From: Myxococcota bacterium
GTDB taxonomy: Bacteria > Myxococcota_A > Polyangia > Nannocystales > Nannocystaceae
Direction of reading: 5' to 3'
DNA length: 64,000 nt
Assembly: GCA_039028615.1 (NCBI GenBank)
Contig: JBCCHT010000011.1
Span: 64,001 to 128,000 of the forward strand
The position numbers and the translations under genes are program-made. The notes beneath the pieces are model-generated. The model saw nothing but the letters and a program-made list of their open reading frames with translations, was not told the origin of the DNA and searched no databases. Of this stretch, positions 1-64,000 are shown piece by piece. The stretch's first letter is position 1. Every line of letters starts with the position of its first letter.

Positions 1-152
1 CCGTGATGCGACTCGCACGACTCCGACGATAGCAACTCGAGCCGAAGACGCAGTCGAGTGGATCACATCGAGGCTCCGGCCGCGAGGCACGAGCGAAGAC
101 CGCCGAGTCCGCTCTGCACCGTGCTTGGTGCGTGGTTCACCAAGCGCGATCG

Positions 153-1043
153 CTACCGTTTCGGGCGCCGCAGCCAGCGGAGGTACGCGGGGCGCAGCGC
201 GGGCACACACGAGGCGACCAAGTTGCCCAAGGTCAGCGGCACGTGGGTGAGCAACAGCCGAGGCTCGGTATACCGCGGGTTGATGCGCTTGAAGAACTCC
301 ACGTGGGGATCGTGGTCGTGCGTGTGAGACATCGAGCTGCGCACGGGGTCGCGGAAAATCGCTTCATGATGAACGAGCCGGGGCTCCCCTTCGACCGGCT
401 GCATGCCTCGCGCCTCGCTCACGGCCTGGACCAGTCGCAGCCACACGGGCGGGCACGGAAGATCGTGTCGCGGGTACATGCACGCCGCGTTGCGAGCGAG
501 CAATCGGTAGGCGGCCGGACTCGCGCACGCCACCACGAAGTGCATGCGGAGCCACGGACGCCGAATCTTCTCCCGCAGACCACCGAGCAGCAGGTGTCGA
601 GCGAGGCGTTCGTTGGCGCCCGAATACCCCTTGCGAGCAAAGGCGCCCGAGTCGAACACGTGATACGAGCGACCGTCGACCTCGATCCGCTGGGGACAGA
701 ACGACGCGAAGCCTCCGAGCTCGCCTTCGGGACCGTAGAGCAACACCAGGTGGGTCTGTTCACCGCGCCACACGATCTCGTCGGCGATCGTGGCCGCGTC
801 GAGGCCACCAAAACGCTCCTGATAGATCGAGACGAGCTTCGGCATCAACCGCTCCCATTCGGCGGCCCCGATTTGGTCGGCCCGGCGCACGACGGAGCGG
901 CGGAATCGTTTCTTGGCGCGACGGCCCGAAGCTCGGCGTGGCTCCGAGCCCGAGCGCCCCCTTTGGGAGAGGAACGACAGCGGGCGCACCCGCTCTGAGA
1001 GAGTCGCGGGCACGAAGCTCGCCTCCATTGATCCATACGTCAT
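153..1043 (-). CDS. Hypothetical protein, probable GNAT-like acyltransferase fold
   Basis: GC3-rich ORF. LGGFASF...FDSGAFARKGYSG resembles a GNAT beta4/acyl-CoA loop. True start uncertain and may be further downstream. Confidence 0.55.
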   Translation of the reverse strand: MTYGSMEASFVPATLSERVRPLSFLSQRGRSGSEPRRASGRRAKKRFRRSVVRRADQIGAAEWERLMPKLVSIYQERFGGLDAATIADEIVWRGEQTHLVLLYGPEGELGGFASFCPQRIEVDGRSYHVFDSGAFARKGYSGANERLARHLLLGGLREKIRRPWLRMHFVVACASPAAYRLLARNAACMYPRHDLPCPPVWLRLVQAVSEARGMQPVEGEPRLVHHEAIFRDPVRSSMSHTHDHDPHVEFFKRINPRYTEPRLLLTHVPLTLGNLVASCVPALRPAYLRWLRRPKR

Positions 1044-1578
1044 CGCTGCCTCCTCCTCGGATCGAGCCCATCAACGACGGCCGATTGGCGACGGGTCGCC
1101 ACGACCCAATCGCATGCCGTCGGGGGCCTTCATTGCCCCGCCCATCCGATTGATCCGAGTGTGTATTGGACTCAGCAAGCACGCCACTGAATTCGACAGT
1201 TTCGAGTACGAATATATGAATCGCAAAGTAACCCACTGTCACACGGGACGACTCGGACAGTTCGGACGATTCTGACACCGAGCGAATCGCATCATCCTCG
1301 CCGAGGTGCTCGAGTGGTGGGACGTCGAATCCGAGGCATGAACGGCGTCTCTGGTCCATCTCGCTGAAAACAGCGCGTAAGGCGGCCCTATCACCGCGAT
1401 CACGGCTCGAGCTGACCGTCCGTGGACACCCCGGACGGTTCGGACGGTTCGGACGAACATCGAGAAAGTGGGGCGACTCGGCCCGAGCGCGAACTCGATC
1501 GACGCATGTCATCGAATCGTCGATCGATGTGTCGTCGTTGTGGCCGCGACCCGAAACCCATGCCAGTATCCGGAGCAA

Positions 1579-3039
1579 GTGGCAAAGCGCATCGACGACC
1601 TGCCCATGCCCAGTCGCCCCGTGCCGTGGCTCGGTCATGCGCCCGAGTTCCGCAAGGACCCCTTGGCCATGCTGCGTGGGTTCGCCAATCTTCGGCAGGA
1701 CCTGCTGCGGATACGGCTCTTCGGCAACGACCGCGTAGTCGTGGCCGGGCCCGCCATGGCCCACGAGGTGCTCGTGCGGCAGGCGTCCGCATTCCACAAG
1801 ACCCCCGTCGTACGGAGCGCTCTTCACCCGCTCGCGGGCGAAGGCTTGTTCACCAGCGAGGGCGAGCTATGGCGAACCCAACGCAAGCTCATGGCGCCCC
1901 TATTCCAGCCCCGAGCGCTCCGCGGCTACACGGTGGACATGGCCCGGTGCGCCGATCGATGCGTGGATGGCTGGCGGGACGGCGACTCGCTCGACCTGGC
2001 CCGAGAGACCATGAGCATCGCCATGGCCGTCGCGGGCAAGACCCTCTTCGGCGCCGACGTCTTCGGCGAGGCCGACGATCTGGGCCGGGCGCTCACCACC
2101 GCCCTGTCGTGGGTCAACGAGCGCGCCCTGTCGCCGCTGAACAACCTGCAGGTGCAGGCCCGGACCTTCGTCATGCGGCTCGCCCACCGTGCCTCCGGAG
2201 CGGGGCTCGCTTCGTTGTCCCGGAGGCTCCACCGCACCTCCGAGGCCATGATCCCGCCGCTCATCCTTCCCGGTCGAGACGCGCGATCATTGCGCTCAGC
2301 CATCGACGTCCTCGACGAACGAGTCGATCAGATGATCGCCGACCGCCGTTCCGCCCCGCACGCGAGCCCGGATCTTCTCAGCCGACTGCTCGAGGCTCGC
2401 GACGACACCGACGGCCGGACCATGACCGACAAGCAGGTGCGCGACGAGATCCTCACCTTGTTCGTCGCGGGCCACGAGACCACCGCTTCCGCGCTGGCCT
2501 GGTCCGTCTACTTGCTGCTTCGCAACCCGGCGGCCTATCGCCGCGCCCAGGCCGAGGCGGACGCCGTCACTGGCTCGAGCATCGGCTACGACGACCTTCC
2601 CTCCCTCGGGTATTGCCTCCGCGTGTTCAAGGAAGCGCTTCGCATGTACCCGCCGCTCTACGTCTTCGGGCGGCAATCCACGACGCCCGTGCAGCTGGGA
2701 GGCTACGAGTTCCCCCGCGGAACCGTGGTGGTGGTCAGCCCATACACCATGCACTACCGGGCCGACGTGTGGCCGGAGCCCGACCGCTTCGACCCCGATC
2801 GCTTCCTGCCCGACGCCGAGAAACAGCGGCCGCGAGGAGCGTACCTCCCCCTGAGCGCAGGCCCCCGCACGTGTATCGGCAACTTCTTTGCGTTGATGGA
2901 GGGCCCCATCGTGCTGGCGTCGCTGCTGCGCCGAGTGACCTTCGAGCTCGCGACGGATCGGCCGGTGGCTGCGACCGCGTTGGCAACGCTACGGCCCGAA
3001 GGCGGGCTGCCCGTGCGGGTGAAGCTGCGCGCCGCATGA
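1579..3039 (+). CDS. Cytochrome P450
   Basis: I-helix AGHETT, K-helix EALR (ExxR), PDRF, heme motif LSAGPRTCIG. GTG start at 1579 follows GGAG. Confidence 0.95.
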   Translation: MAKRIDDLPMPSRPVPWLGHAPEFRKDPLAMLRGFANLRQDLLRIRLFGNDRVVVAGPAMAHEVLVRQASAFHKTPVVRSALHPLAGEGLFTSEGELWRTQRKLMAPLFQPRALRGYTVDMARCADRCVDGWRDGDSLDLARETMSIAMAVAGKTLFGADVFGEADDLGRALTTALSWVNERALSPLNNLQVQARTFVMRLAHRASGAGLASLSRRLHRTSEAMIPPLILPGRDARSLRSAIDVLDERVDQMIADRRSAPHASPDLLSRLLEARDDTDGRTMTDKQVRDEILTLFVAGHETTASALAWSVYLLLRNPAAYRRAQAEADAVTGSSIGYDDLPSLGYCLRVFKEALRMYPPLYVFGRQSTTPVQLGGYEFPRGTVVVVSPYTMHYRADVWPEPDRFDPDRFLPDAEKQRPRGAYLPLSAGPRTCIGNFFALMEGPIVLASLLRRVTFELATDRPVAATALATLRPEGGLPVRVKLRAA

Positions 3040-3076
3040 AGCGAGTCCCGCTATGCCATCGAGGCCGATCTGGGCC

Positions 3077-3736
3077 CTAGGAGTTCGGCATGACCGCGTC
3101 GAAGCACCGGGCCGCGATGTCCTGAAACAGATTCTGTTCGCGAGGATCGGACGCGAGCTCCAGCGCATCATCGAGGGCGGACACGAACCTCGGCTCAGGC
3201 ACCACAGAGATGGCGATCGCAGCCGCGAAGCGTATCTTCGCATCCGGCGAGCGCAGGCCCTCTTCGAACAGTCGAGCCGCCTCCGGGGAGACCTTTCCCG
3301 GCGTGGCGAGGGCGACGTTGAGCAGCACCCCCGGGGAACCCAGCCCAGACTCTCTCGCGTGTGCGATGAGCTCCGAGATTTCCCAGAAGGTCATCCGTTC
3401 AGAGATGGCTTGGCCGATGTCCCAGCAGGTCTGAGCGTCGGGGCCCTTGATCTCGAGGTAGCGCGACGCCGCGGCATCATCCTGAATGACCCGCAAACGA
3501 GTATTTCGTTTTTCAGTCTCGGAGAAGGTGAAGAGTCGTCCGCCGTCGTCGCGTTCTTGGACTCCGCGGTATTGGTAACGAAGGCCGAGTCGCTCGTGAA
3601 GCGCCTCCGTCGCATGAAGAACCTCGTCGATCAATGCCTGATCCGACTGCGTCGTCCGCAGCACATGGCACATCGTCCATTCCGCGCCGAGGAAGTACTC
3701 GTCTACGGTGGGAGGCGTTTGTTTTTGATCGGTCAA
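3077..3736 (-). CDS. Hypothetical protein with a C-terminal HEAT-like repeat
   Basis: TTG start preceded by GGAGG. LFEEGLRSPDAKIRFAAAIAIS is HEAT-like. Lower GC than the core genes. Confidence 0.65.
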   Translation of the reverse strand: MTDQKQTPPTVDEYFLGAEWTMCHVLRTTQSDQALIDEVLHATEALHERLGLRYQYRGVQERDDGGRLFTFSETEKRNTRLRVIQDDAAASRYLEIKGPDAQTCWDIGQAISERMTFWEISELIAHARESGLGSPGVLLNVALATPGKVSPEAARLFEEGLRSPDAKIRFAAAIAISVVPEPRFVSALDDALELASDPREQNLFQDIAARCFDAVMPNS

Positions 3737-3823
3737 GGTTCCCTCCGGTCCAACGCCGACAGGGGCAGTCCGGTCGTCGACGGACACCGCTAACATCCCG
3801 CTTGGACGCAGGCAAGGTCCTGC

Positions 3824-4245
3824 TCATGTCGTCGCCGTCTCGAGCGATGGCTCCTCGACGCCCGCCCAGCCCACGTTGCGGTGCAGCCGTAGCGCGAAGC
3901 GAAGCTGTCCGCCGACCACGGCTCGGTGGAAGGCCTCCGCGGCCCGACCGGCCACATCCTCGGCCATGTAGTGCACCGAGGACGACGTGCGCCCATATGC
4001 ACGCTGTGCCCAAGCGAGCCCAGCAGGCGCGCCCGATGTCCGGCGCCGCGAACCTGCGTCGGATCGATCCACGGCGCGAGGAAACGCGGCTCGTTGCCGT
4101 ACTCGACGATCCCCGCGAAGTCCCAGGTCCCGATCGCGCGACCGGTCCGCCAGTGCTCGAGCAACGCGGCGGTTCGGACCTGAGCACCGAGGAACATCCG
4201 CGCCCCGATGCCCCACGTCGCGACGCCGTCGATCTGCAGGTGCAC
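3824..4245 (-). pseudogene. Possible frameshifted hypothetical gene
   Basis: GC3-rich codons run in one frame (VHLQIDG...RARLL) and continue in another frame near 4015 (LAWAQRAYG...ETATT*). Confidence 0.3.
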
Positions 4246-4527
4246 GCGTCTGGTGACCGACCCGTCCTCCCGGACATGCGCTGTCGATCGTGTGCGGAGC
4301 ACCTGCTGGCTCGCGCCCCGGTGGTTCGTTCGATCGAGCCTTTCGGCGTTGGACCAGCACCACGCCGTCGGCGTTCCGCAAGCAATCTCGAGCCCAGGAC
4401 TGAGGGAGCCTCTCAACCGAAGCCCAGGGCGATCGACACCGACCGTGCGTGTTCGGCCTCCAGACTGGAGCCAACGCTCCGTTCGTTCGTCCCTTCCGAG
4501 CGCAGACCGGGCGGTGTCTGTGCTTAG

Positions 4528-4833
4528 ATGTCGGTCGTGAAGTCCGTCCTCCCATCGCCCTTCGTCGTCGCGCTCGCGCTCGTCTCGCTGGCGGGGTGCG
4601 GCAGTCAGAGTCCCAAGACCGTCTGCGACAAGCTCTACGCGCTCGCAGCGGACGAGTTCATCGAAGAGGGAGAGGGGCCGGACGAGATGCTCTGCCTCGA
4701 GACGGTCACGGAGCTCAAAGAGGACGTCTCCAAGGAAGAGTACGAGAAGTTCGCCGCCTGCGTGCTCGAGACCGACGACTATGAGGTCGCGCGATTCGGG
4801 TGTTGGCCAGAGTCCTACACCGAGGATGACTGA
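4528..4833 (+). CDS. Small acidic Cys-containing lipoprotein
   Basis: Signal peptide with lipobox LAGC; four further Cys. Confidence 0.8.
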   Translation: MSVVKSVLPSPFVVALALVSLAGCGSQSPKTVCDKLYALAADEFIEEGEGPDEMLCLETVTELKEDVSKEEYEKFAACVLETDDYEVARFGCWPESYTEDD

Positions 4834-4847
4834 GGACCGCGGCTCGA

Positions 4848-5774
4848 TCAGTCCGTGCGCTGGGCTTTTTCTCGGCTCGCCGCGTTCTCCAGGAACCGCT
4901 GCATCACTCGCTTCAGGGCGATGAGGACCACCATGATGAGGACCGCGGACCCGAGGGTCAGCCACCACTGGGAAGACAGGAACAGGGCCCCGATAAAGCC
5001 CAGCACCACCGCCACCGTGAGCACAGGGAAGAGGTAGAAGAACACGTTGAAGGCGAGGACCGCCACCCGAGTCTGGGCCTTGTCGTTGACGTGCGGCCAG
5101 GGGCGCGCTGGCATCGGGACCTGCAGGGCGCCGCAGACCTTCTCGTACGCGTCGCCGTAGGGGTTCTCGAGCACCATCAATCGCTCTGCAGGCACCGTGG
5201 CCTCCACCCTCTCGAGCCACCGCTCAAAGCTCGCCTCGATGCGCTCGGCCTCGGCTTCGGATTCGAAGTGGAACAGCTCGCCGTCCATCGCCACGGGCTC
5301 GCCCCATTGCCGCGTCATCGGGATGATGGCCCCGGGCAGCCCCAGCATCCCCACCACCGGGAGCCGATAGAGGAGTCGGTTCGCCGGGCCGAAGAGGGAG
5401 ACCCCCGGGGCCCTCGACAAGCGGAGGATGCCGTAGACGATCTCGGCCATCGAGGCCCGCCAACGCGCGGCATCCCGCTTGGTCAACATCACCGTGGCGT
5501 CGGGATAGAGCGCCATCAGGTCTTCGTACACGAAGCACGCAGGCGCATCACAGCAGGCCACGTAGCCATCGAAGATGCGCTCCAGCAGCTCCATGCGCCG
5601 CGGATCCCCGCTCGGGAGCCCTCCGAGCTCGATCCACATCTCGAGATCACCGCGGCCCTTCGCCGCGTTCTCGAACAGGGTCTTCATGTGGTAGCAGGGC
5701 GCGCCCAGGTCGTTGAGCGCGGCGTACAGGCTCATCGTCCCCGTGCGTGGAAGTGCAGCACCGATCAGCTTCAC
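4848..5774 (-). CDS. Sulfotransferase-family (P-loop) protein with two C-terminal TM helices
   Basis: KLIGAALPRTGTMSLYAAL..LGAPCYHM, CDAP, YPDATVMLTKRD..W..S, WPHVN. GTG start after GGAGG. Confidence 0.85.
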   Translation of the reverse strand: MKLIGAALPRTGTMSLYAALNDLGAPCYHMKTLFENAAKGRGDLEMWIELGGLPSGDPRRMELLERIFDGYVACCDAPACFVYEDLMALYPDATVMLTKRDAARWRASMAEIVYGILRLSRAPGVSLFGPANRLLYRLPVVGMLGLPGAIIPMTRQWGEPVAMDGELFHFESEAEAERIEASFERWLERVEATVPAERLMVLENPYGDAYEKVCGALQVPMPARPWPHVNDKAQTRVAVLAFNVFFYLFPVLTVAVVLGFIGALFLSSQWWLTLGSAVLIMVVLIALKRVMQRFLENAASREKAQRTD

Positions 5775-5856
5775 AGCAGGCCCTCCCGGCCGGTGGCGAT
5801 CGTACACCGAAACCCCGGACGGGGGCGGGAGTGTGCTCGGGCGGCAGCTCAGGGAT

Positions 5857-6276
5857 TCACGCCGTGCTCGTAGGGTGTGTGCTGCAGCCGTATTGGGGAC
5901 ATCCGTACCCAAAGCCCCTCGGAGTCACCCGGCTGCAATTCGAGCAACGGACCTTCCTCGGCTGTTGAATGACGTACTCATCGCCCAGAAAGACCTCCGC
6001 AATGAAAGACTTGGCATGCCCGGCGTCTACAATGCCCGTCAGCACGAAGTCGTAGAACGTCAGCGTTCGACCGCAGGGGCACGTGTACTTGGCAAGGTAG
6101 TGATCATCGTCGGCGAGGGCTCCCGGCTTCAGATCGAGCAGCCGCTCTGTCTTCGCCCTTTCTTCCGCATCAGACTTCGTGAACCTCTCGGGGTCCTCGA
6201 GTTCCGACTTTGGTACCGTTCGGTCTTTGAATTCCTGTTCGGTGATCGATGAGATGGCGTAGCGTTTGTCTTCCAT
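5857..6276 (-). CDS. Hypothetical zinc-ribbon-like protein
   Basis: GGAGG RBS; CPC, CSNC and CPQYGC motifs; lower GC. Confidence 0.7.
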   Translation of the reverse strand: MEDKRYAISSITEQEFKDRTVPKSELEDPERFTKSDAEERAKTERLLDLKPGALADDDHYLAKYTCPCGRTLTFYDFVLTGIVDAGHAKSFIAEVFLGDEYVIQQPRKVRCSNCSRVTPRGFGYGCPQYGCSTHPTSTA

Positions 6277-6594
6277 GGCCTGGCAGTTCCTCCGCCCCCC
6301 AAACGTGACCTGGTCGGGCGAAACAACGCCGTTATCGGGATGTAGGTCGACAATGGCGCGCAGGCTCGGAAAAACCGATGCTTGCCCGAAACGCCGACAT
6401 GGAACTCGGCGAGGACCCCAATCTAGTGCCCCATACTCGGTCGCGCCCGGCCGCCTCCTGGAAGACTCCAGTCACATCGAAAACTAGCCGCCATCCCCGT
6501 CGCTCGGGGGGGTCGCAGATCGAAGGCTCGCACCGAGATCGAGCGCGTGCGATCAAAATGGTCGAAGAGGCCGTGCGCGTCTATCGAACCATGC

Positions 6595-6894
6595 CTAGTT
6601 GTCGGGCATGCAAGTGTACAGGTCGTCGCCGTTGTGCCAGCAAGACTCGTCGGCGTCGCACTCCATGAGCACGACCCACCGGTAGTCCGTCAACGACGAG
6701 CAAAACAAGATGTTCTCCAGGGCGTCGTCACAGGTCATGAGGCCCTCCCTGGGATCGATGCCCCGACACGAATCCCCTGGAACCACGCCGTCGGTATCCC
6801 GCGGGTCTCGCTTCTCACACGAGCAGCTGAATCGGCCGCCGACCAACAAGGCAAGCGCTGCCCCGAGAGCAAAGCGGGCGTACCGTCGCTTCAT
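6595..6894 (-). CDS. Small secreted or lipid-anchored Cys-rich protein
   Basis: MKRRYARFALGAALALLV signal followed by multiple Cys. Confidence 0.65.
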   Translation of the reverse strand: MKRRYARFALGAALALLVGGRFSCSCEKRDPRDTDGVVPGDSCRGIDPREGLMTCDDALENILFCSSLTDYRWVVLMECDADESCWHNGDDLYTCMPDN

Positions 6895-6999
6895 GCCCGA
6901 GAGCATACCGCACGGGGGCACGCGAAGTCCCGCCCCGGCGACAGTCGCTCGCCTTCGTTCGACGCGAGAGCGGTGAACGGATGTGTCCTGCTGCGGCCG

Positions 7000-7347
7000 T
7001 CAGCTCACGAGTACGAAGAGCACCGCGACGAAGGCGGGGAAGGCCACGAGTACACCGACCGTGGGCACGACCCACGGCCTCCGCTGACGAAATGCCGAGA
7101 ACCCGGGCGTATCCCAACTTCGGCTGGCGCCATACAGCGCGACGCCCAGCGCGGCAAACAAGCCTACGTACGGCCAGCCCTGCGGCAGAGGAACCCCGCC
7201 GTCGACGCCATTGGCGCTGATTTGGAAGCCCTGCCCGGTCGTGGTCGCGATCATCACCGCCACGGCGAACAGACCCGCGAACCCTGCGAGTCCGAACAGC
7301 ATCAAGCTCATGAACGAGGCCGGGCCCTGGCGCGTGGCGGTCATCAA
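7000..7347 (-). CDS. Small membrane protein (about 3 TM helices)
   Basis: Three hydrophobic segments. Confidence 0.6.
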   Translation of the reverse strand: MMTATRQGPASFMSLMLFGLAGFAGLFAVAVMIATTTGQGFQISANGVDGGVPLPQGWPYVGLFAALGVALYGASRSWDTPGFSAFRQRRPWVVPTVGVLVAFPAFVAVLFVLVS

Positions 7348-7530
7348 TGCGATCGACGAGCGCCATGCTTCGCAGTTGCACGCGTTGTTGGCTGCGGGCC
7401 TACGATCTCCGCAAACTGCAGTGAACCCCAGACCTACCTCGCTCTAGAGTAAGCCGCCCTCACGATCGCCCGAGACCCCGCGGGAGCACGGTAGTCTCGT
7501 GCAGCCATACTCGTGGCGAATGCCCGGCGT

Positions 7531-7860
7531 TCAGAGGTCGCCCTCGGACTCTCCATCCGTCGAGTACCCAGCCCTTGTTGCGTCGTACGTGGGCTCCCCC
7601 AAGACATCTCCTCGCACGGGGACCGTGACGAAAAAATCTCGACCGCACTGGCCACACTCGTCGTAGGCGGCGAGGTCTGCCGTCCCGTTGGGAGGGCGTC
7701 CACCGTTCTGGGGTTCCTTTCGCGGCACCCAAACGTACTTCGCCCCGGGCTTGAACCTCAGCTGGTTTCGCAGGCCTGCCCGTAGCTCGAACTCAAACTC
7801 TCCGTCGTAGCCGCACAACGGACAGCGAAAGGTCGTATCCAGGTAGTTGACTGCTCCCAT
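7531..7860 (-). CDS. Hypothetical zinc-ribbon protein
   Basis: CPLC ... CGQC pair. Confidence 0.7.
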   Translation of the reverse strand: MGAVNYLDTTFRCPLCGYDGEFEFELRAGLRNQLRFKPGAKYVWVPRKEPQNGGRPPNGTADLAAYDECGQCGRDFFVTVPVRGDVLGEPTYDATRAGYSTDGESEGDL

Positions 7861-7976
7861 GACGGTCTCGCGCTCGGAATCTTGCTCGGCGGTGGTGGCC
7901 TCAGCCGAGCCGGTTGGCGCGCGAGCAGGATTTTGGCACGCAGTCGCCCGACGAGTGAGTCACGGCCACTCTCGAA

Positions 7977-8246
7977 GTGGCAGTGTCGGACACCGCACAG
8001 CGCAAGGCAGGCCTCCCTGCCTGCGGCCCGCACATCCTGCGGCCTACGTTCTGCTCGTACCTCGCCACGCGAGGCGAACCCGGCCGAGTCATCCAAGAAC
8101 TCGCCGGCCACAGCAGCATCGTGGTCACCGAGCGATACATGCACCTCGCTCCGGCGGCCAAACGAAACGCGGTCGAGCGACTCGCTCGACCGTCGAATTG
8201 GAGACATTCTGGAGACGGCCACGAACGCGTGGCCCAACTCCAATGA
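7977..8246 (+). pseudogene. C-terminal remnant of a tyrosine recombinase/phage integrase
   Basis: GPHILRPTFCSYLA...IQELAGHSSIVVTERYMHL is box II (HxLR, GH, catalytic Y). The N-terminal ~250 aa are missing. Confidence 0.85.
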
Positions 8247-8274
8247 TCTCGGAGGCTCATAGCCTCAATCGCCG

Positions 8275-8844
8275 CTAGAAGTAGTAGCGAATCTTGAACG
8301 AGAAGTCCCCGTGCGGCAGATCGGGGTACACCAGGTACGGCGCCCACGAGCCTTCGACCATGGTGTCCAGCGGCACGGTCTTCCAGTGAAAACCCAGGCC
8401 GAGGATCGGCAGTCGCATGAACATGCCGACGCCACCGCCCCCGCGATAGCGGTCGTCGTAGTGCCGCCCGTGGTAGTAGCCGCGCCCCGCCCAGAAGGCC
8501 ATGCCGAGGCCGATGCCGAGGTAGGGCAGGAAGTCCATGGTGCTGTTGGAGACGAAGGTGCCCGGGTGCCAGAGGTAGTCGACGCCGAGGCGGCCGTGGC
8601 CGTGGTGGAAGGGGGCCCAACCCAGGTCAGCCTGGATGGCGTGGTTGGGGGCCATGAAATACTTGAGCGAAGCACCCATGGGGCCGCCGAGGCTGAGGCC
8701 GACGCCCAGGTTGCCGCCCTTGCCGCGGATCTTGTTGCCCGGGGTGGGCGCTGCTTCGGCGTCGGTGCTGATGCCCACCGTCGCCAGGCCGATGCCCGCC
8801 GCCAGGGTGTAGCCGAACCACTTGCCTCGTGTGCTTGCCTTCAT
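8275..8844 (-). CDS. Small outer-membrane beta-barrel protein (DUF3996-like)
   Basis: Signal peptide, LGVGLSLGGPMGASLKYF, alternating beta strands, C-terminal RYYF; GGAGG RBS. Confidence 0.8.
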   Translation of the reverse strand: MKASTRGKWFGYTLAAGIGLATVGISTDAEAAPTPGNKIRGKGGNLGVGLSLGGPMGASLKYFMAPNHAIQADLGWAPFHHGHGRLGVDYLWHPGTFVSNSTMDFLPYLGIGLGMAFWAGRGYYHGRHYDDRYRGGGGVGMFMRLPILGLGFHWKTVPLDTMVEGSWAPYLVYPDLPHGDFSFKIRYYF

Positions 8845-9011
8845 TGCCGTCCTCCCACGTGCGCGGGTCGATAGGCGACGCCGCTGGGATCGTCGAGACG
8901 ATCGGCGAGGACCATCCATGCATTCGGAGGACAGGTCAATCGACACAGCGCGATTCGAAGCACAGAGGGGACGGGGTTCCGCAGGGCTGCTGGACACTTC
9001 GATGATTGTAG

Positions 9012-9638
9012 TCAAAAAGCGTGGTGCAGCTCGATCCGCCAGTGTTCGGGGCGATCGGCTGCATCGGCGGGCACGGTTTCGACTGTGGGCCGTCCTACGT
9101 CTGCGGCACGAGCAAGAGCAATGGCGGTCTCCAGCATGGGGCGAGGCCTGAGTTCGGGCCGCGCTCGCAAGGCACTGCGCCTCAACTGAGGCACTTCGAG
9201 TCGAAGTTCGTTTTTCGCCGAGGGTGTACGGGCGAGCAACAGCGCAGCTGCCGACGCTTCGTTGTGGGGGGGAGTCGCATCCTGAGAAAAAATCACGAGC
9301 ACGCGGTCGTGATCGGCGAGCAACCCCATCGCCTCGAGCAAGGTCATGGCGAGCGTGGCGGCGCCGGCATGAACGACTCCTACCGCCAAGCCCGGCGCGA
9401 CAATTCGACGGAGCGCCGAGCCGGGGCCGAGCACGATCTTCGATCCCACCGGAACACCTACGACCCACGGGAGCTCGGCGAGCGAGTCTGCGGTCCGTTC
9501 GACGAGCGAGCCGAGCACGTGGGCGAGCGCCCGAGTGGAGAGATCGGCGGCGAGACGTTCGGCGCGTGGCAGCAGCTCGGCAACCGGCGGACCCGAGTCC
9601 GCGTCCCACCAGGCGGCGGCCTGGATGTGGGCCGGCAT
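9012..9638 (-). CDS. Degenerate beta-ketoacyl synthase chain-length-factor-like protein
   Basis: AGAATLAMTLLEAMGLL...VLVIFSQDATPP...AAALLL resembles the ApeC/Ketoacyl-synt_2 core. Start overlaps the upstream stop (TGATG). Confidence 0.65.
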   Translation of the reverse strand: MPAHIQAAAWWDADSGPPVAELLPRAERLAADLSTRALAHVLGSLVERTADSLAELPWVVGVPVGSKIVLGPGSALRRIVAPGLAVGVVHAGAATLAMTLLEAMGLLADHDRVLVIFSQDATPPHNEASAAALLLARTPSAKNELRLEVPQLRRSALRARPELRPRPMLETAIALARAADVGRPTVETVPADAADRPEHWRIELHHAF

Positions 9639-10504
9639 CAGGCGCGAGCCTCGAGCAACAGGGCCACGTGGTGGCCACCCGGAGAGAACGCGTGCACCAG
9701 CGCTCGGTCGTGCTCCAGCTCGTGGCGTGCCGCATCCGGGGTGTAGCCGGCGACCAGCGCCGCCGCGGCGAGCACCGCATCGATGGCCCCCGCGGCGGCT
9801 CCTTCGGTGGGCACTGCGGACCGCGTCGTACAGGACGGCACCTGCGGCCAGCGCTCTTCGATCACGCGACGCTCGGCGTCGGCGTGCGCGGGTTGATCGT
9901 CGGTCGCGAACCGGTGGACGTAGCCGAGGGCGGGCGAACCGACGGCTGCCCAGGCGCCATCCATCGCTCGCGTCACCGCGGTCTCGTCGAGGGTCTGAGC
10001 GTCGGTGTTGCCGGTCGCCTCGGCACTCGCGGCGAGCCGGACGAAGGCGTCGCCGTGTTTCTCGACGAGCACCAGCGCGCCCTGATCGTCGTCGATGCCT
10101 CCGACCAGGACGGCATCGGCCAAAGACGCTCGGAGCATGCGCTCGGCGGATGCCAACGCCTTTGCCCCGCCGGCTCCGGTCGCGGCGACGTGATAGGCCG
10201 GACCCGCCACGCCCGCTCGGCGGCGCACCAGGCCCAGCACGGACGACAAGCGGGTCAGCGGTTGATCGATGGTGGGCGCACAGCTGCCCAGGATGACGGC
10301 GACCCTCGAAGCTCCCCAGCGCGCACATGCATCGGCGCAGTGCGAGCCCAGGTCGTCGAGCAGTGCACTCGCGACGGCTTCCGGCTCGAGGGCGCGAGCG
10401 GCCGGAGTCGTTGCAGCCGCTTCGTGCAATCGGTCGAGCAGGACGCCCGCTTCGTCACCCCCGGGATGACGCAGCGACCACGCCGTGAGGGGAAACCCAG
10501 CCAT
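9638..10504 (-). CDS. Degenerate (non-catalytic) FabF/ApeO-like beta-ketoacyl synthase
   Basis: RWGASRVAVILGS, GPAYHVAATGAGGAKALASAERML..LADAVLVGGID, GAAAGAIDAV and AFSPGGHHVALLL track the KS fold. Catalytic Cys and both His are absent. Confidence 0.75.
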   Translation of the reverse strand: MAGFPLTAWSLRHPGGDEAGVLLDRLHEAAATTPAARALEPEAVASALLDDLGSHCADACARWGASRVAVILGSCAPTIDQPLTRLSSVLGLVRRRAGVAGPAYHVAATGAGGAKALASAERMLRASLADAVLVGGIDDDQGALVLVEKHGDAFVRLAASAEATGNTDAQTLDETAVTRAMDGAWAAVGSPALGYVHRFATDDQPAHADAERRVIEERWPQVPSCTTRSAVPTEGAAAGAIDAVLAAAALVAGYTPDAARHELEHDRALVHAFSPGGHHVALLLEARA

Positions 10505-10511
10505 GAGAAGG

Positions 10512-12086
10512 CTAGCGACGCCCGCCGGACTTCTTGCCCCGGGTGCTCTTCTTCTTCGCCGCCGGGGCTTTCTTCGCGCTCTTCTTCGCAGCCGGGGCCT
10601 TCTTCGCGCTCTTCTTCGCCGCCGGGGCTTTCTTCGCGCTCTTCTTCGCAACCGGGGCCTTCTTCGCGCTCTTCTTCTTCGCCGCGGGGGCTTTTTTCGC
10701 GCTCTTCTTCGCCGCCGGAGCCTTCTTCGCGCTCTTCTTCGCGGCGGGGGCCTTCTTCGCCGCCGGGGCCTTCTTCGCGCTCTTCTTCGCCGCCGGAGCC
10801 TTGGCCGCCTTCTTCTTGGCGGTCGGCGCCTTCGCCGTCTTCTTCGCCGCGGGGGCCTTTGCCGTCTTCTTCGCGGCCGGAGCCTTCGCGGCCTTCTTCG
10901 CCGCGGGTGCCTTTGCCGTCTTCTTCGCGGCCGGTGCCTTCGCGGCCTTCTTCGCCGCGGGGGCCTTCGCCGTCTTCTTCGCGGCCGGTGCCTTCGCGGC
11001 CTTCTTCGCCGCGGGGGCCTTCGCCGTCTTCTTCGCTGCCTTCTTCGCCGCGGGGGCCTTTGCCGTCTTCTTCGCTGCCTTCTTCGCCGCAGGCTCTTGC
11101 TTCGCGCTTTTCTTCGCTACCGGAGCCTTCTTCGGTGCAGGAGCTTGCTCCGTGCTCTTCTTCGCCGCCGGGGCCTTTGCTGGCGCTTTCTTGGCGTTCT
11201 TCTTCGCCGCCGGAGCCTTCTTCGCGCTCTTCTTCTTCGCCGTGGGGGCCTTCGCTGCCTTCTTTGCCGCGGGGGCCTTCGCCGTCTTCTTGGCGGCCTT
11301 CTTCGCCTCAGGCTCTTGCTTCGCGCTCTTCTTCGCTACCGGAGTTTTCTCCGTGCTCTTCTTCGCCGCCGAGGCCTTCGCTGCCTTCTTTTTTGCTGGC
11401 GCTTTCTTGGCGCTCTTCTTCGCCGCCGGAGCCTTGGCCGCCTTCTTCTTCGCTGCCTTCTTCGCTGCGGGTTTGGTCTCGGCCTTGTCCTCGGACTCGC
11501 TCACCGACTCCTCCGAAGCGGGTTCGGGAGCAGCATCGGCGGCCTCACCATTCTCGCCGCCCGCCGTCGAATCGTCCGCCTTTGCCTCGTCCTCGGCCGC
11601 GGGCTCGGCCTTCTTGGCGCTCTTGTTCTTGCCGGCCTTCTTCTTGCTCGCCGCTTTCTTCTTCTTGCCGGACTTCTTGGCCTCGGTCTCCTCGACGACC
11701 TCGGCCTCTTCGGCGGGCGCAGCTTCCTCTTCGTCCACCTCCCAGAACCCGATCTGCGTCCCACCGGGATCTTCGACGATCGCCAGCGCACCGAAGCCGG
11801 GCACGGGCGTGTAGTCGACGACGACCTCGCCACCGGCCCCACGCACCTTGCGGAGCAGGGCCTTGATGTTGGGCACGCCGACGTAGGGGACCCAGTGCGA
11901 GGGGCGGCTGTCGTCGGGGTTGGGCTGGAGGCCACCGTCGAGGCCGGAGGGGGTGCGGATCTGGGTGTAGCTGGATTCACCAACGTCGACGTCGACGAAG
12001 TCCCAGTCGAACAAGGCGTCGTAGAAGCTACGGACCTTGGCGGGGGCAGTCGTGTTGAGCTCGAAGTGGACGAAGGCGTGGCGCAT
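10512..12086 (-). CDS. VOC (glyoxalase/bleomycin-resistance) domain fused to an acidic linker and a histone-H1/AlgP-like Lys-Ala-Pro tail
   Basis: FVHFEL..FYDALFDW...WVPYVGV...GGEVV...DPGGTQIGFW, then more than 300 aa of AAKKxAKKAP repeats. Confidence 0.9.
   Translation of the reverse strand: MRHAFVHFELNTTAPAKVRSFYDALFDWDFVDVDVGESSYTQIRTPSGLDGGLQPNPDDSRPSHWVPYVGVPNIKALLRKVRGAGGEVVVDYTPVPGFGALAIVEDPGGTQIGFWEVDEEEAAPAEEAEVVEETEAKKSGKKKKAASKKKAGKNKSAKKAEPAAEDEAKADDSTAGGENGEAADAAPEPASEESVSESEDKAETKPAAKKAAKKKAAKAPAAKKSAKKAPAKKKAAKASAAKKSTEKTPVAKKSAKQEPEAKKAAKKTAKAPAAKKAAKAPTAKKKSAKKAPAAKKNAKKAPAKAPAAKKSTEQAPAPKKAPVAKKSAKQEPAAKKAAKKTAKAPAAKKAAKKTAKAPAAKKAAKAPAAKKTAKAPAAKKAAKAPAAKKTAKAPAAKKAAKAPAAKKTAKAPAAKKTAKAPTAKKKAAKAPAAKKSAKKAPAAKKAPAAKKSAKKAPAAKKSAKKAPAAKKKSAKKAPVAKKSAKKAPAAKKSAKKAPAAKKSAKKAPAAKKKSTRGKKSGGRR
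10515..11475 (-). repeat. Coding tandem repeats (27-33 bp units) encoding AAKKSAKKAP / AAKKTAKAP / AAKKAAKAP
   Basis: Repeated CTTCTTCGCCGCCGGGGC-type units on the + strand. Confidence 0.95.
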
Positions 12087-12197
12087 CGAGGAAAGCTCCG
12101 GGTTGGGCGCCCGTATTACTACGCAGCCCGAGGGGCATCAATGTGGCGGATTCCGTGACCGTGCCTCGACGACCCCGGGCTGCTACCGTGAGGGCCA

Positions 12198-13811
12198 ATG
12201 GCCGTTTTGCGCGCTGCTGTGTGCCTGTGCTTGGGGGGTCTGGCGGCCTGCCTCGCCGAGCCGCTGCCTCCCGACTACGGGGGAGACGCGGTGTGGGCCC
12301 CGATCGACTTCGAGGGATCGGCCGATCGCAACGAGCCGGTGGGACCGGTCGACCCCGACGCGCAGCGACCCGCAGGGCCCATCCAGCTGGTCGATGTCAG
12401 CGATGCGGCGGGGCTGTCGGGGGTGGCCGCGGGGGGCAATACCCACGGGGTGGGCGTGGCCTTTGCCGATCTCGACGGCGACGACTGGGCCGATATCGTG
12501 GTGATCAACGGCACGAGCAACGTGACGGGCCAGAACTTTCCCTCGCGGATGCTCCGCAATCGCGGCGATGGCACCTTCGAGGACGTGACCGAGGCCTCGG
12601 GCCTGGGCGCTGCGCTCGGCGGCCTCGATGGCTACTCGATCGCCACCGGCGACGTGGACGGCGATGGAGACATCGATCTGTACGTAGGGGCTCAACCTAC
12701 CGATCGGCTGCTGCGCAACCAGGGCGACGGCACCTTCATCGACGACACGGCGGCCTCGGGTGCAGGCGGGCCTCCGTCCGAGCCAGCGCTGGTCGGCGAC
12801 GGCAAGAGCAAGGTGGTGTCGATGGGCGACGTGGACGACGACGGCGACCTCGACATCGTCTCCGCCTCGAGCACCCTCCCCTTCCCCGGGGCGTACCTGC
12901 TGCGCAACGAAGGCGATGGCTCCTTCGTCGACGTCACCGAGGACAGCGGGGTGCAGATCAACCCCTCGGGCAATCCCTGCGCGGTGATGTGGAGCGACTA
13001 CGACACCGATGGCGACCGCGACCTCTGGATCTGGAACGACCGCGGCGGCAAGATCTTGCTGGCCAACGAGGGCGGCCGGCTCCGCGACGCGACGGCGGCG
13101 GCCGGCCTCGACGCGGTGCAGATCTTCAACCCGATGGGCATCGACGGCGCCGACATCGATCACGACGGCGACCTCGACTACTACGTCTCGAACATCGGCG
13201 ATAACCCGCTGCTGCGCAACAACGGCAACGGGACCTTCGTGGACATCACCGATCGGGCGGGCACGGGGGGCCAGTATGGCTGGGGCCTGGGCTTCGAGGA
13301 CTTCGACGGCGACGGCTGGGCGGACATCTTCGTGGCGCAAGAAGACGATCGCCCGGAGCTGGTGTTCCACAACCGCGGCGAGAGCCCGCCCGCGTTCGAC
13401 GAGATCGCGGTGCCCCACCCGGCCGTGCTCCACACCGGGGCCGCCCACAACGTGGCGGTGGCCTTCGCCGACTTCGACCACGACGGCCGCACCGACGCCC
13501 TGACCGCCCGCACCGATGGTTCTCGCGTCACGCTGTATCGCAACGAGACCGATCTCGGCACCCACGGCACGCTGGACGTGGTGATCGACCGCGAGGCGGT
13601 CGGGGCCCGCATCGCAGTGGCAACCGGCGATCTGGTGCAGTTCGAGGACATCACGGGCGGCTCGAGCCGCGCCTCGAACAACGAGCTGAGCGCACGCTTC
13701 GGGCTGGGTCAGTACCTGGGAGCCGACTGGGTCGCCGTGCTGTGGCCCAGCGGCGGTCAGTCGGTGGTCCGCAACGTCGGGGCGGGACAGCGCCTGCGGT
13801 TCACCGAGTGA
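12198..13811 (+). CDS. CRTAC1-family FG-GAP repeat lipoprotein with a C-terminal ASPIC/UnbV domain
   Basis: Lipobox LAAC, repeated D(L/V)DGDGDxD and RNxGDGTFxD motifs, C-terminal GARI...RFGLG...VLWPSG. Confidence 0.92.
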   Translation: MAVLRAAVCLCLGGLAACLAEPLPPDYGGDAVWAPIDFEGSADRNEPVGPVDPDAQRPAGPIQLVDVSDAAGLSGVAAGGNTHGVGVAFADLDGDDWADIVVINGTSNVTGQNFPSRMLRNRGDGTFEDVTEASGLGAALGGLDGYSIATGDVDGDGDIDLYVGAQPTDRLLRNQGDGTFIDDTAASGAGGPPSEPALVGDGKSKVVSMGDVDDDGDLDIVSASSTLPFPGAYLLRNEGDGSFVDVTEDSGVQINPSGNPCAVMWSDYDTDGDRDLWIWNDRGGKILLANEGGRLRDATAAAGLDAVQIFNPMGIDGADIDHDGDLDYYVSNIGDNPLLRNNGNGTFVDITDRAGTGGQYGWGLGFEDFDGDGWADIFVAQEDDRPELVFHNRGESPPAFDEIAVPHPAVLHTGAAHNVAVAFADFDHDGRTDALTARTDGSRVTLYRNETDLGTHGTLDVVIDREAVGARIAVATGDLVQFEDITGGSSRASNNELSARFGLGQYLGADWVAVLWPSGGQSVVRNVGAGQRLRFTE

Positions 13812-15124
13812 AGGCGCGCGCCAAGTTGGGCGGGCTGCGATGGCGCCTCACCGCGCTGGTCTACCGTGACGCCGCCAAGGCCTACGGCATGGGTATGGCG
13901 CTGGTGTTGCTGCCGCTGGTGTACCTGTATCGAGAGTGGCCGCCGTGGGAGATCCGCGATGCGCTATATGCCGCCTCGCCTTCGGTTCGTGCGTGGCTGA
14001 TCGCGGCCGCCCATGCGCTCTACGGCCTGGCCTCCGCGCCCGTGGTGCGGCAGCTGCTGGCCTCGGAGCGACTGCGATGGTGGTGGGCACTGCCCTTGTC
14101 GGGGCGCTGGTGGCAAGCGGTGCACGTGCGGCACCTGGTGCTGCTCGACGCGCCATGGCTGGTGGCCATCGCCTACGGAGCGACACCGTGGGCGGCGCGT
14201 GAAGACCCGCTCACCGCCATCGCCGTCGCGTCGACCTTCGCCACGATGACGGTGGCCGGGCAGATCGCGCTGGCCAGCGCCACCGATCGACCCTGGGCGT
14301 GGCGGGGGCTCGCTCTGCTCGCGTGGGCCTCGGGGGCATGGATCGCCGTGTTGCTCCCGACGTGGCTCGGAGCCCCGCTGGCCGCCGCCGCCCTGGTGCC
14401 CGCAATCGTCCGCCTCCGCCGACCCCTGCCCGAAGCTCGCGCTCGCATGCGAGGCTCCGCGGGCGGTCACCCCGTGCTCGCGCTGGCTCGCCTCGGCTGG
14501 CTCGCCGTTCGCCGCCGAGAACCCATCGCGATGACCTGGGGGATCGTGATGCAGCTGTCCGCGGTGGCATTGGTCGGCCTGGCGCTGGTGCACGTCGGCT
14601 CGACGCAGTTCGACGCGGTGCGATCGCTTCAGCGAGGCATGGCCGTCGTCTCGGCCATGGCGGGGACGGCCCTGGTCCTGCGAGCAGTGCGGATCATCGA
14701 CGGCGATCGACCCCTGCTCGACAGCTGGGGCATCGAGACTCGACACGAACGATGGGCGCGCTTGTTGTTGGCGGCCACTGGAGTCCTGCCCGCGCTGGTG
14801 ATCGGCTCGGTGGTGTTGCCCGTCCTCCATCCAGTGGGGCAGTGGTGGCCGATGGATCAGGCCATCGCGCTCTCGTGGGCCACCGTCACCCTGGTTGCCA
14901 CCGACTACGTCGCCGAGGCCAGGCGCCAGCTGCATGAGCCTCGCTTCAATCGCCTGATGCTGCGCACGGCGGTGGCGGCCGTGCTGGTGGTAGGTGCAGG
15001 TACGACCCTGGTGTTGGTGCCCTGGGCAGCGCTCGCGGCCTGGCGATTGCCCTCCGTCCAAAGGCGCGCCCAAACGGCCAGAATGCGGTTCGAGACCACC
15101 CGCAGCGACGATCATCGCAACTGA
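13808..15124 (+). CDS. Multi-pass membrane protein (possible ABC-exporter permease)
   Basis: GTGA overlap with the upstream gene; about 10-12 hydrophobic helices. Confidence 0.7.
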   Translation: MKARAKLGGLRWRLTALVYRDAAKAYGMGMALVLLPLVYLYREWPPWEIRDALYAASPSVRAWLIAAAHALYGLASAPVVRQLLASERLRWWWALPLSGRWWQAVHVRHLVLLDAPWLVAIAYGATPWAAREDPLTAIAVASTFATMTVAGQIALASATDRPWAWRGLALLAWASGAWIAVLLPTWLGAPLAAAALVPAIVRLRRPLPEARARMRGSAGGHPVLALARLGWLAVRRREPIAMTWGIVMQLSAVALVGLALVHVGSTQFDAVRSLQRGMAVVSAMAGTALVLRAVRIIDGDRPLLDSWGIETRHERWARLLLAATGVLPALVIGSVVLPVLHPVGQWWPMDQAIALSWATVTLVATDYVAEARRQLHEPRFNRLMLRTAVAAVLVVGAGTTLVLVPWAALAAWRLPSVQRRAQTARMRFETTRSDDHRN

Positions 15125-15230
15125 GCCGATCGCCGCGTCGATCCCGCGGGCCCTCGATCCGGGGCCACGAAAAAACGCGAGATCGAGCTGTAATGATCCG
15201 TACCCGGGAGCAACGTAGGGCCAGGAGCCA

Positions 15231-15890
15231 ATGCCCCGCGCACCTTCGCAACCAGCGCTGTCGCGCCCCATCGACCTCGCCGAGCGGCGAGTCGCTCGCG
15301 ATCGCGTGCCCTCGTCGGACGCGACTTCGACCGAAGCGCTGGTGACTCGAGCGCAACGCGGAGATGTGCAGGCCTGGTCGAGGCTCTACCAAGAATACTT
15401 CGACGCGGTGTTCCGCCACGTCTGCTACCTGACCGGCGACCCGCCCTTGGCCGAGGACCTGGTGCAGGAGGCCTTCGCCCGGGCGATGACCAGCGTCTCC
15501 AGCTACGACGGCCGGGCCAGCTTCGTGACCTGGCTGCGAGCCATCGCGCTCAACGTGGTACGCATGCACTGGCGCCGGGCTCGGACCACCGACCGGGTCC
15601 AAGGCGATCTCGAGCGCATGCACGAGGTCGCTCCGCCCGCGGGCACGCCCGAGAAGCAGCACGCTCAGGACCAACGCATGCAGGCCATCTACGAGATTCT
15701 GGGTACGCTCCCGGGGCATCTCCGCGAGGCCTTCGTGCTGCGCGAGCTCGAGGGGTTGTCGACCCGCGACGCCGCGCACCAGCTGGGCATCTCTCCCGGC
15801 AACCTGGCTGTACGGGCCACCCGCGCCCGTCAGCGCATCCGTACCGAGCTGTCGCGCCGCGGCTGGCTCGGCCAGGAGGGCCAGGCATGA
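15231..15890 (+). CDS. ECF-family RNA polymerase sigma factor
   Basis: Region 2 AEDLVQEAF...SFVTWLRAIALN; region 4 LPGHLREAFVLRELEGLS...AHQLGIS; AGGAG RBS. Confidence 0.95.
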   Translation: MPRAPSQPALSRPIDLAERRVARDRVPSSDATSTEALVTRAQRGDVQAWSRLYQEYFDAVFRHVCYLTGDPPLAEDLVQEAFARAMTSVSSYDGRASFVTWLRAIALNVVRMHWRRARTTDRVQGDLERMHEVAPPAGTPEKQHAQDQRMQAIYEILGTLPGHLREAFVLRELEGLSTRDAAHQLGISPGNLAVRATRARQRIRTELSRRGWLGQEGQA

Positions 15891-16876
15891 CCGCCAGCGA
15901 GGCATGGCTCGACGACGCCCGAGAGGCGATCGAGCGGCGGATCGACGCGAGCGGGGCCACCCCCGATTTCCTCGATGTCGTGACGCGAGCCCATGCGCTC
16001 GATCCCAAGGCGGTGCCCGAGTCGATGCTCGAGCAGGCAGATGCCCTGGCTCCGGTCATCGAGCTCGACGAAGAGCGCGAGCGAGGAGCCGACCCCGACG
16101 AGCAGCGTCTCGACGAATGGCTCGGCGATGTGCGAAGCGCCATGGATCGCCGCGTGGAGGCCCGCAAGTACGGCCCCACGCCCGCGCTCATCGTGCCGCG
16201 ACGCGATCGTCGAATGGTGTGGTGGGTCGGTGGTGCGGTGGCGGCCGCCGTCGCGTTGGCCTTTGCCATCGTGCCGATGGTCAACTCCATGTCGCTGCGC
16301 ACGGCCGATCCTTCCGAGCAGGCCCTACACATCAAGGAGTCCAGCGGCACGACGGGTACGGTGCAAGAGCAGGAGCCCGCCGCCGAGCCTCTGAGACCCC
16401 GTCGCACGCGATCGCCCGTCGTCGAGCCCGAGCCCGAGCCGGAACCCGTCCCCGAGGTCGTCGAGGCGGAGCCCGAGCCCGAGCCTTCGTCGTCGCGCTC
16501 CCGACCGCGACGCGATCGCTTCGCCGCCCTGGCCGACCGCGCCCAGACCTACTGGCGCGAAGGCCAACGAGACGAGGCCCAGCGCGTCTTCGTCCGCATC
16601 ACCAAGGAAGCCGGCCGTAGTCGCGCCGCCGAGATGGCCTATGCGGACCTGTTCACCCTGGCGCACCAGGCCCGCGACGAAAAGGCTCAACGCCGCTGGT
16701 GGCGGGCCTATCTGCGACGCTTCCCCCACGGGCGGTTCGCGGACGACGCCCGCGCCGGCTTGTGCCGCAGCGAGGCCTCGGGTAAGCGAACAGAGTGTTG
16801 GTCGGAGTATCTCCACGACTTCCCTCGCGGCTCGTTCCGCGCGGAAGCCAAGGCCGCGACCCACGACGGTGAGTGA
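15887..16876 (+). CDS. Putative anti-sigma factor (one TM, Pro/Glu linker, C-terminal TPR/BamD-like domain)
   Basis: ATGA-coupled to the ECF gene; central TM; YLRRFPHGRFA and YLHDFPRGSFRAEA motifs. Confidence 0.75.
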   Translation: MTASEAWLDDAREAIERRIDASGATPDFLDVVTRAHALDPKAVPESMLEQADALAPVIELDEERERGADPDEQRLDEWLGDVRSAMDRRVEARKYGPTPALIVPRRDRRMVWWVGGAVAAAVALAFAIVPMVNSMSLRTADPSEQALHIKESSGTTGTVQEQEPAAEPLRPRRTRSPVVEPEPEPEPVPEVVEAEPEPEPSSSRSRPRRDRFAALADRAQTYWREGQRDEAQRVFVRITKEAGRSRAAEMAYADLFTLAHQARDEKAQRRWWRAYLRRFPHGRFADDARAGLCRSEASGKRTECWSEYLHDFPRGSFRAEAKAATHDGE

Positions 16877-17181
16877 TGACGCTTCGTAGCCTTCGTCTGC
16901 TGTGCATGGTGGCGCTACCGCTGACGGTGGCGTGTGCCGTGCGGGAGCATGTCGTCGAGATCGGTGAGACCGAGCACGAAGACGAGATGCCGGACAAAGG
17001 CGAAGAGCCCGAAGAAACCGAAGAGACCGACGCGGCGGGCGAGGGCGAAGCGCCCGCCGACGCAGGCGCCGATGCGGACCTCGAAGACACGTCGACCAGT
17101 GACGCGGAAGAGTGCACCGAGGACGACTGCCACGACACCGAGGATCACGACGCGGACGAGTCCGAGTCGGATTCCGAGTAG
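16873..17181 (+). CDS. Small acidic lipoprotein
   Basis: Lipobox-like TVAC; D/E-rich mature part; overlaps the upstream stop. Confidence 0.75.
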   Translation: MMTLRSLRLLCMVALPLTVACAVREHVVEIGETEHEDEMPDKGEEPEETEETDAAGEGEAPADAGADADLEDTSTSDAEECTEDDCHDTEDHDADESESDSE

Positions 17182-17214
17182 AGCCCTCGGACGCGGTGCC
17201 CCTCCCGTCGCTTG

Positions 17215-17238
17215 GTGACACACGAAGATCCGTGTCAC
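17215..17238. promoter_or_regulatory. Inverted repeat GTGACAC-N10-GTGTCAC, candidate operator
   Basis: Perfect 7-bp inverted repeat in the intergenic region ahead of the second acidic lipoprotein. Confidence 0.35.
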
Positions 17239-17490
17239 GAGCGAGGCGGGAGGGCCCCATCGCATTGCCGCGACATCGAGAGTCATGACACTTCGAATCG
17301 TTCGAAGTTTCACACTCGACAAGACGCGATCATCACGATCGCGTTCTTCAATTCGCACACTTTCTTCATTCCCACATTTTGTTCAATCGTCGGATTTTTC
17401 TTCATCGGATGCGTAATCGATCGAGCCCGTGCGCATCTAGGGGGATGAAGACGACGACGCAGGTCGCCCCAAACCGAAACGAAGATTCAG

Positions 17491-18039
17491 ATGCTCGACA
17501 TTACTCAACTGACTCGCAAGCTCCACGTTCTCCTTACCGCCAGCGCCCTGATGACGCTCGGCATGACCGGTTGTGACATCTCGATCAGCGAAGGCAGCGA
17601 TCGCGATCGCGAAGACGAGATCGAGGGCGAGGAGACCGAGGGCGAAGAGACCGAAGAAGACGAGGGCGAAGAGGGCGAGGAGACCGAAGAGGACGACGGT
17701 GAAGACGACGGAGCCGGCGAGTGCGTCTGCGAAGACGAGGACGAGGACGAGGACGAGGACGGCGACGACGAGGACGGCGAAGACACCGACGGTGAGGACT
17801 CCGAGGACTCCGAAGATTCCGACGGCGACGACGAAGACGCCGAGGGCGACGATGAAGACTCCGAGGACTCCGAGGGCGACGACGAAGACGGAGACGACGA
17901 AGACGCCTGCAGCTGTGACGACGGCGACGACGACGACAAAGGCGAGGACGCCGACGGAGAGGGCAAGGGCGAGGATGATGAGGACGCGGACGGTGAGGAT
18001 GCCGACGGCGAGGACGCTGACGGCGACAATGCCGAGTAA
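17491..18039 (+). CDS. Extremely Asp/Glu-rich lipoprotein
   Basis: Signal peptide with MTGC lipobox; mature chain mostly D/E/G with two CxC motifs. Confidence 0.85.
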   Translation: MLDITQLTRKLHVLLTASALMTLGMTGCDISISEGSDRDREDEIEGEETEGEETEEDEGEEGEETEEDDGEDDGAGECVCEDEDEDEDEDGDDEDGEDTDGEDSEDSEDSDGDDEDAEGDDEDSEDSEGDDEDGDDEDACSCDDGDDDDKGEDADGEGKGEDDEDADGEDADGEDADGDNAE

Positions 18040-18153
18040 CGCCACCGACTGAGCGACAACGCTCCCCCTCCAGGGAGCTCGGGCCATGACCCGGGCTCCC
18101 ATCATTCGTGGGCTTCGCCGAAACCCTTCGTCGCGTTATTCTGCGCTCCAACC

Positions 18154-19296
18154 GTGCTCGCCGCATTGCTCGCAGCTCTGGTCACCGCACCAGCGCCCGC
18201 TCCGACCGAGGCCACCGCCGAAGCGGCGCCCGAGGCCGAGAGCGACACCGCGCGTACGGTCCTGAGCCGCGGCTACCTCCGCGCCACGGGCACGAGCCGC
18301 GACGAACTCGTCGAAGCCTTGGTGCTGCGAGTTCCCCACCTGAAGTTCGAACCTTTTGAAGCGGCCACCGACCCCACGTCGGACGGGCTCGCGGCGTTCG
18401 TCGAGCTTCACCTCGAGAGCGAGCCGTCCGAATCAGAGGCGGTCTTCTTTGGCCTGACCATCGTGATCTCGGACGGCCGCGCGTTCGATCGTCGCATCGA
18501 AGCGCGCCCCGACGACGAAGAGACGTCGCGCCTGCTCGCGAGCACCACCGCCAACCTGCTCATCGCGATCGAAGCGGGGACGGTCGAGCCCGATCGCGGC
18601 GACGTCCCCATTCCCGTGGCTGAGCCGGTCTGCCCCGCGTGCGAGTGCCCGGATCCCGTGCAGTGCCCGGCGCCCGCCCCCGCGTCCGAGCCGGAACCCG
18701 AACCAGAGCCCGCGCCTCCGCCTCGCATCGAGCTGGGCATCGTCGCGTATCCATCGAGTGTGCTCGGCCTCGGCCTCCCGGAACAAGCCGACCGTTTCGC
18801 CGCGGCCACGGGCACCCTCGGCCTGCACGGTCGCCTACGCAACGGCGCATTCTTTGGCGCGGAGCTGCGCACGGGAGGGCGGCGCGAGCTGGCCGGAGGC
18901 GCGCTGCTCCGCCTGCGGGCCGCCGTCGGTGGCGGCTATCACCTCCGCCGCGGCGCTTGGTCGCTCGGTGCCTCTGCGTGGGCCACCGTGGAACCCTGGT
19001 GGTTCCAAGGCGCCGATCTCGATCCCGCCCCCGTCCCCCTGTTCGGGCTCGCCGCCCGGCTCAGGCCCGCGCTGGTGGTGCCACGCGTCGCCGATCGGCC
19101 GCTCACGCTGACCATGGGGCCCGTCTTCGAGTTGGCCGGCAGCGCCATGTTCGACGGACGCCCGGAGGTCGGGCTGATCACCGTCGCGGAAGACGGCGCC
19201 GACCTCAGCAACACTCGCGTCGGCGGCTTCGAGCTCACCATGGGGTTTTCGGCCACGCTGTGGTTCGGCCTGCCCCGCGGCGACGCGCCTCGCTGA
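18154..19296 (+). CDS. Secreted protein with Pro-rich linker and probable C-terminal outer-membrane beta-barrel
   Basis: N-terminal hydrophobic signal, CPACECP/PEPEP linker, Gly/aromatic amphipathic strands. Confidence 0.65.
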   Translation: MLAALLAALVTAPAPAPTEATAEAAPEAESDTARTVLSRGYLRATGTSRDELVEALVLRVPHLKFEPFEAATDPTSDGLAAFVELHLESEPSESEAVFFGLTIVISDGRAFDRRIEARPDDEETSRLLASTTANLLIAIEAGTVEPDRGDVPIPVAEPVCPACECPDPVQCPAPAPASEPEPEPEPAPPPRIELGIVAYPSSVLGLGLPEQADRFAAATGTLGLHGRLRNGAFFGAELRTGGRRELAGGALLRLRAAVGGGYHLRRGAWSLGASAWATVEPWWFQGADLDPAPVPLFGLAARLRPALVVPRVADRPLTLTMGPVFELAGSAMFDGRPEVGLITVAEDGADLSNTRVGGFELTMGFSATLWFGLPRGDAPR

Positions 19297-19299
19297 GCC

Positions 19300-21591
19300 T
19301 CACTGCGCGTCCAGCTCGGCCAACATTTCTCGTACGACGGCGACATCGGGATGCGCGGCTCCCAATGCGCCGACCAAGATCGTCTCCGCTCGCTCGAGCA
19401 GCTGCCTGATGCGTGCCGACTCCGCCTGAGGATCGAGCAGCATGGCCAAGTTGGAGCATGTCGACCCCACGAGGGGATGATCGGGGCCGAGCGCAGCCTC
19501 GAGCTCGTCGATGGTGCTCTCGTAGATCTTCCGGGCGCCCTCGGTGTCCCCGCGAGCGGCCATCACCGTGCCCAGGCCCATCTCCGCGACCATGACGGAA
19601 GGATGACCCGGCCCGAGCAGCTCCAACCGGATGTCGTGGGTCTGCTGCATCCAACGCTGCGCCTCGTCGAGGTCGTCGCGTGCGAAGGCATTGACGGCCA
19701 GCGACTCGGCCAGCTCCGCCCCCGCCATCCCATCCTCGTCGCCGAGTCGCTCGGTGAGCATCAGGGCATGCCGCCCCCAGTCGATCGTCTCGCCGCCTTC
19801 CCGAGACGCCGCCGCGGGCAGCCCCGCCAGCATGCGCGCCGCCTGAGCCGCGACGTCGTCGAGCTTGAGCCCTCCCGCCCGAAAGTACGCCTCGCGAAGC
19901 ATCGTCTCCGCCTCGTCCAAGCGCCCCATCGTGATGAGGTGCTCTCCCGTACGGCACTGGGCAAAGGCGATCCCCGGGCCCCAGCCCAGCGCCTTGGTGT
20001 CGGCCAGCCCCTCCAGCGCCAGCGCGATGCCGGCGTTGTTCTTTCCCGCGATCAGCAACGTATTCGCCCGGCGCAGCTTCTCGCGCGCCTGCTCGATGCC
20101 GGGCTCGATGTCCGCGTCGGGCACGGGCATGCGAGCCAGCCGCTCGTGGTCGCGGCAGTCGGTCACCGAGCCGAGCACGCCGACGTACTCCACGGCATGG
20201 CTCCATAGGGTGCGATTGCCCGCCCCGAGCTGCTCGAGCACATCCCCCATCGAGGCCCGGTTGGCTCGCAGGCACTCTTCCACCCGGTGATGCATCACCG
20301 GGTCGAGCTCCTCGTCGATCTTCGCCGCGAGACAAGCCTCGACCCAGGCTTCGGCCCACTGCGTCGACCAAGCGTCGAGCTCGGGGACGATCCGCACGTG
20401 CGAGGCCTCGGCGAAGGCCAGCCCACTGCCGTTCATCCCTGCCTCCACCGTCTCGGCGATGCCCGGCCACGGCATGCCTTCGTCGGCCTCCGCCTCGCAG
20501 GCAACCACGACGCGATGCTCGTCGATCTCCATGGCCAGGCCCACGATCGACGCGAGCACGACGGGAGAGGCCACCGCCACCGCGATCGAGCGCCGCCGTC
20601 GGCTTCGCTGCCCGTGGCGCAGCGCCTCCAGCAGGGCTCGCATGTCCGGCCAGCGTTCCTCCCGAGCCCCCTTCAGGCCCCGCTCGAGCACGCGGATGAG
20701 CCAGCGGGGCACCCGATGCTCCTTGGGCGGCGGCTCGATGTTGCCCTTCATCGCATTCGTGACGAGCACCACGCCGCGGCTCCCTGCGTAGGGCCGATGC
20801 CCGAACAGCGCTTCCCACAGCGCCACACAAAACGCGAACTGATCCACCCGCTCGTCGAGTTCCTGGGCTCGAAACTGCTCCGGGGGCATATACGCGGGCG
20901 TCCCCACCACCGCTCCCGCTCGCGTGAGGCGATCGCTCGCGGACTTCAGCGCCCCCGAGTCGGCGTGCGCTTCCCGGGCCGCGAGCTCCTCGCCGGACGT
21001 GTTGCGCGTAGCCCCATCGAGCACTGCCAACCCGAAGTCCATGACCACCACACGACCGCCCGTGCCGACCATGACGTTGTCCGGCTTGAAGTCGCGATGG
21101 ATCAGCCCGCGGGTATGGGCCGCCGCGAGCCCGTCACCCGCGGCCAGAAACAGCTCGAGGACCTCCCGCCACTTTCGCTCGGCCAAGGGGCGCCCGCTGA
21201 ACCGACGGCCCAAGGTCTCACCGTCGATGAGCTCCATCGCGATGTAGATCGCGTCGCCGTGCTCTCCCACGTCGAAGACGGTGATGACGTTGGTGTCCGC
21301 GATCTTGGCCATCGCCCGAGCCTCACGGATCATCCGCTCTCGGGCTCTTCGCGACTTGCTGCTCCGACGCGCGTGTACCAGCTTGACCGCCACCTTGCGA
21401 TCCAGCTCGGGGTCGTAGGCCGAGTACACGACCCCCATGCCGCCCTCCCCGAGCTGCGAGAGCAGGATGTAGCGGCCCACGCTCGCTCCCGGGGCGAGCA
21501 CCGACCGCTCGGCGCCCGACCGCTCGGTCACCGCGTACGCGACGGGAGCCGCTTCCGCGAGCGTGTCGCCATCGATGTCCGTGTTGCTCAT
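19300..21591 (-). CDS. Ser/Thr protein kinase with TM and TPR repeats
   Basis: LGEGGMGVVY, VAVK, HRDFKPDN, DFG, GTPAYMPPE; C-terminal LGPDHP TPR repeats. Confidence 0.95.
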   Translation of the reverse strand: MSNTDIDGDTLAEAAPVAYAVTERSGAERSVLAPGASVGRYILLSQLGEGGMGVVYSAYDPELDRKVAVKLVHARRSSKSRRARERMIREARAMAKIADTNVITVFDVGEHGDAIYIAMELIDGETLGRRFSGRPLAERKWREVLELFLAAGDGLAAAHTRGLIHRDFKPDNVMVGTGGRVVVMDFGLAVLDGATRNTSGEELAAREAHADSGALKSASDRLTRAGAVVGTPAYMPPEQFRAQELDERVDQFAFCVALWEALFGHRPYAGSRGVVLVTNAMKGNIEPPPKEHRVPRWLIRVLERGLKGAREERWPDMRALLEALRHGQRSRRRRSIAVAVASPVVLASIVGLAMEIDEHRVVVACEAEADEGMPWPGIAETVEAGMNGSGLAFAEASHVRIVPELDAWSTQWAEAWVEACLAAKIDEELDPVMHHRVEECLRANRASMGDVLEQLGAGNRTLWSHAVEYVGVLGSVTDCRDHERLARMPVPDADIEPGIEQAREKLRRANTLLIAGKNNAGIALALEGLADTKALGWGPGIAFAQCRTGEHLITMGRLDEAETMLREAYFRAGGLKLDDVAAQAARMLAGLPAAASREGGETIDWGRHALMLTERLGDEDGMAGAELAESLAVNAFARDDLDEAQRWMQQTHDIRLELLGPGHPSVMVAEMGLGTVMAARGDTEGARKIYESTIDELEAALGPDHPLVGSTCSNLAMLLDPQAESARIRQLLERAETILVGALGAAHPDVAVVREMLAELDAQ

Positions 21592-21704
21592 CGCGACGAG
21601 GGTTTCCAGGGTACCGCACCCGCGGCCCGAGATCGGCTCACAGAACCGTTGTGGACCCCCTTGACGACGCCGAGCGGCAATCGACGTTCTTGCCCTCGAG
21701 GCGC

Positions 21705-21736
21705 TTGACCCTCCCCTTGGGGGAGGCCTCAAAACT
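21705..21736 (+). promoter_or_regulatory. MerR-type promoter/operator
   Basis: -35 TTGACC (21705-21710), dyad CCTCCCC-TTG-GGGGAGG (21710-21726), 19-20 bp spacer to a weak -10, directly upstream of the MerR gene. Confidence 0.75.
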
Positions 21737-21787
21737 GCATTTCACCGCGACCGAGGCCCCGTGCGACGGTTGCAGGGGAAGCCACCC

Positions 21788-22606
21788 ATGCTGAGCATCG
21801 GAGAGTTTTCGCGAGCCACTGCGCTGACGGTCAAGACCTTGCGCCACTACCACGAGCGCAAGCTGCTCGTGCCCACGGCGGTCGACCCCAGCTCCGGCTA
21901 TCGATACTACGACGAAGCCGCCATCGAACGCGCCCGCGTCATCAAGGCCTTACGCGAGCTCGAGTTCTCGCTCGACGAGATCGCCGAGATCCTGCGGGAG
22001 TGTGACGACGATGCGGACGCGCTCGAGTTCCTCGCTCGGAGGCGCAAGGCAATCGCCGAGCGCCTGGCTCACCTGCGATCGATCGCATCGGCCCTCGACA
22101 CGGTGATTCGAACCGAGACCGAGGCCAAGACCATGCACGACCAAGAGTTTGCAATCGAAGACAAGACCATCGCCCCCGCCCTCGTGGCGGGCATCCGCAC
22201 CCGCGGTCGTTTCGACCAGAGCCGAGACGCCTTCAAGCGCCTGGGTCGTGCCTTCGGCTTCGGCCTGGCCGGCCCCGCGGGCATCCTGATCTACGACGAC
22301 GAATACAAGGATCAGGACGCCGACTTCGAGCCTTACTTTCCCATCAAACGGGCCAAGAAGACCGACCCCGACATTCACGTCCGAGAGCTCTCGGGCGGCC
22401 GCGCCCTGTGCCTCGTGCACCGCGGTCCCTACGACACGATCTCCAAGACCTACGGTCGCTTGCTCTCGGAGATCCGCGCCCAGAAGCTCGCCCCCCTGCT
22501 GCCCTCGCGCGAGGTCTACATCAAGGGGCCCGGAATGCTCTTTGCCGGCAACCCGGCCAAGTACCTCACCGAGGTCCAGATCTTCGTCGGTCCGACCGAC
22601 GCCTGA
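21788..22606 (+). CDS. MerR-family regulator with GyrI-like effector domain (BmrR-like)
   Basis: MLSIGEFSR...VKTLRHY...LLVP..VDPSSGYRYY; C-terminal HRGPYDTI...SREVY. Confidence 0.95.
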   Translation: MLSIGEFSRATALTVKTLRHYHERKLLVPTAVDPSSGYRYYDEAAIERARVIKALRELEFSLDEIAEILRECDDDADALEFLARRRKAIAERLAHLRSIASALDTVIRTETEAKTMHDQEFAIEDKTIAPALVAGIRTRGRFDQSRDAFKRLGRAFGFGLAGPAGILIYDDEYKDQDADFEPYFPIKRAKKTDPDIHVRELSGGRALCLVHRGPYDTISKTYGRLLSEIRAQKLAPLLPSREVYIKGPGMLFAGNPAKYLTEVQIFVGPTDA

Positions 22607-22620
22607 CGCCCGCCCGGCTC

Positions 22621-23622
22621 TCAGGGAGCGGCATGGAAGGCGAGCTCGTCGACGCTGAAGTCGAAGGGCTCGTCCACCACCGTCTGCCAGTTGAACTCCA
22701 TGATGCGGCGGGGGTTGAACTCCGCTTCGATGCCCCACCCCAGCTGCGTCAGCTCTTCCCACGTGAACGTGTACTCGGTCCAGCTGTCGACCAGATCGAT
22801 GAACACCCCGTGGTGGTCGGCGCACTGCCCCATGCTCGGGTCACACGTGCCGCCCGCCTTCAGCTCGGTGGTGGCGCGCGTGGTGATCATGAAGCGGATC
22901 TGCCCCATGCCGCGGGCGTAGAACGTGACCCCGTCGTAGGACGACGCGTCGTAGGGGCAGTTGCCGTCGAAGTCGTTGTTGAGGACCACGGCCATCCCCG
23001 CGCCCCACGAGTCGAAGCCGTCGCCGAAGGTCCGGGCCGAGAACTCCGTGCCCGTCGCCCCCATCTCGGTCGGCTGGAAGCTGCCGGGCGCAGGCGTCTG
23101 CATGCCCATCGGCGACTCGTCGTTGTACGTGAACCAGAAGCCGACGCGACCGTCGACCTCGGGAATCGCTTCGTCGGGAAAGATCTGGCCGAGCTCGAGC
23201 TCGAGATCGTCGATGAGGGGCTCCGCGCCGGCCTCCGGGATCATCGAGTCGCAGTAGGGCGGCAGGTCGGGCCGGGGCTCGCCGGTCGTGCCCGTGTCAT
23301 CGGTGCCGTCGGTGCCGTCCGTATCTTCGGTGTTGCTCGTCGCGCCCGGATCCGTGTCCGTGTCGGTCGCGTCGGTCCGTCCCGACTCTTCGCTTCCGCC
23401 TCCGCCGCCCGAGCCGTCCGAGTCGGTGCTCGCCGCCGAGTCGATGCCCGTGACCAACGAGTCGACGGTGATGCCCGGGCCTGTGCCGCCCGTGGTGCCT
23501 TCGTCGGCCGGCGCCGACCCTCCGGTCGTGGGGAGCTCGGCGCCCTCCGACGGACACCCGCTCGCGACCAACGCGGCACATAAGCCAACCAACACCCGAA
23601 ACGTTGAAGCAGTCGATCCCAT
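22621..23622 (-). CDS. Lipoprotein with Thr/Asp/Gly linker and carbohydrate-binding-like (CBM11/CIA30-type) domain
   Basis: Lipobox ASGC; LIDDLE..GFWFTYND..WGAGM..YDASSYDGVTFYARG..FDFSVDELAF. Confidence 0.8.
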   Translation of the reverse strand: MGSTASTFRVLVGLCAALVASGCPSEGAELPTTGGSAPADEGTTGGTGPGITVDSLVTGIDSAASTDSDGSGGGGGSEESGRTDATDTDTDPGATSNTEDTDGTDGTDDTGTTGEPRPDLPPYCDSMIPEAGAEPLIDDLELELGQIFPDEAIPEVDGRVGFWFTYNDESPMGMQTPAPGSFQPTEMGATGTEFSARTFGDGFDSWGAGMAVVLNNDFDGNCPYDASSYDGVTFYARGMGQIRFMITTRATTELKAGGTCDPSMGQCADHHGVFIDLVDSWTEYTFTWEELTQLGWGIEAEFNPRRIMEFNWQTVVDEPFDFSVDELAFHAAP

Positions 23623-23811
23623 TGCGCCCCCCGATAAATGCTGGCACGAATCCCATCGGATCGGCCCCGCTCCATACTGGGAGGTCACAACGAAGTAATA
23701 CGGATGAAAATTATCAATTGGGGGGCCTGGACCGTTCATGCGCAAGGCGCGGGTACTCTGTTTCAATGCCGACGCGGCGACTCGGCGGCCCCGAGGTAGC
23801 ATTGCCACCGC

Positions 23812-24459
23812 GTGAACGCCCCAAACCCCACCGCGGTCCGAACTTCGGATCTGACGATTCGGCGGGGCGGAATGGTGATCTTGGCGGACGTCTCGCTGGA
23901 GATCGGCGCTGGGGTCTTTGCCCTGCTCGGGGACAACGGCACGGGCAAGTCGACCCTGCTGCGGGCTCTGGCCGGCATCCAGCCCCCGGCCACGGGCACC
24001 GTGCACCTCGATGGCCACGACCTGTGGCACGAGCCGATCGCCGCACGCCGAGCCATGGGCTACCTGCCCGAGAGTCCCGACCTGTTTCCCTATCTCACCG
24101 CGCGGGAGCTACTGCACACCGCCAACGGGGTTCGGGGCCTGCCTCCCGAGACGGGCGAGGCCCAGTTCAGCCGCTGGGTACGCCCCGAGGCGCTCGATCT
24201 GCGCATCGGATCGCTGTCGGCCGGCCAGCGCCGCAAGCTCGCGCTCGTCGCCGCCACCGCCCATGAGCCGCGCATCGTGCTGCTCGACGAGCCCGCCAAT
24301 ACCCTCGACGAGGCCGCCACCGCCGACCTGACGCAGATGCTGGTGGAGTGGCGCGATGCCGGGCGGACCGTGATTGCCGCCACCCATCGGCCCGATGCCC
24401 TCGACGGCATCTGCGATGGCCGATTGCGCGTCGCCGACCACACCGTCGTCCGGTCGTGA
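23812..24459 (+). CDS. ABC transporter ATP-binding protein
   Basis: Walker A GDNGTGKST, signature LSAGQ, Walker B LLDEP, H-loop ATH. Confidence 0.95.
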   Translation: MNAPNPTAVRTSDLTIRRGGMVILADVSLEIGAGVFALLGDNGTGKSTLLRALAGIQPPATGTVHLDGHDLWHEPIAARRAMGYLPESPDLFPYLTARELLHTANGVRGLPPETGEAQFSRWVRPEALDLRIGSLSAGQRRKLALVAATAHEPRIVLLDEPANTLDEAATADLTQMLVEWRDAGRTVIAATHRPDALDGICDGRLRVADHTVVRS

Positions 24460-24617
24460 GCAGCCGGACGAACACCCGACAAAACTCGAGTAACCGCGAC
24501 TACGGTGGTGCGTATGTCAATGCACAGGGTTTAAGCCCGGCTTAAGCCGACGCTGCCCCGTCTCCGCCCTAGGCTCCAAGTGTCCTCGGACATCGCCCAC
24601 GGCCCCAGAGACCCGCC

Positions 24618-24821
24618 ATGCTCAGCTCCCTCGAGATCGCCGCCGCTGCCTTGTTCCTGCTGCTGTCTGCCGCTCTGCTGGCGATGTGGAGCTGGGCCGC
24701 GCCGAGCATGTGGACCGAGCTCGACCTGCGCGTCGCCCTGGGCTGCCTGGCCATGACCTGGCTCGGCGTGGCGTGGGCCCTGCCCCGCGGCGCCGCGGTG
24801 ACCGATCCACAGACTCCCTAG
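24618..24821 (+). CDS. Small two-TM membrane protein
   Basis: 67 aa, two hydrophobic helices, GC3-rich. Confidence 0.6.
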   Translation: MLSSLEIAAAALFLLLSAALLAMWSWAAPSMWTELDLRVALGCLAMTWLGVAWALPRGAAVTDPQTP

Positions 24822-25050
24822 CTCCGTACTCCCAACGACTCCATTTTCTCCCGAGAGGGATGACAACCCCCCCAACCTTCGACCCATCGAAACACCGCGA
24901 CCAGGAATGGTCGCCCCCTCGGTGCCCCTCGTCCTGACCGGCGGCAGGCACCTCCCGAAGACCCGGGACTCGCCCTCGACGGGGCAGACGGCATCACAAC
25001 GAAAAGGAGCCGCGCGCGGGCCGACCACCCGCAGCGCGGCCCGCCCACCG

Positions 25051-25207
25051 GGACCCGGGCGAAGGGCCCGATGCGAGCCTCGCCGAGCCGGGAGTGCGTA
25101 CCCGACTTCATGGCAGTTCTGTGGGGGAATCGTGTGCAACTCGTGGCACGCTCCCCCGGTCTGCGCGGCATCGCATCGAGCCTTTCGCCCGGGTCCAACT
25201 TTTTTTT
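25051..25207 (+). ncRNA. Candidate structured RNA: 146-nt imperfect rod-like hairpin plus T8 tract
   Basis: 25051-25076 is the reverse complement of 25171-25196 at 24/26 positions. Pairing continues inward with bulges to a loop near 25121. T8 lies at 25200-25207. Strand is inferred from the T tract only. Confidence 0.45.
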
Positions 25208-25395
25208 CGGGCCCCGTACGTAGGCATCAGCGTGCACACGACACGGATGTCGCGGCGACCCGGGCCCCATGGCCAGGCCGAGCCCCGATCTAGGTGCGGT
25301 GTGGCGAGCCACCACGACATCATTGTCAGCGCCACGGGCCCTTGGCGCCCGATCCGGCCCTGAATAAGACCCCCCGGTGGCTAGGTCGAACGAGC

Positions 25396-25830
25396 ATGCT
25401 GTCGCTCGCAGCTTCCGACTCCACCGCCCACGGCTCGCGAACCCACTACGTCTACGCGCGGCCCCAGCAGCTCGAGAGCCACCTCGCGCAAACGCGCCGA
25501 GATTCCCGCCACGAGGACATGCTCCTCGGCTGCCTGCTCGCCGGCAAAGTCTACGTCGTCGACTACGAGATCATCCTCGACCACGAAGGCCCCTGCTTCG
25601 AGCTTTGCCCCGATCGCATGAACGGCCAGCCCACCCTCGCCGTGTACACCTCCCGCGATCAGATCCCCGCGCACCGCGATCCCATGGAGGCCGAGGCCAT
25701 GCCCTTCGCCGAGATCCTCCAAGAGCTCGACGCCGAAGCCAGCGTGGTCCTCAATCCCGCCAGCCCCCTCGCCCACCGCATCGGCGCCGACGAGCTCCAC
25801 ATGCTGCGGCGCGTGCTCGCGACGGACTGA
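25396..25830 (+). CDS. SseB-family protein
   Basis: GQPTLAVYTS...MPFAEIL...SVVLNPAS...IGADEL pattern. Confidence 0.7.
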   Translation: MLSLAASDSTAHGSRTHYVYARPQQLESHLAQTRRDSRHEDMLLGCLLAGKVYVVDYEIILDHEGPCFELCPDRMNGQPTLAVYTSRDQIPAHRDPMEAEAMPFAEILQELDAEASVVLNPASPLAHRIGADELHMLRRVLATD

Positions 25831-25860
25831 AGGCGACCACCGCCAGACCGAGGCGCCGCG

Positions 25861-25904
25861 AAACAAGAGGCCCGTGCTGCGATGCAGCGCGGGCCTTTGT
25901 TCGT
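25861..25904. terminator. Palindromic hairpin (terminator/REP-like), copy 1
   Basis: AGGCCCGTGCTGC-GAT-GCAGCGCGGGCCT followed by TTGTT. Confidence 0.7.
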
Positions 25905-26055
25905 CTCGTGAGGCCGCCCTCCCGACGCCCCAGGTCGACGCTTCGAGCGCCGCCACCAGACCGGCTCGGCGCGATACCGCGACGACGTCGGAGCCCTCCG
26001 GCGCGTGACGAGAACGGGCTTGCTGGTGCGATGAGGTTCGTTCTAAGAAAACACC

Positions 26056-26481
26056 ATGGTCAAAACGATGATGTACCGTGTCATCGGATCCATCTTCGTC
26101 GTCGTGCACACGGACGCGGCTCCCGGTGCCGATGAGTGGTCGGAGTACCTCGCGTACTATCGCGAAAACGCCCACGGGAAGGCCACCCTCGTCGTGACGG
26201 ATGGTGGGGGTCCCAACGCGAAGCAACGGGCGATGGTCAACGAGTTTCTCGAGAAGACGGACATGAAGCCGAAGATCGCGATCTGCACCGACCGGCGGGT
26301 CACGCGGGGGATCGTCACGGCCCTCGGATGGTTCAACAAGAACATCCGCGTCTACGCCACGCAGGACTCGGACATCGAGGAAGCGCTGATGTACCTCGGC
26401 GTTGCTGGCTCCGACGGAGCAACCACCGTGAGCGCAGTTCGGGGGCTTCGGCAGGAGCTGGTGGAGCTCGCCGCGAGTTGA
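26056..26481 (+). CDS. STAS/SEC14-like small protein of the myxobacterial type
   Basis: VVVHTDAAP...EW..YL...LVVTDGGGPNAKQR...RGIVTALGWFN. Confidence 0.75.
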   Translation: MVKTMMYRVIGSIFVVVHTDAAPGADEWSEYLAYYRENAHGKATLVVTDGGGPNAKQRAMVNEFLEKTDMKPKIAICTDRRVTRGIVTALGWFNKNIRVYATQDSDIEEALMYLGVAGSDGATTVSAVRGLRQELVELAAS

Positions 26482-26549
26482 CGGCACGGCAGGCTCCGGC
26501 GCCGCCCTTCCAGACCGCGACCAGTGAGGGTGGTCGCAGCGCTCAATCC

Positions 26550-26592
26550 AAACGAAAAGGCCCGTGCTGCAAGCAGCGCGGGCCTTGTTCGT
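26550..26592. terminator. Palindromic hairpin (bidirectional terminator/REP-like), copy 2
   Basis: AAGGCCCGTGCTGC-AA-GCAGCGCGGGCCTT between convergent genes. Confidence 0.75.
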
Positions 26593-26611
26593 GGGTGGAC
26601 GAGCGGCTCGA

Positions 26612-29302
26612 CTACGCGTCGGCGTCCTCGGAGGAGTCTTCGTCGGTGGCGTCGGCAGCCTCGGTGGCCTCGCCGCCCTCGGCAGCCTCGCCCTCGACAA
26701 CCTCGCCCTCGATCACCTCGGCCTCGGCGACGTCGTCGTCGCTGTCGTCGACCATGCGAGCTGCGGCCACGACACGCTCGCCGTCGCTCATGCGGATGAT
26801 CCGAACCCCCTGAGTGTTGCGGCCCAGCTCGCTGATGCCGCTGACGGGGGTGCGGATGACCTTGCCCTCGCTGGTGATGAGGATGATCTGATCGTCGGGG
26901 TGGACGAGTAGATTCTCGACGACGGGGCCGTTGCGATCGTTGACCTTGATGGTGATGAGGCCCAGGCCAGCGCGGCTCTGGGTGCGGTACTCGCTGGCCG
27001 AGGTGCGCTTGCCGTAGCCGTTGAGGCAGATGGTGAGCACCTGCAGCGCCCCTTCGTCGGTGGCGGCGAGCCGGCTCATGGCGACGAGGGTGTCCTCGCC
27101 GCGCAGGCCCATGCCCCGCACGCCGCGGGCGTTGCGACCCATGGGGCGCACCGCGGACTCGTCGAAGCGAATGACCATGCCCCCCGCGCTGCTGAGCATG
27201 AGGTGCTGCTTGCCGTCGGTGAAGCGCACCGACATCAGGCGATCGTCCTCGTCGATGCTCACCGCGATGAGGCCGGTCTTGCGCATGTTGGCGTACTCGC
27301 TCAACTGGGTGCGCTTGACGTAGCCCTTCTTGGTGGCGGTGACGATGTAGTGGTCGTCGTCGACCTCGTCCTCGCGGTACGGGATCATCTCGAGCACCCG
27401 CTCGTCGGGGCGCATCTCGAGGAAGTTGACCAGCGCCTTGCCCGGGCCGTCGCGTCGGCCTTGCGGGAGCTCGAAGACCCGCTTGCGGAACACGCGGCCC
27501 GAGTTCGTGAACATCAGCAGCCACGAGTGGGCGCTGGCCTCGAGCACGGTGGTCACGAAGTCGTCGTCGGCACGACCGCCGCCGCTCTTGACGCCCTTGC
27601 CGCCGCGCGCCTGCACCCGATAGTCCTCGGTGGGCAGCCGCTTGATGTAGCCGTGGCGGGTGAGCATCACGACCATCGACTCGTCGGCGACCAGATCGAT
27701 GGCATCGATCTCGCCCTCGGCCTCGAGGATCTGAGTGCGGCGCGAGCCCTTGGAGCCGAGCTCGCCGTCGCCCGCCCCTTGGCCCTCGGGATCGCCGTAG
27801 GTGTGGCGGATCTCGAGCAGCTCGTCCCGGATGACCCGCATCAGCAGGCCCGTGTCGGCCAAGATGGCCTCCAGCCGGGTGATCTCGGCACACAGCTCGC
27901 GGTACTCGCCCTCGACCTTCTCGCGCTCGAGCCCGGTCAGCCGCTGCAGCCGCATGTCGAGGATGGCCTTGGCCTGGCGCTCGCTGAGGTTGTAGGGACG
28001 GCCCTTCGCCGCCTCGACCTCGGCCTCGGGTCGGTTACAGCGCTCGAGGAAAGGCGCGAACCCTTCGAGCGCCTCGCTCATCAACGCCTCGCGGGCCACC
28101 TCGGGGTTGGCCGAGCCGCGGATGATGGCGATGACCCGATCGATGGCATCGATGGCGACGCCCAGGCCCTCGACGATCTCGCGGCGCTCCTGGGCCTTGC
28201 GCAGATCGAACTTGGTGCGGCGGGTGACCACCGTGCGGCGGTGGTCGATGAACGAGACCAGCGCGTCCTTGAGCGTCAGGACCTGCGGGCGCCCGTGCAC
28301 GATGGCGATCATGTTGACCCCGAACGAGGTCTGGAGATCGGTCATCTTGTACAGGTTGTTGAGCACCACCTGGCCGGCCGAGTCACGCTTGATCTGAATC
28401 CAGATCCGCATGCCCGTGCGGTCGCTGTAGTCCTGCACGTCGCTGATGCCCTCGAGTCGCTTCTCGCGGACCAGGGCCGCGATGCGCTCGATGAGCCGGG
28501 TCTTGTTGACCTGATAGGGGATCTCGGTGACGACGATGGACTCGCGGCCCTTGGCGTCTTCCTCGATCTCGCAGCGGGCTCGCACCACGATGCTGCCGCG
28601 CCCCGTGGCGTAGGCGGAGCGAATCCCCGCGCGGCCGATGATGAAGCCCCCGGTGGGGAAATCTGGGCCCTTGACGTACTCGAGCAGGTCGAGGATCTCG
28701 AGCTCGGGGTTGTCGATGAGGGCGATCACCGCGTCCACCACCTCGGTGAGGTTGTGGGGCGGGATGTTGGTGGCCATGCCCACCGCGATGCCGACGGCAC
28801 CGTTGAGCAGCAGGTTGGGAAGCTTGGTCGGGAGGACGGAAGGCTCGAGCTCCTTCTCGTCGTAGTTCGGCACCCAGTCGATGGTGTCTTTTTCGATGTC
28901 GGCCAAAAGCTCCGAGGCGAGCTTTTGCATCCGCACCTCGGTGTACCGCATCGCGGCCGGCGAATCGCCGTCGACCGAGCCGAAGTTGCCCTGCCCGTCG
29001 ACCAGCGGGTAGCGCATGGAGAAGTCCTGAGCCAGGCGGACCAGCGCGTCGTAGACCGCCGAGTCACCGTGCGGGTGGTACTTGCCGATGACGTCACCGA
29101 CCACGCGCGCCGATTTCTTGTACGGCTGCTGGTGGGTGTTCCGCAGCTGGTGCATCGCGTAGAGGATGCGGCGGTGCACCGGCTTGAGCCCGTCCCGGGC
29201 ATCGGGCAGAGCCCGGGAAATGATGACGCTCATTGCGTAGTCCAAAAAGGAGCTACGCATCTCGTCTTCGATGTTCAGCGCGGTCTTTTGGTCGCTCACC
29301 AT
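26612..29302 (-). CDS. gyrA: DNA gyrase subunit A
   Basis: [35 protein letters not shown] (catalytic Tyr), GyrA-box QARGGKG, C-terminal pinwheel repeats and acidic tail. Confidence 0.98.
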
Positions 29303-29462
29303 GACGGTCGGCACGGGCCCCGCGTACGGCGGCCGGGCGGCAAAGGATACCCCCGGGCTCCCTGAGGGAAAAGCCGGCTCGATGAGGCCATACGAGGCCG
29401 AATTCGGGACTTTAGGGGATCGCCCCAGGCGGCGACCGTCGGCGATGTGTTACCGAGGAGAC

Positions 29463-29858
29463 ATGACGGGCAGCAAGTTCGTCCAGGTCCTGAAGGTCGA
29501 GGATTTTCGCATCGAGTCCGGCGTCGAGGCCGTACCGACGGGACGGGGCGCCGCGACGGTCCGAAATTTCGTCCGGATCTGGCTGATGGGCTCGCCCGCC
29601 GTCGCCCACTCGCGGGTGACCAACGCCTTCCTCGAAGCGCGCTCCGACTGGGGCGAGCCTTCGGTGCCGAGCTTTGATTTTTCGGGGAACCGGATCTTGA
29701 TCGGCTACGCGATGGGCGGGATCGAGGCGGTCGTCTCGATGCTGAGCGGAGGGGCCGAGGTGTTCTGCCAGTATCGCGAGTTCGACGGCGGCGGCGTGTA
29801 TGCCGGGGTGTATCGGGCGCAAGGGGCTGGGGATCAGCACTGGGTGCCGGCCGGGTAG
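29463..29858 (+). CDS. Hypothetical protein
   Basis: ATG after GAGGAG; GC3-rich 131-aa ORF. Confidence 0.65.
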   Translation: MTGSKFVQVLKVEDFRIESGVEAVPTGRGAATVRNFVRIWLMGSPAVAHSRVTNAFLEARSDWGEPSVPSFDFSGNRILIGYAMGGIEAVVSMLSGGAEVFCQYREFDGGGVYAGVYRAQGAGDQHWVPAG

Positions 29859-29868
29859 CGCACCCGGC

Positions 29869-30360
29869 TCAGTGGGTCCCGTTGCCGACGCGCAGCACGT
29901 GCCCGTCGAGGTCCTCGACCCACATCTCCCGCAGCCCCCACTCCTCGTCCTTCGGCGGCCGTAGGATCTTTGCCCCGCGGTCGAGGTACTCGCGCCAGAC
30001 CTCGTCGACGTCCCGCACCAAGATACTCATGTAGGTGCCGGCCCGGCCCTGGCACTGCTCGCAGAAGTAGACGTCGACGTGTCCACGGCGGACGCCGGCG
30101 AAGGTGGCCGGGTTGCCCCACTCCCACGCGACCTGGAAACCGAGCACGTCGCGGTAGTGACGGAGGCTGGCCTGGAGATCGTCGACGGCAAAGATCGGTA
30201 CGGCGCACAGGAATTGGTCGTCGCCGTCGGCGGCAGCGGGCATGGCGGCGCTTTGCTCGAGGCAGGCCTTCATCTGGGCGACGGCGGGGGGCTCGGGCTC
30301 CGAGCTGCCGCAGGCGGTCAACAGCGCGAGCGAGAGCCCGAGGGTCATCCGATTCCTCAT
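29869..30360 (-). CDS. Glyoxalase/bleomycin-resistance (VOC) lipoprotein
   Basis: Lipobox LTAC; PIFAVDDLQASLRHYRDVLGF...PKDEEWGLREMWVEDLDGHVLRVG. Confidence 0.85.
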   Translation of the reverse strand: MRNRMTLGLSLALLTACGSSEPEPPAVAQMKACLEQSAAMPAAADGDDQFLCAVPIFAVDDLQASLRHYRDVLGFQVAWEWGNPATFAGVRRGHVDVYFCEQCQGRAGTYMSILVRDVDEVWREYLDRGAKILRPPKDEEWGLREMWVEDLDGHVLRVGNGTH

Positions 30361-30462
30361 TCCGAGACGATAGCAATCGTATTGTCCCGACGTCCGCGAC
30401 CATGCCAGGCTGCCCGCGGCCCAGTTCGACCCCCGGCCCCCCCCCTCACCTCTACCGTCGCC

Positions 30463-32753
<2,291 letters not shown>

Positions 32754-32754
<1 letters not shown>

Positions 32755-33593
32755 TGCCCGAGCTGCCCGAGGTCGAGCGAGCCCGGCGACTGGTCGAGCG
32801 CGTAGCGGTCGGCAAGGTGATCACCAAGGTCCGCTGTGCCGACGACGACATCGTGTTCGACGGGGTCACACCTCGACAGGTCGCCCGCCGCCTGAAGGGG
32901 CGCACGGTGGTGGCCAGCCGGCGCCGCGGCAAGCAGATGTGGTGGGAGCTCGACGAGCGGCCCTGGCCCTTGTTTCACTTCGCGATGACCGGGCAGTTCG
33001 TCACGCCCGCCCGCGGCCCCTTGCGCCTGGCGGCCTCGGGCAACAAAGACCTCGACCGCAGCTGGCCGCCGAAGTTCTGGAAGATCCACCTGTGGCTGGA
33101 CGACGGCGGCGAGCTGGCGATGACCAACTCGCGGCGACTCGGCCGCATCCGGCTGCGCGAGGATCCCGAGTCCGAGCCGCCCATCTCGAAGCTGGGCTTC
33201 GACCCCTTCTACGAGATGCCCTCCGCCAAGGCGTTCGGCGAGCGACTGCGCGCCCGCAAGGCCGTACTCAAGGCCTTGCTGCTCGACCAGAAGTTCGTGG
33301 CGGGCATCGGCAACTGGATGGCGGACGAGATCCTCTACCAAGCGAAGATCGATCCCCGCCGCCGCGGGCACGAACTCGACGAGGCCGAGGCGCGTCGCAT
33401 CCACGCCAAGACCAAGGCCATCGTGGAGCTGGCCTGCCGCGTCGAGGCCGACAAGAGTAAGTTCCCGCGCAGCTGGCTGTTCCATCACCGCTGGGGGAAG
33501 ATCGCCGACGCCACCACAGCGCGGGGCGAAGCGATCGACTTTCTCGAGATCGGCGGGCGCACCACGGCGTGGGTGCCCGCCGTGCAGAAATAA
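32754..33593 (+). CDS. mutM: Fpg/Nei-family DNA glycosylase, zinc-less finger type
   Basis: MPELPEVE, RRGK, LLLDQKFVAGIGNWMADEIL (H2TH); no CxxC finger, ends GGRTTAWVPAVQK. Confidence 0.9.
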
Positions 33594-33655
33594 CGGAGGG
33601 AATCTCGGGCCCGATGTCGAACCGGGCCTAGCTTCGCCGTCGTAGGGCCGGACCG

Positions 33656-34345
33656 ATGGCGAAGTTCCAAGGCTTTCCCCCCCAAACCCTCCGATTCCTG
33701 AAAAACCTGGGATCCCACAACGAAAAGGCGTGGTTTCAGGCCCATCGCGAAGAGTACGAAGCGTACGTCCTCGAACCCGCGAAGTCGTTCGTGGCCGCGC
33801 TGGGTGAGCGATTGACCGCCCTTCGCCCGGAGATTTCGGCCGAACCCCGGATCAACGGCTCGATCTTTCGCATCAATCGAGACGTGCGGTTCTCCAAGGA
33901 CAAGCGGCCGTACAAAGACCACATCGACCTGTGGTTTTGGGAAGGGGCCGATCGCAAGCAGGGCTCTTCGGGGTTCTTCTTTCGGCTCCTGCACGACCGC
34001 GTGATGCTCGGCGCGGGGATGCACGGGTTTCCCAAGGAGCAGCTGACGACATTTCGGGCGGCGGTCGACGACGATGAAATCGGCTCCGCGTTGGTCACGG
34101 TCGGCAAGCGGCTAGCGAAGGCCGGGTACCCACTCGAAGGTCAGTCGTACAAGAGAGTGCCGCGCGGATACGACACGGAACATCCGCGGGCCGAGCTACT
34201 GCGACACGGGGCGCTTCATGCGGGGTCGACCCTGGAACCCCTCCCCGAAGAGCTTCACTCGGCGAAGTTCGTCGGTTTGTGCATGCGGCATTTCAAGAAA
34301 CTGTTGCCACTGCATACATGGTTGGTCGATCACCTGCAGTCCTAG
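33656..34345 (+). CDS. DUF2461 / TIGR02453 family protein
   Basis: FLKNL..HNEKAWFQAHREEY...IFRINRDVRFSKDKRPYK...YKRVPRGY..EHPRAELLR. Confidence 0.92.
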   Translation: MAKFQGFPPQTLRFLKNLGSHNEKAWFQAHREEYEAYVLEPAKSFVAALGERLTALRPEISAEPRINGSIFRINRDVRFSKDKRPYKDHIDLWFWEGADRKQGSSGFFFRLLHDRVMLGAGMHGFPKEQLTTFRAAVDDDEIGSALVTVGKRLAKAGYPLEGQSYKRVPRGYDTEHPRAELLRHGALHAGSTLEPLPEELHSAKFVGLCMRHFKKLLPLHTWLVDHLQS

Positions 34346-34581
34346 ACACATACAGTCTGCGACATTGGCCGCCCACCTCCGATCCCGTCCCATCAGAGGC
34401 CTGAGCGCAGGCAAATCCCCCACAGGTACGGTGTTGGCGTGGAGTTGTCGATCGAGCGCACAGTTATTACGACCTGCACCATGGTCGATCGAGGTCTACG
34501 CTACCCAAGTACGAGGGGCCGCATGTGAAGGTGCACATCGGCCCACTTGGATGCCCTCGTACCTCCATCACCCAACACGCA

Positions 34582-36150
34582 ATGCATTGGTCGTTCGAAG
34601 AACGGGCCCGGGTCGTGCTCGGGCTCGCCCGGGGTGAAATTCGCCTGACGGAACTCACCACGCGCAAGGGGCTGTCCGCAGCCACGGTGCGGATGTGGGT
34701 CGACGAGTTCATCCACGCCGCGCCCGAGCAGTTCGACGAAGACATGCACACGACGCTCGTCGGGCAGGGGCTGGCGAGCGACTCGGTGAGCAGCCAGCAG
34801 TCGGGGCACATCGAAGACGTGGCCCCGCTCGATCTCCTGCAGAGCCTGAGCATCTACCGCAAGGCCGGGCATGTCTCGTTTTTCCATGCCCACGGCACGA
34901 GTCAGCTGTGGTTCGAGGGCGGTGAGATCGTCGATGCCTGCAGCGGCGCGCTGCATGGCGCGGCCGCGGTCTACCGCATCGTGGGTCACGAGCGCGGCCA
35001 CTTTCGCGTAGACGTCACGGGACAGCCGCGTCCGCGAACGATCGAAGAGCCGGTCAACGCGTTGATCTTCGAGGCGGCACGCCGACTCGACGAGAGCCAG
35101 CGCTTGCGCGCCAAGGCCCCCGCGTCCGACGAGGTCTTGTCGGGCGCCGCCGCGGCCCTGCTGGCCCCCGATCTCCCGCCGGACGAGCTCGAGGTCGCCA
35201 CGCTCTTCGGTCCGGGGGCGACCCTCGGCGAGGTGCAAGAGCGCTCGAGCCTCGGCGAGCTGGAGACACTGCGGAGCATCGCGTCCCTGCTGAAATCGGA
35301 TCGACTCGAGCGCACGGGGCAGACCCGCGTCGCGACCATTCCCAGCGTCAAGGAACGGGCGGCCGCCCTTCGCCGCGTCGCCCTCGAGATTTCCCAAGCG
35401 GCCGTGCCCGCGATCGTGCACGAGCCCCGCCCCCGCTCGCGACGGCCGCTGTGGCCCTTCGCTTCGCTCGGCGGGCTGCTGACGCTGGTCGTCACGATCG
35501 CCCTCATCCGCGGCGGGACCGAAGAGCCGACCCCCACCGTCGCCAAGTCCACCCGGGCCCCGTCGTCCGAAGCACCGCCGCTGGCCGTGGCCGGGGCTCC
35601 CCCCGCGGGCTCCAACGGCCTCGCCCATGTCCCCACGTTGTCGGGCTCTTCCACGGCCATGCCAGCTGCGAGTGCCGACCCCCCCGTCGCAGACGAGAAC
35701 CCCGAACCAGCGGAGACCGAACCCGAACCCGAGCCCGAGCCCGAGCTGATCATCGAAGACGATGCCCAGCCGACGCCGCACAACCGTGGCCGCAAGCGCG
35801 GTCGCAAGGCCGCACCCGAGGCCACCCCGGCTCCCGTGCCGATGCCGGTCGTCGAAGAACGACCCCCCGCCGAAGAACCTCCCCCCGAGGACGCCGCATC
35901 GCTGCTCCGCCGAGCGCGGGACGCCTACGGATCGGGACGCGCTCGCGAGGCCTACCGCCTCGCCGACCGCAGCTACCGACTCCAGTCCTCTCCCAAGGCC
36001 GCCGAGGTCGCGGTCCTGGCCGCGTGCATGATGAAGGCGCCCAACAAGGCCCGCAGCGCGCTGAACAAGGTCACCTTGCTCCGCCGCTCGACCATGCGCA
36101 CGATCTGCCGCGACCAGCACTCGGTCCGCATCAAGATCCTCCCCCAGTGA
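34582..36150 (+). CDS. HTH + DUF4388 (PatA-N-like) + TM + Pro-rich membrane protein
   Basis: N-terminal HTH (EERARVVL...GLSAATVRMW..F), GHIEDVAPLDLLQSL..RKAG...LWFEGGEIVDA...IFEAARRLDE, TM, PEPE linker. Confidence 0.75.
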   Translation: MHWSFEERARVVLGLARGEIRLTELTTRKGLSAATVRMWVDEFIHAAPEQFDEDMHTTLVGQGLASDSVSSQQSGHIEDVAPLDLLQSLSIYRKAGHVSFFHAHGTSQLWFEGGEIVDACSGALHGAAAVYRIVGHERGHFRVDVTGQPRPRTIEEPVNALIFEAARRLDESQRLRAKAPASDEVLSGAAAALLAPDLPPDELEVATLFGPGATLGEVQERSSLGELETLRSIASLLKSDRLERTGQTRVATIPSVKERAAALRRVALEISQAAVPAIVHEPRPRSRRPLWPFASLGGLLTLVVTIALIRGGTEEPTPTVAKSTRAPSSEAPPLAVAGAPPAGSNGLAHVPTLSGSSTAMPAASADPPVADENPEPAETEPEPEPEPELIIEDDAQPTPHNRGRKRGRKAAPEATPAPVPMPVVEERPPAEEPPPEDAASLLRRARDAYGSGRAREAYRLADRSYRLQSSPKAAEVAVLAACMMKAPNKARSALNKVTLLRRSTMRTICRDQHSVRIKILPQ

Positions 36151-36203
36151 CGCTCAGCCCTCCACCATCCCGAAACCAGTCCTCGATTGGTACCCTCGCG
36201 GCC

Positions 36204-36626
36204 ATGGCCCGAGCCCACTTTGCCGCGCTGCTCGCCGTCTCACTGGCGCTCGCGTGTTCAGCCCGACCGGTCGACTCCGACGACGAGGACGAGTCCGACT
36301 CGACGGACATCGACGAAGCGGGGGTCCAGCCCAGCGAGCAGGGAACGATGTACTCGGCGTGCGGCACCTCAGCCGAGTGCGCGCCGCTGGAGTTCTGTGT
36401 TTTTCCGCAAGGCGAGACGGGCTTCTGTACGGCGGCCTGCGCCTCCCCCACGAACTCGAGCAACTGCGCTGGCGCCCCCGGCAACCAGGAACTCAGTTGC
36501 TTCGACATCGGCCTCGCCGACGACCGCCAGGTGTGCGCGCTCGATTGCGCGGCTACGCCCTGCCCCCGCGGGATGCGCTGCGAAGCGGTGAACTCGGGCG
36601 GGACCGCCCGCTCGATCTGTTTCTGA
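36204..36626 (+). CDS. Cys-rich lipoprotein
   Basis: LALAC lipobox; many spaced Cys. Confidence 0.8.
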   Translation: MARAHFAALLAVSLALACSARPVDSDDEDESDSTDIDEAGVQPSEQGTMYSACGTSAECAPLEFCVFPQGETGFCTAACASPTNSSNCAGAPGNQELSCFDIGLADDRQVCALDCAATPCPRGMRCEAVNSGGTARSICF

Positions 36627-36672
36627 CGGGCCCTGGCCAAGCCACGGTGGTCTGCGCTACCCAAGACGTCCG

Positions 36673-39645
36673 GTGGCCGCGGACTCGACCTACGACCCCG
36701 ATCCTTCGCTCGATACCCGAACGATCGCCGACCATCGCCGCGATCGGACGCTGGACGCGAAGCCCAGCCGCGAGCCGATCGAGCGCGGCACCTCGATGGG
36801 TCGTTACCTCGTGCTGGACGAGATCGGCGAGGGCGGCATGGGCGTGGTGGTGCGCGCCTACGACCCCAAGCTGCATCGCGAGGTCGCGCTCAAGCGGCTG
36901 CACCGCGGAACCCTCGACGCGGAGAGCCAGGCGCGGCTGTTCCGCGAGGCCCAGGCGATGGCCCAGCTCAGCCATCCCAACGTGATCACGATCCACGACG
37001 TGGAGCGCACGGAGCGGGGCGTGATCATGGCGATGGAGTTCGTCGAAGGCCAGACGCTGAGCAAGTGGATCGCCGAGGGCCCCCACCCGTGGGCGGAGGT
37101 GGTCGAGCGCTTCAAGCAAGCCGGCCGAGGTCTGCTCGCGGCCCACCAGGCCGGCCTCGTGCACCGCGACTTCAAGCCGAGCAATGTCATCACCGGGCAC
37201 GACGGCCGGGTGCAGGTGATGGACTTTGGACTCGCCCGGGCCGAGCCCACGCAGTACAGCTCCGACTCGCGCATCTCGACCGACGAGCCCGAGACGCCGG
37301 ACCCCATGTTCGAGCCGGACCCGTCGATGATGGTGCTGTCGGCCGATGCCAGCGGCTCGCTCGACGTCCCGCTGACCGAGGCGGGACTGGTGATGGGTAC
37401 GCCGGCCTATATGGCGCCGGAGCAGCACCGCGGCGACGTGGCGGATGCTCGCTGCGATCAGTACGCGTTTTGTGTGTCGCTGTGGGAAGGGCTGTGGGGC
37501 ACCCGCCCCTTCGAGGGCAACCATCGCGCCATCGCGCTGGCCAAGCACGGAGGTCCGCCGCCGCTGCCTCGCGAGCCCAAGGTACCGCGCGCGCTCCAGG
37601 ACATCGTGCGGCGCGGGTTGTCGCCCAAGGCGGGCGAGCGCTTCCCGTCGATGGCCGAGCTCATCGACGCGCTCGAGCGAGACCCCACCACCCAGAGTCG
37701 GCGATGGCGAACGGCCGCGGGAGCGGTGGTCGTGGCGGCGGGCGTGACCGGAGTGGTGCTCGCCGGGCGAAGCTCCGCCCCCGCGCCGTGCGAGGACGCG
37801 AGCGCTCAGCTCGAGGGTATCTGGGACGACACACGCCGAGCCGAGGTGCGCGGAGCCCTGCGCGACACGTCGCTGAGCTACGCGGAGAACACCTGGAAGC
37901 GGGTGTCGACGTTCCTCGACGACTACGCGCAGACCTGGGCGCAGATGCACACCGAGGCATGCGAGGCGACAGCCGTCCGCCGGGTCCAGTCCGAAGCCCT
38001 GCTCGACGTGCGCATGCAGTGCCTGCGTCGTCGCAAGCTCCACCTCGAGGCCGTCGTCGAGGTGCTGGCCACGGCCGACGAGGCGGTCGCCAAGACAGCC
38101 ATCCGCCAAGTCATGAACCTGCCGCCCATCGAGCGCTGCGCGGACGTCGACGCGCTGATGGCCGCGGTCGCCCCACCCGAGCAGCCGGCCATCGCGGCCG
38201 AGGTCGAGGAGATCCGCGACGCGCTCGCTCGGGTGATCGAGCTCGGCCACGCCCGCCGCTACGACGAAGCCCAGGTCGTGATCGATGGCCTCCTCGAGCG
38301 TGCCCGCGCCACGGACTACACCCCCATCGTGGCCGAGGTGCTGCGCATCACCGCCGATCTCTCGGACCTGCAGGGAAACTTCGCGCGCGCCGAGAGGGAG
38401 GGCACCGAGGCGTTCGAGCTCGCGCTGCAGTCGGGGCACGACACCGCCGCGGCCGACATCGCCAGCGCGATGCTGTTCCTGACCGCCAACCGGCAGGTCA
38501 ACCTCGACAAGGCTCGGGTCTGGAGCACGGCGGCGGTGGGCCTGGCCCAAGCGGTACGCCCGGGAGGGCGACGACACGCCCGCTCCATCAACGGCCTCGG
38601 CGTGCTGGCCTACCACCTGGGGGACTTCGCGGTGGCCAAGATCCACTTCGAGCGGGCCATCGAGATGCTCATCCAGGTGGAGGGCGAAAAATCCGACACC
38701 GTCGCCAACACCTACAACCACCTGGGCGCCATCCTCGACGAGCAGGGTCGCTACAAGGAAGCACAGCGGCACTTCGAGCGCGCCTTGAAGATCCACCTGG
38801 AGCTATACGGCGAAAACCATCCCTGGCCCACCCGCTCGATGGACAACCTCGCGCTGTCTCTCCAGGCGCAGGGGCTCAACGAACGCTCACGGGACATGCA
38901 CGTCCGGGTGCTCGAGATTCGCCGCCAGGCCCAGGGCGAGCGGCACCCCAACGTGGGGCTGGCCCACAACAACCTCGGCTGGGACTACATGGGTCTCGAC
39001 GAGTACGACAAAGCGGCCGATCACTTCGAGCACGCGTTGGCGATCTTCGTGGAGGCGCTGGGGGACGAGCACCCGCGGGTCGGCATGGCGGCAGAGAGCC
39101 TCGCCGAGGCCGAGCAAGCCCGCGAGCGCTACGCCGCGTCGGAAGTCTTGCACCGACGCGCGCTGAGGATCCGTCGCAAGGCCCTGGGCGACGAGCACCC
39201 GAACGTCGCGCTGTCGTATAGCGGCCTGGGCAAGGTGGCGACGAGCCAGGGCCGCTACGAGGACGCGATCGAGCAGCACGGCAAGGCGCTGGCCATCACC
39301 GAGAAGAAACCCGAAGGCATGGAGCGACGGCTGGCCGAGATGCTCCTGGCGATGGGACAGGCACAGCTCGGGGCGGGGCACTTTGCCGACGCTCGGAAGT
39401 CGCTCGAGCGCTCCCGCACCGTCATGAGCGAGAGCTCCGATCCACAGGTGCTGGGGGCGCTTTATTTCGCCCTCGCGGAGGCCAACGAGGGGGACGGTGG
39501 CGATCCCCAGCTGGCCCGCGACCACGCCGAGAAGGCCCGGAGCCTGCTCGCGGACCAGACGACCCGCCGCGCGACCGAGCTGCGGGGCAAAGTCGACGCC
39601 TGGCTGGCCAAACCGGCCCCTCAACCCTCGCCCGCCCCCGATTGA
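36673..39645 (+). CDS. Ser/Thr protein kinase with TM and TPR repeats
   Basis: IGEGGMGVV, VALK, HRDFKPSN, DFG, GTPAYMAPE; GDEHP TPR repeats. Confidence 0.95.
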   Translation: MAADSTYDPDPSLDTRTIADHRRDRTLDAKPSREPIERGTSMGRYLVLDEIGEGGMGVVVRAYDPKLHREVALKRLHRGTLDAESQARLFREAQAMAQLSHPNVITIHDVERTERGVIMAMEFVEGQTLSKWIAEGPHPWAEVVERFKQAGRGLLAAHQAGLVHRDFKPSNVITGHDGRVQVMDFGLARAEPTQYSSDSRISTDEPETPDPMFEPDPSMMVLSADASGSLDVPLTEAGLVMGTPAYMAPEQHRGDVADARCDQYAFCVSLWEGLWGTRPFEGNHRAIALAKHGGPPPLPREPKVPRALQDIVRRGLSPKAGERFPSMAELIDALERDPTTQSRRWRTAAGAVVVAAGVTGVVLAGRSSAPAPCEDASAQLEGIWDDTRRAEVRGALRDTSLSYAENTWKRVSTFLDDYAQTWAQMHTEACEATAVRRVQSEALLDVRMQCLRRRKLHLEAVVEVLATADEAVAKTAIRQVMNLPPIERCADVDALMAAVAPPEQPAIAAEVEEIRDALARVIELGHARRYDEAQVVIDGLLERARATDYTPIVAEVLRITADLSDLQGNFARAEREGTEAFELALQSGHDTAAADIASAMLFLTANRQVNLDKARVWSTAAVGLAQAVRPGGRRHARSINGLGVLAYHLGDFAVAKIHFERAIEMLIQVEGEKSDTVANTYNHLGAILDEQGRYKEAQRHFERALKIHLELYGENHPWPTRSMDNLALSLQAQGLNERSRDMHVRVLEIRRQAQGERHPNVGLAHNNLGWDYMGLDEYDKAADHFEHALAIFVEALGDEHPRVGMAAESLAEAEQARERYAASEVLHRRALRIRRKALGDEHPNVALSYSGLGKVATSQGRYEDAIEQHGKALAITEKKPEGMERRLAEMLLAMGQAQLGAGHFADARKSLERSRTVMSESSDPQVLGALYFALAEANEGDGGDPQLARDHAEKARSLLADQTTRRATELRGKVDAWLAKPAPQPSPAPD

Positions 39646-39687
39646 TCCCTTGCGCCGTCGCGCGCCGCTTCGTATGCCGAAGGGCAC

Positions 39688-40839
39688 ATGGTCGAGCTCG
39701 CCGCCGCGTCCCAGGACCTTCGCACTGTCATCGAGCGGGCCAGTCGTGGCTTGGTCCAACGCGACGTCGCCGTGCAGCTGGTGGTGCTGGCCGCGGTCGC
39801 GCGCGAGCACCTGCTGCTGATCGGCCCTCCGGGCACGGCGAAATCCGAAGCGGTGCGGCGCGTCGCCGCGGGCATCGGCGGGCGCTACTTCGAGTACCTG
39901 GTCGGTCGATTCACCGAGCCCGCGGAGATCTTCGGTCCCGTCGATCTGCAGCGCCTGCGTCAGGGCGTGGTGGAGACCCAGACCGCGGGCATGCTGCCCG
40001 AAGCCGACGTCGCCTTCCTCGACGAGGTGTTCCTCGGCTCGACCGCCATTCTCAACACTCTGCTCGGGGTCCTCAACGAGCGGGTCTTTCGGCGGGGCCA
40101 GACCCAGCTCGATTGCCCGCTGCGGGTCTGCGTGGGCGCCTCCAACACGCTGCCCAACGACCCTGCTCTGGCCGCGTTTTCCGACCGCTTCCTGCTGCAC
40201 CTGTTCCTCGAGCCCATCGCCGATCCCCACCTCGAGACGCTGCTCGAAGCCGGGTGGTCGCTCTCCGACGCGCCCGCGTCGGCCACCGACGCCGAGGGCA
40301 GCCTCCAGTCGCTCGACACGTTGATCCAGGCCTCGCGGGCCATCGACATTCACGCGGTGCGGGGCTCGCTGGCGGAGGCGATCCGCGTGCTGCGAGGCGA
40401 AGGCATCGAGATGTCCGACCGGCGGGTGGTGAAGCTCCAGCGCTTGATCGCCGCCGCGGCGGTGCTCGACGGGCGCACGGTCGCACACGAAGGGGACCTG
40501 TGGCCCGTCATCTTCGCAATCCCGCGCCCGGGCGACCAGGACCGAGCCCGCGACCTGCTGCGTGCGCTGCTCGATCGCTCCACCAACGAGACCCTGCCCG
40601 GCGCGGCCGAGAACGCCTCCCTGGGCCCGTTGGTCCGAGCCCAGCGCCTCGTGAGCGCGGGCCAAGCCCTGCTCGAGACGGACCCCGGAGACGACGCGAC
40701 CGCGCGCCGCCGCCTGCGACTCGAGCTCGAGGGGGTCGGCCGAGAGATCGACGCCGGGTTTGCGCCCGACGCTCTACCCGAAGGGCTCGGGCCGCTGCGG
40801 CAGCGCATCGTGACCAAGACGGCGGAGCTGAGCGATTGA
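39688..40839 (+). CDS. MoxR/RavA-family AAA+ ATPase
   Basis: Walker A GPPGTAKS, EIFGP, Walker B FLDEVF, GASN, AFSDRF. Confidence 0.95.
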   Translation: MVELAAASQDLRTVIERASRGLVQRDVAVQLVVLAAVAREHLLLIGPPGTAKSEAVRRVAAGIGGRYFEYLVGRFTEPAEIFGPVDLQRLRQGVVETQTAGMLPEADVAFLDEVFLGSTAILNTLLGVLNERVFRRGQTQLDCPLRVCVGASNTLPNDPALAAFSDRFLLHLFLEPIADPHLETLLEAGWSLSDAPASATDAEGSLQSLDTLIQASRAIDIHAVRGSLAEAIRVLRGEGIEMSDRRVVKLQRLIAAAAVLDGRTVAHEGDLWPVIFAIPRPGDQDRARDLLRALLDRSTNETLPGAAENASLGPLVRAQRLVSAGQALLETDPGDDATARRRLRLELEGVGREIDAGFAPDALPEGLGPLRQRIVTKTAELSD

Positions 40840-41261
40840 GCCAAGTCCCCCTGCGCTGGTCGACGCGGACGACGGGTGAGCCCATTGCCCCCGAGGGGAT
40901 GCTGGCTCCCGCCACCGTCGTACGACCGCTGCTCGATCGGCTCTTGCGCGAAGACGACGAAGCGCTGGCCCGGCTGCGCATGGTCGCGTCGCCGCGGGTC
41001 GCCGTCGTGCTCGGCGACGCGAAAGACCTGCCGTGGATCGACGGCGTGATCTATCTGCGCCGCGCCAGCCAGGTGTTCGTCCCCTCGTGGCTGGAGCTCG
41101 AGCTCGACGTCGACGTCGCGATCGAGGCCTTGCGCCGCCGAGCGCCGGACCTCGCCCTGCCCGCGACGTGGATCCCCGAGCCCGGCTGGCTCGTCTCGGT
41201 GGCCGACGCCCGTCCGCCGCAGCGGGAGGTCCTGCGCGAGCATCGGGAGGCGTGGTCATGA
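40836..41261 (+). CDS. bpX5-like domain protein (MoxR-vWA-beta-propeller ternary system)
   Basis: TTG overlapping the ATPase stop; LRW...LLDRLL..DDEALARL...VVLGDAKDLPWIDGVIYL pattern recalled for bpX5. Confidence 0.75.
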   Translation: MSQVPLRWSTRTTGEPIAPEGMLAPATVVRPLLDRLLREDDEALARLRMVASPRVAVVLGDAKDLPWIDGVIYLRRASQVFVPSWLELELDVDVAIEALRRRAPDLALPATWIPEPGWLVSVADARPPQREVLREHREAWS

Positions 41262-43081
41262 CCGCGCTGCCCGAGGCCCTGCGTCCGTGGGGCCAGCCCT
41301 TGTCGATGTTCGTACGGCTGGTCCACGAACACATCGGCCCCTGGCTGTCGGCGCTGCGCGACAGTGTGGGACCGATGTGGCTGCCGCGACGCGCCCGCAG
41401 CGGCGATCCCGATGGCGTCGATGGACTCGCGCCCCGGGGCACCTACGATCGTTTACTGCTCTCCGAGTGGGCGATCGCCATGGAGTTTCCCCAGGAGTTC
41501 CTGCGGCGTGCGGTGATGGGTGAGCACATGTTCGTCGCCCCCGCGTTCCAGCAGCCCCACGGGGCCCACACGTCGATCGCCCTTTTGGACTGCGGCCCTT
41601 CGCAGCTCGGTGCGCCTCGCCTGGCTCAGCTCGCGACGCTCATCGTGCTGAGCCAGCGCGCGAAAGAGGCGGGCGCGAAGTTCCGCTTCGGCGTGCTGCA
41701 AGACGAAGAGCACCAGCTCCACGAGCTCGACCGCAACGCCATCTCCGCGTGGCTCCGCGCCCGAACCTGGGCCCCGCCCCCGCGCGACACCACCGTGTGG
41801 AAGGACGCCCTGCAGAGACTCGATGCCAAGGACGCCTGGGTGGTGGGTGCGCCGTCGACCTTGCCCACCGCACGCGCCCTGGGTGCCGGCCTGCTGTCGA
41901 TCGAAGAGCCGGTCTTCGACGCCGAGCGAGTGCTGCACGTGTCGACGCACCCGGTGACCGCCGTGGGGGCCCAGCTCGATCTGCCCTTGCCGCCCGACGA
42001 CGTCTCCGTGCGGATCTTCCGAGCCCCGCTGGCCAGCGCCCCGCGCCGCGCTCGTCGCCCGCACACGCCGGTCGTACCGGGCCAGGTGGGGCAGCTCAGC
42101 TGCGATGGCCGTCGCCTGCTACTCCCGGTCGAAGGCGGCGAGATTCACTCGTTCCACGTTCCGGGCCGGCTCAGCGACAGCGTCGGGCGCACCAAGAAAG
42201 TCGAGTCGCTGTACCAGAGCCGACTCATTGGCGCCGACCTGTGGCAGCGGCGACTGGTGGCGATCTCGCTGGGCGACGACGGGCACGTGCGGCTTCGGGG
42301 CGCGGGCCTGCTGCCCCAACCCCGGTACGACGACTCGAAGACGATCAGCACCGAGGTGTCCACCGGACTGTCCTGGCCGGAGAGCCTGCACATCAACGAG
42401 GGCGGGGTCCTCGAGTTCTATGTCGTTCGGGCCGAGTCCCGGCGGTTCGAGGCCTACCTCTACGATCACCACCAGCAGCTGTGGAACCTCGAGGTCGGCG
42501 CGTCGCCGGGCTCGGATTCACTCGACGAGTGTCACCTCGACGTGCTCGACCGTGGTTGCCGAGGCCTACGACGACTACGGCGAGAGCTCTTCGTGTGGTC
42601 CTCGTTGAGCGCGGGCCGAGTGTGCACGACCTTCTCCAAGCTGAGGCCGCCGCAGGGACTCGATGCCGAGGCGCTCGAGACCTGCGTGTTCGGGGCCTCC
42701 ACCGCCGTCTCCAAGGATGCCTCCCCCGCGGCGTATCCCGATGCCACGGGCTCCAAGTATCGGCTGTGGGGGACGGGCGAGACCACCGAGCTGAGCGTCC
42801 CGCCCGGCTCCGTCATCGGCCTCGATCGAGAGGCGGGCTGGCACGAAGCCAAGCCGATGCTGCTCGTGCTCGACCCCGATCGCCGGACCCTGCGGGCCAC
42901 CAACGCCAAGGGCACGACGGCCATCTACTCGTCCCCCGTCGACATCACCCAGGCCAAGCACGACCCCGCCTGTCGCCGCGTCGTGCTCTTGGGTGAAAAC
43001 GGGGACATCACCGTGTTCGACGTGGGGCTGCGGCAGGTGGTGCTGCAGCTGCCTCGCGCCAGCCGGGAGAAGGCCTCGTGA
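41258..43081 (+). CDS. vWA-like domain plus beta-propeller protein of the ternary system
   Basis: GDPDGVDGLAPRGTYDRLLLSEW...FLRRAVMGE, then ALLDCGPSQLGAPRL (MIDAS-like) and a beta-rich C-terminus; ATGA coupling. Confidence 0.75.
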   Translation: MTALPEALRPWGQPLSMFVRLVHEHIGPWLSALRDSVGPMWLPRRARSGDPDGVDGLAPRGTYDRLLLSEWAIAMEFPQEFLRRAVMGEHMFVAPAFQQPHGAHTSIALLDCGPSQLGAPRLAQLATLIVLSQRAKEAGAKFRFGVLQDEEHQLHELDRNAISAWLRARTWAPPPRDTTVWKDALQRLDAKDAWVVGAPSTLPTARALGAGLLSIEEPVFDAERVLHVSTHPVTAVGAQLDLPLPPDDVSVRIFRAPLASAPRRARRPHTPVVPGQVGQLSCDGRRLLLPVEGGEIHSFHVPGRLSDSVGRTKKVESLYQSRLIGADLWQRRLVAISLGDDGHVRLRGAGLLPQPRYDDSKTISTEVSTGLSWPESLHINEGGVLEFYVVRAESRRFEAYLYDHHQQLWNLEVGASPGSDSLDECHLDVLDRGCRGLRRLRRELFVWSSLSAGRVCTTFSKLRPPQGLDAEALETCVFGASTAVSKDASPAAYPDATGSKYRLWGTGETTELSVPPGSVIGLDREAGWHEAKPMLLVLDPDRRTLRATNAKGTTAIYSSPVDITQAKHDPACRRVVLLGENGDITVFDVGLRQVVLQLPRASREKAS

Positions 43082-45825
43082 TCCGGCCCCGTCAGCTCGT
43101 GTTTCGTGGCCGCGTGATGGCCCAGGGGCTCTTGGTTCGCCGGGCGTTGATCGGCGAGGAGCATGCCCGGCAGCGCGTGTTGGAGCAGGTGCGCGAGGGC
43201 GTTCAGGTCCACGAGATCTCGGCCGGCTACCTGGTGCGGTGGCCCGAGCCCCGCGCGGTCCGAGCCGAAGAGCTCCCCGGCGGCATCGTGGTGAGCCGGT
43301 CGGACCTCTGGCTGGCGCTCCCGCTGCGCGACGATGAAGTCAAATCCTTGGCGCCGGCCTCCGGCAGCTTCGTCCACGCCGAGGGCGGACGGGTCCACGT
43401 GGTGCTGCCCTCGGAGCTTCGTGGAGTCGATCTCGCGGATTGGATCGACGTCGGGCCTCTGGAGGTCCTCGACGTGGAGCCCGTGGTGAAACAGGGAGGC
43501 TTCCCTGTCGCCAGTGGCCCTCGCGTCGCGGCCGACGAAGCACCCAACAACGCGCGCGAGGCCCTCGGCGCCGCCCTGCCCCCCAACTCGAGAGAAGTGC
43601 AGCGCTTGATCGACGCCCTCGCCGAGTCCAAACCCCAGGCCGGGCGCGCGGCGGGGACGATCGACGCGCTCGGTGGACGCACGCCGGGCGTCATGGACTC
43701 GGTGGCCACGTGGCTCGCCCGAGTCCTGGGTCCGAGTTCATCGCGCGCGCTCGTGAGTGGATCGAACGCGGCCGGGTCCCCCGTCACGGTGTCGACCTCG
43801 GCGAGCCGGTCGTCCGAGCCCGGCCGACTGCACAAGCTCTTGGCGCGCTGGGTCGGCGCCTCTCCTCTCTCCGCCCTCATCGGCCACCGCCAGGCTCGCT
43901 ACGTGGAGAAGACGCTGCGCATGTTCGAGCAGGGTCGATTCGACGAGGCGCTGCGCCACGCGATCCCCTTCTCCTCGATCCCCGGCGCCGTCTCGCCGCC
44001 GTCGATGCGCGTGCCGAGCCCTCGCGCCGAGCTCCGACTGACGGCGGCGACCCGGGGCCTACCGCAGTCCTCCCTCAACCTCGGGGATTCGCTCTACGAC
44101 CGGTTCCGAAGGCTCTATCGGGAGGCCGCCCGGGCCCTCGAGAGCGACGGACGCATCGAAGAAGCCGCGTACGTCCTGTTCGATCTGCTCGGAGACAACG
44201 ACAAAGGCATCGCGCTGCTCGAGCGACACGAGCGATACGGGCTCGCGGCGCGCATGGCCGAAGGCAAGGGGATGCCGCCCGGTCAGGTGATCCGGCTGTG
44301 GTTTCTCGCCAAGGATCCCGCGGCGGCGGTACGAGTCGCCCGGCGCACGGGGGCCTTCGCCGACGCGATCTCCCGCCTCGAGGCCAAACATCCCGATCTC
44401 GCGGATCGCCTGCGGGTGCTGTGGGCCGATCGCCTCGCGTCGGCCGGGGACTTCGTCGCCGCCATCGATGCAGTCTGGCCGGTCACCAGCGCGCGCCGCC
44501 TCGCACATCGCTGGATCGATCTCGCGATCGAGTTCGGCGGTCCCCCGGCCATGCGCATGCTGCCGCGCAAGCTCGAGCTGCGGATCGACGAGCCCTCCGC
44601 CGTCTCCGAGGTCGGGCGGGAGATCTCGGCCCTGCTCGATCGCGACGACGACGACGCCCGCGTCCTGCGGTCTCAGCTCGGGCAGGCGTGGCTCGAGATG
44701 AAGCAGCCCTGGCCCCCCGTCGCGCGCGGCCTGGGTCGCGCGTTGGCGCGTCGGCTCTGCGACGACGGGCACCACCGCCAATTCGACCCCGTCGCGCGCA
44801 AGTTCGTCGACGCCCTGCGAGACCCCCTCCTGTCGCTCGATTCGCCCATGGTGCGGATGCCGACGAGCAACGAGACGACGGGCGTCCATGCGTCGCGCTT
44901 CACTCGACACGAGCGAGGCCTACACCGGATCTCCGACGCCGCCCGACTCGCCAACGGTCGCCTGCTCGTGGCGATGGGCGACGCGGGCGTGCGCGTGGTC
45001 GATGCTCGAGGCAAGGTCCTGCGCCGCTACGAACACCCCGCCCAGCGCTTGGTCGTGTCGGACACGGGCACCCGGGCCATCGGCGTATTCACCCGCGGGG
45101 CCGTGCATACGCTGACGCGCTTCGATCTCGTGACCGGGCGGGCCGAACGTTGGTGCGATGCCAACTTCGTGTCGTACGTCGACAGCTACGACGGCGCGAC
45201 CTGGTTCGTCGCGACCGAAGACGCCCTGACCGCCGTGGATGCTCAGTCCCCGGGCTTCGACGCACTGTGGCGCGTCGGGCAGATTCGCGATCCCATCGTG
45301 GCCCTCGCTCGCGACCCCCAGCATGTCGTCTTGGTGGTTCATCGAGACGAGGCTTCGTTGATGGAGGTCTGGCGCTACGAGCTGACGGACAAGGGACCCG
45401 TGCTACGAGAGCGGTCCGATCTCGCGCTGCCGCGCCAGGGCGAACTCATGAGCTTCGAGGCCAGCGCCGCCCCCAGCGGCCGCGCGGTGATGCGAGTCGA
45501 CTACCCCTCCGCCACGGAATGGAAGCCCGATGTCGTCGCGTTCGGGCCCTCGAAGACCACGCTGCAGGCCAACGATCCGCCGGCCGGTACCTACGTCACC
45601 AGCTCGGACCGCAACTTCCTGTGGATCACGACGGCCGAGGACGTCCAGCTGCGCCTGCTCGCCCCGGGGTCGCTCTCGGCGTTTCGCGGCAAGACGGTAC
45701 GGCTCGAGGGCAGCACGCACAGCCGTGTTCGAGTCGAGGGGGAGCGCCTGCTCGTGTGCGACGACCTCGGTCGCATCGTGCACCTCAACCACGAGCTGCG
45801 CGTGCTCGACTACTGGCTGGTCTGA
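43078..45825 (+). CDS. bpX6-like domain + helical region + beta-propeller protein
   Basis: FRGRVMAQGLL...GEEHARQRVL N-terminus; QARYV...MFEQGRFDEALRHAIP; GRLLVAMGDAGVRVVD...PAQRLVVSDTG; GTGA coupling. Confidence 0.75.
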   Translation: MIRPRQLVFRGRVMAQGLLVRRALIGEEHARQRVLEQVREGVQVHEISAGYLVRWPEPRAVRAEELPGGIVVSRSDLWLALPLRDDEVKSLAPASGSFVHAEGGRVHVVLPSELRGVDLADWIDVGPLEVLDVEPVVKQGGFPVASGPRVAADEAPNNAREALGAALPPNSREVQRLIDALAESKPQAGRAAGTIDALGGRTPGVMDSVATWLARVLGPSSSRALVSGSNAAGSPVTVSTSASRSSEPGRLHKLLARWVGASPLSALIGHRQARYVEKTLRMFEQGRFDEALRHAIPFSSIPGAVSPPSMRVPSPRAELRLTAATRGLPQSSLNLGDSLYDRFRRLYREAARALESDGRIEEAAYVLFDLLGDNDKGIALLERHERYGLAARMAEGKGMPPGQVIRLWFLAKDPAAAVRVARRTGAFADAISRLEAKHPDLADRLRVLWADRLASAGDFVAAIDAVWPVTSARRLAHRWIDLAIEFGGPPAMRMLPRKLELRIDEPSAVSEVGREISALLDRDDDDARVLRSQLGQAWLEMKQPWPPVARGLGRALARRLCDDGHHRQFDPVARKFVDALRDPLLSLDSPMVRMPTSNETTGVHASRFTRHERGLHRISDAARLANGRLLVAMGDAGVRVVDARGKVLRRYEHPAQRLVVSDTGTRAIGVFTRGAVHTLTRFDLVTGRAERWCDANFVSYVDSYDGATWFVATEDALTAVDAQSPGFDALWRVGQIRDPIVALARDPQHVVLVVHRDEASLMEVWRYELTDKGPVLRERSDLALPRQGELMSFEASAAPSGRAVMRVDYPSATEWKPDVVAFGPSKTTLQANDPPAGTYVTSSDRNFLWITTAEDVQLRLLAPGSLSAFRGKTVRLEGSTHSRVRVEGERLLVCDDLGRIVHLNHELRVLDYWLV

Positions 45826-45868
45826 AACGCGAAAGACCCCCTGCCCGGAGGCAGAGGGTCCTTGCGTC
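45826..45868. terminator. Probable bidirectional terminator hairpin
   Basis: GACCCCCTGCC-CGGA-GGCAGAGGGTC between convergent genes. Confidence 0.65.
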
Positions 45869-45882
45869 GCGAACGATCTCGC

Positions 45883-48033
<2,151 letters not shown>

Positions 48034-48448
48034 GGTGGAGCTCGGGGCGGTGAGAGGTGCGGGATTCTTCGGCGCTAAATCGTGATGTTCATCTTACGGA
48101 TTTACCAGAATCTAATGGGCGGCCCTCCGCCGTGTCAAGCGAGATACGGTGTTAGGGGTTAACGAAATTCGCGCTTAAATTGGCAGCTAGAGGGCCATAG
48201 CTCGACTTCGCGCATCTGCGGAAAACACACTGGGGGGATCGGGCCCCAACCGTTGTTCTGGGCCAAAACTATTATAACTGAACCCCCGATCGGAGCCTGG
48301 TTCAGAACCGCTCGCGACCCCCTACTGTCACTCCGCAGACCCCCGGTGTCGCGGATGTGCGCACACTAAACGCTGTCAGATCTTCGACTGCGAGTGGCCC
48401 ACCTATGGTGATTCACAGTCGGTTGTTTTCGCGTAGCATCGGCAATCC

Positions 48449-49693
48449 ATGCCTCGCAGCGCGCTCATTTTTTCGGGGCTCGCGGTCGGAGCCATGTCGC
48501 TCATGCTCTGTCAGTGCAAGAGATCGACACCGGCTTGGACCGAAGAAAAGCCTCAACCCAGCTCTGCCAAGTCGTCGAAGGATTCATCGGCCGATGATGC
48601 CCAAGGCACACCCACGGCCACGGTGGCTCCCGGAGTCATCGATCGCAAGAGCATCGAGGCCATCGGTAAAGCAGCCGAGTATTCGCCGCAGGTCGAAGCG
48701 ACGCTGCTCGCGGCATTGGAGCACGAAGACAAGGACGTACGAAGCCAAGCGTGCTGGTCTCTGGGCCGCCTCGGCGCCCACTCCAAGCCCCATGTCCCCA
48801 AGCTCATCGCGGCCTTGGGCGACGATACCTGGGAAGTTCGGCACAACGCCGGATGGGCGCTACGGGCCATCAAGGACGGCGTAGGCCCGCAGGTCATCGC
48901 CGCGCTGGAGCACGAAAACCCGTGGACTCGACTCGAGGCCGCCCGCGTGCTCACCGAGGTCGATCCGAGTCAGCACGACCGCGCGGCCGAGATGTTCATC
49001 GAGGGTCTGGGTGCCGACGACGAGAAGATTCGAGTGGTCGCCGCCCAGGGTCTGGTGAGCCTGGGCGCCGCAGCCAAGGCCGCCGTGCCCCAGCTTCGCG
49101 AGGCAGTCAAGGACGACAACGAGCACGTCCGCAAGACTTCGATCACCGCGTTGGGGCTCATCGGGGAACCGGCCGCCACCGCCGTCCCCGAGCTCATCGC
49201 GGCCATCGGCGACGACAAGCGCTTGGTCCGAGTCGAAGCGATCAACGTGCTGGGGACCTTCGGGGCCCAGGCGATGCCGGCCAAGTCCGCGTTGCTCAGC
49301 GGTCTCGGTGACAAGGACAAGCACGTCGCCAACGCGGCGGCGAACAACATCGGCAAGCTCGGGCCGGAAGTGCTGCCCGACCTGGTGCTCGCGTGCCAGG
49401 ACCAAGAGGCGAAGGTGCGCCAGTGGGCCATCGATGCCGTCGCGCTCTCGCCCCACGTGGACGCCGACACGATCGACGCGATGCGCAAGCTGCTGAAGCA
49501 CGAGTCGTGGGAGACGCGCTTTCGCGCCGCGGTGGCCCTGGACCGCAAGGACGAGGTCGCCCGCCGAGCCGTGCCCGAGCTGATCGCCGCGCTGAAGGAC
49601 CCCGACGACACGGTCCGAGTGAACGCGACCAATGCCCTTCGAACCATCGGAACCCCGGAAGCAGTGTCCGCGCTCCCGAAGGAAACCGGATAA
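48449..49693 (+). CDS. HEAT-repeat (PBS-lyase-like) exported protein
   Basis: Signal with possible lipobox; repeated AVPELIAAL.D....VR..A..ALG. Confidence 0.9.
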   Translation: MPRSALIFSGLAVGAMSLMLCQCKRSTPAWTEEKPQPSSAKSSKDSSADDAQGTPTATVAPGVIDRKSIEAIGKAAEYSPQVEATLLAALEHEDKDVRSQACWSLGRLGAHSKPHVPKLIAALGDDTWEVRHNAGWALRAIKDGVGPQVIAALEHENPWTRLEAARVLTEVDPSQHDRAAEMFIEGLGADDEKIRVVAAQGLVSLGAAAKAAVPQLREAVKDDNEHVRKTSITALGLIGEPAATAVPELIAAIGDDKRLVRVEAINVLGTFGAQAMPAKSALLSGLGDKDKHVANAAANNIGKLGPEVLPDLVLACQDQEAKVRQWAIDAVALSPHVDADTIDAMRKLLKHESWETRFRAAVALDRKDEVARRAVPELIAALKDPDDTVRVNATNALRTIGTPEAVSALPKETG

Positions 49694-49717
49694 GATCGGG
49701 AAGGCTCGCGTTCTTCG

Positions 49718-50395
49718 ATGTCGTCTCCTCCGTCCATCTCGTCTGGTCGTGTGATCCTGGGCCTCGGCGCGCTGGCGATCACCGGGGTGGCCCTGGTGAT
49801 GCTCATGGGCGACGACTCCACGAAGACCTCCACCTGGTCCGACGAAGGGGCAGGCAAGGCGATCGCTTCGGGCGAGTCGAAGGCGCTCGAACCCGACGCC
49901 TTCGAGCGCCGAAAGTCGGCCCAGCGGCGCGGGCAGCCCGACAAGGCCAAGGTCCTCGAGGGCATCGCTCGCACCGCGGAGGCGTTTCGCCCGGCCGACT
50001 TCGGTCAGCTCGACCACGAGTACCGCCCCGACTCCATCGAGCGCCACGCCAAAGACCTCGAGGGTTGGCTCGGCGAGTCCGACAACCGCAAGGCCGCCCC
50101 GAGCCTGATGGAAGTGGACTGCAGCTCGCCGCCGTGCCTCATCAGCGTGGACTTCAGCACGGTCGACATGTCCTTCGTCGAGCGCGCCCGCGAGTATCTG
50201 GCCAATGCGTCCGACCTGGGCGAGCCCGAGCTCATCGTGCGGGGCACCAACCCCGACAAGCAGCAAGTGTGGTTGTTCTGGCCGCCCGGCGAGTCCGGCA
50301 GCACTGGCTACAACGTCTACAAGGAAGCCGCCCGCAAGCGCGTCGTCGAGAAGTGGGAAGACATGCCCAACGACGATCCCAGCATGAACCCGTGA
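49718..50395 (+). CDS. Hypothetical membrane-anchored protein
   Basis: N-terminal TM; EVDCSSPPCLI motif. Confidence 0.7.
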   Translation: MSSPPSISSGRVILGLGALAITGVALVMLMGDDSTKTSTWSDEGAGKAIASGESKALEPDAFERRKSAQRRGQPDKAKVLEGIARTAEAFRPADFGQLDHEYRPDSIERHAKDLEGWLGESDNRKAAPSLMEVDCSSPPCLISVDFSTVDMSFVERAREYLANASDLGEPELIVRGTNPDKQQVWLFWPPGESGSTGYNVYKEAARKRVVEKWEDMPNDDPSMNP

Positions 50396-50479
50396 CACGG
50401 AAAGCCTGGCCCGTGAACAGCTCACCTGAAAACGCAGCGACCATCTGTAACGCAACGCGGGCCGTCGTCGAGGTCAGTC

Positions 50480-52135
50480 ATGGGTGACACGCTCCAGCGC
50501 CTCCGCGCCGCCGCGACGCGCCCCGTCGATGGCGCGTCGCTGCTGATGTTCCGCATCGCCTTCGGCCTCATCATCTTCTGGGAGGTGATGCGCTACACCA
50601 ACAACGGCTGGGTCAAGGCCTACTACCTCGACACCGAGTTCCGCTTCAAATACTGGCCCTTCGATTTCGTCGAGCCCTGGGGCGGCGACGGGATGTACTG
50701 GCAGTTCGGCATCCTCGGCGTGGCCGCGCTCGCGATCATGACCGGCTTCCGCTATCGGATCGCCTCGGTCGTCGCGTTCTTCTCCCTCGCGTACATCTTC
50801 CTGCTCGACCAGGGGCGCTACCTCAACCACTTCTACCTGGTGGTCTTGGTCTCGTTCCTGATGATGTTCCTTCCCTTCGATCGGGTGGCCTCGCTCGATC
50901 CGTGGAAGCGCAACCCGCCGGGCACGATGCCCGCGTGGGTTCTGTGGTTGATGCGATTTCAGATCGGCGTGCCCTACTTCTTCGGCGGCGTCGCGAAGAT
51001 CAACGGCGACTGGCTCCGCGGCCAGCCGCTGACCGCCTGGCTGAGCAACAAGGGCGACTTCCCCGTGCTCGGCCCGCTCTTCGAGAACGAGACGATCGGG
51101 TTCAGCATGGCCTACGGCGGCCTGATGCTCGACCTGTGCGGGGTCTTCCTGCTGATGTGGCGCAAGACCCGGGTGCCGACCTTCATCGTCATCGTCAGCT
51201 TCCACCTCACCAACTCGGGGCTGTTCAAGATCGGCATCTTCCCGTGGATGATGATGGCGGCCACGCTGCTGTTCTTCCCCGCCGACTGGCCCAAGCGAAT
51301 CTGGAGAGACCTGCGCAACGAGAACCGCCGCGCGTGGATCGGGGTCTTCATCGGAGCGGGCATCGGCCTGATGCTCGGCAACCACTTCCCCAGCACCGAC
51401 TCGTCGATGCACGGGATGATCATGGCCCTGGTCGCCGCCTTCATCGGCTATCAGCTCGCCGTGCCCGGCCTCGCCAACACCCCGGTCACCGAGACCACCA
51501 CCGACGCGGCCGCGGACGCAGACGGCGAGGACGAAGCCGAGCCCGACACCTCGGACGTCGCCAAGACCTCGGAAGACACGGACACCTCGGGCACCACCCT
51601 CGCCACCCCCGCTCCGCTGGCCGTCATCCCCACCATCGCGCTGATGGTGTGGTGCTCGCTGCAGATCCTCGTGCCCCTGCGCCACTTCGCCTACCCGAGC
51701 AACGTGCACTGGACGGAGGAGGGGCACCTGTTCGCCTGGCACATGAAGCTCCGACAAAAGCGGGGCAAGATCATCTTCATCGTCACCAACAAGGAGACGG
51801 GAGAGTCGTGGCGGGTCGACCAACGGAAGATGCTCAGCAAGAAGCAGGCGACCCGCATGTCGGGGCGACCGGACATGATCGTCCAGTTCGCGCATTACCT
51901 GGCCGACGGGCTCGAGGCGGAGCATGGTGCTCCCTTCTCGGTGCATGTGCGCTCGAAGGCTCGCCTCAACGATCGCGACTGGGCGCCGCTGATCGATCCG
52001 GGCAAGGACCTCACCGAGGTCACGCGCCCCTGGGTCCCGCCCGTGGCGTGGATCAACCCCTACCCAGCCGCCCCCCGCGAGCCTCGAGCCGACGAGGGCA
52101 AGAAGAAGGGCAAGAAGAAGCAGGCCGGCAAGTAA
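50480..52135 (+). CDS. HTTM-domain protein, vitamin-K-dependent gamma-carboxylase-like
   Basis: DGASLLMFRIAFG, YLNHFYL, YFFGGVAKINGDWLRG, FHLTN..LFKIGIFPW, WTEEGHLFAWHMKL, PDMIVQFAHYL, LIDP..DL. Confidence 0.92.
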   Translation: MGDTLQRLRAAATRPVDGASLLMFRIAFGLIIFWEVMRYTNNGWVKAYYLDTEFRFKYWPFDFVEPWGGDGMYWQFGILGVAALAIMTGFRYRIASVVAFFSLAYIFLLDQGRYLNHFYLVVLVSFLMMFLPFDRVASLDPWKRNPPGTMPAWVLWLMRFQIGVPYFFGGVAKINGDWLRGQPLTAWLSNKGDFPVLGPLFENETIGFSMAYGGLMLDLCGVFLLMWRKTRVPTFIVIVSFHLTNSGLFKIGIFPWMMMAATLLFFPADWPKRIWRDLRNENRRAWIGVFIGAGIGLMLGNHFPSTDSSMHGMIMALVAAFIGYQLAVPGLANTPVTETTTDAAADADGEDEAEPDTSDVAKTSEDTDTSGTTLATPAPLAVIPTIALMVWCSLQILVPLRHFAYPSNVHWTEEGHLFAWHMKLRQKRGKIIFIVTNKETGESWRVDQRKMLSKKQATRMSGRPDMIVQFAHYLADGLEAEHGAPFSVHVRSKARLNDRDWAPLIDPGKDLTEVTRPWVPPVAWINPYPAAPREPRADEGKKKGKKKQAGK

Positions 52136-52277
52136 CGGGGCGGCAGTCGCACCGCGCGACGTTGCGAAGCGCAACGCCGTGCGGGCGCACGACTGGGGCT
52201 CGGCGCCTCGGGCCTTGAAAATTCGACGTTTTTTCGGGGTCGCCGGATTGGATCGGCTTTCGCTTCGTCCGCCCCCC

Positions 52278-53288
52278 ATGAACCGCCGCACCGCCCTCGC
52301 CTCCTCGCTCTTCGTCACCGCCCTCGCCCTCAACACGGGGTGCTGGTACAGCGGGTCGGACATCCCGGTGATCGAGGCGGGCGACCTGGAGATGGAGCCC
52401 CCGGGCAGCGATTCCTTCCGCCAGGCGGGCGACCGGGGCGAGGTCTACGACCTGGCGCTCGAGGTCTCCGACGACGTCAACACGTGGGTCACGGACATCG
52501 CGGTGGGCATGTCTCGGCTGGTGCACGAGCTGGACCAGCACCGCCCCAACCGCGAAGAGGACGGCTGGCGTATCTACGGCCCCCACGACGACGACGAGGG
52601 CAAGGACGCGTCGTGGATGGCTCGCATCACGGGCGACTCGGCGGGCGCGAGCTTCGAGGTCTACATCGGGCGACGCGGCGCGAGCGAGGACGAGATGCGC
52701 CTGTTGATCGACGGTGACGTGTCGGTCGCGGACACCGAGCGCGACGGCCACTTCTCCATCGACTTCGACACCATCGCCGCCTACGCCGACGTCATGGACG
52801 ACGTCGACCCCGACGCGGAGTTCGGCGGCTCGATCGTCGTCGAGTTCGAGCGCGACACCAACACCCGGCACAAGCGCGTCGACCTCGACTTCGACGGCTT
52901 CTTCTACGACGACGGCGAGGACGACCTCGACTTCGACGGCGAGAAGTACCTGTACTTCCGCGACGACGAGGGCGCGGGGCGCTTCCACTTCGCCGCCATC
53001 AGCTCGTTCGAGAGCGACAACTGGAGCGGACCCGAGCTGGAGCGGATGACGGTGGACATGCGCTGGGACACCGAACAGGCTGGCCGCGCCCGCGGGCAGA
53101 TCCTCGAGGTCGACGGCGTCGGCGACCTTCGGCACGGCGATCTCATGGTCAACGAGTGCTTCGACGGGAGCGGCGGCCTGGTGTGGCGCAGCCTCAACGA
53201 GCCCTACGCCGGCTATGAGCCCGACTACTCGTTCGGCGACGAGGCCGACTGCGTCTTCGACGAGAGCGCGCTGATGGTCCGGGAATAG
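52278..53288 (+). CDS. Acidic beta-rich lipoprotein
   Basis: Lipobox NTGC; D/E-rich. Confidence 0.8.
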   Translation: MNRRTALASSLFVTALALNTGCWYSGSDIPVIEAGDLEMEPPGSDSFRQAGDRGEVYDLALEVSDDVNTWVTDIAVGMSRLVHELDQHRPNREEDGWRIYGPHDDDEGKDASWMARITGDSAGASFEVYIGRRGASEDEMRLLIDGDVSVADTERDGHFSIDFDTIAAYADVMDDVDPDAEFGGSIVVEFERDTNTRHKRVDLDFDGFFYDDGEDDLDFDGEKYLYFRDDEGAGRFHFAAISSFESDNWSGPELERMTVDMRWDTEQAGRARGQILEVDGVGDLRHGDLMVNECFDGSGGLVWRSLNEPYAGYEPDYSFGDEADCVFDESALMVRE

Positions 53289-53295
53289 ACAATAG

Positions 53296-54570
53296 GTGAT
53301 ACTGGGCGGGATGCTCGATCTCCCGAACGCAGCCGAGCAACTCGAAGCCGCCCTCGCGAAACGGAGCACCGCCGACCAAGCCCGGATCCGCGCGATCCTG
53401 CACCACGTGCACGTCGATGCCCTCCACTTCCTCGAGGGCAAAGACGGCGCACGCGGGTCGAGCCGCCCGGAGTTTTCCCGGGCGCACGGGCTGCTCCACC
53501 GGGCCGAGGACCTGCTGCACAAGGTCGGCAACGCGGTGCTGGGCACCCCCGATCCCACGGGGCAGATCTACGGCACGGGGACCTACGAGTCGCTCGATCT
53601 GGGCTGGACTGAAGCGCTGGCGCTGTGGATCGAAAACGGCCACGAGCGCGCCACCTTCAGCACCAGCCCGGCCACCATCGACATCCCCGATACGGTCGAC
53701 CTTTCGATCATCGGCGACTGGGGCACGGGGGACTTCGGCACCGAGCAGTCGCCCTCGGGCAGCGCGCTCATCGGTCGGCACGTCTCGCAGTCGCTGAAGC
53801 CCGCGATCACCATCCACCTCGGCGACGTGTACTACGCGGGCACCGAGGACAACGAGCGCAGCAAGCTCGTCGACATCTTCCCGTGGGGGACCTCGTCCTC
53901 GTTCACCCTCAACTCGAACCACGAGATGTACCCGGGGGCCAAGGCGTACTTCGACGTCGCGCTCGCCGATCGTCGCTTCGCCGCCCAGAACGCCACAAGC
54001 TACTTCTGCCTGCAGAACCAGCACTGGGCCATCGTGGGGCTCGATACCGCCTACGAGGCAGACTACTGGGACATGTACCTGCAGGGGACCTTGAAGACGA
54101 GCGACGGCCGCTCGCCCCAGCTCGACTTCCTGCGCCAGGTCGCACAGAGCGGACGCCAGCTCATCATCCTCACCCATCACAACCCGCTCGAGTTGTCCGG
54201 CGCGCCCAATCCTCTGTGGGGCGAGGTGACGCAGGCGCTGGCCAACACCCCCAGCGCGAGCCGACCGGTCTACTGGTACTACGGCCATGCCCACAACGCC
54301 GCCGTGTATCTCGACGTCCCCGGTAGCGCGGGCGTGCCGACCATCCTGCCGCGGCTTTCAGGCCACGCCGCGGTGCCCTACACCGTGAGCACCGACCTCA
54401 CCGAGTCGAGGCAAATCTCCTGGCTGGAGCGGGCATATATCCACGGCGACTCGGGCCTGGTCCGCAACGGCTTCTCCACCCTCGCCCTCGACGGACCTCA
54501 GCTGACGGAGTCGATGCTCGACCAAGAGGGCAACGTGTCGTGGACCCGCACCGCCACCGCGCGCCAGTGA
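53296..54570 (+). CDS. Calcineurin-like metallophosphoesterase
   Basis: GDWG, HLGDVYY, NSNHE, THHNP, GHAH. Confidence 0.9.
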   Translation: MILGGMLDLPNAAEQLEAALAKRSTADQARIRAILHHVHVDALHFLEGKDGARGSSRPEFSRAHGLLHRAEDLLHKVGNAVLGTPDPTGQIYGTGTYESLDLGWTEALALWIENGHERATFSTSPATIDIPDTVDLSIIGDWGTGDFGTEQSPSGSALIGRHVSQSLKPAITIHLGDVYYAGTEDNERSKLVDIFPWGTSSSFTLNSNHEMYPGAKAYFDVALADRRFAAQNATSYFCLQNQHWAIVGLDTAYEADYWDMYLQGTLKTSDGRSPQLDFLRQVAQSGRQLIILTHHNPLELSGAPNPLWGEVTQALANTPSASRPVYWYYGHAHNAAVYLDVPGSAGVPTILPRLSGHAAVPYTVSTDLTESRQISWLERAYIHGDSGLVRNGFSTLALDGPQLTESMLDQEGNVSWTRTATARQ

Positions 54571-54676
54571 GGGTCCACCAGCGCGGATTCGCGCGACAAA
54601 CGCCACCATGAGATTGCCCCCTTGGCGGGGTGCGGGAACGACGGGCCCCTTGCGGGTTCACTGCTAGAGTTGCGCG

Positions 54677-55375
54677 ATGGCACTGTCCCTGCGCCCGCTC
54701 GGATCCCTCTGCGTCGCCCTGTTGCTGGGGGCGTGCTTCGACCCGGCCGGCGGCGGCACCGACGATACGACCGAGGGCTCGAGCAGCACCACGGCCTCCA
54801 ACGACGGCCCGGCCACATGCGTACCGGGGCAGCTGCAGCCCTGTGTGTGCCCCAATGGCGCGGGCAACCAGGAGTGCAATACCGAGGGCACGGCCTTTGG
54901 CGAGTGCATCTGCGTCGGCTCCGACGGCACGACGACGACTGGCCCGGCCGAGACCACGACCGGCGTGAGCGACACCACCTCCAGCGCCGACGACAGCACC
55001 AGCGACTCCGGCAGCACGGGCTCGGCCGAGGACAGCTCGGGCACCACCATGGGCCTGGAAGACACGGGGCTCGCCGAAGAATCCAGCAGCGAGGGCGGCT
55101 TCGGCCCGCTCGAGGTGGGCGAGTCGTGCAACGACGACTCCGAGTGCATGACCGGGGTATGCTGGGATTTCAGCGACTACGACCCGTTCTGCTTCGGCAC
55201 CGCGTGCTCGGTCAACTGCGCCAGCGATGTCCAGTGCGTCAACGCGATGGCGATCGCGGGCGCACCCGACCCCAGCGCGAGCAGCTGCGGCGCCGATGGG
55301 CGATGCAGCACGCTCGGCACCGGTTTCGGGGCCTACGCGTGCGCAGGACCGAGCGAGTCCACGCTCAGCGAGTAA
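54677..55375 (+). CDS. Cys-rich lipoprotein with Ser/Thr linker
   Basis: LLGAC lipobox; CVPG..CVC..C and C-terminal Cys clusters. Confidence 0.85.
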   Translation: MALSLRPLGSLCVALLLGACFDPAGGGTDDTTEGSSSTTASNDGPATCVPGQLQPCVCPNGAGNQECNTEGTAFGECICVGSDGTTTTGPAETTTGVSDTTSSADDSTSDSGSTGSAEDSSGTTMGLEDTGLAEESSSEGGFGPLEVGESCNDDSECMTGVCWDFSDYDPFCFGTACSVNCASDVQCVNAMAIAGAPDPSASSCGADGRCSTLGTGFGAYACAGPSESTLSE

Positions 55376-55378
55376 GCG

Positions 55379-56776
55379 CTACGCGACGCCGAGGCCCTCG
55401 ACGACTCGCTCGAGCCGCATGCCTCGGCTGCCCTTGATGAGCACCGCCCCCGGCTCCGCGCCGTGCAGCGCCTCGGCCAGCGCGCGGGTCAGCGCGTCGA
55501 CGTCCTCGCCGAAGTGCCGCGCCGTCACGCCCGCCTGCTGGGCCGCCGTGGCCGTGTGCTCGCTGCGAGGACCGTAGGTCAATAGCGTGTCGATCTTCAG
55601 CTCGGCGCAGCGTCGACCGACGTCGGCGTGCAGCTCGGCCTCGCGCGGCCCGAGCTCGAGCATGTCGCCCAGCACCGCGATGCGGGGACCCGGGCGACGG
55701 CCATCGAGCGAGGTCAGGGCGGTCAGTGCCACTTCGACCGAGCCGGGATTGGAGTTGTAGCAGTCGGCGATCACCAGGTGCGACCCGTGGTGCAGCACGC
55801 GACCCCGGTCACCCACGGGCTCGACCGCCTCGAGGGCCTCGATCATCGGCGCCAACGGAAGCCCCAAGTGACAGCCCACGGCCAGCGCGGCGGCGGCATT
55901 GCGGGCGTTGTGGGCTCCGAACAAGCGCAGCCGCACCGTGACCTGCTCGCCTCCCGGCACCCGCAGCGTCGCCTCGGTGCGCTCGCTCTGCTGCACGCCG
56001 AGCACCTGCACGTCGGCGGAATCATCGGGACCGAAGCGCAGCACCGTCGGCCCATCGCCGGTCGGCAGGTGAGGTCGCAGCAGAGGCTCGTCGCCGGGCA
56101 CCACCACCACGCCATCGGTACCGACGTGCGGCACGACCTCGGCCTCCGCGGCCGCGATGGCCTCGATGGTCCCCATGAACTCGAGGTGCTCCAGCGCGAT
56201 GCTGGTGATCACCGCCACGCTCGGTCGCACGATCGACGCGAGGTGGTCGTTTTCTCCGGGCGCGCTCATCCCCAGCTCGATCACCATCGCGCCCGGATCG
56301 TGCGGCGTGTCGAGCAGGGTCAGCGGCACACCCAGGTGATTGTTGAGGTTGCCGCGCGTGCACAACACCGACGGAATCGCCGAGCCGAGCACGGCGGCGA
56401 CCATCGCTCGGGTCGTCGTCTTGCCGTTGCTCCCCGTAATGGAAACGACGGGACCGTTCGTGGCATCGCGGCTGCGCGCGCCCAAGCGGGTGAGAGCAGC
56501 GAGCGTGTCGTCGACCTCGACCACCGTCGCGTCACCGCCGGGCAGCGGCCGACCGGGCGCCATCAAGACCGCTGCCGCGCCGCCTTCGATGGCGTTGGGA
56601 ATGAAGTCATGACCGTCGCGCGCGGCGACGATCGGCACGAACAATGCCCCCGCGACCGGCGTGCGACTATCGATGAACGCGCCTGCGATCTCCGTGGCAC
56701 CGGCCTGTCGCAAACGCCCCTGGGCATGCTCAGCGAGACTCTGTGGGGACCAACGCACCGCTTTGCCCCATAGCAA
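55379..56776 (-). CDS. murF: UDP-N-acetylmuramoyl-tripeptide--D-Ala-D-Ala ligase
   Basis: IDSR..G.LFV...RDGHDF, ITGSNGKTTT, GNLNNHLGVPLTL, IELGMS, DCYNSNP, LGDMLELG, IKGSRGMRLE. Confidence 0.97.
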   Translation of the reverse strand: MLWGKAVRWSPQSLAEHAQGRLRQAGATEIAGAFIDSRTPVAGALFVPIVAARDGHDFIPNAIEGGAAAVLMAPGRPLPGGDATVVEVDDTLAALTRLGARSRDATNGPVVSITGSNGKTTTRAMVAAVLGSAIPSVLCTRGNLNNHLGVPLTLLDTPHDPGAMVIELGMSAPGENDHLASIVRPSVAVITSIALEHLEFMGTIEAIAAAEAEVVPHVGTDGVVVVPGDEPLLRPHLPTGDGPTVLRFGPDDSADVQVLGVQQSERTEATLRVPGGEQVTVRLRLFGAHNARNAAAALAVGCHLGLPLAPMIEALEAVEPVGDRGRVLHHGSHLVIADCYNSNPGSVEVALTALTSLDGRRPGPRIAVLGDMLELGPREAELHADVGRRCAELKIDTLLTYGPRSEHTATAAQQAGVTARHFGEDVDALTRALAEALHGAEPGAVLIKGSRGMRLERVVEGLGVA

Positions 56777-56868
56777 CGGGCCCGAACACCTCGCAAGATT
56801 GTGGCGTTTCGACAGAACCGTTGCAGCGGGCTCCAGGTGCGACGTGCTAGGTTCGACACGACCCTTCG

Positions 56869-57378
56869 ATGACGATTCGCGACACGTTGCTGCTCGACCA
56901 AGGCTATCAGCCGCTCGAGGTCATCTCGTGGAAGCGTGCGTTGGTCATGGACCTGGTCGGCAAGGTGGAGACGGTCACGACGCACTCCTGGGTCGTGCGT
57001 ACGGTGGACCGGCAGTTCCCCGTGCCCGCGGTGGTGCGGCTGCTCCGGGCGGTGCGTCATCGTCCGCCCTTCGTTCGCTTCTGTCGGGACAACGTCTACC
57101 TCCGGGATGCGCACCGCTGTCAGTACTGCGGGCACGAGTTCCCCACGCGGGCCCTGACCCTCGACCACGTGGTGCCCCGCTGCGAAGGCGGCGAGACCTC
57201 GTGGACCAACGTCGTCACCGCCTGTGGGCCCTGCAATCGGCGCAAGGGTCGGGATCTCCCCGAAGACGCCGGCATGCCCCTGCTCAGCGTGCCCAAGCGT
57301 CCGCGCTGGCTGGCGCCCCGTGGCATGCGGCTGGGGCCCTCCCAGCTGCCCGAGCTGTGGCGCGACTGGATCCACTGA
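56869..57378 (+). CDS. HNH endonuclease (McrA/COG1403-like)
   Basis: RDAHRCQYCG...LTLDHVVPR..GG.TSWTNVVTACGPCNRRKG. Confidence 0.93.
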   Translation: MTIRDTLLLDQGYQPLEVISWKRALVMDLVGKVETVTTHSWVVRTVDRQFPVPAVVRLLRAVRHRPPFVRFCRDNVYLRDAHRCQYCGHEFPTRALTLDHVVPRCEGGETSWTNVVTACGPCNRRKGRDLPEDAGMPLLSVPKRPRWLAPRGMRLGPSQLPELWRDWIH

Positions 57379-57496
57379 GCGCGGTCTTCCCGCGGCCCTG
57401 GGAATGGGTTTCTTGCACCCACCCGCGCCCATGTGCCAATCGTAGGCGCGCGGAAATCGTGCCGCCCGTGCGGCCGACGCCCCGAAGGACGTTTAG

Positions 57497-58624
57497 GTGC
57501 TGTACACCCTGCTCTTCCCGCTCAGTGCCAAGTACCCCGCCCTGGGGTGGCTCAACGTACTTCGGTACACGTCGACCCGGATCATCGCGGCCACGCTCAC
57601 GGCTCTGCTCCTCTCGCTGGTGCTCTACCCCTGGTTCATCCGCACCTTGCAGCGGATCCAGCTGGGTCAGGTCGTCCGTAACGACGGCCCCGAGTCCCAC
57701 CTCGCCAAGCGGGGCACGCCCACCATGGGCGGCAGCCTGATCCTCTTCACGCTGATCATCCCCACCTTGCTGTGGGCCGACATGCGCAACCCCTACATCC
57801 TGGCCGTGGGACTGACCACCGCCGGGTTCGGGGTCATCGGCTTCCTCGACGACTTCCTCAAGATCCGCCAGAAGAGCTCGGGAGGCCTGCCCGGCAAGTT
57901 CAAGATGCTGGGGCAGCTGATCATCGCGACCGCCGTGTCGTACTGGCTGTTCGAGAGCTCGTCGGTGGTCCCCGAGGACATCCGCTACCGGGTGCAGGTC
58001 CCGCTGCTCAACTTCTACGACGACGACTACCGCCTCACGCTCATCCCCGGGCTGTACCTGGCGTTCTCGGTGTTCGTGATCGTGGGCGCCTCGAATGCGG
58101 TGAACCTGACCGACGGCCTCGACGGCCTCGCGATCGGTCCGGTCGTCATCTCGGCCGCCACCTTCCTCATCCTGACCTACGCGGCGGGTACCCTCATCGC
58201 GGGCTTCGACATCGCGGCGTACCTCGGCATCCCGCACCTGCCTCAGGTGGGCGAGCTGGCGATCTACTGCGGGGCGATGATCGGGGCCGGGATCGGGTTC
58301 CTCTGGTACAACACCTACCCGGCCAGCGTGTTCATGGGTGACGTGGGCTCGCTGCCGCTGGGTGCTGGCCTGGGCTTTTTGGCCGTCGCCTCGAAGAACG
58401 AGTTCACCCTGCTCATCGTGGGCGGCATCTTCGTGCTCGAGACGGTCAGCGTCATCGTGCAGGTGGTGTCGTTCAAGCTCACGGGCAAGCGCGTGTTCAA
58501 GATGGCGCCGATCCACCATCACTTCGAGCTCAAGGGCTGGGCCGAGCCGAAGGTCATCGTGCGCTTTTGGATCATCAGCATCATGCTGGCCCTGGTCGCC
58601 CTGGCCACCCTGAAGCTGCGATGA
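57497..58624 (+). CDS. mraY: Phospho-N-acetylmuramoyl-pentapeptide transferase
   Basis: KRGTPTMGG, IGFLDD, SNAVNLTDGLDGLA, VFMGDVGSL, MAPIHHHFE. Confidence 0.98.
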   Translation: MLYTLLFPLSAKYPALGWLNVLRYTSTRIIAATLTALLLSLVLYPWFIRTLQRIQLGQVVRNDGPESHLAKRGTPTMGGSLILFTLIIPTLLWADMRNPYILAVGLTTAGFGVIGFLDDFLKIRQKSSGGLPGKFKMLGQLIIATAVSYWLFESSSVVPEDIRYRVQVPLLNFYDDDYRLTLIPGLYLAFSVFVIVGASNAVNLTDGLDGLAIGPVVISAATFLILTYAAGTLIAGFDIAAYLGIPHLPQVGELAIYCGAMIGAGIGFLWYNTYPASVFMGDVGSLPLGAGLGFLAVASKNEFTLLIVGGIFVLETVSVIVQVVSFKLTGKRVFKMAPIHHHFELKGWAEPKVIVRFWIISIMLALVALATLKLR

Positions 58625-59997
58625 GCGAACCGCAGGTGCAGGCGCCCTGGCGCCACGCGTTGGTCATCGGGCTGGGTCGTAGCGGGCGCGCGGCGGCCAC
58701 GTTGCTGCATGCGCTGGGCGTGCAGGTGCGGGCCTACGACGCGCGCGAGCAGGTCCCCGATGCGCCCGAGGGCGTGCAGCTGTTCATCGGCACGCCGAGC
58801 GCCCCCGACGAGGCCTTCGAGGGCATCGACGTGCTGGTGCTGAGCCCCGGCGTGCCACCCAAAGCCTTCCGCGAGGCCGCGGCTCGGGTCGCCCCGCAGG
58901 CGGCGATCCACGGCGAGCTGAGCCTCGCGCTCGACCTCGTGCACCGCGAGGCCTACCCGCAGTGGCCGGCCGTGCCCACCGTGCTCATCACCGGGACCAA
59001 CGGCAAGAGCACGGTCACCGCCTTGTGTGGCGCGCTGCTCGAGGCGGACGGCCGACACCCCTTCATCGGCGGCAACCTGGGAATCCCGCTGTGCGAGCGC
59101 CTGCACCAGACCATGACCGAGGGCTCGCCATGGGTCGACGGCCTGGTGATCGAGTGCTCCAGCTATCAGCTCGAGACCCTGCCGCCCACGCCGACCGCGG
59201 TGGCGATGATCCTCAACCTCTCGCCCGATCACCTCGACCGCTACGATTCCTACGAGCATTACGCCCGCACCAAGGGGCGCATCTTCGCGGGGCTCGGGGA
59301 CACGGGCCTGGCCCTGCTCGATGCCGACGACGCCTGGACCGAGCGACTGCAGCCATCCGAAGCCCGGGTTCGTCGGGTGGGAGAGCCCGGGGTCGCCGTG
59401 CTCGAGGGCGAAGGCGATGCGCAGCAGCTGGTCGTCGGCGACGAGCGCTACGACCGGGCGAGCCTGCGCATCGCGGGCGGCCACAATGCTCGCAATGCCC
59501 TGTTCGCCTTGCTTGCGGCACGGGAGCTCGGGGTCTCGCCCGACGCCTGCCGCCGCGGCCTGGCGCAGTTCGGCGGGCTCCCCCACCGCATGGTGCGAGT
59601 GCGGGACCTCGACGACGTCGCCTACTACAACGATTCCAAGGCCACCAACGTCGCGAGCGCGCTGGCGGGACTGGGCGGGCTCGATCGTCCCTTCGTGCTG
59701 ATCGCGGGCGGGCTGAGCAAGGGCGACGACCTGAAGCCGCTCGGCGACCTCATCGCGGCGCGCGGCCGGGGCATGGTCGTCATCGGCACGAGCGCGGAGC
59801 AATTCGCCGCGCTCGGTCGGGGCGTCGTCGACGTCGCCCACGCCGGAGCGATGGAGGATGCGGTCGCAAAAGCGCGCGCCATGGCCAAGCCGGGCGAAGC
59901 CGTCGTGCTCGCGCCCGCGTGCGCCAGCTTCGACCAGTACAAGAGCTATGCGCAGCGCGGCGACATGTTCGTCGCCGCCGTCATGGCGCTTTCATAA
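58621..59997 (+). CDS. murD: UDP-N-acetylmuramoyl-L-Ala--D-Glu ligase
   Basis: GLGRSG, SPGVP, ITGTNGKST, ECSSYQLE, DHLDRY, NDSKATN, PACASFDQY. Confidence 0.97.
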   Translation: MSEPQVQAPWRHALVIGLGRSGRAAATLLHALGVQVRAYDAREQVPDAPEGVQLFIGTPSAPDEAFEGIDVLVLSPGVPPKAFREAAARVAPQAAIHGELSLALDLVHREAYPQWPAVPTVLITGTNGKSTVTALCGALLEADGRHPFIGGNLGIPLCERLHQTMTEGSPWVDGLVIECSSYQLETLPPTPTAVAMILNLSPDHLDRYDSYEHYARTKGRIFAGLGDTGLALLDADDAWTERLQPSEARVRRVGEPGVAVLEGEGDAQQLVVGDERYDRASLRIAGGHNARNALFALLAARELGVSPDACRRGLAQFGGLPHRMVRVRDLDDVAYYNDSKATNVASALAGLGGLDRPFVLIAGGLSKGDDLKPLGDLIAARGRGMVVIGTSAEQFAALGRGVVDVAHAGAMEDAVAKARAMAKPGEAVVLAPACASFDQYKSYAQRGDMFVAAVMALS

Positions 59998-60087
59998 CGC
60001 GCATCGAGGCCGACCGGCCGCGCGCGAAAAGGCGCCCTATGCCGGTTTAAATAGCCGAGAACAACGTAATTGGTTAGTCGTGTCGGT

Positions 60088-60540
60088 ATGCGAATCGCCC
60101 TCATGACCCTGACCGCCGCGGCCACGATGGTCGCGCCCGTCCTATCGAACACGGCGTCGGCCACCTGTTGGTTGGAGTGCCGCCCGCCCATCATTCAGCT
60201 GCCCACCGATGACCCCGACGACGACGACGGCGGCATCGATGAGCCCGGCGGCCTCGATCCGAAGACGTCCGCCTGCGACGAGCCCGGCACCGAGGCGGCT
60301 GCCATCCCGTGGCCCATCCCCTGCGACCCCGCGTATGCGTGGACCTGCTGCAGCCCCCCGGGCGGCCCGGTGTGCTGCACCCCGCCGGGTGGCGGCCCCG
60401 CGATCTGCTCGGGCGGCGGCATCGAGCCGTTGAGCAGCACGCCCGAGCTCCCCGCCGACGAGGTGCTCGAGTGCCGCGCCGACGAGGTCGAGCCCACCGT
60501 GACCCTCGCCTTCGTGCAGCTGCTGTCGCAGCTGACGTAG
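60088..60540 (+). CDS. Secreted Cys/Pro-rich protein
   Basis: Signal peptide ending ASA; CCSPPGGP-CCTPPGGGP repeat. Confidence 0.65.
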   Translation: MRIALMTLTAAATMVAPVLSNTASATCWLECRPPIIQLPTDDPDDDDGGIDEPGGLDPKTSACDEPGTEAAAIPWPIPCDPAYAWTCCSPPGGPVCCTPPGGGPAICSGGGIEPLSSTPELPADEVLECRADEVEPTVTLAFVQLLSQLT

Positions 60541-60656
60541 TGCCCTGCCCGACGGGGTCCCTACGCGGTCGAAGCTTCGACCGCGTACGGACCCCTGGCT
60601 CGCCCCGCGTGCACGATTTGCGGCGCGGGGCGTCCTTGGGCCAAGCTCCCCCCGCC

Positions 60657-61328
60657 ATGGGCAACCGCAAGAAGCGAACGGGGCGCTGTGAGCGGTGTGG
60701 GTTGCACCTGGCCCTGTGTGTCTGCGAGCGCTTCGTGCGGGTGGAGACCTCGGCCTCGCTGGTCGTGGTGCGACACATCCGCGAGCGCCACAAGCCGACC
60801 AACACCGGTCGCTGGCTCGTGGACATGGTCGAAGGCACCGCGATGACCCACTACGGGCAACGCGAGCCGCCCTTCGATCCCACCCCGCTCCAAGACCCGA
60901 ACGTCCGCTTCTTCGCGCTGTTTCCCCGCGAGGACGCGATCATGCTCGACGAAGCCGGCCTGGCGAAGCTGCGGGCGAGCCTCGACCCAGGACAGCGCAT
61001 CGGCTTCGCCCTGCTCGACGGCACCTGGCATCAGAGCTCTCGCATGAGCCGTCGTGTGCCCGTGGTGCAGGACCTGCCCTGCGTGGCTCTGCCCCCGGGC
61101 CCACCGTCGCGCTGGGGCGTGCGAACGCAGCACGACGAGCGCGGGCTCTCGACCTTCGAGGCCGGTGTGCGCCTCATCTCCGTGCTCGACGGGCCCCAGC
61201 GCGCCGCTCCGCTGCAGTCGGTCTTCCACGAGATCGCCGCGCGCATGATGTTCATGAAGGGCAAGCTGCCCAAGCCCGACGTGCCCGCCGAGTGGCACGA
61301 CGACCGCCTCCCCGGAGCCCCCGCATGA
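60657..61328 (+). CDS. tapT: DTW-domain tRNA-uridine aminocarboxypropyltransferase
   Basis: RCERCGL...CVC, H..E..KPTNTG, LFP, LLDGTW, LSTFEA. Confidence 0.88.
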   Translation: MGNRKKRTGRCERCGLHLALCVCERFVRVETSASLVVVRHIRERHKPTNTGRWLVDMVEGTAMTHYGQREPPFDPTPLQDPNVRFFALFPREDAIMLDEAGLAKLRASLDPGQRIGFALLDGTWHQSSRMSRRVPVVQDLPCVALPPGPPSRWGVRTQHDERGLSTFEAGVRLISVLDGPQRAAPLQSVFHEIAARMMFMKGKLPKPDVPAEWHDDRLPGAPA

Positions 61329-62554
61329 GCGAAGGCCCGGGCCGACGATCGAGCGCCCGCCAGACCTTCGTGTGGATGGGCATGCTGTCCGTCGTGACCC
61401 TGGTGCTCGGGGTCCTCCGCGAATTCGTCATCGCCCGCGATCTTCGGGCCAGCGGCTCCGCCGACCTGTTCTTTCGCGGCCTGGTCATCGTGGGGGCGTG
61501 CCGCAACTTCGGCCTCGCCCTGTTTCGCGCCCGCTGGATCCCGCTGGGCCTGGGCCCCGCCGCCGGCCAGCTGCTGCGACGCGAGCTGAAGACCAGCGGC
61601 CTGGTCACGGTGATCGCCTGGCTGGGCCTGCTGCTCGTGCTCGGGGTCGACCCGTTTTCCGGGCCCGTGCCCTGGGTGTTCGCGGTCGCGGTGGTCCTGG
61701 CCGTGCTCGGAGCGGCGGTGCGAGCCCTGGCCGAGCGGGCGGGCTACGAACGTCGCGGCTTCATCATCGAGTGGGCCTTGCCCTTGGGCACCATCGCGGG
61801 AGCGATGGTCGTGGGCCAGGGCGCCCTGGGCCCCACCCTCGGCATCACTACGGGCCTCGTGGTGGGCTTGCTCGCCTTGATCCCGCCCGTGTTTTTGCAG
61901 CAGGCGACCAGCGGCGGCGGCACCAAAGACTACGACCCCACGCGCACCCGGTGGCTGCTGCTCGACACGCTGATGTACATCAACCTCGGCCTGCTCGATG
62001 CGGTCTTGTCCCCGCACGTGTTCGACGAGGGTGGCTTTGCGCTGCTCAACTACGCCTACCTGTTCGTGAACGCGGCGCTGGCCGTACCCACCGCGGCCGC
62101 GACCGTGGTGGCCCTTCGCTTGGCCGCCGACCCGGTACGCGCGCGGGCCATCTTGCGGAAGTGGGCCCCCGTGGCCGCGCTCTTGATGGGCGGGGCCGTG
62201 TCGGTGGTGTGGGCCCTGCTGGGCGTCGAGGCGATCGCCTCGCAGATCGATGCCGCCGCGGGCTGGGAGATCGTCGCCGCGATTCGGCCCATCATCTTGG
62301 TCGCGGCTCCCTTTGCCGCCTTGCGCCTGGCCAACACTGTCGGTCGCCAGGCCCGGGTGGCCACCGACCCCCGCGGGCTGCTGCCCTGGGACCTCGGCGG
62401 CCTGGCCCTGCGCGCGATCGTGCTCGTGGTCGGTACCTCGCTGTTCGGAGTCATCGCCTCCCCCGTAGGGCTGGTGGTCTGCGAGGTGGTGCAGCTCGGG
62501 GCGTGGTGGACGTGGCGGAGCCCGGCGGAATCGCCCGACCCGGGTCGACCATGA
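61325..62554 (+). CDS. Divergent MurJ/MOP-family flippase-like membrane protein
   Basis: N-terminus LVLGVLREFVIARDLRASGSADLFF resembles MurJ TM1; internal LNYAYLF..AL; about 12 TM; ATGA overlap. Confidence 0.6.
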   Translation: MSEGPGRRSSARQTFVWMGMLSVVTLVLGVLREFVIARDLRASGSADLFFRGLVIVGACRNFGLALFRARWIPLGLGPAAGQLLRRELKTSGLVTVIAWLGLLLVLGVDPFSGPVPWVFAVAVVLAVLGAAVRALAERAGYERRGFIIEWALPLGTIAGAMVVGQGALGPTLGITTGLVVGLLALIPPVFLQQATSGGGTKDYDPTRTRWLLLDTLMYINLGLLDAVLSPHVFDEGGFALLNYAYLFVNAALAVPTAAATVVALRLAADPVRARAILRKWAPVAALLMGGAVSVVWALLGVEAIASQIDAAAGWEIVAAIRPIILVAAPFAALRLANTVGRQARVATDPRGLLPWDLGGLALRAIVLVVGTSLFGVIASPVGLVVCEVVQLGAWWTWRSPAESPDPGRP

Positions 62555-62620
62555 CCGCCGAGTAGGCCGCGTTTTTTGCGCATCGATCGATGCGTGGTTG
62601 GATTCGCCCGAGCAGCGGTC

Positions 62621-62700
62621 AAAACTACACCCAGGAGTTCAGCTAACTCCATGATTGTATTTTAGACTACATTTCACTACATTATGGTTTTGTGTAGTCC
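62621..62700. promoter_or_regulatory. AT-rich region with repeated ACTACA/TGTAGT sites
   Basis: ACTACA at 62624, 62666 and 62676; TGTAGT at 62693. Confidence 0.5.
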
Positions 62701-62798
62701 GTGATTTTCCCCTTGTACCTACCTAGGATCCGATGCAGGCTGATGTAGGACAAGGACGCAGCACGGAGCTCACCTGTCCACCCCGAAGGAGACCCGCC

Positions 62799-63239
62799 AT
62801 GCACGCCGCTCGCACCGCCTTCGCCGCCGCCCTCCTCGCCTCCACCTTCGTCACTGGCTGTGACGCCCTGGAGAGCGACGGAATCGGGCCCGAGGGCGGG
62901 ATCGTGGTGAGCGAGGACGGACGCATGGCACTGGAAGTTCCGGCCGGTGCCCTCGAGGAGACCGTCGACATCTCCATCGAGATGGTCCCCGGCCCCCAGG
63001 GCTCCGCCGCCGACCTGTACGTCATCGAGCCGATGGGCCTGGCCTTCTCCTTCCCCGCCGAGCTCATCTACGACTACGACGACGACATGCTGGGCCAGGC
63101 CGCTCCCGACTCGCTGAGCCTGGTGACCCAGCGCGAGGCCAGCTGGAACTACCTCGCCGACCAGCTCGTCGACGACGAGGACCAGACGGTCTCCGCGTCG
63201 CTGATGACGCTGTCCAACGTCACCGTCGTCATCGAGTAA
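62799..63239 (+). CDS. Lipoprotein with ZU5-like domain
   Basis: AAGGAG RBS, VTGC lipobox, IGPEGG....DG...LEVPAGAL...EPMGLAF..PAEL. Confidence 0.8.
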   Translation: MHAARTAFAAALLASTFVTGCDALESDGIGPEGGIVVSEDGRMALEVPAGALEETVDISIEMVPGPQGSAADLYVIEPMGLAFSFPAELIYDYDDDMLGQAAPDSLSLVTQREASWNYLADQLVDDEDQTVSASLMTLSNVTVVIE

Positions 63240-63249
63240 GCCCGCGGGC

Positions 63250-64000
63250 TCAGCCGACCACGCGCTTCAGGAAGCGCTCGACCTCGGTCCAGATCGCCGC
63301 GTTCCCGGCCGAGTTGCGATCGGGTCGGAGCATCGACGATCCATGCACGGCTCGCGCGGGCACGTGGACGGTGGCCGGTCGCGGCAGCTCGTCGGCGAGC
63401 GCCTGCGCGGCCGTGGCCTCTTTGCCTCGGTTGGACGTGATGAAGAACGGTAGGTCGGTGTCGCGGGCCCACTCGGCCACCATCCCCTCGCGGCCGAGGT
63501 ACTCCCCGGGCGAAAAGGAGAGCACCGCGGTGAGCGAGTCGCCGTGCTCGGCCGCGAGCCGGAAGACCAAGGCCGCGGTGTAGCTGCTGCCCCACGCGAG
63601 GATCGTGGGGTGACCGCGCTCGGTCGCCCAGGCCAGCGCGGCCTCGAGATCCGCGTAGGCGGCCTTGAAACCGGTGCTCTTGCCCCGTTTGGCCACCGTT
63701 CGGTTGTCCCGGCCAAAGCGGCGCCCACCCGAGCGCTGATCGATCGCGAGCGCGTCGAACCCGAGCGACTGCAGCCGTGGTGCGATGGCATTGTATTCGG
63801 CCGCGTTCGATCCCGCCTGATGAAACAGCAGCACCACCGGCCCAGGCTTGTCGCGCTCGACCGCATACAGGGTGCCGAAGATGGCCGACCCATCGGCCGC
63901 CGACAGCTCGACCTCGGCCGGGGCGAGCGGAGCGGGTGCGGGCGCGGCCACATCAGCCGCGACTGCAACATCGTTCCCCGCCGCCTTCGTGTCGTGGTCC
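63250..64000 (-). CDS. Alpha/beta hydrolase (dienelactone-hydrolase-like), 5' end outside the window
   Basis: LLFHQAGSN, IDQRSGG, WGSSYTA nucleophile, FSPGEY, HGSS; frame open to the window edge. Confidence 0.85.
   Translation of the reverse strand, partial: DHDTKAAGNDVAVAADVAAPAPAPLAPAEVELSAADGSAIFGTLYAVERDKPGPVVLLFHQAGSNAAEYNAIAPRLQSLGFDALAIDQRSGGRRFGRDNRTVAKRGKSTGFKAAYADLEAALAWATERGHPTILAWGSSYTAALVFRLAAEHGDSLTAVLSFSPGEYLGREGMVAEWARDTDLPFFITSNRGKEATAAQALADELPRPATVHVPARAVHGSSMLRPDRNSAGNAAIWTEVERFLKRVVG

Follow-up and report, generated by a model that had tools for sequence, protein, structure and literature searches.

Retention and repeated shortening of a predicted non-catalytic ketosynthase/chain-length-factor pair behind a VOC-histone-H1-like gene in Nannocystaceae

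A ketosynthase (KS)/chain-length-factor (CLF) pair in which both subunits appear to be dead is kept by selection and has shrunk repeatedly in several genera of the Nannocystaceae; dead is used here for proteins predicted from their residues to be non-catalytic. In the window (the whole stretch of 64,000 nucleotides that was analyzed), the pair is encoded directly behind a gene for a VOC domain fused to a histone-H1-like tail (VOC-H1). On balance, we favor the interpretation that the trimmed KS and the trimmed CLF form a non-catalytic pair under purifying selection, which serves as a heterodimeric protein-binding scaffold and is likely co-transcribed with VOC-H1. The features of the locus are as follows (positions in the window, strand).

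8275..8844, minus: downstream neighbor, 189 aa, matching no Pfam or NCBIfam family
9005..9015, minus: TTGACTACAAT, overlapping the stop of the trimmed CLF, invariant in 9/9 loci
9012..9638, minus: gene 3, trimmed ApeC-derived CLF without the ACP-docking Arg pair, 208 aa
9638..10504, minus: gene 2, trimmed ApeO-derived KS, predicted to be catalytically dead, 288 aa
10512..12086, minus: gene 1, VOC-H1 (VOC domain, acidic linker and Lys/Ala/Pro-rich histone-H1-like tail), 524 aa
10515..11474, minus: polycationic low-complexity tail of gene 1, aa 205-524, with 117 Lys, 124 Ala and 32 Pro in 320 aa
11475..11732, minus: acidic linker of gene 1, aa 119-204, with 25 Asp/Glu in 86 aa
11733..12086, minus: VOC (glyoxalase-fold) domain of gene 1, aa 1-118, Rv0577/KbpA-like, single copy (PF00903)
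12115..12141, minus: promoter-like element 5′ of gene 1, TTGATG ... TAGTAAT, conserved in an alignment of 12 upstream regions
12198..13811, plus: divergent neighbor, FG-GAP/ASPIC-UnbV repeat protein

As described in an earlier, sequence-only reading, the three minus-strand genes form one packed unit without internal stops, and both the 7-bp gap between genes 1 and 2 and the 1-bp overlap (TGATG) between genes 2 and 3 were confirmed on the letters. The same reading had called all three genes intact and GC3-rich; they are intact, but the GC3 of gene 3 (0.73) is lower than implied (gene 1, 0.86; gene 2, 0.81; downstream gene, 0.90). Judging from its conservation, the element 5′ of gene 1 may be a promoter; a sigma-70 scan detected no promoter, this element included. 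That scan also gave a terminator excess, which was put down to the complementary strand of the Lys repeats of gene 1, and long ORFs in alternative frames or on the other strand (e.g., 9224-11866, plus strand) were interpreted as shadows of repeats and high GC. At the other end, TTGACTACAAT probably belongs to a distinct promoter from which the downstream gene is read; the product of this gene has a signal-peptide-like start and a terminal Phe, suggestive of an outer-membrane protein. The gene follows the trio only in g1, the genus of this genome and likely Paraliomyxa, and on three g1-type contigs. The divergent FG-GAP/ASPIC-UnbV gene is a marker of the locus in g1, g13 and contig L034 and in part of g15.

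The N-terminal domain of gene 1 is homologous to the VOC fold (PF00903, 23.7 bits, cutoff 20.6) and matches Rv0577 (3oxh) with an E-value of 5e-19. The KbpA model of NCBIfam scores only 45 bits (cutoff 250), the protein having one VOC domain and no tandem. In the tail, 273 of 320 residues are Lys, Ala or Pro, which qualifies it as a Lys/Ala/Pro repeat tail. Its length among orthologues spans about 65 to more than 450 aa, and similar Lys/Ala tails are found on many unrelated proteins of the same genome, a second VOC protein among them.

For gene 2, the proposed FabF/ApeO fold was borne out. The predicted structure (pLDDT 94) has the double thiolase fold, and the best Foldseek matches are ApeO chains (7f28_B, E 3e-16, TM 0.82; 6qsp_A, E 8e-16, TM 0.83), ApeO also being the best match by sequence. 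Against NF006618 (cutoff 407) the trimmed KS scores 60 bits and an active orthologue from the related genus g10 416 bits. In the alignment to active relatives, TACSS has become ATGAG with G110 at the Cys site, F199 occupies the first His site and R228...T233 the Lys/His site. None of 45 aligned homologues has the Cys (Gly in 36, Glu in 7, Arg in 1, a gap in 1), and the second His is present in a single one, the divergent P0051. The first His, in contrast, is retained in 35 of the 45 and its loss is particular to this genome, so that the earlier claim of a lost Cys-His-His triad stands for the Cys and the second His but cannot be extended to the first His of most homologues. Ten dead-KS homologues are known from protein sequence alone. 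The deletion noticed after GGID comprises 33 residues missing before the next strand. The pocket-lid segments are lost as well, the site of the gating Phe holds Pro in 33, Ser in 6, Ala in 4, Arg in 1 and Gly in 1 of the 45 homologues, and the surface loop His is absent from the g1 rows of the alignment. Natural KS-CLF fusions exist among active relatives; no fused form of the dead KS was found among 7994 longer candidates, which is weak evidence. The dead KS genes are annotated as 3-oxoacyl-ACP synthases.

The model of the trimmed CLF is weaker (pLDDT 64, with residues 142-208 under 50, the C-terminal third being poor when modelled alone). It is nevertheless thiolase-like, like that of gene 2, and consists of a single thiolase domain with ApeC chains as joint top matches (7f28_C, Z 10.7; 6qsp_B, Z 10.3), tied with type III PKSs (Z 10.9). 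This is in line with the trimmed ApeC-type CLF that had been suspected. The protein is about 31% identical to the g10 CLFs, which match ApeC (E 1e-6) and pass PF13723, whereas the trimmed CLF remains below the cutoff of this family (18.4 bits, cutoff 25). At the ACP-facing site, all eight active g10 CLFs carry RRR, while the Arg30 and Arg31 sites of dead CLFs hold Leu in 23/31 and Ala in 24/31, respectively. A match of the CLF alone to PurE (E 0.6) was rejected, as was the only match of its profile among PDB sequences, a chance helical-repeat hit. Both trimmed proteins have lost matching helical lid segments and retain the GP-x-Y / AG region with its strand and helix, which is the dimer core of KSs. 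It appears probable that the two heterodimerize. A derived surface motif common to all dead lineages was not found.

The two genes do not behave like a decaying pseudogene pair. Neither the KS nor the CLF gene contains an in-frame stop or frameshift in 16 loci (9/9 g1-type, 7/7 g15), and the KS and CLF frames are also intact in g13 and L034. Tree-based omega is 0.20 for the KS and 0.25 for the CLF in g1 and 0.20 for both in g15, with omega=1 being rejected (2dlnL 209-511). Pairwise values of the dead pair range from 0.13 to 0.36 at dS 0.8-2.1 and are thus 2-5 times higher than those of active orthologues (0.05-0.11) and neighbors (0.02-0.07). Tree-based omega is equal for dead and active genes, probably because GC-rich third positions are saturated. 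The dN/dS of about 0.2 is hence far below 1, yet relaxed in comparison to active orthologues. The mini-KSs of g15 share a mean identity of 42%; together with the continued shrinkage, this resembles erosion. Overall, it is highly probable that the KS and the CLF have a selected function.

Three genera share the trio in synteny (6/6 g1 genomes, 7/8 g15 genomes, 1/1 g13 genome), as does a contig whose dead KS is full-length. The pair is retained in 14/15 genomes of g1, g13 and g15, the genome without it being 77% complete, and in all 14 the tail gene lies immediately 5′ of the dead KS, whereas the gene that follows the pair varies from genus to genus. In no locus long enough for both does either gene of the pair occur singly, and their stop-start overlap is kept in 16/16 loci. 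Active KSs measure 383-389 aa and dead ones 377, 362, 288, 279, 262 and about 185 aa. The shortest forms belong to g15, in which both proteins are cut to ~185 aa, most of the second KS domain is lost, and the YceI gene of the ape-like cluster is kept behind the dead pair.

In g10, the same VOC gene precedes an active KS-CLF within an ape-like cluster. This active order is present in 6/11 g10 genomes and likely represents the ancestral state; the VOC gene is split from the active KS in 4/11, and g14 has a VOC-H1 gene without adjoining KS. The adjacency to VOC-H1 is inherited. The dedicated VOC-H1 partnership assumed in the earlier reading remains conjectural: the adjacency is older than the loss of catalysis and has been split in g10, and such tails are widespread in the genome. 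Promoter dependence alone could account for the adjacency. In the tree, the dead KSs group as a single clade next to g10 (support 100/99 and 98/98); a clade of 24 dead rows has a support of 87 with long branches, the dead protein P0197 falling outside. AU tests rejected the idea that they arose by duplicating the intact clusters of G005 or G002 (p 0.043 and 0.014, respectively), with a model that is susceptible to long-branch attraction. As the earlier reading had stated, no ACP, FabG, dehydratase or AMP ligase lies nearby: genome-wide tblastn found no ape-type MMPL, ApeP dehydratase, AMP ligase-dehydratase or second CLF, and the best ACP, FabG and FabF matches are on another contig. No other ape-type KS was found in this genome, and the one adjoining the trimmed CLF is dead.

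These observations might be explained by the following history. An ancestral ape-like cluster, still active in g10, would have comprised MMPL, VOC-H1, KS, CLF, dehydratase, FabG, a second KS, a halogenase-like gene and YceI. Most of these genes would have been lost in the ancestor of g1, g13, g15 and the L034 lineage, with the KS and the CLF staying under the VOC-H1 promoter and catalysis being lost, probably once. Independent shrinkage towards the N-terminal thiolase half, which forms the dimer core, may have followed. The pair would then use its surface to bind a protein, in place of acyl-ACP binding in the former pocket. Among possible partners, the VOC domain is the best candidate, although VOC-H1 as a direct partner can only be proposed tentatively. 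Even more doubtful is a putative three-part regulatory module in several Nannocystaceae genera, in which the dead heterodimer would attach to the VOC domain and be anchored through the H1-like tail to the nucleoid (DNA) or to polyphosphate.

The repurposing of a non-catalytic pair, as such, is supported by the missing Cys, the omega of about 0.2, the synteny and the thiolase-like folds. Alternatively, both genes might be jobless passengers, translationally coupled behind VOC-H1, with selection acting only against misfolded or truncated products and downstream polarity. Such erosion would fit the 2-5 fold relaxation of omega, a codon tree length about twice that of the neighbors, the stepwise in-frame deletion and the lower GC3, and the promoter-like element overlapping the end of the CLF gene may constrain the latter. 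However, useless genes are usually deleted quickly in bacteria, and this pair persists in nearly all genomes of three genera, free of stops and frameshifts at dS near or above 1. Moreover, as downstream genes differ by genus and the one of g1 has its own promoter-like element, polarity provides no shared cause. We consider this explanation unlikely. The earlier reading had left the choice between a sensor and a scaffold, of which the scaffold is plausible and an acyl-ligand sensor unlikely, with lids, gating Phe and ACP-docking residues lost and g15 lacking most of the second KS domain. A broader version, in which a small molecule or metal would occupy the opened former active site with its conserved His lining and a signal would pass on to VOC-H1, seems quite improbable. 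It could draw on the His substitutions for Asn or another residue at positions 13, 150, 197, 265, 271 and 279 of g1-type KSs in 42-44 of 45 sequences, on the frequent retention of the first catalytic His, and on a His content of 3.9% in g1-type versus 2.1% in active g10 KSs. The equivalents of H197, D242 and H271 are what we take to be a cation site in FabF, for which a literature search gave no confirmation. On the other hand, His columns reach 90% conservation no more often (6/11) than Gly columns (13/25), the catalytic His is lost in this very genome, and the g15 proteins, with 1.4% His, lack the whole region.

Very improbable is a trans-acting damper of fatty-acid or polyene synthesis, in which the dead pair would sequester ACP or poison an active KS by subunit exchange. 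ApeO-ApeC does bind ACP1 (Kd 7.4e-8 M; PMC8358021), and the genomes G005, G002 and G045 carry intact ape-type KSs outside this locus. Yet the ACP-docking Arg pair has been replaced in the dead CLFs, the loop His is lost, and at E 1e-25 no ape-type KS was found in 12/15 genomes of g1, g13 and g15. Even less credit is given to a new chemistry, with the KS as an enzyme for a non-Claisen, Cys-free reaction: the fold is confident and His and Arg are partly kept near the old site, but the site residues differ from orthologue to orthologue and from lineage to lineage, g15 lacks them, and the loci have no biosynthetic neighbors in common.

A protein-binding scaffold thus remains our preferred interpretation. 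A search of main texts, covering few subscription journals, retrieved no doubly dead KS-CLF, and nothing on this locus, the listed Paraliomyxa papers being judged by title. All dead KS subunits known to us serve a live partner, whereas here both subunits are predicted to be dead and the pathway is gone, yet selection keeps the pair across three genera. With the ancestral cluster extant, the graded natural series from active to dead to about 185 aa makes the origin and retention of a pseudoenzyme directly testable, and the family possibly marks out a minimal thiolase-fold dimer core. If the three-part module were true, living intermediates would lead from an active enzyme to a 185-residue minimal scaffold. 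In practical terms, genes of this family labelled as 3-oxoacyl-ACP synthases should be left out of any tally of biosynthetic capacity.

In type II PKSs, the chain-length factor is a dead KS subunit whose partner is live. Similarly, anammox amxFabF2/amxFabFmut has been described as including a broken-triad KS-fold protein that serves as structural partner (bioRxiv 10.64898/2026.05.19.726425). These systems and the present one have in common that a KS-fold protein with a broken triad is kept; in both of the former, the other subunit is a live enzyme and the two act together on ACP within a pathway, whereas here neither a live partner nor the pathway is left. For VOC-H1, Rv0577/KbpA (PDB 3OXH) provides the closest solved relative and the closest NCBIfam model, and KbpA, which is reported to bind and inhibit the kinase AfsK (PMC6988585), is a precedent for a protein-binding VOC protein. 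Gene 1 differs from it by having one VOC domain instead of two, by a score far under the KbpA cutoff and by the fused 400-aa charged tail. Residues 205-524 of this tail resemble, in composition and repeat type, the histone-H1-like Lys/Ala/Pro tail of AlgP (PMC9239181) and those of M. smegmatis Ku and Hlp (PMC3553676); here the head is a VOC domain, and DNA or polyphosphate binding is putative.

The closest known system is ApeO-ApeC, the KS/CLF heterodimer of aryl polyene synthesis (PDB 6QSP, 7F28; PMC8358021), in which the gating Phe and the surface loop His are features of ApeO and the Arg pair of the CLF has been linked to ACP docking (PMC8358021). It shares with the present pair the gene order, the overlap and a half-size partner, and gene 2 has its best structure and sequence match in it; the active g10 orthologue of the KS likewise matches ApeO (E 1e-70). 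The pair described here differs in that both subunits are predicted to be non-catalytic, with Cys, second His, gating Phe, lids and ACP-docking residues lost, in that the KS is about 95 and the CLF about 25 residues shorter than the g10 proteins, and in standing apart from the rest of the cluster, which was not found in this genome.

The three genes are packed on the minus strand as the sequence-only reading had described, and are presumably co-transcribed. They and the nearby features are as follows:

12086-10512, minus strand: gene 1, VOC-H1 (VOC domain with a Lys/Ala tail), GC3 0.86
10504-9638, minus strand: gene 2, dead ketosynthase (KS), 7-bp gap behind gene 1, GC3 0.81
9638-9012, minus strand: gene 3, dead chain-length factor (CLF), TGATG overlap with gene 2, GC3 0.73
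9005-9015, minus strand: 11-base motif overlapping the CLF stop, invariant in 9/9 loci
8844-8275, minus strand: downstream 189-aa gene of no family, 58-74% identity across g1-type loci (g1, the genus of this genome)
1468-3039, plus strand: cytochrome P450, within 8 kb
4848-5912, minus strand: sulfotransferase-domain ORF, within 8 kb

At its N-terminus, gene 1 carries a VOC domain (PF00903; closest solved structure Rv0577, E 5e-19), joined through an acidic linker to a tail of 320 residues, of which 117 are Lys and 124 Ala. No clear ribosome-binding site precedes the KS start in the window, suggesting that its translation is coupled to gene 1. The top family model for the KS was the ApeO-type NF006618 (60 bits, cutoff 407), and its predicted structure (pLDDT 94) matched two ApeO structures first, which bears out the FabF/ApeO fold proposed earlier. 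The CLF scores PF13723 weakly; its predicted structure (pLDDT 64) consists of a single thiolase domain, for which ApeC chains and type III PKSs tie as top matches.

Compared with 22 active ape-type KSs, all carrying the Cys-His-His triad, the dead KS has its Cys replaced by Gly, the first His by Phe, the Lys by Arg and the gating Phe by Pro, and it lacks the second His. Four segments are deleted, namely the N-terminal loop, the lid helices, a C-terminal loop and, as had been read from the sequence, the segment behind GGID (33 residues). The claimed triad loss stands for the Cys, which is kept in 0/45 aligned homologues (Gly 36, Glu 7), and for both His of the window protein, but not for the first His in general, which survives in 35/45. 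Judged from these residues, condensation activity is lost. The CLF lacks about 30 residues that in active CLFs contain the SVHN motif, and has Leu (23/31) and Ala (24/31) at the sites of ACP-facing arginines. These are present in 8/8 active CLFs of the related genus g10 and align with Arg30/Arg31 of Acinetobacter ApeC, proposed for ACP docking (PMC8358021); the pair has probably lost this docking.

Full-length orthologues were found in 6/6 g1 genomes and 0/35 other genomes tested. Since Paraliomyxa miuraensis carries the same locus (contig L044), g1 is likely Paraliomyxa, family Nannocystaceae. The trio is syntenic elsewhere. Gene order is constant in g1 (tail gene, KS, CLF, downstream gene), in the single genome of genus g13 the tail gene is followed by a 279-aa dead KS and a CLF, and contig L034 carries FG-GAP, VOC-H1, a 377-aa dead KS and a 247-aa CLF. 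In 7/8 genomes of genus g15 (the eighth is 77% complete), the tail gene is followed by a mini-KS of 177-202 aa, then by a mini-CLF (about 182 aa) and a YceI gene. These mini proteins (about 185 aa each; L090:6633-7190, L091:6644-7198, L099:9174-9776, L081:10007-10564) had no Pfam match; hhalign detects a weak homology (88% and 26%), and they may form a minimal thiolase-fold dimer. Of 147 newly listed proteins (50% library), 119 carry the triad; among the remaining 28 are fragments and over ten dead forms (223-389 aa) known as proteins only. Among 301 class and 301 phylum genomes sampled, the best matches outside g1, by score alone, were g10 KSs, and none came near g1 scores. Active ape-type KSs of 570-690 aa are numerous (P0096, P0104, P0105, P0107, P0126, P0151 and others); the full sequences of P0126 and P0151 are natural KS-CLF fusions.

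In g10, the VOC-tail orthologue is flanked by an MMPL gene on one side and an active KS-CLF on the other, downstream of which follow an ApeP-like dehydratase, FabG, a second KS, a halogenase-like gene and YceI. It adjoins the KS in 6/11 genomes, is apart in 4/11 and is unassignable in 1/11. Apparently complete ape-like clusters with halogenase-like and YceI genes occur at L098:4055-14119 (G080) and on L069, L082, L088 and L108; no ACP gene was spotted in the parts read. The remaining cluster genes were not found in this genome. P. miuraensis is reported to have an aryl-polyene hybrid cluster (PMC9960870), in passages that mention neither a ketosynthase nor a histone. A careful tree built from 41 KSs puts the 11 dead rows in one clade (100/99), which groups with g10 and G011 (98/98) and is separate from the intact KSs of genomes G005 and G002. 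A second, quick tree (51 rows, after removal of 9 near-duplicate and 4 outgroup rows and addition of 23) places 24 dead rows on one side (support 87), with dead P0197 and the shortened, intact-triad P0093 outside this group, near g10. The simplest reading is a single loss of catalysis with separate shrinkage afterwards, with the caveat of long-branch attraction.

No internal stops occur in the KS or CLF of nine g1-type and seven g15 loci. Codon-model omega was 0.20 and 0.25 in g1, 0.20 and 0.20 in g15 and 0.20 and 0.25 for the active g10 genes, the equality of dead and active genes being unreliable because third positions are saturated; neighbouring genes gave 0.06-0.16, and omega = 1 was rejected for every set. 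YN00 pairwise values (63 chosen pairs, 29 without estimate) were 0.13-0.36 for dead genes, 0.05-0.11 for active KS/CLF and 0.02-0.07 for neighbours. Mean identity in g1 was 56% (KS) and 52% (CLF) versus 71-75% for neighbours, and in g15 42% (mini-KS) and 49% (mini-CLF) versus 77%. Selection on both genes is purifying but relaxed; with omega far from 1 (0.20-0.25 on the tree, 0.13-0.36 pairwise), simple decay is not indicated.

Common to all dead lineages are the N-terminal thiolase half of both proteins, matching lid deletions and the fixed stop-start overlap, which therefore favour an obligate heterodimer. We lean slightly towards a KS-CLF pair that would be such a heterodimer without catalysis, binding via its surface as a scaffold, with VOC-H1 as the best, unproven candidate partner. 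The fold, the lost residues, the synteny and the selection are direct results; the dimer, the joint transcript, the partner and the role in the cell are deduced from them. That both are eroding passenger genes seems unlikely; the low identities would suit it, the uninterrupted frames would not. A His-lined ligand or metal site in the KS, conceivable where the first His persists and hard to place in the window protein, is more doubtful still. We give little credence to the pair as a damper of ACP or KS; 12/15 genomes of g1, g13 and g15 showed no ape-type KS at E 1e-25. New chemistry by the KS appears the most improbable.

As to the partner of the scaffold, the tail gene lies immediately 5′ of the dead KS in 14/14 genomes and on contigs L029, L031, L032 and L034, and is constant while the genes downstream of the pair vary. 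That a VOC protein can bind another protein has a precedent in KbpA (PMC6988585). Against a dedicated partnership count the VOC/KS adjacency being older than catalytic loss, the VOC orthologue without KS in genus g14 and part of g10, and the frequency of tailed VOC clusters in Myxococcota; reliance on a shared promoter-like element alone would preserve the adjacency. This genome has 64 reading frames with at least 13 Lys in 40 residues, of which about 25, judged visually, represent H1-like tails fused to unrelated domains; a second VOC protein is among them. Such tails (e.g. C17:201741, C46:11441, C4:241537, C36:716) often lie at contig ends, where assemblies break at the repeats. H1-like tails are known for DNA binding in Ku (PMC3553676) and for polyphosphate granule organisation in AlgP (PMC9239181), and by analogy DNA or polyphosphate binding may be considered a candidate role of the gene 1 tail.

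Two further conserved blocks (TGCAT, CGTC) lie between the 11-base motif and the 189-aa gene; motif and blocks are likely the gene's own promoter, and its product is likely an outer-membrane protein. A second conserved block (CACGGTAGCAGCCC; 12160-12190) in the divergent intergenic region may serve the FG-GAP gene as its promoter. The P450 and the sulfotransferase ORF are not kept beside the trio, except for a distant P450 (31%) in L044. On L029, L043 and L044 (part of g1), the trio is followed by what we take to be GDP-mannose-dehydratase-like and glycosyltransferase-like genes.

A doubly dead KS-CLF pair without a pathway was not found in the open-access papers searched. The two proteins descend from the ApeO and ApeC families, yet stand outside them by the defining features. 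Pairs of a dead and a live KS subunit are already known, as in anammox bacteria (bioRxiv 10.64898/2026.05.19.726425), whereas here both subunits are dead and no pathway accompanies them.
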